64,000 bases of DNA. Origin: Podarcis liolepis (lineage: Eukaryota). Positions 1 to 64,000 of the stretch are shown one piece after another. The stretch is taken from assembly GCA_965112155.1 (NCBI GenBank), contig OZ218104.1, one strand, 5' to 3'. The first letter of the stretch is position 1; every line of letters starts with the position of its first letter. The notes beneath the pieces are model-generated. The model was given only the letters and a program-made list of their open reading frames with translations. It had not been told where the DNA came from and did no database searches. Both the position numbers and the translations under genes were made by a program.

Positions 1-272
1 GTGACATCAGGTATGTGGGAGCTGAAACAGCCCGGCAAAAATTGGGACACATGTCGGGTCAAATCTGGCCTGAAGATTGGAGGGTCCCCCCCCCCAATTT
101 GGTTAGGTAGTGACTATGTGCTGCAATATTGTAATAGCAACACATGAATTACTGGTAAACCAGATAATTCTCTGTGTTTATCTGGAGCACAATATTTACA
201 ACTCATTCAAGTGTTTTGCATTTGATACAACCATGCACATGAGATGAAATTTCCCTGGGCAGAGCAATTCAC

Positions 273-474
273 CTTTTTGGGCCTCCGTATTCCAAAGTGG
301 CAGGTGAGCCCGGTTGGTGTGAGTGTAGAAGACGCCCACATCCTGGGGAGCCAACAACTCTGCAAAGCGGCAGGACTCCAAGCATTTCCTTTTGCAATTC
401 AGGACAGAGGCGGCTTGCTCAGAGACATGCACAGTCCGCCCAGAGAGCAATGAAAAGATGGCTACAAAGGTGTC
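273..474 (-). CDS. PER3: PER3 coding exon 4 (202 nt, start of PAS-A: [13 protein letters not shown]...WNTEAQK)
   Basis: ctccag| acceptor, G|gtgaa donor; phase 0 in, phase 1 out. Confidence 0.93.
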
Positions 475-3400
475 CTGGAGGAAAAGAAGCACAATCCTCA
501 AGCACAGCCAGAACAGCAGGAGCCACTTGGCAAGCCAACAAGATCACAGAGAGACACAGATGTTCAGTTTTCAGGTTACAAATCGGGATCCAGTTGCCAC
601 CTGCCGCTTCTCAGCTACATGGTATGTCCTTAAACCAGAAGCAAGGGCCCTTAAGGTCCAAGGGTCAAATGTGCCCTCCATGCCTCCCTCTCTTGGGACT
701 CTCCTCAAGCCCTGCTCCTCTACCAGCAGCCCCACTCCATGCCCTCCACCAAGTGCTTCTTGCCTAGAGGAATGAGTCCTGAAGTGTGAGAAGATTTCCT
801 GCTTGCCTATGTGGAGGATGGAGATGGAGATATGCATGTTTAAGAAATTCTCTGGTTGAAATGTAGCCATCTGTACAAAGCTAAGGGACACATCTCTTGC
901 TCTGCCTTGCTTTCAGCTTCTGGCTCCACCTACTAGGGAATGTGGCCTTGCTTCATCTAAAAGGTCCCTCCCCCACCTGATTCAGGATGGAGATAGGTTA
1001 CTGACATCAACACAGAACCCTCGCGGCCTTGTGTTTTCCAGAGGCTGAGAAGCAAAAGTGTCCCAAGGACCTGCACACAGACAGATCCACCAATTCCTGC
1101 TCAGTGCTTTTATCACTCATTAGTACTTCTTGGGAGGTCTCTGTCATCCCTTCTCTAAGAGTGAAGCAGAGATGCAGCTTTACAGCGAAGGAAGACAACA
1201 GCCATTTTGTGGTGGTTACGTTTTAGGAAGCGTCTTTGAGCTGCTGCTAACTCTTTGACCAGTACACCTGAAATGGGCAAAGAGCCCCAATTAGCATTCG
1301 GGTCACTTACTGTGTTTTTGGGGGTGTGCTCAGACATGATGGCTGCCAGCTTTTCCACTCCATACACAGCGGCATCGGTCTGATGTGCTCCATGCTTACC
1401 AAAAGCCTTAGAAACTTTGTTGTCAGCTGGTGAGGAGGCAAGGGAAGCAAGAGGCAGTGGGGAGAAATCAGCAATGAGCAGGTGGCAAATTTGGGTATTT
1501 CTTACGTAACCCTGCTTGTAAAATGACCATGCCAGATTCAAGATCCCTTTCTAAGGAAGAATTCAAAGTCATGCTGTCACTGAACACCACGAGCGGCCAG
1601 TGGCCCCTTCCTGAAAGCCCAACATATTCTGTGTGCCCTCTCATAGTCCCTGTCTTGGCAGGTGCACCCTCCTGGGTTACACTGCTTGCTCATGTGAGAG
1701 AGCACAAGAGAGGTGGAACCCAGGAAACTGCCATTACATGTGCCACCCTTCAGCACCCTCCAGAACACTGGACTCAATCCCCAGCATCATACAGCCATGC
1801 CAATAGATGGGAGTTGGGGCACAGGCCGACACGTGCAGTGTGGGATTTCTTCAAATGCACCCACGTACCTTGGATCTGCTGGACACACTTGAGAGCGTAG
1901 TTCAGGGCACAGAGGGTGCTGGCCTTGCTGCAACTCTCCACCTGCTCTGCAGGGAGATATTGCTTCATTTCCTGGATCAGCAGCTTCAGCTTTCTATTAT
2001 TACTTTGGTTCCAACAAAGCAGCTCACTGCAGATGAATACAAAAAAACGCACAACAGCACATTTTAGAAAGAAGGGCCTTTCTTAGGTGATATCTGCTTT
2101 GGGTGGGGAGAAGCTGAAAGCCATGTTTGCTCCAGCACAAAGAAAGGTTGCTCCTTGTGCTGTAAAGAAGGACCTGGAGCTCTGTCATCTAACAGGACCA
2201 GTATGTGGGCAAGGCTGGCGCATGGAACCCTATTTGTTTATGGCACTTCGCACATTCCAGGCTCTACATTTCTTGTCACAAGCCCCAGAAACACTTCAGA
2301 CTGCCTGGCCCTCAGCTAAAATACCTGAGCGCACTGAAGCATGCCTTTAAAAGCCATTATGGCCCAAGATAATAGCGCCCTCTGTATGGACTCCTATGCC
2401 CCCATTTTGAACCCTGCTCCATATCCCGCTTTCCAAGAGGCATGGCTAGGAGCATGGCCTTTTCTGAAATTGCCTCTAGAGCTGTAGAATGGCCTCTCTG
2501 GGAAGGGTAGGAACAGTTCTTTCTTTCTCCGTGGGTTTTGAATTTTAAAAAAGTATGTATTCTGGTGGCTTCTGAAGTCTCCTGTGGTTTAATTTACTTA
2601 CTTGCTGTGCCTCACTATTGTGGTTTTAAATTTTTATTGCACTCCCCACCCCCCGCAATGCCAATCATATGCACAATTGCGGGAAGTCTGCTGCTGCATG
2701 AAAGGATCTGTGGATTAAGGGATTAACCCACTTTTAGTCCAAGGCAACTGGCAGGCACCAGGCTGGCCAAGGCTGCAATTAACCCAATACTGCCTTTAGA
2801 AGGGCATTTCTGCTCTGCGTGGAGGAAATCAGCTGGCAACTCTTTCTTATTTCACTCCTGCCAAATCTGGTTAATATGATGGGGATGCCTTCATCCCAAA
2901 GCAAGCACTACATGGATCAGTGAAGGTTACCCGATTTGGGGGGGGGGCAGTATTGAGCCCACCCAATTCTTGGATGGTGGAGACGAAGGGAGGATAGAGT
3001 CACCTACTCCTCCCTGGAACTTTGCATCCATTCATCCCCCAAGTGTCACTCTGTGACCACAACTGACTGGTCTATACTTGAATACCTCCAAATGTGGCCC
3101 AAAGACATGGTGCTTGGCTCCTAAATTCAGGCCCAGCAGTTCTAGCAGCTCCTGGTTTCAACCCTGGGACATTATAAGCGCCAACTTTAGAATCAGAACG
3201 CGGCCATGCTTTTCACCAAACTGGCAAAAAGAGTTACCTGCTGCAGCTGCTGCTGCTACCACTGCCACCTACAGATCTGTTCTGCCCATCAGGATTTCTG
3301 GCCAAGCTGCCATTTGATTCAAGGCAGTGAGTGCTGGTCCCGCTGGACTCATTTCCAATGGAGCTGCTTTCTGTACTTCCACCACAACGTATCTGTGCGG

Positions 3401-3527
3401 CGGCTTCTTCGCAGGTACCATTCTGCTCAAGAGTATCGCCTTCCCGGTTCTCAATTTCGGCCAAGTTGGCCGGCAACCAGTTTTCCTGCTGGTCCAAGAA
3501 GTCATCCTGGAGCAGGTCCTCATTCAT
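273..3527 (-). CDS. PER3: Period circadian regulator 3, 5' part (coding exons 3527-3238, 2026-1869, 1426-1311, 474-273; gene continues beyond window start)
   Basis: The spliced translation is in frame with GT-AG junctions. It contains PER motifs [25 protein letters not shown] and SEHTPKNT|[25 protein letters not shown] (start of PAS-A). Position downstream of VAMP3 matches vertebrate CAMTA1-VAMP3-PER3 synteny. Confidence 0.93.
1311..1426 (-). CDS. PER3: PER3 coding exon 3 (116 nt, ADNKVSK...SEHTPKNT)
   Basis: caccag| acceptor, ACA|gtaagt donor; phases fit neighbouring exons. Confidence 0.92.
1869..2026 (-). CDS. PER3: PER3 coding exon 2 (158 nt, ELLCWNQ...[13 protein letters not shown])
   Basis: ctgcag| acceptor after a T-rich tract, G|gtacgt donor; conserved PER N-terminal helix. 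Confidence 0.92.
3238..3527 (-). CDS. PER3: PER3 first coding exon ([10 protein letters not shown]...SGSSSSCS); exon probably begins at acceptor 3607
   Basis: ATG with A at -3; Ser/acidic-rich PER-like N-terminus; CAG|gtaa donor in phase 2 matching the next exon; ttttccag| acceptor at 3608. Confidence 0.8.
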
Positions 3528-6500
3528 AGTGAGCGGACAAAGGGCTACAGTAAGGAGGCTTCTATTGCCATGGCCTGGTCAAATTCAAGTTCTCCCTTCT
3601 AAGCCACCTGGAAAACCGCATGAATCTATCATTAGCAATCGCCCCCTTTTCATTTTACTGTTGAAAACAATGTGTTCATGTGACACCTCTGGATGGGCAC
3701 AGCATCCAGAATCACTGCATCCTCTCCGTGTGAAGATGACCCAATGGCCCCAGATTTTTGTGGGGAGTTAGCTTCAGACAGCTCTCCCGACTGAGAGCTG
3801 CAGAAGCCTTTTGTTTCAAGGACTCCATCTCCCCTTCGCCTTCATCCTGCAGCGCCTTCATCCTGGTGAAACAGAAGCCAAGTGGAGGGAGAGTGAGAAA
3901 GAGAAAGACAAGCTAATGATGATGAACATCTCCGCTAAGAGAGAAGAATAGCCCATAACCAGATGAGGATGGTGCATCTTACTCCTTTTGAAATGTCTCA
4001 GCACTGAAGCCAGACTGCTGCATTTCCATAACCACATTTGGGTCCATCAGAAGACCTGATTACTACTGCAGCCATGGGAGGGGGAAGCCCAGCACCCTGA
4101 CACATAATTGTCCCCATATTTCAAGCACTCCTGGAGGCTCCTCCTGAAATATGGAACTTTGACTGTGCTCACTGCACAATTACAGGAGGGAAAAGAACAC
4201 CCAAAGAGAGATTTTGCTTTGGTGGATTTCAGCAAACTTGCTTTTTTCGAATATATCTTTGTGGTGAATAGCTGGCTAACCCCACACACAGAACCATCCC
4301 CGGAGTGTCACAAAAGAGCAGGCAGAGCTTGGTTCTCAGTGCTTCAGTCAAGTCACTGCTGCTGCTCCACCACACACTTGCAGGCGGTTCACCAATACTT
4401 GGTGAACAGAAACTGGAGTCAACCTGCTGAAAGGCTGCAGGCAACAGACTCCCTTTCTAATTAAATTGAGGGGTGTTGCCACCTTGCTAGGCAGCCTCCT
4501 CAATAAAAATGCATCAAAAGCCAAAGAAAAAGGAAGCGTCTTGATGATCATATGTATCTAAGCTAGAACCCCTGAACAGCACAACTTGAAAGGTATTCAA
4601 CAAAGAAAAGACGAGCTTACAGTAAGGACAATAAATTCTGCTGTAACCGAATGTAAAGGTACCATAAAAGGCTTTTTCAAATAGACCGTCCCAGTTAATA
4701 CACCACATGCTAAAAAAATATGGGCAAAACACATGCAGTACAATCCTCAGCATGTTTAATGAAAAGAGAACTTTTGAAACTGCCACAGATTCCACTGCAA
4801 GTTCTGTTCACAACAGCTCCCAGGACACTCTAGGAGACACTGCCTTGAGTCTCATGCTCCTCTCCATTATTACATAATGCTTGTTAACACCCAACCTGAA
4901 ATTCTTCTTGTTGACTCATGGCTTGCTTGCCAAACCCAAGCAGAGGGACGTAATGTGCAAGAATCCCAGCTTCACATTGTTTGCAGCTTTATCCGGGGAC
5001 CAACGAAACAATACTTGTGGAAGCAAGAAATAAAATTCAAACAAAAAACAAAAACAGGACCATGTCATGTTTTAAATTGTTTGGTAAAAGTGCCTTTTGG
5101 CTGAGCTGCTTCCTTGGGTCACAACAATGACTGTTTATGGCAGGGGCGGGGAGCCTGTTGCTGCTGGATTTCGGCTCCCACCAGCCCCAGAAGCCAGGAT
5201 GTTGAAAATAGGAGCTGCAGGCCTGAAACGTTTGGAGGGGCACAGATGCCCCACCCCTGGTTGAAGAAAATGAGCTCAGGGGGATATTCCTGGACTTGAA
5301 GGTCTCCCCTCCCCTCCCCACCCAAAGACTCAAGTGCAGTTCAGAGAGTGAAAGCCTCCAAGGGAAGTGTGGAGGCAAGGAATCCACACCTTAATACAGG
5401 AGTATAACCAAAGCAGGAGATTCAATCTGCAGATAAGTGCGTAGGTGTGGAGATGACCCCTCCATTGTGCAAAGTTGGACCAGCAAAATGGTCTCAAAAA
5501 CCCAAGTGTTGCTGGGTTACAACTCCCACCCTCCCTGACCATCAGCCACGTTGTCTGGAACTGGAGGCGAACAATACTTGGGAGGGACAGTCACTCCCTA
5601 CCACTGTTCTACAATGTTGTACAACACTAACCATTGGGCATTAACTTCTGCCAAGGAAGCAACACAAAAAAGTAAGGGTAGCTGTGATGGCTGTTAAGGG
5701 AAAAACAAACCAGCAAGTCCTCCATAGGGCATGACCTTTATTGGGGCAACCAAAATATCACAAAATAGTATGCAAGCTTTTGAGTGCTCCAGAACTCATC
5801 ACCAAGCGAGATGGTAGACGGAGCTCCTCAGGGCTTCTCCCAGGCTGCAAGTTGGCCCACAGGGAGGCACGCCAATCAGGACCAACGTGCCACCACGAAT
5901 TCCTATTAATTACTTCCAGGGCATTTTTTCACTTGCTTATATAACACTAGATGAAGCAATGGAAGAGTGAAAATGATTTGCTAATTGTTAGCCTGGTACA
6001 GGACCATAAACACCAACATCTCCACCGTCCAACTCCAGCAGATTGTAATGTTTTGTCAAAACCCCAAAGTCCATACTGTGCAACAAGCTTCTATTTTTCC
6101 TATAACAGGGTGTGCTTCCTCTTGGGGGGCAGGATTAATAATTTTTTCAAAGCCAGTGCAACAGAGGTAAAGCAAGCTTGAAAAGCACTCTCAGAAATGC
6201 AGGCAGTGATGTCACAAAAGACGAGCAATCAACTCTAAGCAAGAAAATAATAAATCCAAGCTGAATAGGGAGGGGGAGAGGAACACTGCACAATAGACCT
6301 TTTCTGGCAATAGTCCTGAACAAGGTAACACAACTTGCATAGAAATTTCACACCAGATCTTCCCGCAACGGATCTTGTGCACTCCACATCTTATTAAAAG
6401 GAGACTCTTAAATGAGGAGGGGCAGGAGGAGAAGCTTTTAGGTTTTCACCTAAACATGCCTGAAAGTCTCATCAGGGGAAGGTTGGGGGTTGAGTAGCAC

Positions 6501-7946
6501 CTAGTAACATTGGGGGCATGAAGATTTGAATGAGGCTAGTATGAACAAAAGTGGGGGGAAGCAGGGCAGTGTGCCCTAGACATCAGTGTGTGTGTGTGTC
6601 TTAAAATGGAGGAACTGGAAATAGTGTTTAACTGACAAGTGCTGAAGCAAAGTTTTGTGAGGAACCTACTCATAACTACCTGCACAACTACACAAGGCCC
6701 CTGGCTAACTGAACAGAAAGCAAATGAGCCACATTCCTGAATAATCTTAAGTTATGGGTGAAGTGGAATTCCATTCCCACAATAGTCTGACATGGTAGCT
6801 AAGACCAAGCAAATTAGGCCTACAGATTTTTACTTTCTGAACTTTCTGGTGCCCTAGATTAGATGATGCAGAGACCATTGCTTAGTTTCAAAAGATGTTT
6901 TTGCAGCCAACTGTCTAAATCTCTCCCTGCCGCCCCGGAATAAATCTGAAACACGTCTTCTTGCAACAGGTGAAGACCATACCTGCAAAGAACTGTTAAA
7001 GATGAAGGGAACAAAGAGTGTGTGTGCGCGTACGTACATACCAAAATATTTAATGGACATCCTACTCCACAGCAGGAAAAAGATCTTCCTTTAAACAGCG
7101 GACCCTATCCCAATGATCCCTATAGCTTAGCCCAATACTAATTATTATTGTATACTATTATGTTTATTTATTTATACTCCACCTTTTCCCGACAGGGACT
7201 CAAAGTAGCTTACGGATAAAAATAAGAGCACAGTAAAACAACAACAAAAAACTGGAAAACAACTAAACATAGATAGAAATCAAACTATATATACACAAAG
7301 TATCACGCCCCACCCCTGTGTCACCCTGTTCTCAATAGCCACCACTACAGTACGATTGGTGGAGAGACAGATACAAGGATGAGAATCATGGAGAGGTAAA
7401 AGGAAACACAGCAAAAATGCTTATTATCATTCCTGGGAAGTGGCTAGTGGGAGAGAAAGAGGTGGAGACCTGGGAGGAGTTCTATACTTTACTTTTGATT
7501 GCAATGTTTAAACAATGGGCGCATCTTTTCACCACCACCGCAAGGCACCGTGAGGCTGCTGTGCTGGTCTCTCCCAGCCCTTTCCCCCGCCCCGCCCCCC
7601 TCCCGAGGTTTGGAGGCTTTTAACGCAGCAGAGCAGCAGAAAACGACTCCAGGCGAAGTTTCACCCCGTCCTAGAGAAAGCAAAGCAGCTCCCCCCCCCA
7701 AAAAAAAACAACCCACAGGAAAAAAACCACAGAGGCAAAACAGATTTCTCCTGCTCCCTATCCTGGAGGGTCGGGGCTCTAGGAGTAAACGCAATCTTCA
7801 GACACACGATTGGGGAGACAGAGCAAAAGCCAGGCAAGGAGAGAGACCTCAAGGTAAAAGGGGGCCACGGCCACAGGGAGCTTTAACCGGGGCGGAGAAA
7901 CATTTGACTACGATCCTTACGGAAACCCCGCCCTTTTATCTGTCCT

Positions 7947-8057
7947 GGAGTTGGAAGGGACCCCAGGGTCATCTAGTTCAACCCCCTACAATGCAGACGG
8001 GGCTCGAACCCACGACCGTGATATTAATAGACCCTCCCTGCTCTACCGGACTGAGCT
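7947..8057 (-). mobile_element. Degenerate tRNA-derived SINE with CR1-like 3' end
   Basis: Minus strand reads agctcagtccggtagagc...ggtcgtgggttcgagcccc (A/B boxes), followed by a tail similar to the copy at 60202-60345. Confidence 0.65.
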
Positions 8058-8139
8058 GAATTGAAGTGCGTGTCTTTTAGGTGATTCCTCCTCAAAACAA
8101 ACACCAACTGGCAACTCTTTACCTTTACTCCTCCCCGCT

Positions 8140-8830
8140 CCCCACAAAAACGACCGCGTCCAGCCAAGTTGCTAGTCCTCAGGACGCACGTGGTGGCGGG
8201 GGCAACCCGGCTCTGGGCGCCCCACTTCTCCCATTCACTCACCCGCCATCAGCACCGACCTTCGCCTCCGCTCGCTCTTTCCCCTCACACTTTACACACA
8301 TCCGCGCAACGTGACAGGAGCCCCGCCCCCAGGGCCCGTAGGCGGGCGCGCCATCCGCATGAGAGTCCTGATTGGACCGCCGCGCGGAGGGGCGGGGCCG
8401 AAAGGGCGGGGTCTTAAAGAGGGCCAGAGTTGCTATTGGTAGAGAGAGGGAGGAGCCCGCGGGAAGTCGCGCTTCCATGCCTCGTGCCTGAGGAGGGTGT
8501 TACGCCCACCGCCGCTCGCTCTTGGAACGAGGGGAGCAGAAAAGGGTGTTCTACGTGTGGTGTGCACACGCGCACTCACTCCTTTCCCGCGCGCATGCTC
8601 GGGAGCGAACGGTGGTCAAATGGGCGGGGAGGGAGGCGGCTGCCCTTTGCTGCGCATGCTCAGCAACGGCCGCTTCGCAGTAAACATGTTTGCGAGGCGC
8701 GCCCAGCTGCTTCCCGCAGTCTTCCTAACGAGTGTATACTCTCAGGAGGGAAGCGGCTGTTCCTAGCGATCTTCTGCCCAGACGGCTTTGGCTGCCCTTT
8801 GCCAATCTCTGTCGGTCTCCAAGGCCGCCT
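8140..8830 (-). promoter_or_regulatory. PER3: PER3 CpG-island promoter with probable non-coding exon 1 (donor GG|gtgagt at 8243/8242)
   Basis: CpG-rich region. CCAAT boxes (minus strand) at 8371-8375 and 8435-8439, GC boxes ~8389-8411, E-box CACGTG 8187-8192, E'-box CACGTT 8308-8313, NRF1-like GCGCATGC ~8591 and ~8652. Confidence 0.75.
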
Positions 8831-10334
8831 GGTAAAGTCACGAGCCTGGAAAGGCGATTAAAAACAAAAATAAAAATAAAAATTTGGAAAGTTCTGGTCC
8901 CAAGTTCAGCATTTCCAAAAAGGGAGCTGGTTCCACTTCGCAGTTTCCTCCTTTTACAAGACAAAACTTTTTTTAAAATAATTTTTAATAGTTTTCAATT
9001 ACAATCCAATAATAGCCCCATTATAACAATACCAAATTAGAAAACAATTATGAATATGAATCGTTCAAATTCCAAGTTAAATATTTTTAGTGCCCCCCCC
9101 CCCGTGGTAAAATTGATGGTTTGGTGATTTTATTTCTGTGTTCCAAAATTTTACTTCAATTACATTCCAGGGAACTATTTTGAGGTTGCGGTTCAGATAG
9201 CCTTCAACTAATTCTGCAAACTTCACAAAACTAGTTCGCTCCAAGTGCTGAAAGTGTCTTACTGTCGTGGGCTTGCCAATGCCAGGATGTTTGCGTTATC
9301 GACCCATCTGGTCTGGTGTGCCGTGTTTTGCCACAGAATATGCGACGTCTTTTTTCCTGCCTCTTATTTTCATCCGACTTCCCCGTTTCCTGCCGCCCCC
9401 CGCCTCCATCAAACACTGACACACACACCTTTGCCAATCCTGTTTGCAGCTCTTCATGCATCTGGTCAAGGGGCTGCAGCCCACAGAAGCACTTCTACCA
9501 GCCTTGCCCCTACATGGACCCCCTTCAGATGTTTTAAGCTCTCAGCTGCCAATCTGCATCAGGCCACTGTCCTTGGTTGCATCTAAAACTCAGGTAGGGC
9601 ACCATCGGGGGGGGGGGGGATGAAGGGAAGGCTGGCCTAGGCCCTGAATGGAGAAAGTGGCTGTGGCCCCTTAGCTGCTGCCACATTTCCAACTCCCAGC
9701 CTGCCTAATGATCAGGGGTGGCAGTGGGCAACATCTGGAGGGTGACCGGTGCCACACCAGCCCTTCTAGGGGTGAGAGGAGACCAGACAGTGCCTCCTAT
9801 CCATGGGCAGGCTGCTGTGAAGGTGGCATGGGGGTGCTGCCAAGGAGGCAGAAGATCTGGCCTCCAAGGAGCACAACACAACTGTTGCTGCCACAGCGTG
9901 CAATATCTTTCTTGGGGGCCAGAGCTGCTGCTCCTGTGGTCCTACACCTTGCCTCATGGGTGGGCCGGTCCTGGTAGCAAAACTATTGCTCTCCAGCCTG
10001 TTTGCGGGGTGCCAGGAGCCGTCTGGTTGACCAACGTCGGAAAGAAGACACCAGGGTAGATGGACTTTTAGGTCTGTGGCAGGTGCAGGGCTCATTGGGT
10101 GAGTCCACAGCTATTCTGTGCACATGGCAACCTTATGACAAGAGCATGCGCCAAGCCAGGATAAGCCAACAAAAAGAAGCTGAGGCTTACTGGCACAAAG
10201 TTAGCTATTAAAAAGGGGGAAGGGAACCTTCAAAGGAAAAGAAGTTGCAGAATGTGACAGTTAGTCTGTCACTATCTGGAGTGACACAGCACTCTTCACT
10301 TGAGAACTTCAAGAGCCTTGCAGCTGAACCAGGC

Positions 10335-11015
10335 TATTACAAGAAAAAAACTGCTCCCTTTCCCTTATGGGGTACCCAAGAGCCCATACAGAGTCCTTAT
10401 GTAGGTCGGTATGAGAAAATAAGAAGCCAACCAGAGAATATTGAGAAGCAAAGACACTAGTAAGCCTGATCCTTATTAAACTGTTGCAAAAGGGTCTCAA
10501 CCCCCCCACCCCACGCAGGAGGAAGGAGAGGAACCCTGAACAATGGTGTGCCAGCCCTTATATAGACTTTCTGAAATTGCCCACACTAGAGCCCAAGACC
10601 ACCCCCCAATACATCAAAAATACATCACTGAAGGGGTGGTCTACAGCAGAAATACATCACAGGAGGCAGTCTACAGCAGAAATCCTGTCTGGCAGGAAAC
10701 CTGTTGATGGGTTTACCTGGAGAGCCTGGCCAGTCTTATGTGGTGATAAATACTTAATTCCAGAGTCCACATCACAGGCTCACCCTATTCATATCTTAAA
10801 TGTGCCCTTAAGGCAGGATTTGTGAGCAAAGACACAGTGGGAAGGTTTTTCCCATTTCCTCCCTCCTTGCAGAGAAACATTTGGTCAATTTGGGAGAGTG
10901 AAAATCGTTTCAGGACTGTCTTCCTGTACTGTTTCAGACATGTGGATTATATATTTATGTACATGTTTGCCTTGTACATTTATTTTATATCTAAGTCCTT
11001 ATAATTCTTATAACA
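10335..11015 (-). mobile_element. Solo LTR (ERV/Gypsy-type), 681 bp
   Basis: Minus strand starts TGTTATAAG and ends CTTGTAATA (imperfect terminal inverted repeat). 4-bp TSD AGGC at 10331-10334 and 11016-11019. ~30-bp tandem U3 repeats 10619-10683, TATATAAG at 10564-10557, degenerate polyA signal AATAAG ~10477-10472. Confidence 0.75.
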
Positions 11016-11289
11016 AGGCCAAAGGGAGTCTACCCAGTCGAGCATCTGGGGCCGACTGAATGACTTTACTGGTGAGCCTGCAAGAATGACCTGAGTGCAA
11101 GAACAGCAGAGCTCTCCCCGCTCATGAATCCCAGCAACTGCCCTGCAAAGCATACTGTGTCCGAAAGTGGAATTGAAACCAACAGCATCATGACCAGCAG
11201 AAAGCAGAAGTGAAAGGAGTAGAGGAAAATCCTCTGCGGCTTCCCTTCCACTTTTACTTTATTACTTTTACAAAAAAGAATGCACACTA

Positions 11290-12900
11290 GAAGCGACTTA
11301 TAATCCACTTTTTATTAAGCAGTTGTAAAGAAGGCTTCTCTTTGCCCTGTTAATAGTGCCAGGAAGTTGTGTGAAGCTTTGCACCCTGGCCAAGACATAC
11401 ACACATATACACAAAACAATGCTGGATTTCAGTCAAGGCACTAGCAAGTCTTACAAGGCAAAATTCACATCCAGTGTTTGGTTAAGCTTGAAGTTTATAG
11501 AAATGTTTTAATAACATTTTATACAGTAAGAGGATTGATAACACCTGAATAATCAAACATTTTTGAAATCATTACCATAATTCTTACCCTCCCGATGTAT
11601 ATTCCACCTTCACTTTAAAACTAGCAGGTTAACAACTATCGCAGGACAAGTTTCAAGAAAAAGACTCCTTATAAAGTGCCTGCCAATTTGGTTTTGCTTG
11701 GAGTTCTTTAAGGCAGACCAACCTATTCTTCATTCATCTTCACCACCCCTTTAAAACTCTAGTTTTCTAGCAATTTGAACAACAAATGTGTACAAAAGGG
11801 GGGGGGGAATCGGCAAGGAACCGAGGACTACATGTTTGGCAATGCTGGTAAACAGTACAGACCCGGTCTCATTCATATATGCAGTTTTTGCTCATAAGTA
11901 GAGGGCGACAAGGAGAACAGAAGACCCAAAGGGGTGGGGTGTTGTGCGAAGGGTGCAAGGGGGTGGGTGGGAAGCGAAAGTGAATCACCCAGAAGGCACA
12001 CAATCACACACTGCTTGGCTCATGAAGAGCTGTGACACACCAGAGTATCTTGCACACGGAAGAGGACAGAAGCACTCTCTGACAAAATCTCTCAAGGAGG
12101 GCAGCCAACATCTGCATGGACCACCCTAAGCAACATGAGATGCAAGTCAAAAGTACTTTCAAGGTTGCTTTTGACCCTCATTTCCCAAACAGATAATATG
12201 ATCTGCTGGTATGCTGAGGAAGCTTTTCTTGCCGGTTTTAGTTTTGCCAAAACCCCCAATGCAGAAACGTTAGTTAAATTCAACCAGAAATATGTTTTCA
12301 AAAATACTTTTATAATATTTGTTCGGATCCAGGCAAAAGGCACTGAGGAACGACAGCTCACGACGAGAAGAGCAGAAGGCACAGTGCTTTGTCCCAAATA
12401 CTGCAAAAAGGTGTATTGGCACTTAAGTGCTTGGAGTGTGCAAGTTTCATGGTTGCTCCCCACCCGATTAGGAGATATTATCTAATTAAGGCAACAATGA
12501 TTCCAAAATGGCACAAGAGGAAAAAAAATTCTCCAGAAAGCACAAATGAAAGCTAGTTTCCTTCCCTGTCCAGGTATAGGAGGTGAAACAGATAAAAAAT
12601 ACCCATGATCTATGAAAACCCACCCAGAAACTCACAGCTTTAGTATAGATCATGATACCCCCAAGCCTTAAGATGTTTCACCCTCACTCATACAGGTCTT
12701 AGCAGTCTCAGCCAACTGCAACAGCATTTACAAGTTGAAGCGCATCATTTGAATAAAGGCACATTTGTCTATAGGCTACAGAGTTAACATTTCTATCCAA
12801 AATAAACGTTTGATTTGTGCACCCGTAGGAAAGCTTGATATGGAGGAGACTGATGTTCTTGTTGAAAACTGCTTCAAGTTCCAGGGTTTCCTCAAAAGGC
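11290..12900 (-). other. VAMP3: VAMP3 3'UTR, likely polyA signal AATAAA at 11316-11311
   Basis: Follows the stop codon; AATAAA with downstream U/GU-rich sequence; a second AATAAA at 11263-11258. Confidence 0.55.
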
Positions 12901-12920
12901 TCACGAGGACACGCTCCAAA
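12901..12920 (-). CDS. VAMP3: VAMP3 last coding exon (VWSVSS*)
   Basis: tag| acceptor; G+TT TGG AGC GTG TCC TCG TGA. Confidence 0.9.
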
Positions 12921-14256
12921 CTATATATATATATTATAAAAAAATAATCACAAGGGGTCAGGAGAAGAAACATGATTTTATGCTTCAAATCAAAGGATAC
13001 CTTTAAAACTATTTATATTTGAAGAGTGTTCCCTTTATAAAAAGTGGTCATCATCTGACACTGGGCAACTAGCAAAATTGGCAACCACAGAATGCAAAGC
13101 ACTTGCCGTTGACTTCCCATTAAGAACAAACTCAACAAAAGGAATTGGGACGGCAGTTTTACCTTCCCAAACCGTATGTTGTTGGGACTCCAGCTGCATG
13201 AAGCCAACAGCCATCAAACCAGAAAGTTATCTGCACAGTCTTGAGTCAATTTGTACATGAATCAGGGCACAGAGGCATTTGTGGCAGCTATTCCACAGTG
13301 CCAGGGAACTCTTTTTCCTGAAAACAGAGGTAGCCCTCTGGAGGCTGCTGAACTGCTGCTTCAATCATCCTTGACCATTGGCCATGCTGGCTGAGGGTGA
13401 TGAGAGTCCAGCAACATCTGGGAGCCTCTCCTTGCTCCTTAGCCTGGCGACTGAGAAGAGCTAAAAGATCTTCTATTTGAGCAGTGTTACTACTAGATCA
13501 ACGTACCTGGGGAAATAACTATCTTGTAGGGCTTCTACACACAACCTTTTAGAAGAGTTCTCAGTCTGCAACGGGTCCACTGGGAGCGGAACAGAATATA
13601 TAATACCTGGCTCCCCTTTACTACAAATCCCGAGAGAGACAGACAGAAGAAAGCCACTTGACTGCATTACCAGTGGCCTTCCAACGGAGAATCACAAGTT
13701 CTTTCTTTGAAGACGTTTTTCAGGGGCACAAATGGCAAATGAAGCAGAGAGGTCCAATATATCAGTGAGTCCCAGGCTAAGGAGCAAGGGGTCTCCAATT
13801 CCAAGGCCTCTATCTGATTATGGATGCTTTTGCTAACCTCCAGGTGTTTTGGACTACAACTCCCATCAGCCACAGCCATATTTGCAAGGTCTGATGGGAG
13901 TTGTAGTCCAAAGAAACTGCAGGGAAACATGTTGGCGAAGGTTGGTCGACAATATTCCATGCCTAACCAGGACTCAAAACGCTTACCAATGATGATGATT
14001 AAGAGAACGACCACCACTGCAATCAGAATGGCCCACATCTGCCAAGAGAGAGAAACAGAGCAGAACTATTAAATCTGCGAGCCACCACCATAATTTGCAA
14101 GTTTAATCTAGTATCCTAGTTTTGTCTAATTGCAATCACTCAACAGATACTGGCATTTAACATCATTTGGGAACTGTGAATTTCTTTGAGAAGTAGCAGC
14201 CTACTAATACAAGGATTCCGGTCAATATAATATAGCAGCCTATATTTTTACCAAAA

Positions 14257-14288
<32 letters not shown>

Positions 14289-17200
14289 CAATCAATCAAT
14301 CAATCATTCAGGAACTGGGAAATTGTGTGCATTAGTCAACAGGGAGTAAAACACATAATCATAGAATTGTAGAGTTGGAAGGGACCCCAAGGGGTCCCTG
14401 CAACAGGAATCTCAACTGAAGACTCCATGACAAGTGGCCATCTGACCTCTACTTAAAGGAGAGCCCACCACATTCCAAGGGAGTCCGTTCCACTGTCAAA
14501 CAGCTCTTACTGTCAGAAAGTTCTTCCAGATGTTTAGTTGGAATCCCCTTTCTTTTAACTGAAGCCATCGGGGTTGGTCCTACCCTCTGGAACCGGAGAA
14601 AATAAACTTCCCACTGGTGTCCCTTTCCTGACCCTCTACAGGTCTTCAGTTTCCAAGAGGCTCCCTCAGTCATCCTTTGCAGCTGTCCAGGGACTCAGGG
14701 GGAACCCCGTATCTTCTGCCAACCTAGTTCCCTCCAGATGTTCTGGACCTCAGCTGTATTCCAAACCACCTGGAGGGCCCCAGGCTGGCGAAGGCTGCTG
14801 CCGCCCAGTCAGAGTTACCTTGCAATTCTTCCACCAGTACTTCCTCTTCAGCTTGGCAGCATTTGTCTCAAACTGGGCAGCTCCGGCTTGCAGGGCATCC
14901 ACGCGGTCATCCAGCACGGACAGCTTCTCATCCCTTTCCAAAACCTTGTCCACGTTGACTCTCATGATATCCACCACCTGAGAAGTCAGAATGATTCTTA
15001 GCATGCATGTGTATGCCTCTATCATTTCTTTACATATACAGTGGACGCTTGGGTTATGAACGTGATCCGTGTGGGATACACATTCGCAACCTGCAGCGTT
15101 CACAACCCGCAGTGGTGCGTCTGCGCACGCCCGGGTTGCGGTTCGGTGCTTCTGTGCATATGCAAAGCACGATTTAACACTTCTGCGCATGCACGACCAC
15201 CGAAACCCGGAAGTAACCCATTCCGGTACTTCCGAGTTTTGGTGGGTCCGTAACCCAAAAAAACACAACCCGAAGCATCTATAACCCAAGGCATGACTGT
15301 ATATACAGTCATACCTTGGAAGTCGAATGGGCCCCCTTTGGCCAGATTCAGCAGCTGGGGTCTCTGTGTATATACTTCCATGGATTAAGTCCACTAGCAG
15401 AGGAAAGCTTGGGCCAGCCTTGCCCACAGCCTAGTGCCTTCCAGATGGTATTGGACCCCGAAACCCAGCATCCAGTGATGAGTTGGGAGGTGACGAACAT
15501 CTGGAAGGCTGGTTTGTGCCGTAATAAATTGTAGTTGGCCACACAATACCCTTTGTTGATTTCATGGCAGCAGACGGCCAAACTGAACCCCTCTGGAAAC
15601 AGGAAAACCACAACAGGGTGCCAAGTTGCTTGGCACTTAGAAGCCACACTAAGTTTACACCAGCTAGACACCCCCCCTCTTGAAGGTTACCCCCCACCCC
15701 CACAGAGTAGGTAGTCTACAGTATGCATCTTGCTGCAGCTTCACGCAGTGCAGCCAAAGAGAAGAGGAAGGAAGAGGGCAGATGATGGCCAGCTTTGCTC
15801 ATGTCTTGCAAGAGACAGATGAACCTCGCCACACAGGGATGCTCAGGGGAGCCACAATGGTGCCACACCTACCTCATCCACCTGGTTCTGGGTTTTCTGA
15901 AGCCGGTTGCTGCCTGGGGCAGAGGCAGCCCCTGAGGGGCCACTGGTTGACCTGCAAGTCAGAGGCAACAGTCAGGTTATCACGGCCTGCTGTGTGCTTG
16001 GCCAGGACAGAATTCCAGTGGTAAAGAATTCCCCCTGCATGTGTTGCTTCTTAGATTTGTGTCCATTGTACCAAATGGTGTCTTGAAAGCAGCTCAGAAT
16101 TAGCATTTAGAGTTAAAAACACCAGATTTCATTTTTTTTAAAAAAACCAAACCCCAAATCTTTACACCTTTAAAAATTAAAACCAGCTTCCAAAAGATGG
16201 ACACTGCGGGAAGGAAAAATGAAAACAAATGTCAGCAGCATTTGAGAGTGCAAAGTTTCAAACTGAAGGATTAGCTGCTAAAAAAAAACAAACCAGTGAT
16301 TTAAAGTTTCAGGAAGTGACCTCTAGCTCTCTTAGACCTCACTGTCTTTAGGATTTCAGCTCATGGCTGAATCATATCTTCTTGCCAATTAAGTGTCAAG
16401 ACACTTGCATGTTATTAAAATCTCAGTCTAGGTACCATTTGTGATACTGAAGGCAAAGTGTCAGGAGGGGGGCACCAGCTGAGGCTCCTATCATGATGGG
16501 GGTGGTTGATGGGTCTTGGGAGTCCAACAGGGCTCACCCCTGTAATAAGGGAAAGCCACCACAAGTTGCCAGGAGGCTGTCAACACAGTGACACCACCAG
16601 ACCCACAACAGGCTCAAAGACAGGATGTGATGATTTGCCCATAACAGTTAAGTCCTTTAAAGTTTGCAGGTTTGTTTCTCTTGCATCAAATCCCCACCCA
16701 AAAACTAAATTATCAGGGCAACACCCCCCACAAAAAACTTATGGAAGCAGAGCTGCCTTTCCCATAGGGCTTAGTGGTGCATCGCGCCAGGGCACTGGCC
16801 TCTCAGGGGCGCCCCAGGGAGCTGCGTGGCTTTGCCAGCGGCCTCCCCGTTCCCTGCATGCCCAACTGCGCCCCACCAACCATATGGCTTGTGGGCATGC
16901 AACTTCCAATCCTCTGCAGGGATCGCTCTCCCGCAGCGGCATGGGGGAGAGTTGCCCCCCCCCGATGGCTGGTAGTGCACAGCTTCCCCCCCATCTGTAT
17001 TAATTTGGGGGCGTTGAGCGGATATTTGCACCCCGGCGCCGCATCTGCTAAAGACGGCCCTGTCTGGAAGCAACCAGTTTTGAAAGGGCACGATCCATCA
17101 GACTGATCACTCTCTTGTTAACCGAAGGGCATGCATTGCAGTTGACCAAGGGGGCTGCCCCAAATGTTCCTAACACAAGTGTAACATACACATGCAAGAA

Positions 17201-18866
17201 AACCCTATTTTAAGTTTGATGGAGGTTTAACTTTAAACTGCTAATATGTGAAACTTCCAGTGTTGTGTGCAGGTCTCCCTATAACAAAACAGAATGGTGT
17301 AAAATCCTATCCATGTCAACCGATAAACAACCTCCAAAAGTGTCCAATATGGCTGACCCTTCCTTTGTAACCATTTTTAACTGCAATGCTGGGACACAGT
17401 TATTAGGCAGGAAAGCCCCATTAGTCAGACTGTGGCTTGCTTAGGAGTAGCATTTATGCAAGTTTTATATTGCTTTTTCCACCCAGTTAGGAGCAAAATG
17501 TAATTAAAACCATCAACACAAACTAATTCACACTGCCATTAAAATACCCAAGGGCACAAGCTTCTAAAAAAGCAGTCTAATGGTTGTACAATGGTTGGGT
17601 CCCTGGGGATTTAACTCCTAAAGGCCTGGGTGAATAAATAAAGACTTTGCAAGCATCTGAAGACCATCAGTGAGGGGAAACAATCCCATTTCCCAAGGGC
17701 GGGCCACAGTCAACATAACATGGGATAGCACTGAAAGCCTCTTTCACTTTCACAGCTGAACATCCATCTCCTTCCGAAAGTGAGTTTTGGAAATTCACTG
17801 GGGTGTTTCTGCCCAGCAGTACTGGTAAGAGAAAGGACTTGGCAGGTTGGCGAGTCTAGCTGACTCTTCCTGGTGCCCCGCTGGTTGGTTAGTTTTCAAT
17901 GGCACGGAGCCATTGTGCCAAGTTGGGCCCCTTCAGCCCAAATGTGTGATTTATACTAATCTCCTCCCAGCTGAATTCTGGTCCATGTGGGCAAGAGAAA
18001 CAGCTGTTTAACAGCTGGCACCAGAAGAAAAGGGAGAGCCTCATTTCGTAGGGTGACCTGTATCCCACATGCTCACCCTGAACCACTTGAAATTCAACAG
18101 GGAACACTTTGTTTTCAAAAGAAAATTAGAATATACAACACCCCTTGCAAAGTGGTGACATTGCTCAAGTTCAACCTGTGGTTAATTCTTCGAGAGCGTC
18201 AGGGCTCCTGAGCGCTGGCACCGTGATTCATAGGGGCCGAGCCCCCAAACAAATTCAACTCCAATTTCCCCCTCCATACTGAAAGCCTGAAAGATTACTC
18301 TTCGTTTGCCTTACAAGGGAACAGGCACGGTACTGCATCCCTTTCCTTTAAGGCTTCCGCCCTAATTCAAGGCGATTTACTGCCAAGTAGACATGAAGCT
18401 GCTTCCCAAAAAGTTTTACTTGGAGCAGGCGCAGTGAAATTAATGCACTTAAGCCAGTAGCGTCTACTCCGAGGAGGACTAGCCTTGGAGAGGCGTGAGA
18501 ACGCAACTTCGGCAGCGGGCCACTTTAGGGCTGCAGCCGTTCTGTGCCTCGGTGGAGACGCGTACCCGAAGGCACTCTGCCTATGCCTAGAGGCCGCGCC
18601 TCTGCCCACGCCACGCAAGCCCGGGAAAAGAAACGAGAGAGTGTCCGGCCGACTTTCACTACCCTCCGTGGCGGCCAGGAGCAACGGGACGGGCCAGCGC
18701 GCCGGGGTGCAAAAGCGAAAGGGAGGGAGAGCAACCGGGCTGCGGGCCGGGGCCTAAGGCCGGGGAGGCGCCGCCCCAAGCAGGGCAGCTAGCGGGGAGC
18801 CCCGACGCCCGCCCACCGCCCCCAGATCAGGATCGGTCCCCCTCCGCCTGCGAACGGGGCTCACAT
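12901..18866 (-). CDS. VAMP3: Vesicle-associated membrane protein 3 (cellubrevin), complete, 103 aa; exons 18866-18865, 15951-15873, 14977-14819, 14038-13987, 12920-12901
   Basis: Spliced product [109 protein letters not shown] motif, VAMP3-type KNCKMWAI and VWxVSS ends, ATG split by intron 1 as in synaptobrevin genes, and synteny. Confidence 0.96.
13848..13912. repeat. Palindromic MITE core, perfect 22-bp inverted repeat (tttggactacaactcccatcag)
   Basis: Arms 13848-13869 and 13891-13912; degenerate relatives at ~5510-5600, ~13340-13430, ~15440-15510, ~62790-62880. Confidence 0.75.
13987..14038 (-). CDS. VAMP3: VAMP3 exon 4 (transmembrane segment)
   Basis: ag|ATG TGG GCC...ATT G|gtaagc; 52 nt. 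Confidence 0.95.
14255..14305. repeat. (AAAT)n-(AATC)n compound microsatellite
   Basis: Directly visible. Confidence 0.9.
14357..14610 (-). mobile_element. CR1 LINE 3' fragment
   Basis: Minus strand ends ...ttccaactctacaattctatgatt, the CR1-type terminal repeat. Confidence 0.7.
14819..14977 (-). CDS. VAMP3: VAMP3 exon 3 (SNARE motif)
   Basis: cag|GTG GTG GAT...TGC AAG|gtaa; 159 nt. Confidence 0.97.
15039..15299. mobile_element. Tc1/mariner (Tigger/pogo-like) MITE, 261 bp
   Basis: TIRs CAGTGGACGCTTGGGTTA / TAACCCAAGGCATGACTG, TA target duplication on both sides, CpG-rich interior. Confidence 0.75.
15873..15951 (-). CDS. VAMP3: VAMP3 exon 2
   Basis: gcag|G TCA ACC...GAT GAG|gtaggt; 79 nt; [13 protein letters not shown]. 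Confidence 0.93.
16748..17062. mobile_element. hAT-type non-autonomous DNA transposon
   Basis: Termini CAGAGCTGCCTTT / AAAGACGGCCCTG; 8-bp TSD tatggaag / tctggaag (7/8 match). Confidence 0.7.
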
Positions 18867-19330
18867 GGTGACGTTGGGGCTGGTCGTGGCGCAGCAGCGA
18901 CTCTCTCCAAGGAACTTCTGCTGCTCCGCGGGCTGTTGCTGTTGCCGCTTCGGGCTGCAACTTTTGCAGGCGCGGCCGCTGGGTGGGGCCCTGGGAAGCT
19001 CCGCCCCGCCGGCCGGGGAAAGCCCCCAGCCCCAGGAGCAGGAGGCGGAGGAAGGGGAAGCAGCTAGGCGCCTCCGAGAGCGCAACCCGCGGAGCTGGAA
19101 ACCCGCCCGACGGCAAGGAGCAGCAGGGAAGCCTTGCAAGCGCTTGAGCGCGCTCAGCCGACGGCTTCTGAACCCGCTGGCCGCGGCGCCCGTCAGTCTC
19201 TTCTTAGGGCTTCTTCGGAAACTCTTGATTTGTGGCGTCTTCTTTCCCTGGACGGCCGTGACTGGAAGGCTACTAGGCACGATGGCTCTTCCCCGCTCCC
19301 AGGCGCAGCAATGCATCTAAACGGCAGTGG
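18460..19330 (-). promoter_or_regulatory. VAMP3: VAMP3 CpG-island promoter and exon 1 (caccAT|gtgag at 18866-18865)
   Basis: CpG-dense with GC boxes; Kozak-like cacc followed by AT and a consensus donor. Confidence 0.85.
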
Positions 19331-19724
19331 TTGAAAGTTACAGGAAGGGACAAGGGCTCTTGCGCTCGGGTCCTACTTGCGCGTTATCCACTGCTTCGCT
19401 GGACGGTGCACTCGATAAGCCACTGGCTTGATCCACCAGGGCTCTCCTTACTGTATGTTCTTAAGTGCATTGCGCTGGAGGGAGGCTGGTGAGCCTCCGG
19501 TGCTCGTCCTACTCAGAGGAGATCCGCTCAAGTTAAGAACGGAGCAGCCCATCACCGGCTGCATTTGGGAGTACCTGATGGGGAGGGGGCACGTTTTTAC
19601 CTGCGCCACGCTTGATGCCAAATATGATGCCTAGTACTGGGCAGGTGGGCATGTTGGGCGGGACCGGACCCTGCCTGCTTTTGATTTAGAGAAAGGTTGT
19701 GGCCACAAACGGGCTAACAAGGAA

Positions 19725-20380
19725 TTCTCGGGAAGTAGTGATGGTCACCAACCTGGATGGCTTTATAAGAGGATTAGGCGCATTCATAATTCTTCTATAT
19801 GCTGGTTGCTGGAAGCCACAGGCAGGGAGAGTGCCCTTGTGCTTGTGTCCTGCTTGTAGGCTTCCCACAGGCCAGTCACTGTGAGAACAGGATGCTAGAT
19901 CAGATGGTCCCCTTTTAGCCTAATCCTGCTGGACTTGCCTTATGTTCTTAGAACAAGGCATGACAGATTATGCTCATCTCCTTTTGTTGATGAGTCCCTA
20001 GTCTGGTAGATCAGCGGGATGCTGTGGACATTGGAGTACTGCATATTGACTTCAGCAGTGCTTTTGACAATTTCCCCCCATTACACTTGTTATCTACTGG
20101 TATCTAAGGAACTGTACTTAAAGAGCATTTACAAATGCCTCTTTGTTTACCTGGAGAAGAGTGGCACGCAGGGTTTGGACCTAGGTCTGCTGTTGCTTAA
20201 CACCTTTATAAATGACTGAACAAAGAAATGGAAATCTGCAGATGACACCGAACTGGGTGGTGTAGCTAAAACACTGGAAGACGGAAACAAGAAGACAGAG
20301 AAGTGGCCAAAACAAATTTCAACAGAGATAAATGTAGAGTTCAGTATGGAAGGTAGGCAAAACCTGGGCACATATGCAAG
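19725..20380 (+). mobile_element. Old CR1 LINE fragments
   Basis: Similar to the reverse complement of the CR1 piece at 39365-39770 (ATNLDGF.RGL motif); 3' ttatgttctta; degenerate RT-like tgcagatgacacc. Confidence 0.55.
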
Positions 20381-22033
20381 ATGGCTGACTCATGGCACAA
20401 CCTGTCACTCAGCCAGTCTTCCAAAGCCCAGAGAGTATTTCCACACAGAAGCAGCTCTGACGTGGCCTTTGCAGTGCTAATGGAAAGCCTAGCCTAGGCT
20501 GGGCAGAAAGTGCATTTGCATTGCAAAAGCCTTTCCTGTGATTCAGCATGGAAAAGAGCACTGAGGGCAATTCAAGCCTGGCATGTACAAAATACTACTG
20601 AGAATCTTAATTGCTGGAGCCCTCTGTAATGCCAGAAGAACAGCACTGATTATTTTGAGAGGTATGGCCTGGAGAACAGGTCCAATGAGGAAAGGTGTTG
20701 GGTATGTCTAGCCAGGAAATGATATTAAAATGTTAGAGGACAGAGTCAATTTGTTTTCTGTTGCTTCAGGGCTGGAGGATGGGGGGTCCTGCAGACCTCC
20801 AGATATTGTTGAACCACCACCACCACCACCACCACCAACATGCCCAGAAATGATGGGAACCACATCATAGATTCTCCACCTGCTACTCTAGAGGGAAGGC
20901 CATGAACCACAGGGCTTGAAACATTTTAAATGAAACATTAAGAAATTTCCTGATGGTATGAGGACTTTGACAGGCCAACAGACTGCTGTCTTGCAGGGCC
21001 GGCCCACTGACAGTTGCCTCAAGCGGCAGGGTGGGGAGGGTCAGCAGTCAGTTGATCACCTGCACTTGTTGCATGTATCTGCTGCCTAGAAAGAGCAGGG
21101 CTGCTGGCTTCTAGTTTCCTGTGTGCCAGGGGATGGACGCTTCTCCCGACACCATGAAGAGAGACAGATAATCTGCATTTTCTGCGTTCCTCTTTGGTTG
21201 GAAGAGGAACCTGGCTCTCATCCACAGTTTGCCTGGCACTTGCTTCCCCATGGAATGTGAGGGCAGACAAAGGCACTGGGTGCATGGAGCAATCTGGCTG
21301 CCACGACCCCCAATCACGTTCCTGGAAGAACAGGTTATCCTGCTAATTGGGTTTTTTTTTTAAACTACAGGTGTGTGCTAGAGATGATAAAATGCAAAAA
21401 TGAACACAGCTACAAGGATTTAAAAGGTCTGGATTGAGAGCGGATTTCATTCGGATGATGGGGGGGGATGGGATCCCACGGTTTGCTTATATCAAAATTT
21501 TTCTCTACGTTTATGATACAGTAACCTTTCCCGGAATGCATTTTTTTTTAAAAAAAAAGTGAGGAAGAAATTGGAATATAAATATGGAATTTAACAAAAC
21601 TGGAACTGCATGTGTGAGAGAAAGGAACTGAGAGGGAAGAGGGCGGAACACTACACTTTGAAAATATGGAGCAAAGCCTGCCTTAACCACAAAAGAGTGT
21701 GTTTGACTCTTGGCCATAAATCAGGGAAGAAAGGAGTCTACCAGCTGTGGGAATAGAAGCTTTTGGACTACCTATTTGCAGTCTGGATTCAAACCGTTCT
21801 TCCTAGGCTGGAAAAATTGTGAAGGCGGCTTCGCGACTGGAAGCCAAATCATGGCCTGTAAGAATAGCCAGTGGCTGGAGGCATGTCCTGTGTTGTCACA
21901 GGGGCTCATGAGAAGCAAAAATGTCCCTCTCAATCATGGAAATGGGTATAGTTTTAATAACAACCCATCTCACTTATGCCCATTTTGCACTCCTGAACAG
22001 GTGCCCAAACCTGACAGTGAGTTTTATCCAAGG

Positions 22034-22126
22034 CTAGCCTGACTCAAGAGTAAACCCACTGAAGTTAATGAACATGACTAACTTAGGTCCATTGATTTCA
22101 GTGGGTCTACTCTGAGCAGGATCTAG
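22034..22126. repeat. Dispersed ~90-bp palindromic repeat (best copy)
   Basis: Arms gagtaaacccactgaagttaatg / cattgatttcagtgggtctactc; relatives near 33190, 39862, 40280 and 63023. Confidence 0.7.
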
Positions 22127-22195
22127 TCAGTGGCAATCCTGTGCGTTGAAATAGGAGTAGCTATATTAATACATGCATATCTTAAAAAAGAACAG

Positions 22196-22350
22196 NNNNN
22201 NNNNNNNNNNNNNNNNNNNNNNNNNNNNNNNNNNNNNNNNNNNNNNNNNNNNNNNNNNNNNNNNNNNNNNNNNNNNNNNNNNNNNNNNNNNNNNNNNNNN
22301 NNNNNNNNNNNNNNNNNNNNNNNNNNNNNNNNNNNNNNNNNNNNNNNNNN
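22196..22350. other. Assembly gap (155 N)
   Basis: Run of N. Confidence 1.
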
Positions 22351-25231
22351 TTAACATGCACAGTTACAAAAATAAAACTTACAAAAAGAGACATCTATAC
22401 TAGGTTTACATGCAAGTCTCGGGGACCCCCCCTCCCCTCTGTTTGGGCGCCAACTGCTGTGTGGAACTGCCATTAAGCGTGCAACCATAGAGGGGGTTCA
22501 TGTTATATTCTTTATTTCGTTCACACAGGATCGTTCGTTTCACATGTGATGTCACACAAAGGAGCAATTCTGGGTTTTGGGGAGACATACAAGAGGGTCC
22601 TGGACTCAGGCGCTCAGGCACCTCGATGATTCAGGAAGGTGGCCCCGAGAGGGGTCTTCCTGTTTCTAACTGAGTCCCGCAACCCAGGAAAGGGCAAGCA
22701 AAATAGTTTTATTTATTTAAAAAAACTGATATACTGTCTTGGGAGCGTTCTCAAACCAAACATGCCCGAGGTCATTGATATGCCCAAAGGTGATGGCCCT
22801 GATTCAGCAAGGCCTTTTGGCACGTGTCAGACTGGAATAAACACACAGGTTGTTCCAACAAGGACCCCACCTGGAGCTCTCTGAGGAACAAGGGGAGGGG
22901 GGAAATGACAGCTGTAACCCTCAGCCTGCCTTGTAGGTCCCAAGCAAGGGCTTCTTGCTCCAGCCTTGGCAGCACCCCGAGAGCCAGGCTGACACTCGGT
23001 TAACGCAACACCAAGCCTGCGGATCTGGAAGGGTTGAAGTGGAAACACCTGACTCTGAAGAACCCCCTTTTAGGACAAACGGAGGGGACAGGCTCCCAAA
23101 ATCGCCACTCGGGTCGTGACTGGTGAGGACGGAAAGCAACAAGGGTCAGCCCAAAATGAGACAACAAGCGCACCGTTTGAAAATGGCAAGCAGAGGGTGC
23201 TGCCAAGTTGGCGCCCGCTTCTGGCTCCTTGCTCCTCTTTGCCCCCCTGTGCAAAGGGCCCAGGAAGCCCAGGGCTGGCCTGAGAGGGCAGCAGCAGGAG
23301 CTGAGGTCTCCTCTGCCCGCCTGCCCAGCTTTGGGCTTTTCTGTGTTTCCCCCCTTTACTGAACTGGGCCACAAAACAGCACTTAACAAACGTACAGAGG
23401 GGTCTATGCAGGAGCTTCAGCACACACACCGCAGTTATTTTTCAGTCTTGGCAGTGAAAGAAAGGAATTAAAAAAAGAGAAAGAGATATACAATTTCAAT
23501 GAGAGAAAAGGCACGGAGAGCTCTGACCCCAGGTTGGCTTTTGTCTTTCTTTTCTTTTTGCTTTTGTTGCCACAATCTTTGTGTGTTTTAACTCTTCTTT
23601 TATAAAGACACCAGTTTAAAAAGCTTCACAGAATTGTGAGTATTTTTAGGCTTCACAACAAGCCTCTGAGCAAAGACTACACATTGCATCTGGTGGCTGG
23701 GATCAAGCAAGAACAATTACTCTTCCATAAAGCAAAACGCCTAGAGAGGCCAGGCCAAGCGACCAACCCACTGGCAACGTTTCAACTGGCACTAGCAGGA
23801 TACAGGGCATTGGGGGGGGGGGGAGGCGTGCGGGATGGACAGAGGTAGCCAGGCAGAGCTGGACGGGCAGGCTGGCGGACCCCCACCGCCACCTCTGACC
23901 TGAGCTACACCCAGTCAAAAGCCAAAATAATCCATCTGACTTCAGGCGCAGCGGAGTGTAGTTCAAAAATCAAGATTTGCCCACCCCCTCACCCCTCACC
24001 CCACTTCCCAGCGTCTACATTTCACATCAGCTTCTATATCGAAATGACTCTTCTAAAACAGATTTCTTTGGCTCCTGTCTATGTGGAAATAGCAATATAC
24101 CATGACACCCCTACAAAACCTGCTTGCATCTTTTAAACTTTTACTCTTTTTTTAAAATTTTGTGCAATTTTTAGTACATTGTCTGACTTCCAGCAGGAAA
24201 TATGGATATGTGAAACATATTTTTTTTCTACTTTCATACTATTTCTTTTTCTTTTATTTTTTTATTATTTTATGTTCATTCTAAGTGTTCTTTATTGGAG
24301 TGAGAGTGTATGGTGTTAAGCTAGATACAATTTTGTATTCTTATGATTATCTGCTTTGCAAAATAACTTAATTTTTCTTAAGCAATATTAGCATTCACTT
24401 TACTTGGCACCATTGGCAAAAAAAAGGAGAAATTAAATAAAATATTAAAAAGGTAACCAAGAAGGTTAAAAGAAATTTAAATAAACTCCTGGTAGCCAAA
24501 ATCAAATGTAAACATAACTCTTTTTTTAAAAGTAATGTTACTTTGCCGTTTTTTTCCTAAGTCTAAATACATTTTAGCTCTTCTGCTTCTGCAGTTTAGT
24601 CATGCGTTAGCAAAATGTTCTTCTAAAGAACATTTAAAATAAAGTTTCTTATAGTGAAATAAAGTTTTTTTGTTTCATTTTACAGACCATAAGCCACTAA
24701 TGCTTTGCTTTTTCATGTCTTCTTTTTGTCCTTGAATTCATGCACATCTGTTTTAGTATATACAATATGTACAAACATCCACACTCTTCTCGCTCATTCA
24801 GACAAAACTATACAAATACGCAAATTTCTCTTGCCAAGTTATTGACCCTTTGTGAATAAAATAGTTAGCAATTAATCAATATATTCCCTTTCAAATATTT
24901 ATTTCTCATTTCCATTTCTACCTTCTCTCTATGTACAGAAACTGCCTAGGTTTTCTTTTTTTTCTTTTTTTGAGATGAAATAGCCAAAACAAGAGATTTA
25001 CTGGCCGGAATGCAGCACCCGACTGCTCGCTCCCTTCGGTGGTAGAAATGTCCAGTCAGCTTATTTGCATGTGACTCTTCGGTCGAACAAGAGGTCTGCA
25101 GGTTACCAAAATGCTTTACAAATCATCATTGTTATTAAAGAAGTAAAAATCTTGCGTGAAGTAAGGCCAGAAAATAAAGTGCCAAATATGAGAAGTGCAT
25201 ATGGCAGCTGAGATACTTGAAGGCTCGAGAA

Positions 25232-25263
<32 letters not shown>

Positions 25264-26046
25264 CACAAGAGAGAGACAGAGAGACAGAGAGAAAGAAAAA
25301 GGAAAACCACCGAACCAAAAGGATCTTTTTGCTTGAGCTGCTCACCCATTCTCTCTCCCCCGCCCCGCACCCCACCCTCTTGCAAAATACCCGTTTGCCT
25401 TAAAAACACTGACAGCTTTCTGGGAAAAGTCCCACGGGATACATTTAAAACCAGCAGATCTAAAAAGTTGCAGAGAGAGATTCGATGAAGAACAAAAAGA
25501 CACAGGTGTGCAAAGGAGGTGATGGAGGAGGGAAGATGGAGGCCCCGCGCAAGACGGAAGGAAGGTGAGCAGCGCCTTTCCACAGGGAATCCCAACGGTT
25601 CCGGGTCTTGGAGATGATTGACAGGTGCAGGAATAGCATTCTTGGGTTGTGGGGTTTTTGCTTTTTTTGGTATTATTATTTGTACAGTTCCACACATTGT
25701 TTGTTTTGTTTTAATACAGCCCTATATGAAAAGGATAATTAATTGCTTCTCTTTTTTTTCATATTTGAGAGGAACGAAGCAACTCATGAAAACGCCTTCC
25801 GGGTGTCACTTTCCCCCCCATGATCCAACCAAAGATTTGAGTTCCAAGATGTCTTGCTGAACAAATTAAAAGTTGTCCATGAAAGTGCAAATGTAATGAC
25901 TAAACATTACCATTAAAATCCTGCAGCCGAAATTCTCGGCACTGCAGTCAGTTTCTTTTTTTTTTTAATAATTTTTTTTTTGTAGTTGTTGCATGTTTCT
26001 GCTAAAAACAGAAAATGAAAACAGTCTGAAAAGCAATGTCACATTG
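22351..26046 (-). other. CAMTA1: CAMTA1 3'UTR (distal end uncertain, may extend into the gap)
   Basis: AU-rich sequence following the stop codons with no recognisable transposon; AATAAA candidates at 22717-22708 and 22516-22511. Confidence 0.6.
25226..25292. repeat. (GA)n imperfect microsatellite in the CAMTA1 3'UTR
   Basis: Directly visible. Confidence 0.9.
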
Positions 26047-26110
26047 CTACGGGATGCTGCCGCCGCCGCCTCTTTCTTCAAGTTCCTTGGCCTTTTTCAA
26101 TTCTTTCGCT
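26047..26110 (-). CDS. CAMTA1: CAMTA1 last exon, read in two frames: SERIEKGQGT* (stop 26078, microexon included) or RAKELKKAKELEERGGGGSIP* (stop 26047, skipped)
   Basis: ttcatttcag| acceptor; both frames translated by hand. Confidence 0.92.
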
Positions 26111-29100
26111 CTGAAATGAAAGAAAAGGGAAAATGGGGGAAAGGTATGACGTTTCTGTTTCCAAAACCCTTGGTGTGAAAAACGAAAAGGCATTATGCAT
26201 TTCTTTATTTTTATTTTTTGGCAGAGGAAGTAACCACCTCATTTTTCTCCCATATTTCACTAATAATTTAAGAAAAGAAAGAAATTAACTGTACCCAGTA
26301 GTCCCAAAAGGCAAGTGTCATTTGAAGCAGCTTCTAGGAAAAAGCTGGGGGGGGGGGGGGGAGAATAGCTTGAACTCTGAAAAGACAGAAGATCTATCTG
26401 TAGACTGGTAGTTCCCATGTCTAGAATATATGCCAGTCACCTGTTCTGGATACTGCTATGCTTCTTTTGAAATAACAGACTTGCAGTTTGGGAGTGCTTA
26501 TGGATCCACCTTTGTCCCTAGAAGCTCAGGAGGCCTCAGGAGCTAGGAATGTCTTTTACCAGCCTTGTTGGTGTGTCAAATACAGACGTTCTTGGACAGG
26601 GACAGTCTGGCCATGGTGATTTATGCATTGAAAGCTTCAATATTTGATTACTGCAATGCATCTACATGGAGCTACCCTTAGGCCTTGTCCAGAGGCTTCA
26701 GCTGGTGCCAAACACTGTGGCTAGACTTGTTGGGGGTCTGACTGTTGCCAGCACAAACCTCTGGTGCTCAAGTTTGTACTCATAGAATCATAGAGTTGGA
26801 AGAGACCACAAGGGCCATCGAGTCCAACCCCCTGCCAAGCAGGAAACCCCACAACCTGGCTGCCCATTCGCAACCGGGCCAGTTTCAAGATTCTTGTATT
26901 AATTTACAAAGTATTTTAAGAATTTGGCTGCAAGAAACCTGAAGGATGGCCTAATCCCTTATATCGTTGTTCGATCACTGAGGTCTTTGGGGGGCATCAC
27001 TGTTAGCAGTCCCATGTGGCTCAGATGCATGTAGCCGCACATTTAGCGTGGGCCCAATTTTATGAAACTCCTAATTGCAGTCAGACAGGTCCCCTGCCTA
27101 CTGAACTTCTGGCATCTACTAAAAATATTTTTTAAATCCCAGCTGGTCTTTTAATTGAAGTTTGATTTTATAGTTTTAACTGGTTTATACTTTTTGTATT
27201 GCATTTTTGTAAACTGCTTAGACTATTGTAGTTAAGTAGTATATAAATGAATTGTTTAAATAAAAAACATTTAAATGTACATAAAAAAAAAATCCAGAGG
27301 GGTGGTGGTGCTTGATCCGTATCGGAATCCCAATAGGTAGCATGTAATGGTTTGTGTACTTTTAACCCTTTTTCCTTCTGCTGCGATCCCAATCAGGACC
27401 CTATACCTGCAGTTTGCATGGAGGAATAAAGCTCTCATCTAAGCAAACAGGTGTTTTCGCCCAAATTTCCTGTTGCCCACCAAGCAAGATTCCTGATCTG
27501 GATTGCCCCTTCAGACACATGGCATTTTGTGTAAAAAAGACCAGCTACACATAAAAGGTACAGCTACTCAGTGGTAGCAACATAGCAAGGGCTTCTTGTC
27601 TCTCCCTCAGCCCCACCTCTGGTCAACAACTGGCCAAGATAAGTTCAACATAAAGACCAGCCTTTCTCCTGAACCTTCTGTTGCATATGTGGGAGTTCAA
27701 AGTACGCACAGGAACTCTCCATGAGACCAATAATGATGCTCATTTCAAGGTGGGTTCAGACAACCAGCTCACAACCAGCTTGGCCATCTTTGCTGGACAG
27801 TGAGCATGCTGAAGGGATGAAAATATCATCTAGCAATGCACTTCCACTGGTTGAAGCAATGGGCAAGTTGTCTAGCGCCAAGTGAAATTGTCAGACGAGT
27901 AACTTTTCCTGGTGATCGACTTATCCTGTCTTTTCTCTCTTTATGTGCCTCTGTTGGAGAAAACACTGGCCCGCCAGGCTTCCCAACTGGCTCCTTGGCC
28001 AAGACAGAGGTTGGAATGACCTTTCCTTTTTTTGTCCCATGAAGCTAGAAACCTTTTCCTCTCTTTTATAGTTCTTGTCACTGTCCACAAAGCCCTTTTG
28101 TCAAGCGTCTTCCCACCTCTCTCTTGACTTGCAACCTGGCCAGGTAGGCACACCATGTTCACAGTGAGTTGAGGTAATAGACATGTTAAATTCAGAAAGA
28201 GGAGATACATGTGTCAGGCCAGGCGTGCTTTTCCCATGCAAAGCCCACATTTTCCCATTGTGGACTCATTCACTGAGGTAGAAGACCCATCTGCTATGGG
28301 ATCTCATTGAGGACATGCATGATCAATCGAAGCTGGTGGCTCCTTTGCAGACATGCTGAGTCATGCAAAGTCTAGGCTAACAGAGCACTTCTGCTGGAGT
28401 GGAGGGGATGCAAGTCATGCTTTGTTGGCACCATCTGTCATCATCAGCATGCAGTGTCTGGACTGGTGGAGACCAGTTGCCATTGTCTGGAAAATGCATG
28501 CGGATTCTCGCCACATTCCACATTTGCGCGAGTACAGATGTCATCTAGAAATTTACACAACGCCTTTCTTGGGACCAAATCAGGTGGCTGACTTGCTTGA
28601 ATGCTGAGGTTTAAACACCAGACCAACTACTTAATGGATAGACAATTGTTGACTCTTGAGGTATTAAGAGCTTTGTGATGCTCCTTAGCTGAAATGGATG
28701 TACACTCTAGAGCTGCAGTTTCTGATGTGACAAGATGTAACAGTGGCCTTTAACGTGAGCCTCACCTCCATATACCTGTGCAGACTCAACTTGATGTAAT
28801 GGATGTGTTGGCGATAGATGGGTGGCTCCTTGCTGTCTAGGCTTGCTGGCTGCCTGCAACCAGGTTGGGCTAGAGATGGATCAGGCCCCTTTTTCTGTGT
28901 GGGTGCTGGGGCAGGGGAGTGATACTAACTTGCTTTGAGCAACTGTTTCAAACACAGGTAGGTTTAAAATAATTTTATGCTTTGTTGGAAACACTATATC
29001 CAGTTTTACAACTATGTGCAGACTACTAAATCGATAATATATAGTGCTAATGAAATTGCAGGTTCAATACAACCATGACGCCACCAGCCAAAATCGCATC

Positions 29101-32100
29101 CTTCCTCTCTTTCCTCCTCGATGCAAAGACACTTCTCCCCGTTTTGCAAAAGACCCAATATTCCAATTTATCGTATTCAGCAAAATTTATATACCATTAG
29201 TCAAATCTCCTAATATTGCTCCCACTTGCTTTTGATTGTGTTGCTATTTTCTCTTATTTTGCAAAAAGCATTAAGCTGCAAACATTTGAAGAGCACTTTG
29301 ACTTTTCTGGGATATGTTCAGAAAAAGGCCTCCCATCCCAGCAGACCTTGGCTATGTTCTCGAACTATCCTACCATTTCAATGGAGATGGTGGTGAGGCT
29401 CAACAGGCCTAGCCAGCACTCCATGGAAGGGGAATGCACACCCTCAAACCTATCCCCCAATCTTCTGCAGCAGTAGGAAGGAAGTTTGGAGACCACTTAG
29501 GCCATTCTGAATAGGAGACACTGGCATGTTTCTCCTCCCAAATGGATAGGCATAAAAATATCCCTTCCACCCACTCTCTCCAATGTTTCATTGTGCAATC
29601 CTATTCACACTTACACCCGTGTAAGCACCGTGGAGAACACTGTGATTTACTGATGAAGAAGCACAGGAATCAACTACAAGACACAGTAGCAAGAGAAATC
29701 TGGTTCAAATATAGTTGAAAACACCCTGATTAGTTGAAAAGTCTAAAAAGTGGAGTGGGTATTTGTACACTTAGTGGTCAAACCCTGAGGCATGAAGATT
29801 ACACTACAACAGAGGCAGACATCCAGACACCATAGAGTTAAACAAGCCCCACACAGAGCAGAATACTGAGTGGGATCTTCCATCTCCTTTCCCCATTCTA
29901 ATCTGATGAGGGTTGGGCGGTTGCTTCCAGTAGCACCCAGAGCATCTTACTTGTGGGATAGAAGCTTCATTTACAATTTAGATGATATGGATGCAGCTGA
30001 GAACTTTAAACTAGAAACACTTTCACTGTGCATCCTTTCAATAAAGGATGTGGTCACACCCCCACACCCCGCTGCCAAGTAGATGCCTCACTCCCCCTCC
30101 AAGCAGAGAATTTCCTTTGCTGCTTTCTTTGATGAATCACAAGGGGGTTGCATAACATACTGAAGAAGCAATGGCAGAAGCAGAAGCCCTGAAAAGCCAC
30201 CTGCGGACAAAGCCCTCTGCCCAATTATCCACCTCCCCACCCCAACTTCAGATGACGATATTGTGAGCAAAATGAGTTAGGTCTAGTTAGGCGGGGAAAA
30301 TAACTTTGTAAGAGCAGAGAAATGGCTGAGTGAGTAAAAAGCACATTGCAAAGCTGTCTTGCATCACAGCGGACTCCAAAATGCCCAGCCAAAGAAATGC
30401 TGGATGAAGTGGACAGCAGAACTGGTTGGGGCAATGCGAAAGGTCAGAAACTGACCGGTGAAGGAAAAGGAGCAGAGGGTGGCAGTGGAGTGGGTGGAGC
30501 CCCAGGGTGGGACTTTAGAATCAGTTACCTGTTTCTCTTAGAGCAGTAATGGCTCGTGGGAAATTTGGGAAATGGGGGCTCCTCCCTTTTTCCAGATCTC
30601 TCATTTGGGTTGCAAAGCAAAAAGAGAGAGAAGGCCCAATAAGAGAGACACCCCAGAGCATGTGGCCTGCAACTTAACACACTGATTTGTACTTCGAAAG
30701 AATTCAGCTCCTGAAAGAGGCAAACGGAACAAGATTACTTTGGAAATGGTGGCTGTGGCTGCCTTGACGCAGACCACATGTGATGCGTTATTTTCTCATC
30801 CCTGCTCTTTTGGACAAGTTTAGACAAGTGGTGACGGGTGTCTTAAGTCACATGGACTTCTTGAGAACTGGGCTGCAGCAACCCTTTCTCCCTCCCTTCT
30901 TCAACAGGGCCTCCCCAGCCTAATTCCAGGCCAAACTTCCTCTTCCTATCCCTCTTCTTTGTGTAGTGAAAGGCATTTGTCTGCTGGCTGTTTCCCTCCC
31001 TCCCAGCCTTTCAGAGTTTCTCAACAGTTCCTCCTACTGCTCCTATTACTGGCTTCTCTCTGTGCTCCCACCTGCCCTGCCTCCTTGGGTGGCTTTCTTG
31101 CGCTTAACCCCAGATTGGCTTTCCAACAACAAATCCACCATTCTCTTTAGCCTCACTCTTGACCTTTGAAAGTCTCTCCCTGGTGTTGTTTCCACCTCAC
31201 CGATGGATCTCAGGCCCTGATGCTGCAGGGAGATGCTGGATTTGCCCAAGGCATGAGAAGTCCAGGTTAAACAAGAAAGAAAAAAAGACACCATCTAACT
31301 ATGCACTCTCAAGGTGGCACAAGAACTGGGAAACTGATGAGACTTCAGAAGAAACCAAAAATCCAGTGTCACATATAAATGGCTAGTGGTTAATTCAGGT
31401 TTCAAACATAGTAAGAGACATACTTACCAAAACACACTATTGTCAGTACTCAGTCACCCTTATTGAATATAGCAATGAATATACTACAACCTGTTTAAAT
31501 ACAGATGCTGCTATCAGTGGGACCACTCCCAGATCTGGAAAATTTATCTTTGCACCTGAGGAAGCTGCACAGCACAAACAGCCAATGGGTTGCCCTTCAG
31601 AAAATATTGGACTCCAATTCCCCCTAGCCAGGATAGCCAAAAGTTAGGGATGATGGGAGTTGGGATCCAGCAAAATTGGGTGGGGGAACCATGTTGGTTA
31701 CCCCCCACTCAATAGAGAACTGTGAAAACAGCAGCTCTGAAAGGTTTGCCTGTCGGAACCCTTCAGACATGTCCTTCATGGAGCTGTTAAGATGTACACT
31801 TTGGCTAGAGAGGTCTTTTTTATTCAACCATATTCATGAGAGGGCTGTACATATAAGGAAACTTACTCACTGAACATAGTATATATATCTTTTTGCCAAT
31901 TGCCCATTTTTCTTCTTTAACATGAAATGGCAGCAACAGCTAAGCCTGCTTTGACATGCAAAAGTGCAAGGAACCTCTTACACAACTATGACAGATGCTC
32001 CCTGAGCAGCCCCCAAGCTGTGGGGCCAAGACAGTGTTGCCTTGCCAGCGGGAAACCCCACCCCTTTCCCAATTAGAAATGTCTCACACAGCTGAGCTAC

Positions 32101-35100
32101 ATGCTTCCCTCCTCCACTGCTTCCAGGGAATGCCCTGTGTGCAAGTGAAGGGGCCAGGACCCCACTCCTGTGCAAAGCTCACAGGACAGTGCCAGAGCAC
32201 CATTGCACTAGTATGGAAGGGTCACCACTGGCAGAGGAACCATGAAACCCCATTGCAGGAGCTCTGGAAACAGCCATGCTGAACTACAGATCAGATCCCA
32301 GCTAAGGCTTCTCCACTCCAGGTCAGAGCTGTGGACAGCTATTCCTGTATCCAGACCAGCGGTGCATATTCTCAAGCCCAAAGATGCCTTGGAGGTCAGT
32401 CACTGGAACTGAGAGCTGGAGCAGGCAGACGGTAGTGCTCTGTTGAGCAGGCAGAGTAAGAAAGCCCAGAGTCCCAGGACTTATGTTATGTCTGTCCAAT
32501 CCAGAGGCTTCATCTAGCCAGCCGATCACACTGACTCTGAGGCTTATGCATGCACACACATATACATACTCATGGATAGGTTATTAAGTTAGGCCCAGGT
32601 TTCAAACCTCAAAATCTTCCTATGCATTGTGACTCCTTGTCATGGCAAAAGCAGCTGCTGCAGCATTTGCCCACTCCTGAACCAGGACAGAGAACTGGAC
32701 AAGAGAAGCCAGACTAGGCCTGCCTCAGAGCTTCTAACTGAAAGAGGCCAGCTGTGTGAGCGCTTTGTGCTGTGAGGTGAATGGGGGCTGTACAAATTCT
32801 CATGGCAACTGGGAAGGAGCAGCAGCAGCAGCATTCAGAGATGTGAGTGTGTCCCGCACATGCACAGCAACGGCAGTCGCAGCCGCAGCAGGTGTGGCCT
32901 TGTATAGGAGGGCAGAGCAGCAGCAGCTCTCTCTTGTTTGCTCTTGTGGGGAAATCAAAGCAGCAGAGATGGTCAAGGCCGCCTGAAGCAGAGGTCCTGG
33001 GGGTTGCAACGTGAGGAGGAGGTGGAGGCACAGGAGTGGGTCTGGGCTGACATGAACCATGCTAAAAACAGGTGCCCAAAGCCACCTGAACATGCAACCA
33101 CCCAATTCTCCCTGAAGGGACGGACCATGGCACAGGTGGCTCCTATTCCTCACCTCCACACACCTTTGTCCCTGGCTCAGAATGCCCAGGCAGAGTAGAT
33201 CCATTTGAAACAATAGACATGGCTAAGTTAGGACCATTAATTTTCATTATTATATTTATTTATATCCCACCTTTTTCCCTGACAGGGACTCAAGGTAGCT
33301 TACACAGAAGTAGAAACAACAGCCTATGCTGAGTAAAACTTATTTGATGGGTGGGGTATAAATAAAATCATCATCATCCAACATTCTAGCATAGTGTTTT
33401 TATCTCCATTTTGATCTGCATATTCACTCCCTATTTTATATTTTCATTTTGCATAAAACTGCTGATTTGGATTCCTGGGCTTTTCTGAATCCTGGATACC
33501 TTCAACGGCGGGTGATCCATCTCCCGACATTGGACTATACAACTGTTGTTAAGGCGCCTGGGAAAGCAGGAATTGTCAAGTAGGAGACTTGGGAGTTCAT
33601 CTAGCTGTTTTCCTACTCCTGAGATCAACAGAGAGAAGTGGGAATCCTATACTATGCCCCAAGTGACATACATGGTTGGTAGCAAGGAGAGGGAGAGACA
33701 AAAAGAGAATGGGGCACCTGTTGCTACTGGGTTATCTTACAGGGTTGGTGCGCCATGGCAAGTCCAGATTTGGTGCTGATTTGTGTGGAAGTGCCCTGTG
33801 GTTGCCAGTGAGATTAAAGCTCTCGCTTCCCTTCGACAAATCTGCAAAATTACTGAAGGACCTGATTGGACTCTCCTCCACCCGCCTAAATAGAACATAG
33901 TTGAATAACTAAAATGGTATTTTGGGGTTCACCCCCTAGAATGCTTTTAGGTCAGCTGTCAGATCAAGATCCTTTGCAAAGCAAAGATCCATATTACAGA
34001 TGCTCAGCTGATGGCCAAATGTAGCAGCTTTCATGGCTTTAGTTGGGAAGTGGCTGCCTGCACTTACTGCTAGGAAAGACTCTGCCTCCTGCCGCAAGGC
34101 CTCCCTCTCAGCACTTTGGGGGGCTCTCTCTTACTGTGCCTGCCTTTATGTGTTTCTGAGTCAGCCCCAGGCTCTGGACTCTCATGTCCCCCTCTCTCAT
34201 CAGCACTGTGAGTTTTCTCTTTGCTCACCCCCTAGGTGCCTAGTCCTAGCAGCAACTGTTTCCACCTGTCAGAGCAGCTGTCCTAACACCTCCCTTCACA
34301 AGCTGTGCTATGGGGCTGCTCCATGGACACAATCCTGAAGCTATTTATCATGCCTCTAAGGCCTGGCTGATAGGGACGCGGGTGGCGCTGTGGGTTAAAC
34401 CACAGAGCCTAGAACTTGCCGATCGGAAGGTTGGCGGTTCGAATCCCCGTGATGGGGTGAGCTCCCGCTGTTCAGTCCCTGCTCCTGCCAACCTAGCAGT
34501 TCGAAAGCACGTCAAAGTGCAAGTAGATAAATAGGTACCGCTCCGGCGGGAAGATAAACGGCGTTTCCGTGTGCTGCTCTGGTTCGCCAGAAGCGGCTTA
34601 GTCATGCTGGCCACATGACCCAGAAGCTGTCTGCGGACAAACGCCGGCTCCCTCAGCCTATAGAGCGAGATGAGCGCACAACCCCAAAGTCAGTCACAAC
34701 TGGACCTAATGGTCAGGGGTCCCTTTACCTTTAAGGCCTAGCTGAACTGAGAGACACCCCACATCCCCCTTGCATGCTGGGAATTCTCCTCACTTTGCAG
34801 CCCTGTAAAAATTGCCAGGCGAAGGGAGAGAATGAGGTGGTGCAGTGGCATTTTTTACTGTAGGATACTAAACATGGCATCATCAACAAACTTAAGGGAC
34901 AATCAGTAAACAAACATGTTGCTTTTTCTTTTTTCAAATCCCAGCTCGGCAGCACACAACTGTTTTAAAGGTATTGTATAAAAGGGAAAGCTCCCTCACC
35001 ATTACCAAAGGTGCCAGTAGATTTTGTAACGGGAGAGTCAAATGGCATCAAAATGGGTTCCACTGTCCAAAACCGGTGTCTACACCACAGTGAATAGACC

Positions 35101-38100
35101 CTGCCATTCACACACACTTGTTACAAAGTGTGTTCACATAGGCGTGAGGTGACTCTCCAGCCCCTTTCAAAAGCAATTCTTCTGCATCGGTCCAGCCTTG
35201 CATTTGTGAACGGGAGGCTTCCTTGCCCACAGTACTGAGGCAGTGGACAGACTTCCATTTGCTCAGCATCCATGCACTTCCATCACTGGATTGTGAAGCC
35301 ATACACACACAATGGTGTCAGCCACAACCCACATCTTTCCAGTAGTTTCTTGAGAAATACTGTATTTGATGGTGTTTTGATGGTGGCGTTGAGAAATTAT
35401 CTTGCTGGGGAACTTTAGGATTCCAACACAGAACTACATGCCAAAGAGTTCCCCGAGTAGAGGGAATGGCTATTAATCCAATTAAAAAACTACCATGTAG
35501 CTAATAAACTCCTTCTAGACAGCCACAGAAAGAAATGTGACAAGCTCAACACCTGCAACAGGATAGGAAGACATATTCTGGGAAGATGCGGTCACCACTT
35601 GAGATGTAAGACAAAATTGTTGTGGGGTGTGTGGTTTTGTTTTGTTTTGAGGAGAGGGCTTTTTCTGGACAAACATCAGTGGGTTTGTTCACACCAGAGT
35701 TTATTGTGTGTTTGCAGCTGTTTGCTTTCCCATTTAATTTGTATTATCCACATGATGTTATCCTCAAACACCAATCCTTTCCCAACACAGGGGGAATGTG
35801 ACGTTAGTGGAAATTGGGCTCCGAACTACTGCACTTGGAACTGCAAACTATTTATTTAGGGGTGGGTGGATCTATTTTCACTTTCTGCTACTCACCTTTT
35901 CATGCTCAGTACTATCTCAATACCATCATTTCTTTTCCAGCCATATTCTTAATTATTTTCACTGCACTCCCGAATGGTGTACAGCCGTGTGGTTTTTTCC
36001 CTTTTGATCTCTCAAATTTGCACAAAACCAGAAAACTGCACAAGCAAACCACACACACACACACACAAATCTGCACCAAATACTGAACAGAATTAATCTC
36101 AAAGTATGTGCTGAAAACATACAATTGTTTTCTTTTCTGGCACACTCCTGAATGGAGGAGTGTAGCCTTAGATATTTTCTTTTGATCCTTCAGATTTGCA
36201 CAAAGTCAGAAAACTACAAAACTGTGTGCTAAGAATTAAAAATTGCCTGCCCAGTTATCTGTACACATGCCCTGTCAGTATTTATTCGGCACAACTGAAT
36301 CAGCAAATTAGAAGGCAGGGAAAAACGCAAAAGGGAATGCTTACTGACATGAACAAGAAAGATAAAAGTTCTTCCTTACAGGCAAATTCATGTATATGCA
36401 GCTGTGGACTAATTCAAATGTGGGGAGGGGGGGGGGAGTGCATTAACAGCTCAATAATGCTCAGTTGTGGACAAACCCTATGATTAAGCCACTAAAGGAC
36501 TCAGCAGAGAATGGAAAGAAAGCTATACAAGAAATCTTAAGGATGATTTTCTTCATCGCTGCTGCCAGCTTCGAGGAGGAATGTTGCCATTGAATCTTGC
36601 TGGCTACTCTGATATGGTTCACATTGTAAAATAATGATATAACTAAAAGAATATATGAAATAAAATCTCATATCTGAGGCAGTCCCAAGAACAAGATGCC
36701 CAACAAACTTCAAGATTGGCTGGGTGGAGAACAGACCCCACAACAAATGAGGAACAAGGACAGCATAACCTGTAACTGTGCAGAAAGCAGGTAAGATGAG
36801 GTGCTTGGTCCTCCAGGGTCTTCCCCAGCACTGCTGCTGCTGGAGATGGAGATGGACATTCTGCGTGCAAAGCATGTGCTCTCCTGCTCCAGACACATGA
36901 AACTACCTGCTTGTAAGCCAGGCAGTGGATCCTCCTTGCTGCTCAGTGCTGCCTGCTCTGATTGGCAGCAAGGGCTCTGCTGAGTCTCTTTCCCAGTCCT
37001 GCAATCCAGCAGCTCACATCCAGCCCTCTACTCTTTAGCCCCTACATTTCCACTGACTTTCAGAAGTCATTCATGGAGCAAGATGTCAGCTTTGTAAGGA
37101 CATGGAAGGAATAGAGAGCCTGCATAATGCCAATGCAGTTGTGCGTGTTGCTCTCAGGTCAGACCTGGGCTGCCTGATCCAGGCTGGGGGCTTCTCCCAG
37201 ATTCTGAACTACAGTAGGCAGCAGCTACGGTTAGGCTATCAGTATTCATCAAATCCATAGACTTCATACTACCTGCCAACGGCAAGGGCGGATCCTGTGC
37301 CTTTAGAGGGGCCGCCCACCCATGATGTTTAACTTGGCTGAGCCCTCATCCCCCAGCACCCCAGTTCCTGATTCCTGGCCTGAAGTGCTGAGAGCCAGCG
37401 CTTCCTAGGCTAGAGCAGGAAGCTCTCACTCCTTTCTTCCCTCCTGGCAGAAGAGGAGAAAGTCTGTTCAACAAAGTATTGAGGCCTTGCGCTGGATGGA
37501 GCCTCGCTTTCAGGCTATGGGCAATTTTGTATAGACAGAAGCAGATACCGTCCACAGAGAATGTAGCTAGGTAGGCTCAGTACAGCTGCTACTGGGGGTG
37601 GGGGACCATGGGACAGAGATTTCTGCCCCATTCCCTCTCATTGATCAGCATGCCCCATGATGGATGGACAGGAGTGTTCCCTCCCCACCCCCTGCTCCGT
37701 TCATGCATCTGTAACAGCTACTGCAGGTAGTACGAAGCAGCGGTGTTAGTAACCGCAACAGTTAGTTGTGGCATGGTCAGTTTCCCCGATTCAGAGAGAA
37801 TTCAATGGATGTGAAACTTCATGGTCATCATCTCAGCTGCAGCCCCATGCAAGCAAGCAGAAAGCAAAGAGAGAGAGACATATATATATGTGTGTATATA
37901 TGTATATATATATAGTGAGATATATATAGATATATCATTTTAAATGGAAGAGAAACAGTCCAGCAGGCAGCTAAACTCACCCTTTTGTACCGCCTATGGT
38001 CCACCAGAGGGCTTCAGATGCGCAAAACGATAGCAAAGAGCTATTAGCATATAGATGGCAACAGGTAGACACCTTTTATTCAACAGCTTCAGATCAAGGA

Positions 38101-41100
38101 GGATAGGCAAGCTGCCTGCTCTGGGGAAGGGAGAGGGAGAGGAGAGGGTGGCCAAGGTGGGGGTGTCAGATCTCAGGGGCCAGCTTGCAACAACCTACGT
38201 GCTGGGAGGGTGGAGCTGGTTGAGTAGCACCATACAATATTGAGCAAAACCCAAATGCGGGTCTATTTTATTGGAGCTGGGTGGGAAGTAGCATTGAGGT
38301 TCCAAGACCCTCCTTCTCTGACTCAGAAGACTAGAACAAGTTTTCTTAGAAATACTATGTGATAATCAGAAAGAAGGTGTTCCTTAACTGTAACCCCAGA
38401 GATATGGTGGGCTACGAACGCAGCAAGAAGTATCCAAGCCGTTGTCAAAACCTTGTAGCCATCTTGGCCCACTGACCAAAACTCCACTTTCTTACCAAGG
38501 TTCAAATTAAGTAATGAAAATCTATTAATCAGAATTTTTATTCTGATTAACAACAGATTCAACAGAAAGGTGCTGGCCACTTTTCCAAAGGGCCCCCTTC
38601 CCTTTACTTCTTGATCCCAATATGCCATTTTGCCACCTGATGTGTTTTCTGCTGGAAAAAGCTAGTCATGCCTTATTACTTGTTTCAAAGCCAAACTAGT
38701 CATTTGCTGTGCACAGGATGTCAAGAAACACCAGCAGATGGGGCTACAGGTATGACATCTGGACTGCCAATTGATGACCTGCTAGCCCCTGGTGTACATC
38801 CTTAAAAGTGCTGTCAAGTTCAAAGCATATTCAGGGCTTATCCAAACTTCCTCTTGTTCCGCTGCTTTCCTCTGGGGAAAACTGCTCTTTAGCACTCAAT
38901 GGGAGTTCAATTTGGGTTTTCTCTGGACTGACGTTTGCTCTGATTTAGAGCTAGGCAGCGGGTTTTCCGTAGGAAAGGAGTGAGACAAGTGGAAGTGTTG
39001 ATGAGCCCTTGTAGTCAGGCTATCACAAGCTAAAGAGACCACGACTTTGCATTGTCATATCGCCATTTGTCCCTTCCATAAGAGTTTTTTTGGGGGTGGG
39101 GGGTGGGGAAGGTTTGCATCTCTCCCTCACATATAATGGGAAGAATGGTACAAAATACACAAACACAGAGGCCATTGTGGGAGCAATTCCTATAAACCTG
39201 AATGTTGCCAACTAATACATGGGCAGTGGTTATTTTGAAGGTAGTATATATTTGGAGCTCCAAAATCTTTTTTAAAAGTCTGTCAAGTAAAGGTTCTTTG
39301 AGTAAATGGAGCAGAGATGGCAATACAAGTGAATTAGTATCGAGTTAAACAACGAAAAACATCAGATGAGAAGGGTCTGCTGGATCAGGCCAGTGGCCCA
39401 TCTAGTCCAACATCCTATTCTCACAGCGGCCAACTGGATGGTTATGGGAAGTCTACAAGCAGGACTTAAAAGCAGTCTCCCCTCTTGCAGTTTTCTAGTA
39501 ACTTGTATTCAGAAGTATTACTGTCTCCAATTGGGGAGGCGGAGCATAACCGTACTGGCTATTAACCACTGATAGCCTTATCTTCCATGAATTTGTCCAA
39601 TCCTCTTTTTACGCCATCCAAATTTGTGGCCCTCAATGCCTCCCATGGGAACAAATTCCATAGTTTAATTATACACTGTCTGAAGGAGTACTTTCGTTTG
39701 TCTGTCCTGGATCCTCTAACATCCAGCTTCACTGGATGTCCACGTATTCTAGTGTTACAAGAGATGGTTATTACATCAAGATAATATTGGGGTCTTTTTG
39801 TTAGGACTAATAAGAATGGACCAAGCAAACCTTTGAATTCTCCAGAACTCTCTGTCCTATCCAGAGTAGACCCACTGAAGTTCATGGGCATGACTAAATT
39901 AAGGTTCATTAATTTACATGGGCTTACTCTAAAAAGAGCTTAGTTGGAATATCCCAAAGGCTGTACTGTTTGGGGGCTTCTTATTTTAGATAACAGAAGA
40001 GTAAGAAGTAGGTAGGGATGAGATGGGATGAAATTAGACAGGGTTTTTTCCTTCCTTCTCCTTCTCACAACAGTATAATTTGGGGTCGCTGTGAACTTGG
40101 TGGGCAGTAGATTCAGGACAGAAAAAGAAATTACTTTTGACACAGCATGTAGTTAGCTTGTGGAATCTGATTCTACCAAATGTGGCTTCAGTGGCTTTAA
40201 GAGGGGTTCAGGCAAATTCATGGGGGACGAAGAGGCCTGCATTACTGATTTCAATAATGGGTTGTATCTAATGCTAGTCCAACTCGGAGTGCACTCGTTG
40301 AAATTAAGGTAACAAATTGAGCCATGGCTATTAATTTCAATGGGTCTATTATGAGTAGGGCACAACTCAATAGTTTTAAAACTCATTTCCTCAGTTGTAT
40401 TTCCTGAAAAATGTGCACACTCATTAGTTGCTATAACCATTAAAGCATCTTGGTCTGAGACTGAAAAGTGCTTTTATGTACCACAAAACCTGCTGCTCTC
40501 TCTGTGCACAAGAAAAAAATAAATAATAGAATATGACTTGAAAACTAAGAAGGCCCCATTTCAGCTAGAAGGAGCTGGTAACAATATGATGCTACAGATT
40601 CAGCCCCACTGAGTTCAGTGGAGCTTACTTCTAACTAAGTGGGCATAGGATTGCAGACTCATTGTCTTGAGCAGCTTTGAACTGTTGCTGGGAGCCATGA
40701 AGGCATCATACAAAGGCCTGTCAACCTAAGACAGCTTCTGCACTTAAGTGACTTCCCACCACCCCAGCCCAAACTGCAGGTGAAGTGCACAATTGCAGCC
40801 TAGCAGCAATTCTACCTGAAGCTTGGCTGCCCATTCAAACCCCACAATCTTTGTCGGTTGCACTCATTTGCACTCTGCAGTTTCCAGCATCACCCAACTA
40901 GTCCTAAATCTGAAATGACATACTTTATCCTGGGTCATATGCAGAAAAGCTCTTAGTTCCCCTTCTGTTCCTTCTTAGCACATCCACCCAGTCACTTTCC
41001 TCTTGCCTCCCCTCCTCTTGCCTCCCCTCCTCATGTGCCAAACTCTGAAATTTCAGATGGCCTTTCTTCATTCTGAAGCAACAGGAGCACCCCCTCTACA

Positions 41101-44100
41101 CCCCACTGCTTGGACTGACAGTCCTCTTGGGATGGATCCCACAGAAGCATGTCCTATTGCCTTACCTGGGGGTACCACAGACTTACACTGTCCTGGGAGG
41201 GAAACACAGGGGGCTTTTTTGAACCTAAAAAAAATTTCTGCAGATATTGAGCCTGTCAGGAAAGGTGCTGGGTTCCTATTGACCATGCCCACATCAAAGC
41301 ATCAACCACACAATAAACTGCCAGGGCAGTTTAGTATCTGTTTTTTGAAATGATCATTAATATTTCTATGAGGTATAGGGAACCACTAATATAAATATAC
41401 AGTATACATCTGTATATGTTTAAAGGCAGGCAGCTCCCCTGAAGCATGTAAGAGGGTCCAAACCAAGAGCAGATCTAGCACTCAACAGTGATGTTATAAA
41501 ACCAGATTTACACTGCAGGCAAAGGTTCACGTGGCTGCAGCCAAGAGGGTTGTGCCTGCCTTTGCCTTCAGAGGCCCAAGTCAACTTCCCATGGACAACA
41601 TCCATGGACACTCATGATCCAACCAGGCTCCAATCCTCTGGGGAGCACCTGAACTTTGTTTCTTGGCACAACCATTTGCAGCCCCCCCATGTGATTGTCC
41701 GCACTACCTTCCAATCCTTGGTCTGTAGCCCCCAACTAGGTATCTTGGGGAGGGCACACCTAGAAACTGAACGCTGGTGATGTCTCACCTGTGGCGGCAG
41801 CGTCGTAAAAAACGCATGATCTTGCGAGCAGCTTGGTCCTGCTTCTTGGTGAGCAAGCTGCTTCTGCAAGAAAGGAAGGAAGGAAGAGAACATCAGGGTC
41901 CAGGAGTTACCAAGGAGGAAGTGGGGAGGGGAAAAGGCCATCTAAGTAAGTGGTAGTAGAGCATCTGCTTTCAATGCTGAAAGCTCAAGTTCAATCCCAG
42001 ACATCTCCAGTTAGGCTGGGAAAGACTCTCTCCCCCTTTCTGGAACCCTAGACAGCCTCTGCCAATCAGTGCAAACAATACTGAGCTATATGGACCAACT
42101 GCCTGCCTGTGGTATATAGAGCAGCTTAATGCTCCCATGAGGGAGACTGTCCAAGCTGATGTCTGTAAAAACTTTAGTGCTTTTACTCATAATAAGGGAG
42201 GCTGGCTGACAAAACACTCCATGGTTTTTTTGCTAGTTTCTTTTTATTTTGTCTGTTTTACTTTCTCTCTCTCTCTTCTTTCTTTTTTTGTTTTGTTTCT
42301 ATTCTTTGCTTTTATTCCTTTTCTTCTTTCTTTGGAGTCATATGTTTGGAGCCTTTATTAAGGTCCAAAGACTGTATACTGATGGGGTGGTCGATGGTCA
42401 GTGGAGGACCCTGGGTGAGAGAGAGTGAAAGGTCGGTCTCTCAGGGTGAGAAGCTGGGAGGAGAAAGGAAAGATCCCTGGTGAGAGCTGGGAGGAGCTGC
42501 TGTCCTCTGTGGGTGGTAAGGCTAACAATTAATTTTAAGTGAGGGCTCTGTATTTTACTTATTCAATTTGTATCTTTTGTAGTTGTAATTTTACTGTATT
42601 AGAGAAAATTTTAATATATTTATTTTTAGAAAGAACTATAAAAAACCAAAACACTTTATGAATATGGGCCTTCTTCCTACAAGGCTAGAATTATTCAGAC
42701 ACCTGCTTTGATGCATATTGATTCATTCTGTCCTTCGTGACTGAATGCCACCCTCCTGTTGTACTTACCGATCTTGCAGCCTCCTTGCATTAGAAAGCCC
42801 CCACCTATCTGAGCTGCCCTTTTGTCCCTTCACCCATCAGTTCCCCCTGCCTTTCTTAGCCCTTCCAATTGTGAGCTGGCAGGCACTCTGCGGTAACAGA
42901 TGCAGAATCGTGGCTTCTGAGAGAAATAATGTTTGTTCCTATGCATTTGCTTGATTCATCGGGGGGGGGGGAAGAATCTAGGTTTCCTTGGTGCATAATT
43001 TAGTCTTTTACTCAAGTGCATAAGCATCAATCTCTGCCTTACACCCCCTTCCTTCCATCCATCCATCCACTCTGCCTGGTATTGTCTGGCAAGTCAATGT
43101 GGGGGACTGCCTAAGATCCGTGAGGACTAGCCCTTGCCCTGTCTACCTTCTCCAGCATGCCCACCTCACCTGAGCTTCTGCTGCACGAGAGCAGCCGTCC
43201 TGCGACTTTGTCTCCTCTTCCCACATTCCTTGTAGCTGCGGTAGAACTGCTGGATTAGGACAGCAGCTCTCCGGCTCTGCTGGAATTTCTTCTGTTCGTA
43301 GTAGCTTCGGAATTTGCTCTGGATGAGGATGGCAGCTTGTATCATCTTTTTATAAAGTGCATACTGCAAGGGGAAGAGAGAGAAAGAGAGAGAGACAGAG
43401 GCTGAAGCACTCCCAAAGGCAAAAATAACAGTCACTCAGGGGAAAATCCAGAGATGGGCACAGAAGAATTTCACTGCGATAACAGAAAAAGTACCCTGCT
43501 GCTTTTACTAAGCAGGGCACATAAATTCTATTCCTTGTTACCCATAACCCCCCTCTCCTCCACTGGTTCTCCACACAAAGCAGCTCAATCCCTTGAGGAT
43601 GGGCAGCTGAATATGCAAAAAAGGCTCTGCCCTGAAAATGCAGAATGCATCTCAACGCAAGGTGTATCATCTGTGGCAGGCCTTCCACACCTGTTAGTCA
43701 TCTCTGGATGGTGCACATGTATGTTCCACAAACTGGAAGCTGACTAGACTGGGACTTTTAGGAAATATTAATGTTTCCCAATTAAGAGTGCTTTCCATGG
43801 ACAATGACAAAAATATTTCAATTACTCCTCAGAGTATGGGGGGAAATGTTTTTTTAAAAAAATCTAATCTGCTCTAAGACTTGGTTTCCATTTATTGTGC
43901 ACGTGTAAGAGACAGATAAAGCACACAAACCTGCACACTAGGCCAAATACTTTACCAATTTTCAACCTGATAGTGGGCTGGTTCAAACATCATGCTATGC
44001 AGTTGGTCATGTTTAACATGAATGGGCAGCATCCAGTGCAAGGGTGAACAACATTTCCAGCCCCGTGGGCCAGGCCCCCATGGACCAACTTTGACAGGTA

Positions 44101-47100
44101 GGTGAGGACAACCCACATGTCAATCAAATGATGTCATAATGATGTCATATGGGTTATCCCACTTGAACCGGGGAACCTGTGTACAAAGTGGTCTGCAAGC
44201 CCTGAGCAGCTGATCCAGCAGGCTTTCATTCTGTCACCCAACAGCTGATGCACAGGAGAACTGATGCCTGTTTTCCCTTGGCATTGTACAATTAGGGTTT
44301 CCAACCTGCCTGGAGCCAAGAGGAACAAGCCATGAGCCTTGGCTTAGTATTATGTGCAAACCAGCACCACACAGAAAAAGTGGGCTCTGTGCCTACTTGA
44401 CACACAAGGCTTGCCACCATGTTAGACTAGGCCAACGGTTGATCTAGCCCCTACTGTCTGACACATGGGTCAATGAATGGAGAAACTGGACAAGATGAAG
44501 CTGCCACTCCTTGTTTCCTGGACGCATAAGCTAGGAAGAGGGGGGTAGAGTGCCTCTAAACCAGCAAAGTGTACAGAACTGTTGGTGTTTGTGACTGAGG
44601 AATCTCTCCCCGCTGCTCTACCCTAACACACCGCCAAATTGTGCTTGAACCTCTCCCCCCAAATTGCCAAATCTGCACTGCTGCCAGATGATGTTCTCTC
44701 TCAATTCTCATAATCAAGGAAGCAAACTGGTATGTTCTCTATATGGGGAGCAGTTTAGGGGGTCACCACACTTGTAGGTGAAGGAAGAAGGTACTGGGAA
44801 AGAGGGGATAGGAGAGGACTCAGGCCCCCATTCTGGCCCATCCTTGGCAAATTCTGCATGCCTGTGAAATGGTAGGAATGGAAGGCCAGTGTGCCAAACT
44901 GGAGGTGGGCTTCCAGGGACCAGACAACTTCCCTGAATTTTCAGCTTTCATTTTTAAATTAAAAAGCACCTATCCCACTTCAATTATATAAACTTAAAGG
45001 AAAATGGGCAGGCTGTTTCTGAGCCAGTTTCTTTCCCTGCCATCCAGAGCTTTGGCCATTGAGTGCAAAAACATACAAACGAAAAAGCTAAGGAAATTAA
45101 ATTAGACTTCATGATTTTAACAACTTTAAATTTAACCTATTTAGCTACTTGTAGAAGTCCTTCCTTGCTTTGCAGTGATTTGCGGTCTCTCCCTCCGGCA
45201 TGCACCCCAAGTTTAACTCCCTCCCCAGCAAGTTCTGTGATGCCAGGCAAGGCCCTAAAAATGTGCCCCTTTCATAAGGGACAGGTTGCCATTCATAACA
45301 AAGCAGGACTGCTGGCATGCACGCTCCACAGCAGGATGCAACCCACGTGCTCTAGCAAAATGGACAGATCCTTTCCTTGGCTTGCAATGAAAGTGAAAAG
45401 CTCATGAGCCCAAATGCTGGGAGTTTTCAGTCATTACCTTCAAGGCTATCCAAGTAAGCTTGGGAGGGGGAGAAACAGAAAATACAAGATTAACGTTCAA
45501 CGGCCTGCCATGTCAGTCATCATCAGCACAGAGTGAGGGGCTCTGCCTCCTTAGGAGACCTGGGTGCCTCCAGAAGAGATTCTCTCAAAGCAAATGGGTG
45601 CTGCTGGAGGCCAACAGCCACATTCAGGTTCAACCACAACAGGGAGGGAGGAGGGTGTGAAGTTGCTGCTGCAGCAGCAATTCCCTGGGGAGTCCTGCTG
45701 TGGGGTCAATGTAAGATGGCTGGGAAAGGGCTCTTTGCTTGGGAGCCTGCAGAGTTGAGCAGAGTTGAGTTTTTGTTTCCTGCTTGGCAGGGGGTTGGAC
45801 TCGATGGCCCTTGTGGTCTCTTCCAACTCTATGATTCTATGATTCTACCAATTTCCTCAGAAAAAGCTCTGCCATTGGTGGTTGAGAACTCAGCCTAAAT
45901 ATGTGGGCCACTGCCAAGCCTCTGAAGGAAGCCATTCCTCAGCTTTTGTTTTTAGAGATTCTCTCTCTCTCCTGCCTTGAAAGTTAAACACCACAGCAAT
46001 ACCCCAACTTTATTGGCTATTGGGGACTGCTGCAGCAACGTAACATGGAAATAAACCAGCTCTCACCCTCTCTCTGTGGTGAACCTCAAGCAAAATCAGT
46101 GGTTGACAATGGCTAGAGTGCTGTGCACACTGAGTAGATATCTTTAGAGTCCTCCTCCTAACCTCTGCTGCTCTACATTATGACACCACAGCATGAAGCA
46201 TGGCAGTTTGGAAACAAAAGTAGGTTGCTGGCGGCTACAGTAAATACAGCTACATACTTGATGTATGCAACACCTAAAAAAACTACCAGAACCTCAGGGC
46301 TTCAAGGCAAAAAAGGGCCATCAACGTGTGTTCGAAACTGTTCCTGGGCTGTTCAGATGGCAAGGTGGGGTGAAGATTGCTGAACTGAATGGGGTTGGGG
46401 ATTAGCATGTCAGACAGATGGCTGGGATAGAATATTTCCCCCTGATAGCAGATTTCCTAAAGTCCTTCTTATACATTCCTTTCCACATAAAGAGGGCCCT
46501 GTCCTCCCTCACAACCTATCTGGCCCATTAGCTCCCATACCTTGCCACCACCTTGAATCTGTACATTTACTCAAATACAGAAAAAATGCAAGTTAAGCTT
46601 CCATGCACATATTTACAGAAGTTTGACTCAACACATTGATCTGGGGGATTACTCTGAGACTTCAGGTGGAGAGGAAAGGATGAACAGGACTGAGGTCTAA
46701 CAAACTTTTTTTAAAGGTGTCATGCTATTGATTCCCACCCCAACCTGTCATCTGAAATGGTGCTGAAATTGTTTGACCATGCAATGAGCTGTTGGATCAG
46801 AGGGCCTCTCTCTTTGGGATGCTTCATTTTTTCACAAGAGGTGTGAGGCAAAGGAAGCAGGAGTAATCCAGGCTCCTTCACTTGTGGAGGCTGAAAATTG
46901 GGCACACTCCATCTTTGAAACTTCTGAAGTAGCTCTCTGCTGAGTTATAAGAAACAAAGCAGTCCAGGGTGGCTTCTCACACTTGCCTGGTGGTACCAAT
47001 ATAAAGCCATCTGCAGCTCACCTGTTTGTATTTCCGGTAACAACGCTGAATGACAGCAGCGGCCACTTCCTGTTGCTCCCGGAGGGGGCGTCCCTGCAAG

Positions 47101-50100
47101 GGAAGGGGACAAATGGTAGAGGCAATGGGACTGCAAGCAGGACCTGAGTGCCACAGCATATAAGTGCAACTGTGTCAAGGCTGTAGATTATTCTCTGAAT
47201 ACCTCGGAGAAGCACCCTGTGAGAACTGGAACTCAAACCATGGAAAGAAGTGTGGCAAAGAACATCAGGCTGCCCAATGCAGAAGCCTCTGGAGCACCAC
47301 CTGACACAACCATGAAGTGCATTTTCCTGCTCCTGTCCAGCTCATGTTTTGTAGTGGGGAAGCAAACACTACAGGAGAACATAGAGCAAATATATATTTG
47401 CATATATTTGCAGCATCAGCAGGGGAGGAGGGCACCTCCCTTGAATCTTCCTGGGCCATTTTTGTTGCTGCCCCCTTTAACACATGCAGGGGCAGATTGG
47501 ACAATCATGTGCCAAACACCAGCCCCAGGCTTCCACTTCACTTGCTACTGTGCTCTAAAGTAACTTATTTCTGTCAGCTGGCATCGGAGTGCCACTGATT
47601 CCAAAGGGAGGTTTGGAGGCTTCCATGCACCCCAATGCCATCTCCCTGCACCCACCCCTACCAACAGCGACTTCTGCCCTTCACCTTGTATTTCCTGAAG
47701 ACCGTTTGGACCAGCTTGGCAGCCTCGTAGAGCTCTCTCTGCTCGTGATCGGAGAGGGTCAGCTGCGCAAACTCGTTTTCGACTTTCTCGCTGGTGGAGG
47801 CGCTTAGGAATTCTGTCCAGTCTGTTGCCGAAGGGAGGCTGGGCTTCTCAAAAGCCATTTCATTGACTGGTGAGCTTGCAGGGCTCAGGCTGGTGTTGGA
47901 AGAAGGGGTCAGGGGTCCAATGTACAGGCTTCTGCAAAAAGAGGCACAGGGGGAAGAGGGTCATAGCTGCACAAACACCAAGACATGCTGGCTGGCTGGA
48001 GAAAAAGAACAAATCCTGGATTTGGTTCAGATTAAGGGTGGGGAGAGACAAGTGAGTTGGTCACATCTGAGCCATACAGTGAAAACACATACATTCCCCA
48101 AAGAATCATCGAGCTATAGTTTACCTCCTTACACAGCTATGATTCCCAGCACCGTAAAACTACACTTCACCCTCTCTGAGGCAGGGGCTAAGTCTTGGTG
48201 ACCCAGAATGTGCCAACCCTTGTTGAAACAGCATGGAAACATGCTGCAAGCTTACTATTTAGCATTCCAGGGATCTTTATTTCACAGTACTTGAGGGTTA
48301 AGGGTTGAAAATTTGTCGTAACTAGTTAACTTGCTCCACACCCAGCGAACCTGAATGGAACCTGTTTCAGGGATGTTCTGAACCTTTACTGGCTTGACTC
48401 AGAAAAAGAAAGTGGATTCATTTTAGCTGTTGTAACCCAAAATTCAAAAATGAATTAAAGCATCAAACAGCTGGGCACTGGGTAGGAGATCCCCCCCCCC
48501 ATATGGCAGCACCAGCAGCAACAAGGAGCCCCCCCCCCCGCTTGCCTGGTGGGTTTTCAGTTTTGCAAGGTGAAGGCCAGAAAAGTCAATATGGGCCAGC
48601 GGGCATCATAAGCTCGACCAGTCCTGGTAATACAAGGCCACAGACCTTATTTGAGCAGCACTTGGTAAATGGTCGACATCCGCGAGGTAACTGGCCAGCC
48701 AGCTCATTGAAGTGCTAATGGTGGCGCTCTCCGTCCTCTCGGCTGGTGGCGCCTCCATCGGCACAAAGTTTTCCCGCTTGATCCTCTCTGGGGTCGCTTC
48801 GATGATGTGCTCTGCCAGAGTCATCATGGTCACCTGTGAAGTGAGAAGGAAAGCTTTTCAGGGGCATGTGGGTGGAGACAAGGCAAGAACAGCACTTCCC
48901 ACTGCTTCCCTTCCTGTTGGGTCCCAGAACCTGCTCCTGTCAGACCGAGGAGGTATGCTGTACATAAAATGCTTGTGCTTGGGTTTGGAAGGTAAAAAGT
49001 ATTCTGCAATTGGCAAAGGTTGAGGCCTTGTCCCATCACACGACGTTGCAAGCCTGTTTAGCTGTAGCTTGTGATGACAAGCGAATCTTATTTTGCTTGG
49101 TTCAGGTAAATTCATTCTGATTGGTCTGTGTGGCTGACAGCAGACTCTGATTGGCTGGAGATTCTCGTCAGTTGGGAGTTAAATGTCAGTTGGGCCCCCT
49201 TTGCCCTCTACATTTAAATCATTTTAAACTGTCATGGCTTCACTCAAAGCATCATGGGAACTGCAGCTTGAAAAGGCTGCAGAGAGTTGCCAGAAGACCT
49301 ATTCCCCTCACAGGGCTATAATTCTCAGAATGGTTTAAGAGTCAATCCCTCTTCCCAGGAAAACTCTGGGAATTGAAGCTCTCTGAAAGAGAGGGAAAGG
49401 GGTGTCCCAATAACTTTCTGCACTTTTATCAAACTTAACAGTTCTCGGGATTCTGTGGGGGAAGAAGCCATGCCTGTTTAAAGTCACATTTTGGTGCTTT
49501 AAATGTATCATGCAGGTTGGGTCTTAAGAAAGAGTCTGTTGAATTTTGACAGTTGAGGGAAAAGGGGAGTCGATAAGAGGTGTGTGAAGAAAAGACAAGA
49601 GAAAGAAAGCTGAGGCATAAATACTATTGCCCAGTGTGTTATTAATACTCATTTGATGACAATGAAGGGAAGGGAGTTAGCTTGAGAGGCTGCCCTGTGT
49701 CAAGGTCTTCCCACAAGCAGGTTTTTGAAGTTGACCAAACAGTCCAAACAGCCAGGAGTACAGTTTGCCCCCAGGAGCTGGGGTGGGTGGTGGACAAACT
49801 TGTCTATGGTGGATGTTTAGGGAATTTGGGTTGAGGTGAAAGAGGCTGGAGTCAGCAACAGCAGCACTTCGTGAGCCTTCAGAAAGTGTTAACAAGCACC
49901 TTTAAGACCCCTTTGCAAATATCCGTATTTCCCTCATGCACACAGCATTCCCCTTAAGAAGCCAGCCATCTTAGTCAGGAGTTCATCCTGTCTCTAGTGT
50001 AAATGTCAACCTCACACCTAAGCTGGCTATATCAGCTACTAGGAGGTTTTGAAAGCTGTTCTGAGCGTGTTGGTAGCAGTGGGAAATGAAAGCAGCACAG

Positions 50101-53100
50101 CTACCTAAACCTTTGTTTATTATAACAGCAAGGCTGAGGGAAATGGGTTCCCTGATAGGGCTTGTAGTCAGCCTTTTTTGCTCTACTGAGGGCCGCATGC
50201 AGTGGACAGACCCCTTGCCCTCCTTTATACTCACATACATGCTAATAGACACCCATTCTTTCCTTCCATTCTTATTTATTTCAGGTGTTTATATTCCAGG
50301 CCAGGTTCAAGGTTCTTCTGCTGATATACAACACCCTGAGCAGCTTGAGCCCAGGGTACCTCAAGGACTGTCTGAACCTTCATATATCCCAGCCTGATCA
50401 CTGAGATTACCCAGGTGAGCCCTGCTAGTTGCTCCCCCATGTTACAGAAGCCCAATGGTCCTCAACCAAAAATTGGGTATTTAAGTGCAGCAGGTTCCAT
50501 GCTGTGGAACACTCTTCCAGCAGAGATTTGGCAATGACATTCTCATTTCCAGCTTTTTCATGATTTTTTTTTTAATGTTTAAACTACCTCTTGCATAGCT
50601 AGGCATTTTAATGATTGTTTTGTTTGCAGTTCTTTTGATATTGGATGGTTCACCCCCCTGGTGTGTGTTTTATGAAGGCTCACCTGCAGGTCATCCATGT
50701 GATGCAAGCAGTCCTCACTTTCTGTGCCGTCCCGGAAGGAGAGGAGCTCTGCGTCAGCCACCTCCCGCTCCGCCATCATCAGCACGCTCATCTGCTCCCG
50801 CGGATGGAGCCGCTGGGCCCCTGAGTCCTTCCCCAGCGCCAGCCCCTTGGGGCTGCCTGCCACCTGCATCGCAGGCACGCCAATATACGCCTCCTTTGGG
50901 CTCCACTTGGCCCCTGCCTGTGTGCCGGAGCCGTGGTAGCCAGCCACTTCGGAGACAAGCTCCCGCGCATAGTCCCGCACCCCATGCCTGGGGCTGATTG
51001 TCTCTGGGAGGGATTGCTTAGCACTGGAGCTTGGCTTCCGGGCACTCGGCTGCTCCAGGCTCAGGGCGGTGGAAAGAAGCTTCTCCTGCCGAGCAGAGAA
51101 GTAGTCGGGGTTCAGTTTGTGTTTTTTGGGCGCGGGGTACTCCTTCTGGCTCTCGCTGCTGTAGTAACTGGAGGGCTCGGACCGGGGCCGCCTCAGCTCT
51201 GGAACCAAACAGAAGACAAGTCAGGATTCAGTCATGCAAGTGTGCATGTGCATCTTCCTGAAATATGCCCTGCGTTCACTCTGCCAAAGGGACCATGAGG
51301 CTCTGGAAGTCTGGCAATCAAGTGCCCAAGGTGGGGAACAGCAGAGCACCTCTGCATCAGCTCTGTATGGAGATGCACGCAGGCGCCCTCCTTATGACAG
51401 AGGGGGCAGGCACCTTAGTTTCCCCACATATGTGAATAGCAGCCCTGTGTAAAAGGGCATATTTGGTGGACACTGTTGGGAGGGAGCAAAACTGGTCTCT
51501 AAAGTGGCCTCATCCTGAGTCAGTTTCTAGATCATAACAGGAAGGCAAGGGTCTAGTTGTGATAAACCAAGAGGACTCAATCACCTGCACTGGATGAACA
51601 GAACTCATTAAGCTGGGGTACATAGGGGGCCTTGTGCCTGTGTTCTGCTGTTGCACTGCCCCTTCCCTCCTCAGTACCAGATGTCAGGTGTAAAGTAACC
51701 ATAGCTTCCCATTCCATATAAACCAGGAAACCATGGTTGCCAGGGCTGGCACAAACCAGGATCTCAAACAATAATAGAAGTTTGTCTCAAAACCTGGTGT
51801 GCCCCCACCCTAGTAACCAGCATTTCCTGGTTTGGACAGAAAAGGAAATAATGGTTAACCCAGGAAGTCTTCATGGTGTGCAGCAAGATCAGAAGAAAGT
51901 AGTGGATGGAGCCAGCAGGTAGAAGGTTTGTGAATAGCTCAGCTTATTGAGCCAGGATACTGACGTCCAAAGTTAGCCACTGTGTGATCGTCCTAAGTTT
52001 CTGGGAAACAAATGAAGGAGGAGGAGAATGGGCCAAACCTTTTCTCCAAGGAATGTGATGGAGGCCTTTCAAACAAAAAACAACAACAACATCCTACCTG
52101 TATTGGAATTGGAAATCACGGTGACTCCCTTCTGGGGCTCCTGAGAGGCCACCATCTCACTGTGCCACTGGGCGATCCAGTTCTCACTGCTGGGCTCCTC
52201 ATGCGAAGGACAGGGGATCCGGGGGGTTTGCCTGAGTTGGGCTTGCTCCTCCCGCTGCAGGTGCTCGAGGCACTCAGCCAGCTTCACGTGGCCCCGAGAA
52301 CGAGCAATAGCCAAGGGGAGCCTCCCGAGGGAGTCGGGGATGGAGATAGCGCGGCGGTCCCACTTGTAAAGGACCACAGCTGCATCCATGTGGCCCAGCG
52401 CACATGCCCACATCTGGAAGTAAAAAGAAGTTGGGTGGGCAAGGAAGAAAAGGGGAGGGGACTGTGGCAGAGTACAGGACCCACTCAAATAACTATCTGT
52501 TTGTAGGCTTGTCAAGTCTTGGTGTGTGCACCCCAGGATATGACAGCTCCATTATTTCACATTCAAGTCTCTTGGAGTTGGACACAGCTGGCAAGCCTAC
52601 TCCATCACATATGCTCAGGGAAAGGGAGTGGCAGGTTAAGGATGCAAAACTTGTGCAATGATCCCAATGGGAAACTCATGCCACCCTCTCCCTGGTTACC
52701 ACAAGCTGCGAAGAAAAGAGACTTTGAGCACCTCGTGCGCAGGGCGTGGCTACTTACCAGCGGCGTGCAGGAGAAATGATCCACGTTCAAGGGGTCCACT
52801 TCCAGCTCTAGATCGATGCTGTCAGCATGCTTGGTACTGGGGGCCCAAGAAGGAGAGTAGTCATTTGGAGCTGCTTACTCAGGGGAGGGGGGGAATCTTT
52901 GCCCCAAAGAAAATGTGGATGGCAGCTCGACGGTGGTTTTTTTTAAAGTTACTTGCAAAAAAAATTTGTGCTTTTGAGTTACATATTGAGGAGGGGAAAA
53001 TTACAAACTAAACATCCTCCCTAGCACCCCCCCCCCGCTTTTACCCCACCTAAAGGCATAGTTTAGATCTAAATAATAACAGTAAAGTTTGTATAAGCAC

Positions 53101-56100
53101 TGGAGTGGAGAGAGTCCGAAGGTTGCTAATGTCAATATAAATAAAAGCCTTTTTTTTTTTTTACAGAAAGTGCCATTTCCCAAATTACACTGTACTATTT
53201 TAATACATTTAAACACTTCATTTCGTTCCAATTTCTGCCTAGCAATGTTCTTGCTGCCATTTACTAAGCCTTAGTTCGTCTCTGCTGAATACACCTAACA
53301 ATGCTATTTATAGTGGTTTCTTTCTTCTTCTTCTTTACAGGTTTTCCCAGTATTTTTGTTACTTCTACAAATATTTCATCCCAGAATTGGGCAACTTTGG
53401 CACTTTACCATCACATGTGTGTGAAGGAACTATGAACTGGACGTCCCCTGCAGCAAGCAGCTGAGTAGAATTTTAGTGCTTTTTTTAAGGCATTAAATGC
53501 CATTTTTGTATTATTTTCAAATAATTTTATTTTAGTCTTGCTGAATTTGTTTTACAAGGATTTTTTCTCCCATAGCTGCCCAATCTTCATCCAAAATAGT
53601 TCAATTCTGGACAGATTCCCACACTCCAGACACACTGGATCGGTCAATCAAGCTTCCCCAAGTGGCAAAGGCCACACACCCAGAGTGCTCAGGGATTTAA
53701 GAGTTTCCTTTGTGGCTTATATGGACCCAAAAAGATATTGCACCCATGTACTGTGAAGATGCAGCTATGCACAGGGGGTAGTCAACTAGTCACTTGAGAG
53801 CTTCAACAGCCCTTAAGGGGTTCCTGCCAAGTCCCCAGGACAGCCCTGAACCCCAGGAGATGCCTCCTCCTATGTAAGCGGCATAGCCAAGTGCCCACCC
53901 CCAGAACCTGCTCCTGCACCCCCGGGTTCTTACCGCCATTTAAGGAGAGTCTGGATGAGGGTCGCATAGCCCTGGGCTGCTGCCAGGTGCAGGAGGGTCA
54001 TCCCTCGGAAGGTCTTGGAGTGGATGAGGTGCTTGGATTTGGCCCAGCAGGCCCTGCTCATCATCTTCTCACACACAACTACCACACGGCTCTCAAAGCA
54101 GTTCCCCAAGGTGGCTGCCCCCGAGACGCACTGCAAGGGAGAGATGCGCTGGGCTCAGGGGCTAGCTCTCAGTAGAGCAAGCCAAGCAGTGTGGGCAGAG
54201 AGGGAGCAGAGTCTAAGGCTTCTTAATGGATTTTGCCATGAACAAATGACAGCTTGAAGGGGAGAAGAGTCTGTCCTCAAACAGCTGGGGCTTGTTGGCT
54301 CTGTGCTATGAATGGGTCATGTCCCTCAAGCATGGGAAAACACAAGGAAGTGCAAGTCTGAGCTTGTGAGAAAGGACCAGGCTGCCAGCTAGGACACTCC
54401 CTGTGCTTTTCTTCAGGACCATTGCAGCTTTCCCCAAGTATACAGCTGGGAAGGGCCCAGGGAGCTAATGCGGAAGATACTCTGGTTGTTGCTGGGTTTT
54501 TGTTGTTGTTGTTGTTTTTAAACTGCCTATGCATTATTTTCCCTCTTCAGAATGAGCAACCAATTACACTAACTACAATATTAGTGGCTCTCATTTCTGA
54601 GCATTTTAGCTTCTTTAATTTCCACATAGTAGCACATATCTCTCCTTACTTGTTGTCTTCAAGGGGCAATTTTTGTACCCAAAATGGACTGTTCATCTTC
54701 ATTATCAACACTGAACATAGAAGATAAATAGCAAGCTGCCTTTTGCTGAGTCTGACTATTGGTCCATCTAGCTCAGTACTGCCTACACTGACTGGCAGCA
54801 ACTCTCCAGGGTTTCAAGCAGGAGACATTTCCAGCCCCACCTTGGAGATACCATGGGAGACTGAGCCTGGAACCTTCAGCATGCAAAGGAGGGGCTCTAC
54901 CACTAACCTACAGTGGGTGGTCCAGCATCATGGAGCACAAAGCCTCTACCTTAAATCTTCCCCTCCTCCCAGATGGTACTGGTGGTTTTTTATTTTGCAC
55001 CATTAGCAGCCACTTCAAAGTCAAGAGGGAGGAGGAAGCCTCCCTAGAGTGGCACAAAATTCTGAAGAGACTGCAAAAGTCTCTTGAATGTAAAGTACTC
55101 CTGTGGGGCACCCAGGAACACAGCCAGGGGGCTCAGCATGTACCTGTGCTTGGCTACCTCCATTGCCGCTGCCGTTGCCCCCACCACCACCTACGCCTTG
55201 CTTGTGCTGCTGCTGCTGGGACCCAGTCATTTCGGCCATCCTCCGCTCCATCTGCTCAAGTCGCTCCAGGATAGACATCCTGAACTGGTTCTCTGCGGCA
55301 ACACAGGAGAGAAACAAAGAGAAAGAGTGTGAATCAGAGGGCTACTCCCATTCCTGACATGGGGAGCAAAAGCAAAAGGCAAATCACTGACAAAAAGGTC
55401 CCAAGTCTTGAGAAGTTTGTGTGTGGAGTAATCTGGGGGAATCAATGTGCTAGCAATTCTTCTTCTGCATCACACTGTCCTGCTTCTGAGTGCTTTCTTG
55501 GGTTTTCTCAACCACCCAAAACAGAATCAGCTTCTGTATTTAAACATTCTCAAAAAGAAAGCAATGCATGCCCAGGGTCTTTGGCCCTGTTGGCACCTTC
55601 CAATGGATAGACCAAACAACAGCTAGCAGGCATGTAGGCTAAATGGGCCCTCCAGGTTGCAGGCATTTATTTTTGGATACCAAGGCACTGAGGATGGCCA
55701 GCTTGCATCCTTCCAAACACCCCAGTGAAACAGTGAGGAACCTCAGGCCTGGGGGACTTATGCAGCCCTCTTGGTGTATCTGGCACCAAGAGTCTCTGCA
55801 CAAGCCACATCCACCACTGACCCTACTCTGCACTCTCGGGATGCTTCTGCCCTTGAAATGTCACAATGCATCTTGCTTGCCCAGATTTCATGTAGAAACC
55901 GTTCGGCCAACCATGTTACTTTTGAGTCATTGACCCTGCTTCTCTCTCAGGTGGGGGAATAGTGAAGCAATTATATATAGGGTACCAATGCCCTTGGAAG
56001 ACTGACACTCAAATGCAGAATGCAGCTGCTGGATTGGTGGGTAGAGCAGCCCCAAGGGGCCAAGCATCACCAGTCCTGAAAGCGCTGCCCTAAACAGCCG

Positions 56101-59100
56101 GGACCCAAGTAACTCCCCCCTTCAAATATCAACCATCCCAAGCCCTACAATTGGTGCTGCCACGTCTGGTAGTTGTTCAACTGGCACTGACTAGCGACAG
56201 GGCCCCTTTGGTGGTGGTTCCCCATCTGTGGTCCTCCCTGGTGAGATGCGTCTGTCTCTCTCAAAACTAACATTTAGGAGGAGTTTAAACACATTTCTAT
56301 TTGATAACTGAGAAATTCTGATTCCAGCAAGCTTGACATTATTAGCTGTTGTTTTCAGATGTCCTTAATTGCTTTAAATGTTTTATTTTTAACTACACTG
56401 TCTTCCTGCTTTGTTGTTTGCCTCCCTGGGATCTTGGTGGTGCCGGGGGACAGAAATTTGACAAGCAAATAAATATAACCTAGTTGGCCATTCCCCTACC
56501 CCAGATTCTTCCAGGCATCACCTACATGTTTGAGGGCCTAATATCTGCAGCCTGGAGGAAAAGGACTTTGCTGTACAGCATAATTATAGAATGATAGAGC
56601 TGCAGGACATCTAGCCCAACCTTGTGCAAGGCAGAGATCTGCAACTACAGCACCCAGGACAGCACCCTAACAGGATAGATAGAGCCCATCACCCCAGAGG
56701 CTGCCTTGCTTCCACAGTGGAAGACCTTGTACCATGAGGGGCATTCCTCCTTCCCATTTGCACCCTTGGCCTCTGGGCCTGCCCTCTGGAGCAAGGGAGA
56801 AAACCATGTGCTCCACCTTAGGTTGTGGTCATCAAGTGATGAACCTGCCTGGAGGAAAACCAGCTCTCCCATGAATCCAGCTGGGGACTGAGATCCCTGA
56901 CACAGTCAGATTTCGACGGGGGGGGGGCACTCCCTCTCTTGGGATTTCGCTCCACTTCCAGGGTGGCAAACCAAGGCAGGCGGTTCCACAGGCCACCTCT
57001 TCCGGCTGAGTAGCCTATTTTTGGGGAGCACAAATAGTGCTGAGTAGCCTATTTTTGGGGAGCAAAAATCACCCACCCGCCAGCTAGCTAGCTGTATACT
57101 AATCACACTATTGTCCAAAAAGCGGCCCCGAGGGTCAACCAGTTCAAGGAGGCCTGGCACTTCCTTGGGGCGGGGGACGAGGCAGGCTTCACCACTTTCT
57201 TGTTCCAATCGCGTTCTCTCCCCGTCCCCCGCATTTCAAAATAAGTTTTCTTACGTTTCGGAAGCCCCGAGGGAGAGGTCGCCGCCGCTGCTGGCGGTGG
57301 GCGATCGGGAGCCTCCTCCCGAAGTAGGGGATAGCGAGGAACTTCTGTGGGGGGCGGGGGAGAAGAGGGCGCGTTCCTTCCCCACGTGCGGCTGGGAACT
57401 TTCCCCGCTCCTCGTCCGCGCCTGGCGCTCCCCTGGAGTCCGCTCCCACCTTCCGCGCGGGCCCCGCGGTGGCGCAAAAAAAGTGGGCAGGGCAGGAGCG
57501 AGGCGCACTTACCTGCCAGCCAGCTCGCCCGCCCGCGGGTCCCTTCGGACGCAGCCCGAGCGAGCGAGCGGCCGGCCAGCCCGCCGGGCTCTTTGGGCAG
57601 CCCTCCTTTTCCTTCCCCGCCTCTGCGCGGCCAATCCGCAGCGCGGAAAGTGACATCAGCCCCCGCTGCCGCCGGGGAGCGCCCGCTCGCCACACGCGCG
57701 CCGGAGCCAATGAGGAGCCGTCGGGGCAGCGCAACAGGTGCCCGGCCCGGGACGCCCCGCGCCGCCGCCCACCTCGCCCGCGGAGCCCAGCCCAGCCCTG
57801 CCTTGCCTGCGCCGTCCGTCGCGGCCCCGCCATGCCCGGCCGGAGCGCACGAGAAGGAGGAGAAGGAGGATGCGCTCGCCCCGGAGAGCGAGCGACCTGG
57901 CCAGTCCCGCTCGCTCTTGCCGCCGCTCTGCGCCCGCAATGCAGCCGCCGGGGAGGGGGCGCTCCGCATTATGACAAAGCGCGGCTGGAGCCGCCTCCGC
58001 GCGGCAACGCCGCCCCCCTCCCGCCGGGCTGAGCCGCCCGCCTCGCCCCTTCGCCGGCCCTGGCTGGCTGTCGGCCGTCGCCCTCCAAGCTGCAAGGCGC
58101 TATGCCTTGCGCCGTCCCCCTCCCTTCTCCTCCGCGGGCTGAAAAGTGCCCCCTCCCCACGGCTTGCCTTCGGGTTGCTCCTGCCGTCCCTGGATTCGGC
58201 CTCCCTGCTTCCCCCACTCCCCCCCCATCCCTGCGGGTGGGCTTTGGCGGGAGTCTCCTCCAACTCTTGTGCTGGGGCATCCGTGAAGCAAAGGGTCTGC
58301 GGCAAGGACGCATGGCTAAACTGGGGTGGGATCGACGTTGGGACGGCCTTCCCTTGGGCAGGTCCCCTTCAGCGTCTGGAGCAGAGCCGGCAAGGCAATC
58401 CTCCCCCTTTTCCTAGATCAGATATACTTTCCTCTCTTCCCACCCCCAAATCACACGAGAGCCATTATTCCCTGCCTCCCCCTCCTGCATGCCGGTGCCC
58501 AGCTCAGCCAAGCCAAGCCTGAGAAATGGCTTTGGGCATTCCTGCATTTCAGGGTGTGACACGCTCCCCATTTTGAAGGCTGCCTCAGGAGACGATGGGC
58601 TCTCCTTGGCTGGAGGTGGAACGGTCACCAGCTGCTAAGGAGGCTGCTATTGCAGATCCTGCACTGAGCCAGGCATCACGTGTCTCCAAGGTCCCGCCCA
58701 AGTCTATAATACAACTTGTCTACATCATTCTTAATAGTGTGGCACTCATACCTGGACATAGTCCTCCAGACCAGGTTGGACTACTGCCGAATAAATTAGA
58801 ACTATTACTTCCCAGGACTTGGAAACTATGATCCTATTCATGTTGCCTAAAATTATTTGTCTTTTTTTTGCAGCCATATCACAGTGCTGGCTCATGTTCA
58901 GGTTGTAGCTGATTACAATTCTGAGATCATTTTTGCATGTAATGCTGCCAAATGACAACAACAACAACAACACTTCAGGGTTCCTCTCTCTAAATGTAGA
59001 ACTTTGCATTTGTTGCTGTTATTTTTTTAAAAAAATAGTTTTGGCCCAGTTTCCTGTTCTCTCAAGGTCTGCGGTGATAGTAGCTCTCCCTCACAGTTTT

Positions 59101-62100
59101 GCATCATCTGCAAATGCTCATTGTGTCTTTGAGCAACCCTCACGCTTGCAAGGATAGTGGCCTAGCTCTTGCTAAGACATTGCAGCTACACCTGGCTATA
59201 GTACATCAGATTAAATGTACCTGAGGGATCCTCTGATTAACTGATCCTTCCCCATGAAGAAGAAATGTCTGCAGAAGGAGCTCAGAGCCCTTCCTCTCCC
59301 CAACAATTTTCCACATAGGGGGTTTGTTGTTTTGGCACGCAGGGACATTTTGTCATGTGGCTCCCCCATGAAATGTCTGGAGTGATGCAGCCCACAGACA
59401 GCTCAGAGCCCCAAAAGCAGAGCTGCTTTGCAGGAGCTGCACCTCCTCCCAGGTGTCTCCCTCCCTGGGCAGGTATTCCTCACTGCTAGCAAGTCGGGTT
59501 TCCTGGATTTGCTGGAAGTGTTCGAAAAGAAAGCTCCCTGGACTGTCTTTTACCTGCCTTGCTGTTTGGCAGACGTTTATGGCTTTGATTCTTGTTGCAT
59601 TTGAATGGTAATCATTTCCTACCCCACCACCACCACCCCTGTGCAAACGGAGCCAATAAAATTTGATTAGATGAAATCAGAATGGTGCCCTATCGTCTCC
59701 TGTAGGAGAAAAGGGATCTCTGTAGCACCCTCCATCTCTCCCACTCACATCTTTTAGCTTGGTGAGCCTCAGTTCCTCCAGGAAACCTGAGCAGTGCATT
59801 TTCATTATCCCCCATTTCACCCTGTAAGCTACAGAAAATCCAGGTTGCCTGAGTCAGCTGGAGGTGGAACTCTTTGAAGAGTCGCCTGGGAACAATCTGG
59901 GTCAGTTTCCCCACCGCCAAGGAAATTAATAGACCGAGCCTCTGGCAGAGCATGGCTTTTTCCACAAAGGAACAGGTAGAAGGAGGAGCAGAGCTCCTGC
60001 CATCCTCCCGCTCATTTGCACAGCCTTCCCCAAGCTGGTGCCTTCTAAATGTTTCGGTTACAGCCTTCCTCACAATCGCTAACCATTGGTCATGCTGGCT
60101 TTTGGGGTCGCTTTGAGTTGGAGACCAGCATCAGTAATCTGGAGGGCACAAAGCTTTGGAAGGCTGGTGGATGTGGTTGCCTAGGGGAGGCACTGTTTTT
60201 GGAATCATGGAATTGTAGAGTTGGAAGGAACCACTCGGATTATCTAGTGCAGCCCCCCTGCAATGCAGGAATCTTTTGCCCAACGTGGGGCTTGAACCCA
60301 CAACCCTGAGATTAACAGTCTCATGTTCTGCCAACTGAGCTATCCTAGAACTTGTGGCATCCCTGTTACTGATAGAGCACATCTGGGGCTGCAGAGTTCT
60401 GAAGCACCCCAGAAACACTTGTGATTGCCCTTGCAGTCACTTCTGGTTCTATACATCATTCTTAGATTCTGGGCTTGCTTTGGAATGAGATTTATCACTC
60501 AGGAGTGCTCCAGAGTCACAGGGGCTGAGATGGGCTGGTTAAGGTATCTTTTACAAGACAAAACTGAAGGCAACAGCTCTATTTGCAAGGAAGGGATTCG
60601 CCAGCGATCAAGCCTGACACTTTCCCCATCTTCAGGAGATTGGAGCCCCCACTGCACAGTCTGACCTCCTGCCCCCAAGACCACCCACCACTCTGGAAGC
60701 TATGTTTGCATTTCTCACCATCCAGGGACAGCCAGTCGTGCTGAGAGGAAGGCAAGGGTGGCAGTGCCCGTGCTTTGTACTCAAAGACCACCGAGTTGGA
60801 GATGATCTGGTTGTTGAAGGCCACTTGCAGAGTGACGAGCCCCGTGTCATGAGCTGAAAGGCAAAGGGAGACGGTGGCTTTTAAGAAAGTGATCCCAACA
60901 CACGGAAGCCTTCACTGGGCACCTGCAAAACACACCTTTCTCATTGTGTTGGGGACTGTGGCAACTCCCTCTCCTCCCCACCACCTGCCCTTTCTGGAAG
61001 CAGAGGCTGGCTCTCTGTCTGCTGCAAAGTGGTAAGGTAAAGGTAAAATTTCCCCGGACAGTTAAGTCCAGTGAAACTATGGGATGCGGCGCTCATCTTG
61101 CTTCAGGCCGAGGGAGCCTGCGTTTGTTCGCAGACAGCTTTTTGGGTCATGTGGCCAGCATGACTATTTAAACAACAAACTGAACAACAGGACAGCTTAA
61201 ACAATGCAATAAAACTAGGACGGCAGCAGCAGGTGGGGAAAAAATCTATATGAAAAGCAACAGATCAGAAGACAGATCTACCGACACGACAGTCAAATTG
61301 AACCTCCATGCTCAGAGGCCGTGTCCCTACAAATAACAGATGCTGGAAACGAATGGCGGGGAGGGCTTCCTTACTCCTCCCCAACTCATAGGTTTCCAGG
61401 AACCTGGCATGCTGCGGTTGGAAGCCAAAGGCTTGAACTGGCCCCTGAAGGACCAGGTGTGCAGCCTGGGAGTCATTTTAGACTCACAGCTGTCCATGGA
61501 GGCACAGGTTAATTCTGTGTCCAGGGCAGCTGTCTACCAGCTCCACCTGGTACACAGGCTGAGACCTTACCTACCTGTGGACTGTCTCGCCAGAGTGGTG
61601 TATGCTCTAGTTATCTCCTGCTTGGACTACTGCAATGAGCTCTATGTGGGGTTACCTTTGAAGGTGACCCGGAAACTGCAATTAATCCAGAATGTGGCAG
61701 CTAGACTGGGAGTGGCCGCCAGGACCACATAACACCGGTCCTGAGAGATCTGCATTGGCTCCCAGTACATTTCCGAGAACAATTCAAAGTGTCGGTGCTG
61801 ACCTTTAAAGCCCTAAATGGCCTTGGTCCTGTATACCTGAAGGAGCGTCTCCACCCCCATCGTTCAGCCCAGACACTGAGATCCAGCGCCGAGGGCCTTC
61901 TGGCAGTTATCTCATTTTGAGAAGTGATGTTACAGGGAACCAGACAGAAGGCCTTCTCAGTAGTGGCGCCCGCCCTGTGGAACGCCCTCCCATCGGATGT
62001 CAAGGAAATAGGCAGCTATCTTATTTTTAAAAGACATCTGAAGGCAGCCCTGTTTAGGGAAGTTTTTAATATTTAATGCTGTATTGTTTTTAACACTCGA

Positions 62101-62159
62101 TTGGGAGCTGCCCAGAGTGGCTGGGGAAACTCAGCCAGATTGGGGGGAGGGGGTATAAA

Positions 62160-62208
<49 letters not shown>

Positions 62209-62465
62209 CAGCAGAGTGGCTCCTGAGTTCTGAAGCAAGCATTACAAGTGTGAAAAGGTGCCCCAGCTCTTTCTGATGCAATGCCTCCAGCAAAGTGGCT
62301 TTAAAACACACACACACACACACTCCTGGATTTCTCACCTGGGCAATAACAGCGTAGCACCCCCGGCTGTATCAAGGAGGCTGGCACTGAGATCTGGTCA
62401 AACAGGCAGCTGTAGTTATTGCTGGCCTCCTGCCAGGGCCCTGTGATCAGCACCTTCACACCCCC
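26078..62465 (-). CDS. CAMTA1: Calmodulin-binding transcription activator 1, 3' half (TIG end, ankyrin repeats, IQ motifs, C-terminus); gene begins beyond window end
   Basis: 15 phase-consistent GT-AG exons encoding GGVKVLITGPW...CYCP (TIG), GMTLLHLAAAQGY and TPLMWACALGH (ANK), IQRCYRKYK / IQSKFRSY / IQQFYRSY (IQ) and the CAMTA1 terminus SERIEKGQGT*. Confidence 0.97.
26570..27262 (+). mobile_element. Degenerate L2 LINE 3' fragment, interrupted by a CR1 tail insertion
   Basis: gattactgcaatg...ctaccctta...cttcagctggt parallels the DYCN..GLP...LQL region of the L2 at 61441-62160. Confidence 0.6.
26780..26847 (-). mobile_element. 68-bp CR1 3'-terminal insertion
   Basis: Reverse complement is identical to 45775-45842; ends in (ATTCTATG)-type repeats. 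Confidence 0.8.
34373..34731 (+). mobile_element. Full-length Sauria SINE
   Basis: tRNA-like head with A box tggcgctgtgg and B box ggttcgaatcc; (ACCTTT) tail; TSD taaggcctggctga / taaggcctagctga. Confidence 0.93.
37981..38011 (-). CDS. CAMTA1: CAMTA1 31-nt frame-switching microexon (SPLVDHRRYKR)
   Basis: gaag|CCCTCTGGTGGACCATAGGCGGTACAAAAGG|gtgagt; resembles human SPLVDHRLYKR and links in frame to SERIEKGQGT. Confidence 0.92.
39365..39770 (-). mobile_element. CR1 LINE ORF2 C-terminus and 3'UTR fragment
   Basis: RIRGHPVKL...RKYSF...IIKLWNLFP...TNLDGVKRGLDKFM. Confidence 0.85.
41789..41863 (-). CDS. CAMTA1: CAMTA1 exon (SSLLTKKQDQAARKIMRFLRRCRH)
   Basis: 75 nt, gcag| ... AG|gtgag. Confidence 0.95.
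41945..42130 (+). mobile_element. tRNA-derived squamate SINE (degenerate)
   Basis: gtagagcatctgcttt...agttcaatccc head; body similar to the reverse complement of 54731-54910. Confidence 0.7.
43170..43363 (-). CDS. CAMTA1: CAMTA1 exon with two IQ motifs
   Basis: 194 nt, YALYKKMIQAAILIQSKFRSYY...QQKLR. Confidence 0.96.
45438..45458 (-). CDS. CAMTA1: CAMTA1 21-nt in-frame microexon (LTWIALK)
   Basis: Long pyrimidine tract, caag|CTT ACT TGG ATA GCC TTG AAG|gtaatg; phase 0/0; matches the LTWIALK insert I recall from CAMTA isoforms. Confidence 0.9.
45775..45847 (+). mobile_element. CR1 3'-terminal insertion
   Basis: ...ttccaactctatgattctatgattcta tail; identical to 26780-26847 in the opposite orientation. 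Confidence 0.8.
47022..47093 (-). CDS. CAMTA1: CAMTA1 exon (GRPLREQQEVAAAVIQRCYRKYKQ, IQ motif)
   Basis: 72 nt, consensus splice sites. Confidence 0.96.
47685..47931 (-). CDS. CAMTA1: CAMTA1 exon (SLYIGPLTP...VQTVFRKYK)
   Basis: 247 nt; EFAQLTLSDHEQRELYEAA motif. Confidence 0.96.
48646..48833 (-). CDS. CAMTA1: CAMTA1 exon (VTMMTLAEHIIEATPERIK...AAQIR)
   Basis: 188 nt, phase 0 in, phase 2 out. Confidence 0.95.
50684..51198 (-). CDS. CAMTA1: CAMTA1 exon (ELRRPRSEP...HMDDLQ)
   Basis: 515 nt; PKKHKLNP motif; consensus splice sites. Confidence 0.95.
52098..52413 (-). CDS. CAMTA1: CAMTA1 exon (MWACALGH...; ankyrin repeats)
   Basis: 316 nt. Confidence 0.96.
52758..52836 (-). CDS. CAMTA1: CAMTA1 exon (TKHADSIDLELEVDPLNVDHFSCTPL)
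   Basis: 79 nt. Confidence 0.95.
53934..54130 (-). CDS. CAMTA1: CAMTA1 exon (CVSGAA...GMTLLHLAAAQGYATLIQTLLKWR)
   Basis: 197 nt; first ankyrin repeat. Confidence 0.96.
54731..54910 (-). mobile_element. tRNA-derived squamate SINE
   Basis: Minus strand ttagtggtagagc...gcatgctgaaggttccaggctcagtc...tactgagctagatggaccaat; same family as 41945-42130. Confidence 0.7.
55144..55292 (-). CDS. CAMTA1: CAMTA1 exon (ENQFRMSILERLEQMERRMAEM...SQAQ)
   Basis: 149 nt, phase 1 in, phase 0 out. Confidence 0.95.
57120..58240 (-). promoter_or_regulatory. CAMTA1: Intragenic CpG island in CAMTA1; probable internal promoter with alternative first exon ending at 57513
   Basis: Very CpG-dense; CCAAT at 57631 and 57707; TGACATCA 57651-57658; perfect donor CAG|GTAAGT at 57513/57512 in the gene's orientation. 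Confidence 0.75.
58690..59110 (-). mobile_element. CR1 LINE RT-region fragment
   Basis: LNMSQHCDMAAKK..ILG..NR.IVSKS.EVIV..YSA.V.P.LE..VQ, typical of CR1 ORF2. Confidence 0.8.
60202..60345 (-). mobile_element. tRNA-Lys-derived SINE with CR1-derived 3' tail
   Basis: 60345-60278 closely resembles vertebrate tRNA-Lys(CTT) and is fused to a CR1-type 3' end (ttccaactctacaattccatgattc). Confidence 0.85.
60719..60853 (-). CDS. CAMTA1: CAMTA1 exon (AHDTGLVTLQVA...WLSLD; TIG domain end)
   Basis: 135 nt. Confidence 0.96.
61031..61146 (-). mobile_element. 5'-truncated Sauria SINE
   Basis: Reverse complement matches the 3' third of 34373-34731, including the ACCTTT tail. Confidence 0.85.
61441..62205 (+). 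mobile_element. L2-clade LINE 3' fragment with (ATT)n tail
   Basis: SLGVILDSQLSM...LVISCLDYCN..YVGLP...LQLIQN.AARL, then HITPVL..LHWLP in a shifted frame; (ATT)15 at 62161-62205. Confidence 0.88.
62339..62465 (-). CDS. CAMTA1: CAMTA1 exon (GGVKVLITGPW...LRCYCP; TIG domain)
   Basis: 127 nt; missed by the ORF track but consensus splice sites and clear homology. Confidence 0.96.
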
Positions 62466-64000
62466 CTGCAGAGGAAAAAAGCAAGCAGAGCAGGGAATGG
62501 GGGTCAGGAGGAGTCAATCTTGGACCACTCTTGGCTGCCTCCTCTCAGGGGCTCCCTCCTCCTCCTGCCCCACAAAGTTACTGGCATTTGCCACAGAGAG
62601 AGGAAATAAGAGCAGGAGTCATATGGATGTCAAGGGGCTCTCAGCCCTGGCGGCCAATGCCTGCTGCATGTGGGACAACCAAGACCAGGCAAGCAGGCAG
62701 GGCTCCATGGCGAGGTAGGAGGGCCTCCCCTATCTAAGAGGTGGCTTTCGGTTGGGAAATGGAAGTGTGGAGCTGTGTTTGGTTCAAGGTGCCCCACTGA
62801 GGCTTTGGACTACAACTCCCATCATCCCCAGCTGTCACGGCCATATTGTAGCCCCAAACATTGGAAAGGCATCACTCAGCAAAGGCTAGCTTTGTGGGAA
62901 CCAGAGAACAACCATGTGCCGCACCATCAGATACTGTCTTCCTTATTTCCTCCAACAAAGTCCTGCAATCAATGCCACCTAGTAGACAGGAAGCTAAGTG
63001 TAAACAGGGCAGATGTGAGCTGGTATTCAGCTAAGACCTATGCAGAGAGTAGAGCCACTGAAATTAATGAACCTAAGTTGCTCATTTCTGTTAACTTCAA
63101 TGGGCCTACTCTGAGTAGGACTAGCATTGGACACCACCAGCAGGGGTTCAAATACCACTCCTGGCTTCAGTTGACTCTGTGGCCTAGAGAAGTCGCTATT
63201 TGCCTCAGTTCCCCATCTGAAAGAATGGACAATGCAGTAACCTATTGTCTGATGAATGTTATCAGGCATGTTCACCGCCCAGCTTTCTTCCCAATAAGGA
63301 CCTCAAAGCTTGTTGCCATTCCACCTGAAGGAAAGCCCCTTGAAGGAAGCAGGAGAAATAACAACCAATCCATCAATACTGGAACCACAACACAGGAGAG
63401 AGACATTCAGACTTCCTTTCCAAAGCCCTTCCAGAAGAAGGGAGCTGCTGCTGAAAAGGTCTCTCTCCCCTCGCCTGCAGCTCCTTCAGGCTGAAATTCT
63501 CAGGGCCCAGCTAGACAGTACGAGACAGAAGTGGGTCACAGTCTCCTGATTCTGCTAAAAAATGTAAAAGAGCCTGGAGGAGCAGCAACAGGGGAGGGTC
63601 ATCTTAACCCACTCTCCCTCTGCCTGTTTTTCAGAACAATATTGTGCCCTGACTCACTATGAGGAAAAGACACAATATTTCCCACTGTGGGCATTTTCAG
63701 TGAGAAATGGCTCTGTGGGGAAAGCCACGGTAGCTTCCTGCAGCTGCTGCTTATTCTGCAAAGAAAACTGACCCTTGACTCTGAAGGGAGGACTTGTTTT
63801 AGCCTAAGTTGCCTGGGAGACAGAATCAAATGTGGGCCGGGGGAAGGAGAGGCCTCTGTCCCACTGCTGCCTCTGTCCAAGCAAGTAGGACAAGAAACAT
63901 CTTCAGGTTGCAGAGCCGCCCTGCATTGGTTTCTGCTGAAGAGGAAATGCCACATTTGGGCAGGAGATCTAAAAACCTGAAGAGAAACCGAAATATGCTT

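What the first reader, a model, noticed from the sequence alone, without database searches (positions are those of the whole stretch)
37224..37766. Sense-strand-specific long-range RNA duplex downstream of the CAMTA1 frame-switching microexon
Seen: in the CAMTA1 pre-mRNA (minus strand), CUUCGUACUACCUGC (37737-37723) pairs over all 15 nt with GCAGGUAGUAUGAAG (37276-37262). An outer, correctly nested 10-bp helix pairs GUUGCGGUUA (37759-37750) with UAACCGUAGC (37233-37224). All three non-Watson-Crick positions are G-U wobbles on the sense RNA but would be A-C mismatches on the other strand. Neither arm looks like a repeat. A QKI-type ACUAAC (37750-37745) lies at the internal loop between the helices, another (37766-37761) just outside, and an RBFOX UGCAUG (37707-37702) inside the ~445-nt loop. 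Known: long-range intronic RNA bridges can control RBFOX-dependent exons. Inference: this is a selected RNA structure gating the 31-nt exon that picks the CAMTA1 C-terminus. I do not know of a description of it.
Basis: partly seen in the sequence, partly recalled or inferred. Interest (0 to 1): 0.72.

Follow-up and report, generated by a model that had tools for sequence, protein, structure and literature searches.

The report
CAMTA1 intron helix beside QKI sites
Just downstream of a 31-base switch exon of a reptile CAMTA1 gene lie clustered splicing-factor motifs and one 16-base-pair RNA helix that is predicted to form and would likely hide a false splice site; the second, outer helix is predicted mostly not to form, and conservation of the pairing is untested.

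Summary
All arms and motifs are at the stated coordinates, and the 31-nt exon switches the C-terminal frame. The inner helix is 16 bp and is predicted to form (P about 1 in 4 of 4 contexts). The outer helix is not (P 0–0.39); a local hairpin holding UACUAAC in its loop competes with it. The G-U strand argument is circular. The inner helix is only modestly beyond chance: 23 of 381 random blocks pair as well. It is the strongest helix between the proximal intron and the other 11.5 kb, and its arms are not multi-copy. One divergent relative keeps both ACUAAC motifs and the outer 5' arm, but no relative covers the 3' arms, so covariation is untested. The geometry is not an RNA bridge: no RBFOX or full QKI site is brought near the exon. 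The helix buries positions −18 to −3 of a branch point–AG decoy acceptor, so masking is my preferred role. Verdict: likely real RBFOX/QKI module, inner helix about even odds of being selected, and a new member of a known kind.

The parts
41789..41863 (-). Upstream constitutive CAMTA1 exon (last IQ-type segment)
   Evidence: Open translation in frame with the previous exon
37981..38011 (-). 31-nt cassette exon; inclusion shifts the last exon's frame
   Evidence: AG/GT bounded, 31 nt; frames; a 31-nt Camta1 cassette is listed in mouse (PMC5989265 supplement file 2). Inclusion in this species was not observed here.
37846..37851 (-).
37791..37819 (-). 29-nt block with two YCAY (NOVA-type) words, no listed difference in organism H
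37761..37766 (-). First ACUAAC (QKI-type)
   Evidence: unchanged in organism H
37750..37759 (-). Proposed outer 5' arm; also the 5' strand of local hairpins
   Evidence: unchanged in organism H; long-range pairing P 0-0.39
37740..37756 (-). Predicted local hairpin, 5 Watson-Crick pairs closing a 7-nt UACUAAC loop; excludes the outer helix, compatible with the inner helix
   Evidence: -8.0 kcal/mol with flanks; pair P about 0.4-0.45 in the 37870-37100 context
37745..37751 (-). UACUAAC: QKI site and perfect branch-point consensus; putative branch A at 37746 (-26 from the AG)
   Evidence: only TACTAAC on the minus strand of the window
37736..37742 (-). Tandem YGCY (MBNL-type) words; both organism-H changes fall here and keep YGCY
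37723..37738 (-). Inner helix 5' arm (16 nt); occupies -18 to -3 of the decoy acceptor
   Evidence: no indel in organism H, substitutions there not listed
37718..37722 (-). Tandem AG (CAG then UAG) ending the decoy acceptor; use after the 31-nt exon would put a stop codon in frame
   Evidence: sequence; use not observed; G>A in one same-species contig
37702..37707 (-). RBFOX motif UGCAUG inside the loop
   Evidence: no listed difference in organism F (weak: about 4% divergence)
37277..37722 (-). 446-nt region closed by the inner helix
37261..37276 (-). Inner helix 3' arm; contains a weak donor-like word (6 of 9 consensus)
   Evidence: conservation untested
37224..37233 (-). Proposed outer 3' arm
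   Evidence: low pairing probability; conservation untested
36902..36910 (-). Second, shorter possible partner (9 bp) for the inner 5' arm
   Evidence: (family D9), -14.8 kcal/mol
26047..26110 (-). Coding start of the last exon, read in two frames (10 codons with the cassette exon, 21 without)

Best explanation
The stretch 37870-37700 holds clustered RBFOX, QKI, NOVA- and MBNL-type motifs that likely control the 31-nt CAMTA1 exon, and only the inner 16-bp helix is predicted to form, most likely to bury the pyrimidine stretch between the UACUAAC and the AG 25 nt later so that this QKI site would not be used as a false 3' splice site. Shown: motifs, gene model, geometry (helix covers -18 to -3, branch A at -26), non-repeat arms, constraint on the QKI block in one relative. 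Predicted: inner helix forms; outer arm folds locally and displays UACUAAC in a loop. Inferred: selection on the helix (about 0.5) and, given selection, masking as its job (about half; the rest is a scaffolding or loop-shortening role).
For: Inner helix P 0.97-1.0 over its 15 core pairs in 4 of 4 contexts, 0.03 on the other strand. Strongest uninterrupted helix between the proximal 256 nt and the remaining 11.5 kb of intron, -26.1 against -23.3; third-best distinct partner site among 6,360 sense-strand windows and best in this intron. Helices of this class whose 5' arm is not multi-copy occur 8 times per 200 kb; by my arithmetic an arm would fall in the 48-nt block with P about 0.003, or in the 170-nt module with P about 0.01. 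The arm sits between, not on, the QKI and RBFOX motifs. In organism H, 0 of 21 motif and outer-arm positions differ against 17 of 71 in the adjacent flank (Fisher p 0.01, positions chosen after the fact). Acceptor geometry is met by 3 of 33 NACUAAY sites. QKI and SF1 compete for ACUAA branch sites, and dual sites bind QKI tightly (PMC13004596 passages). Conserved complementary regions are enriched over inactive and cryptic splice sites (PMC8052449 passage). Rat Camta1 splicing was among changes validated after RBFOX1 expression, with primers in the two flanking exons (PMC12713644; primer match by eye).
Against: No data on the 3' arm in any relative, and substitutions within the 15-nt 5' arm are not listed for organism H (7 unlisted differences in the two end zones). 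23 of 381 random blocks pair as well, and 8 of 23 other helices of like strength and span also reach P of 0.9 or more. The decoy's pyrimidine stretch is weak (10 of 15). Three contigs cross the AG with no joint or loose end, and one same-species contig (depth 2) reads G>A at the AG. Over the whole 29-nt block the constraint is marginal (2 of 29, p 0.054). The mouse 31-nt cassette is not called a direct Rbfox, Nova, Mbnl or Ptbp target in PMC5989265.
Confidence: 0.45

Rival explanations
1. The 5' block is an ordinary protein-binding splicing module, perhaps with a local UACUAAC hairpin, and the long-range helix is a chance match without function.
For: Energy-based p about 0.06; rank 16 of 800; high model probability is common among such helices; 2 nested helices whose 5' arm was not multi-copy occur in 200 kb of nearby sense sequence. 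What is shown conserved (ACUAAC twice, outer arm) is explained by QKI binding and the local hairpin. With the two organism-H changes a shifted hairpin of -7.2 is still predicted (assuming unlisted neighbours are unchanged).
Against: Co-location with the motif module is unlikely by chance (about 0.003-0.01, my arithmetic); it is the best helix for the proximal intron; the arm matches no motif I scanned for.
Confidence: 0.38
2. One reading: a nested two-helix structure forms and gates the exon as an RNA bridge, by positioning or switching QKI and RBFOX sites.
For: Both helices are sterically compatible, -41.9 kcal/mol when the loop is left out; nested pattern in 6 of 194 shuffles; outer 5' arm unchanged in organism H. 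The local and distal partners of the outer arm are mutually exclusive, which could make a switch.
Against: Outer helix P 0-0.39; no UGCAUG or ACUAAY is delivered toward the exon and the arm is 243 nt from it, outside the 50-nt rule used for bridges in PMC8052449; CAMTA1 is absent from that paper's 296 bridges and 1,135 loop-outs.
Confidence: 0.1
3. The arms are decayed terminal inverted repeats of an old miniature transposon.
For: Repeat ends are the main source of such helices here (16 of 24 multi-copy); the non-canonical pairs are transitions.
Against: One match for the 601-nt region in the genome (common words are skipped); arms occur 1 and 2 times exactly and 3 and 12 times with one mismatch against controls of 1 and 3; single hit each in 284 kb; flanks do not pair.
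Confidence: 0.04

Closest known systems
Pairs of conserved complementary regions (PCCR; PMC8052449, passages and five supplement files searched)
   Same: Near-perfect intronic helix, 16 nt, -24 to -26 kcal/mol (their group II-III), spread under 10 kb, near an alternative exon, overlapping a cryptic splice site.
   Different: Conservation of both arms defines a PCCR and is untested for the 3' arm. The full human catalogue files were too large to read, so the human orthologue may already be listed.
RBFOX RNA bridges (ENAH, RALGAPA1 as described in PMC8052449; the original Lovci 2013 paper was not held)
   Same: Downstream-intron helix with RBFOX and QKI motifs near a penultimate cassette exon.
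   Different: The motifs lie on the exon side or inside the loop; no RBFOX or full QKI motif is brought near; the arm is 243 nt from the exon.
Dual ACUAA branch-site element bound by QKI in competition with SF1 (RAI14; PMC13004596, passages)
   Same: Two ACUAAC 16 nt apart, one a perfect branch consensus followed by an AG at branch distance.
   Different: There it is the real branch site upstream of a regulated exon; here it lies downstream of the exon before an acceptor not seen used, whose tract is inside a helix.
Structure-controlled poison exons (BRD2/BRD3, PMC10789245, search listing only)
   Same: Intronic helix next to a possible stop-carrying exon.
   Different: No exon is shown here; the donor-like word is weak.

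Membership tests
PCCR (conserved long-range intronic helix) | Near-perfect complementarity of 10 nt or more, -15 kcal/mol or better, within 10 kb | tested here: met
   Inner helix -24.1 (15 bp) or -26.1 (16 bp); the outer helix at -12.1 fails
PCCR (conserved long-range intronic helix) | Both arms in conserved, non-repeat intronic sequence | tested here: inconclusive
   Non-repeat shown; 5' block partly conserved, 3' arms not covered
PCCR (conserved long-range intronic helix) | Compensatory substitutions | not testable with these tools
   No relative covered both arms; collection scans found nothing
RBFOX/QKI RNA bridge | Exon within 50 nt of one arm and factor site within 50 nt of the mate arm | tested here: not met
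   243 nt from exon; no UGCAUG or ACUAAY in 37276-37000; rule
RBFOX/QKI RNA bridge | Exon responds to the factor | tested here: inconclusive
   Literature only: rat heart RBFOX1 for; mouse network call negative; no Camta1 entry in the Qki5 supplements searched
Exon loop-out | Regulated exon lies inside the loop | tested here: not met
   The 31-nt exon is outside the helix
Structure-masked cryptic splice site | Helix covers splice-site-like sequence | tested here: met
   Covers -18 to -3 of a branch point-AG decoy and a 6 of 9 donor-like word
Structure-masked cryptic splice site | Site becomes used when the helix is broken | not testable with these tools
   Needs a minigene or antisense oligonucleotide
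MITE terminal inverted repeats | Multi-copy ends in the genome | tested here: not met
Neuronal microexon (3-27 nt) | Length 3-27 nt | tested here: not met
   31 nt; definition in PMC12868881

The most novel reading that the evidence does not exclude
The helix pairs the acceptor and the donor of a hidden 448-nt stop-carrying pseudo-exon (37720-37273) with each other. The QKI enhancer doubles as that exon's branch point, so the helix keeps it silent in QKI-poor cells such as neurons, while the outer arm toggles between a local UACUAAC-display hairpin and the distal partner to tune the CAMTA1 C-terminal switch.
Probability: 0.12. Interest if true: 0.7.

Novelty: new member of a known kind. Interest (0 to 1): 0.35.

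Why it matters
The 31-nt exon chooses between two CAMTA1 C-termini, and CAMTA1 is a neurodevelopmental disease gene (recalled, from no call). If the helix is selected, it names a short deep-intronic element where variants or antisense oligonucleotides could shift isoforms. It would also give a clean test of how a downstream QKI site that equals the branch-point consensus avoids being read as a 3' splice site. If the helix is chance, what remains is an ordinary RBFOX/QKI splicing module.

Tried and rejected
Orthologues: pattern scans of metagenome contigs and prokaryotic genome contigs gave 0 matches. The run search listed 24 runs, none on record as RNA holders; 4 of the 24 were laid. X19 gave no contig, and X17, X18 and X20 cover only 37465-37868, so the 3' arms had no cover, which is no evidence either way. 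Paralogue: the CAMTA2-like gene on C14 has a 1.4-kb intron at this position with no such exon or arm words. Rfam: 3 matches, all far below gathering score. The Camta1 microexon of PMC12868881 is frame-preserving, so it is not this exon and is not used as support. A second-tier bridge to the distal GCAUG cluster (-27.8) is within the range of 4 control tiles (-22.9 to -29.1). The G-U asymmetry argument was rejected as circular, and high model probability alone as undiagnostic. Lovci 2013 and Gehman 2011 were not held.

Full report
Observation. All four arms, both ACUAAC and the UGCAUG are at the stated minus-strand coordinates, with three G-U pairs. The inner helix is 16 bp (37738-37723 with 37276-37261, two G-U) and closes 446 nt. 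Folding 37200-37800 gives -229.2 kcal/mol, z -2.46 on 20 shuffles, with the inner helix but not the outer in both MFE and centroid.

Gene context. Exons at 43362-43170 and 41863-41789, a 31-nt exon at 38011-37981 and a last exon from 26110 give a CAMTA-type C-terminus. With the short exon the last exon adds 10 codons, without it 21; both stops lie in the last exon. The name CAMTA1 rests on recalled human isoform ends and on rat primers printed in PMC12713644 that match the flanking exons by eye. A second copy, 80% identical over the IQ exon, lies on C14; I take it as CAMTA2, and it has no such exon or arm words in the matching intron. A 31-nt Camta1 cassette is listed in mouse. The downstream intron is 11,870 nt and the 5' arm starts 243 nt below the exon.

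Is the pairing more than chance? Modestly. The inner helix ranks 16 of 800 by stacking on its strand, and 15 of 779 on the other strand are as strong. 23 of 381 random GC-matched blocks find as good a partner within 1 kb. A tailored nested criterion is met once in the window and 6 times in 194 shuffles, but real sequence has far more such helices: 45 sense and 47 antisense in 200 kb. Most are repeat ends; 8 of 24 with unpaired flanks were not multi-copy, 2 of them nested. The better argument is position. By my arithmetic an arm of this class falls in the 48-nt motif block with P about 0.003, or in the 170-nt module with P about 0.01, before correcting for other exons one could have looked at. 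It is also the strongest uninterrupted helix between the proximal 256 nt and the rest of the intron. The ensemble puts its core pairs at 0.97-1.0 in 4 of 4 contexts and 0.03 on the other strand, yet 8 of 23 comparable helices also reach 0.9. The G-U argument carries no weight, since any helix chosen by allowing G-U on this strand shows it.

The outer helix. Its probability is 0.16, 0.02, 0.39 and 0.00 in the four contexts; its 5' arm prefers local partners. One is a five-pair Watson-Crick hairpin whose 7-nt loop is exactly UACUAAC (-8.0 kcal/mol). 2 of 33 ACUAAY sites in the window have such a stem, and a planted motif gets one with P 0.025. A review table lists QKI as binding single-stranded RNA and hairpin loops (PMC7404189, passage). 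This hairpin excludes the outer helix and is compatible with the inner one.

Not a transposon end. The region has one match in the genome. The arms occur 1 and 2 times exactly and 3 and 12 times with one mismatch, against reversed controls of 1 and 3, and once each in 284 kb where repeat ends gave up to 25 hits.

Conservation. Of 24 listed runs, 4 were laid on 37100-37870. Organism H (X20, under 90% alike) covers 37709-37868. Both ACUAAC and the outer 5' arm are unchanged, two substitutions fall at 37742 and 37739, and two letters are inserted just outside the arm. That is 0 of 21 changed against 17 of 71 in the flank (p 0.01), or 2 of 29 over the whole block (p 0.054). A second unchanged block, 37791-37819, holds two YCAY words. 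No listed difference lies nearer than 31 nt to an alignment end, and 7 differences are unlisted, so the 15-nt arm is shown only to be free of indels. Organism F (about 4% divergent) adds little. No contig reaches the 3' arms, so covariation is untested. The two H changes keep both YGCY words and still allow a shifted hairpin (-7.2); both are also plain CpG-type transitions.

How it likely works. The segment reads as a multi-factor intronic module: UGCAUG at 37851 and 37707, two ACUAAC, YCAY and YGCY words. RBFOX1 binds Camta1 RNA as a positive control (PMC6715404, passages), and Camta1 was among splicing changes validated by RT-PCR after RBFOX1 expression in rat heart (PMC12713644, passages and section 25; direction not stated in the text read). 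Against this, the mouse exon is not called a direct target of Rbfox, Nova, Mbnl or Ptbp in PMC5989265. The helix is not placed like a bridge or a loop-out. It does cover -18 to -3 of a potential acceptor whose branch consensus lies at -26, a geometry met by 3 of 33 NACUAAY sites, and its partner strand holds a weak donor-like word 448 nt downstream. QKI and SF1 compete for such motifs (PMC13004596, passages), and conserved helices are enriched over silent splice sites (PMC8052449). I therefore favour masking of a decoy acceptor; this step is inference. Against it: a weak tract, no joint in three contigs that cross the AG, and G>A at the AG in one same-species contig of depth 2.

Prior description. 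Ten searches listed no paper on a CAMTA1 intronic structure; the arm words hit one unrelated viral paper. CAMTA1 is absent from the bridge and loop-out tables of PMC8052449 and from the supplements searched of PMC4174434 (one file not searched), PMC5693031 (two files not searched) and PMC11632617. The full PCCR catalogue (three files) and the supplements of PMC10573301 could not be read and may list the human pair; files 13-15 of PMC5989265 were not searched. PMC12868881 (passages, one supplement file) concerns a frame-preserving exon, not this one. PMC5314398 gave primers only; PMC12435732 was read in passages.

Verdict. The sequence observation stands, the outer helix and bridge reading are weak, and the inner helix has about even odds of being selected. 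New member of a known kind; interest 0.35, rising to about 0.7 if it proves to silence a decoy exon built on the QKI site.

Noticed in passing
window 28235-28502 (-): Seven GCAUG (four full UGCAUG) in about 270 nt, the densest such cluster on this strand, 9.5 kb below the 31-nt exon; four UGCAUG this close arise in 0.7% of random placements. Resembles the deep intronic RBFOX clusters of PMC12435732.
   Followed up: partly
window 36751-36733 with 28304-28286 (-): A 19-bp G-U-rich helix (-27.8) into that cluster; not above control tiles.
   Followed up: yes
window 37875-37936: AT dinucleotide repeat between the exon and the motif module; organism H diverges into a different AT-rich repeat there.
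   Followed up: no
window 37721: One same-species contig of depth 2 reads G>A on the sense strand at the decoy AG; polymorphism or error.
   Followed up: no
window 37560-37695 (-): A long local stem-loop domain inside the loop, present in MFE and centroid; organism F has several substitutions in it, not analysed for pairing.
   Followed up: no
window 34370-34740 (-): Looks like a Sauria-type SINE (recalled resemblance; not tested).
   Followed up: no
L006-L025 (G000:C7:28398001-28598000): Many short elements with 15-25 bp terminal inverted repeats, up to 25 local copies, likely MITE families.
   Followed up: partly
window 13428-13791 and 38833-39009: Other strong inverted pairs (18-20 bp, and 39 nt at 79%), symmetric on both strands.
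   Followed up: no
L004 3620-5190 (G000:C14): CAMTA2-like paralogue with the same exon junction and no cassette exon in a 1.4-kb, repeat-rich intron.
   Followed up: yes
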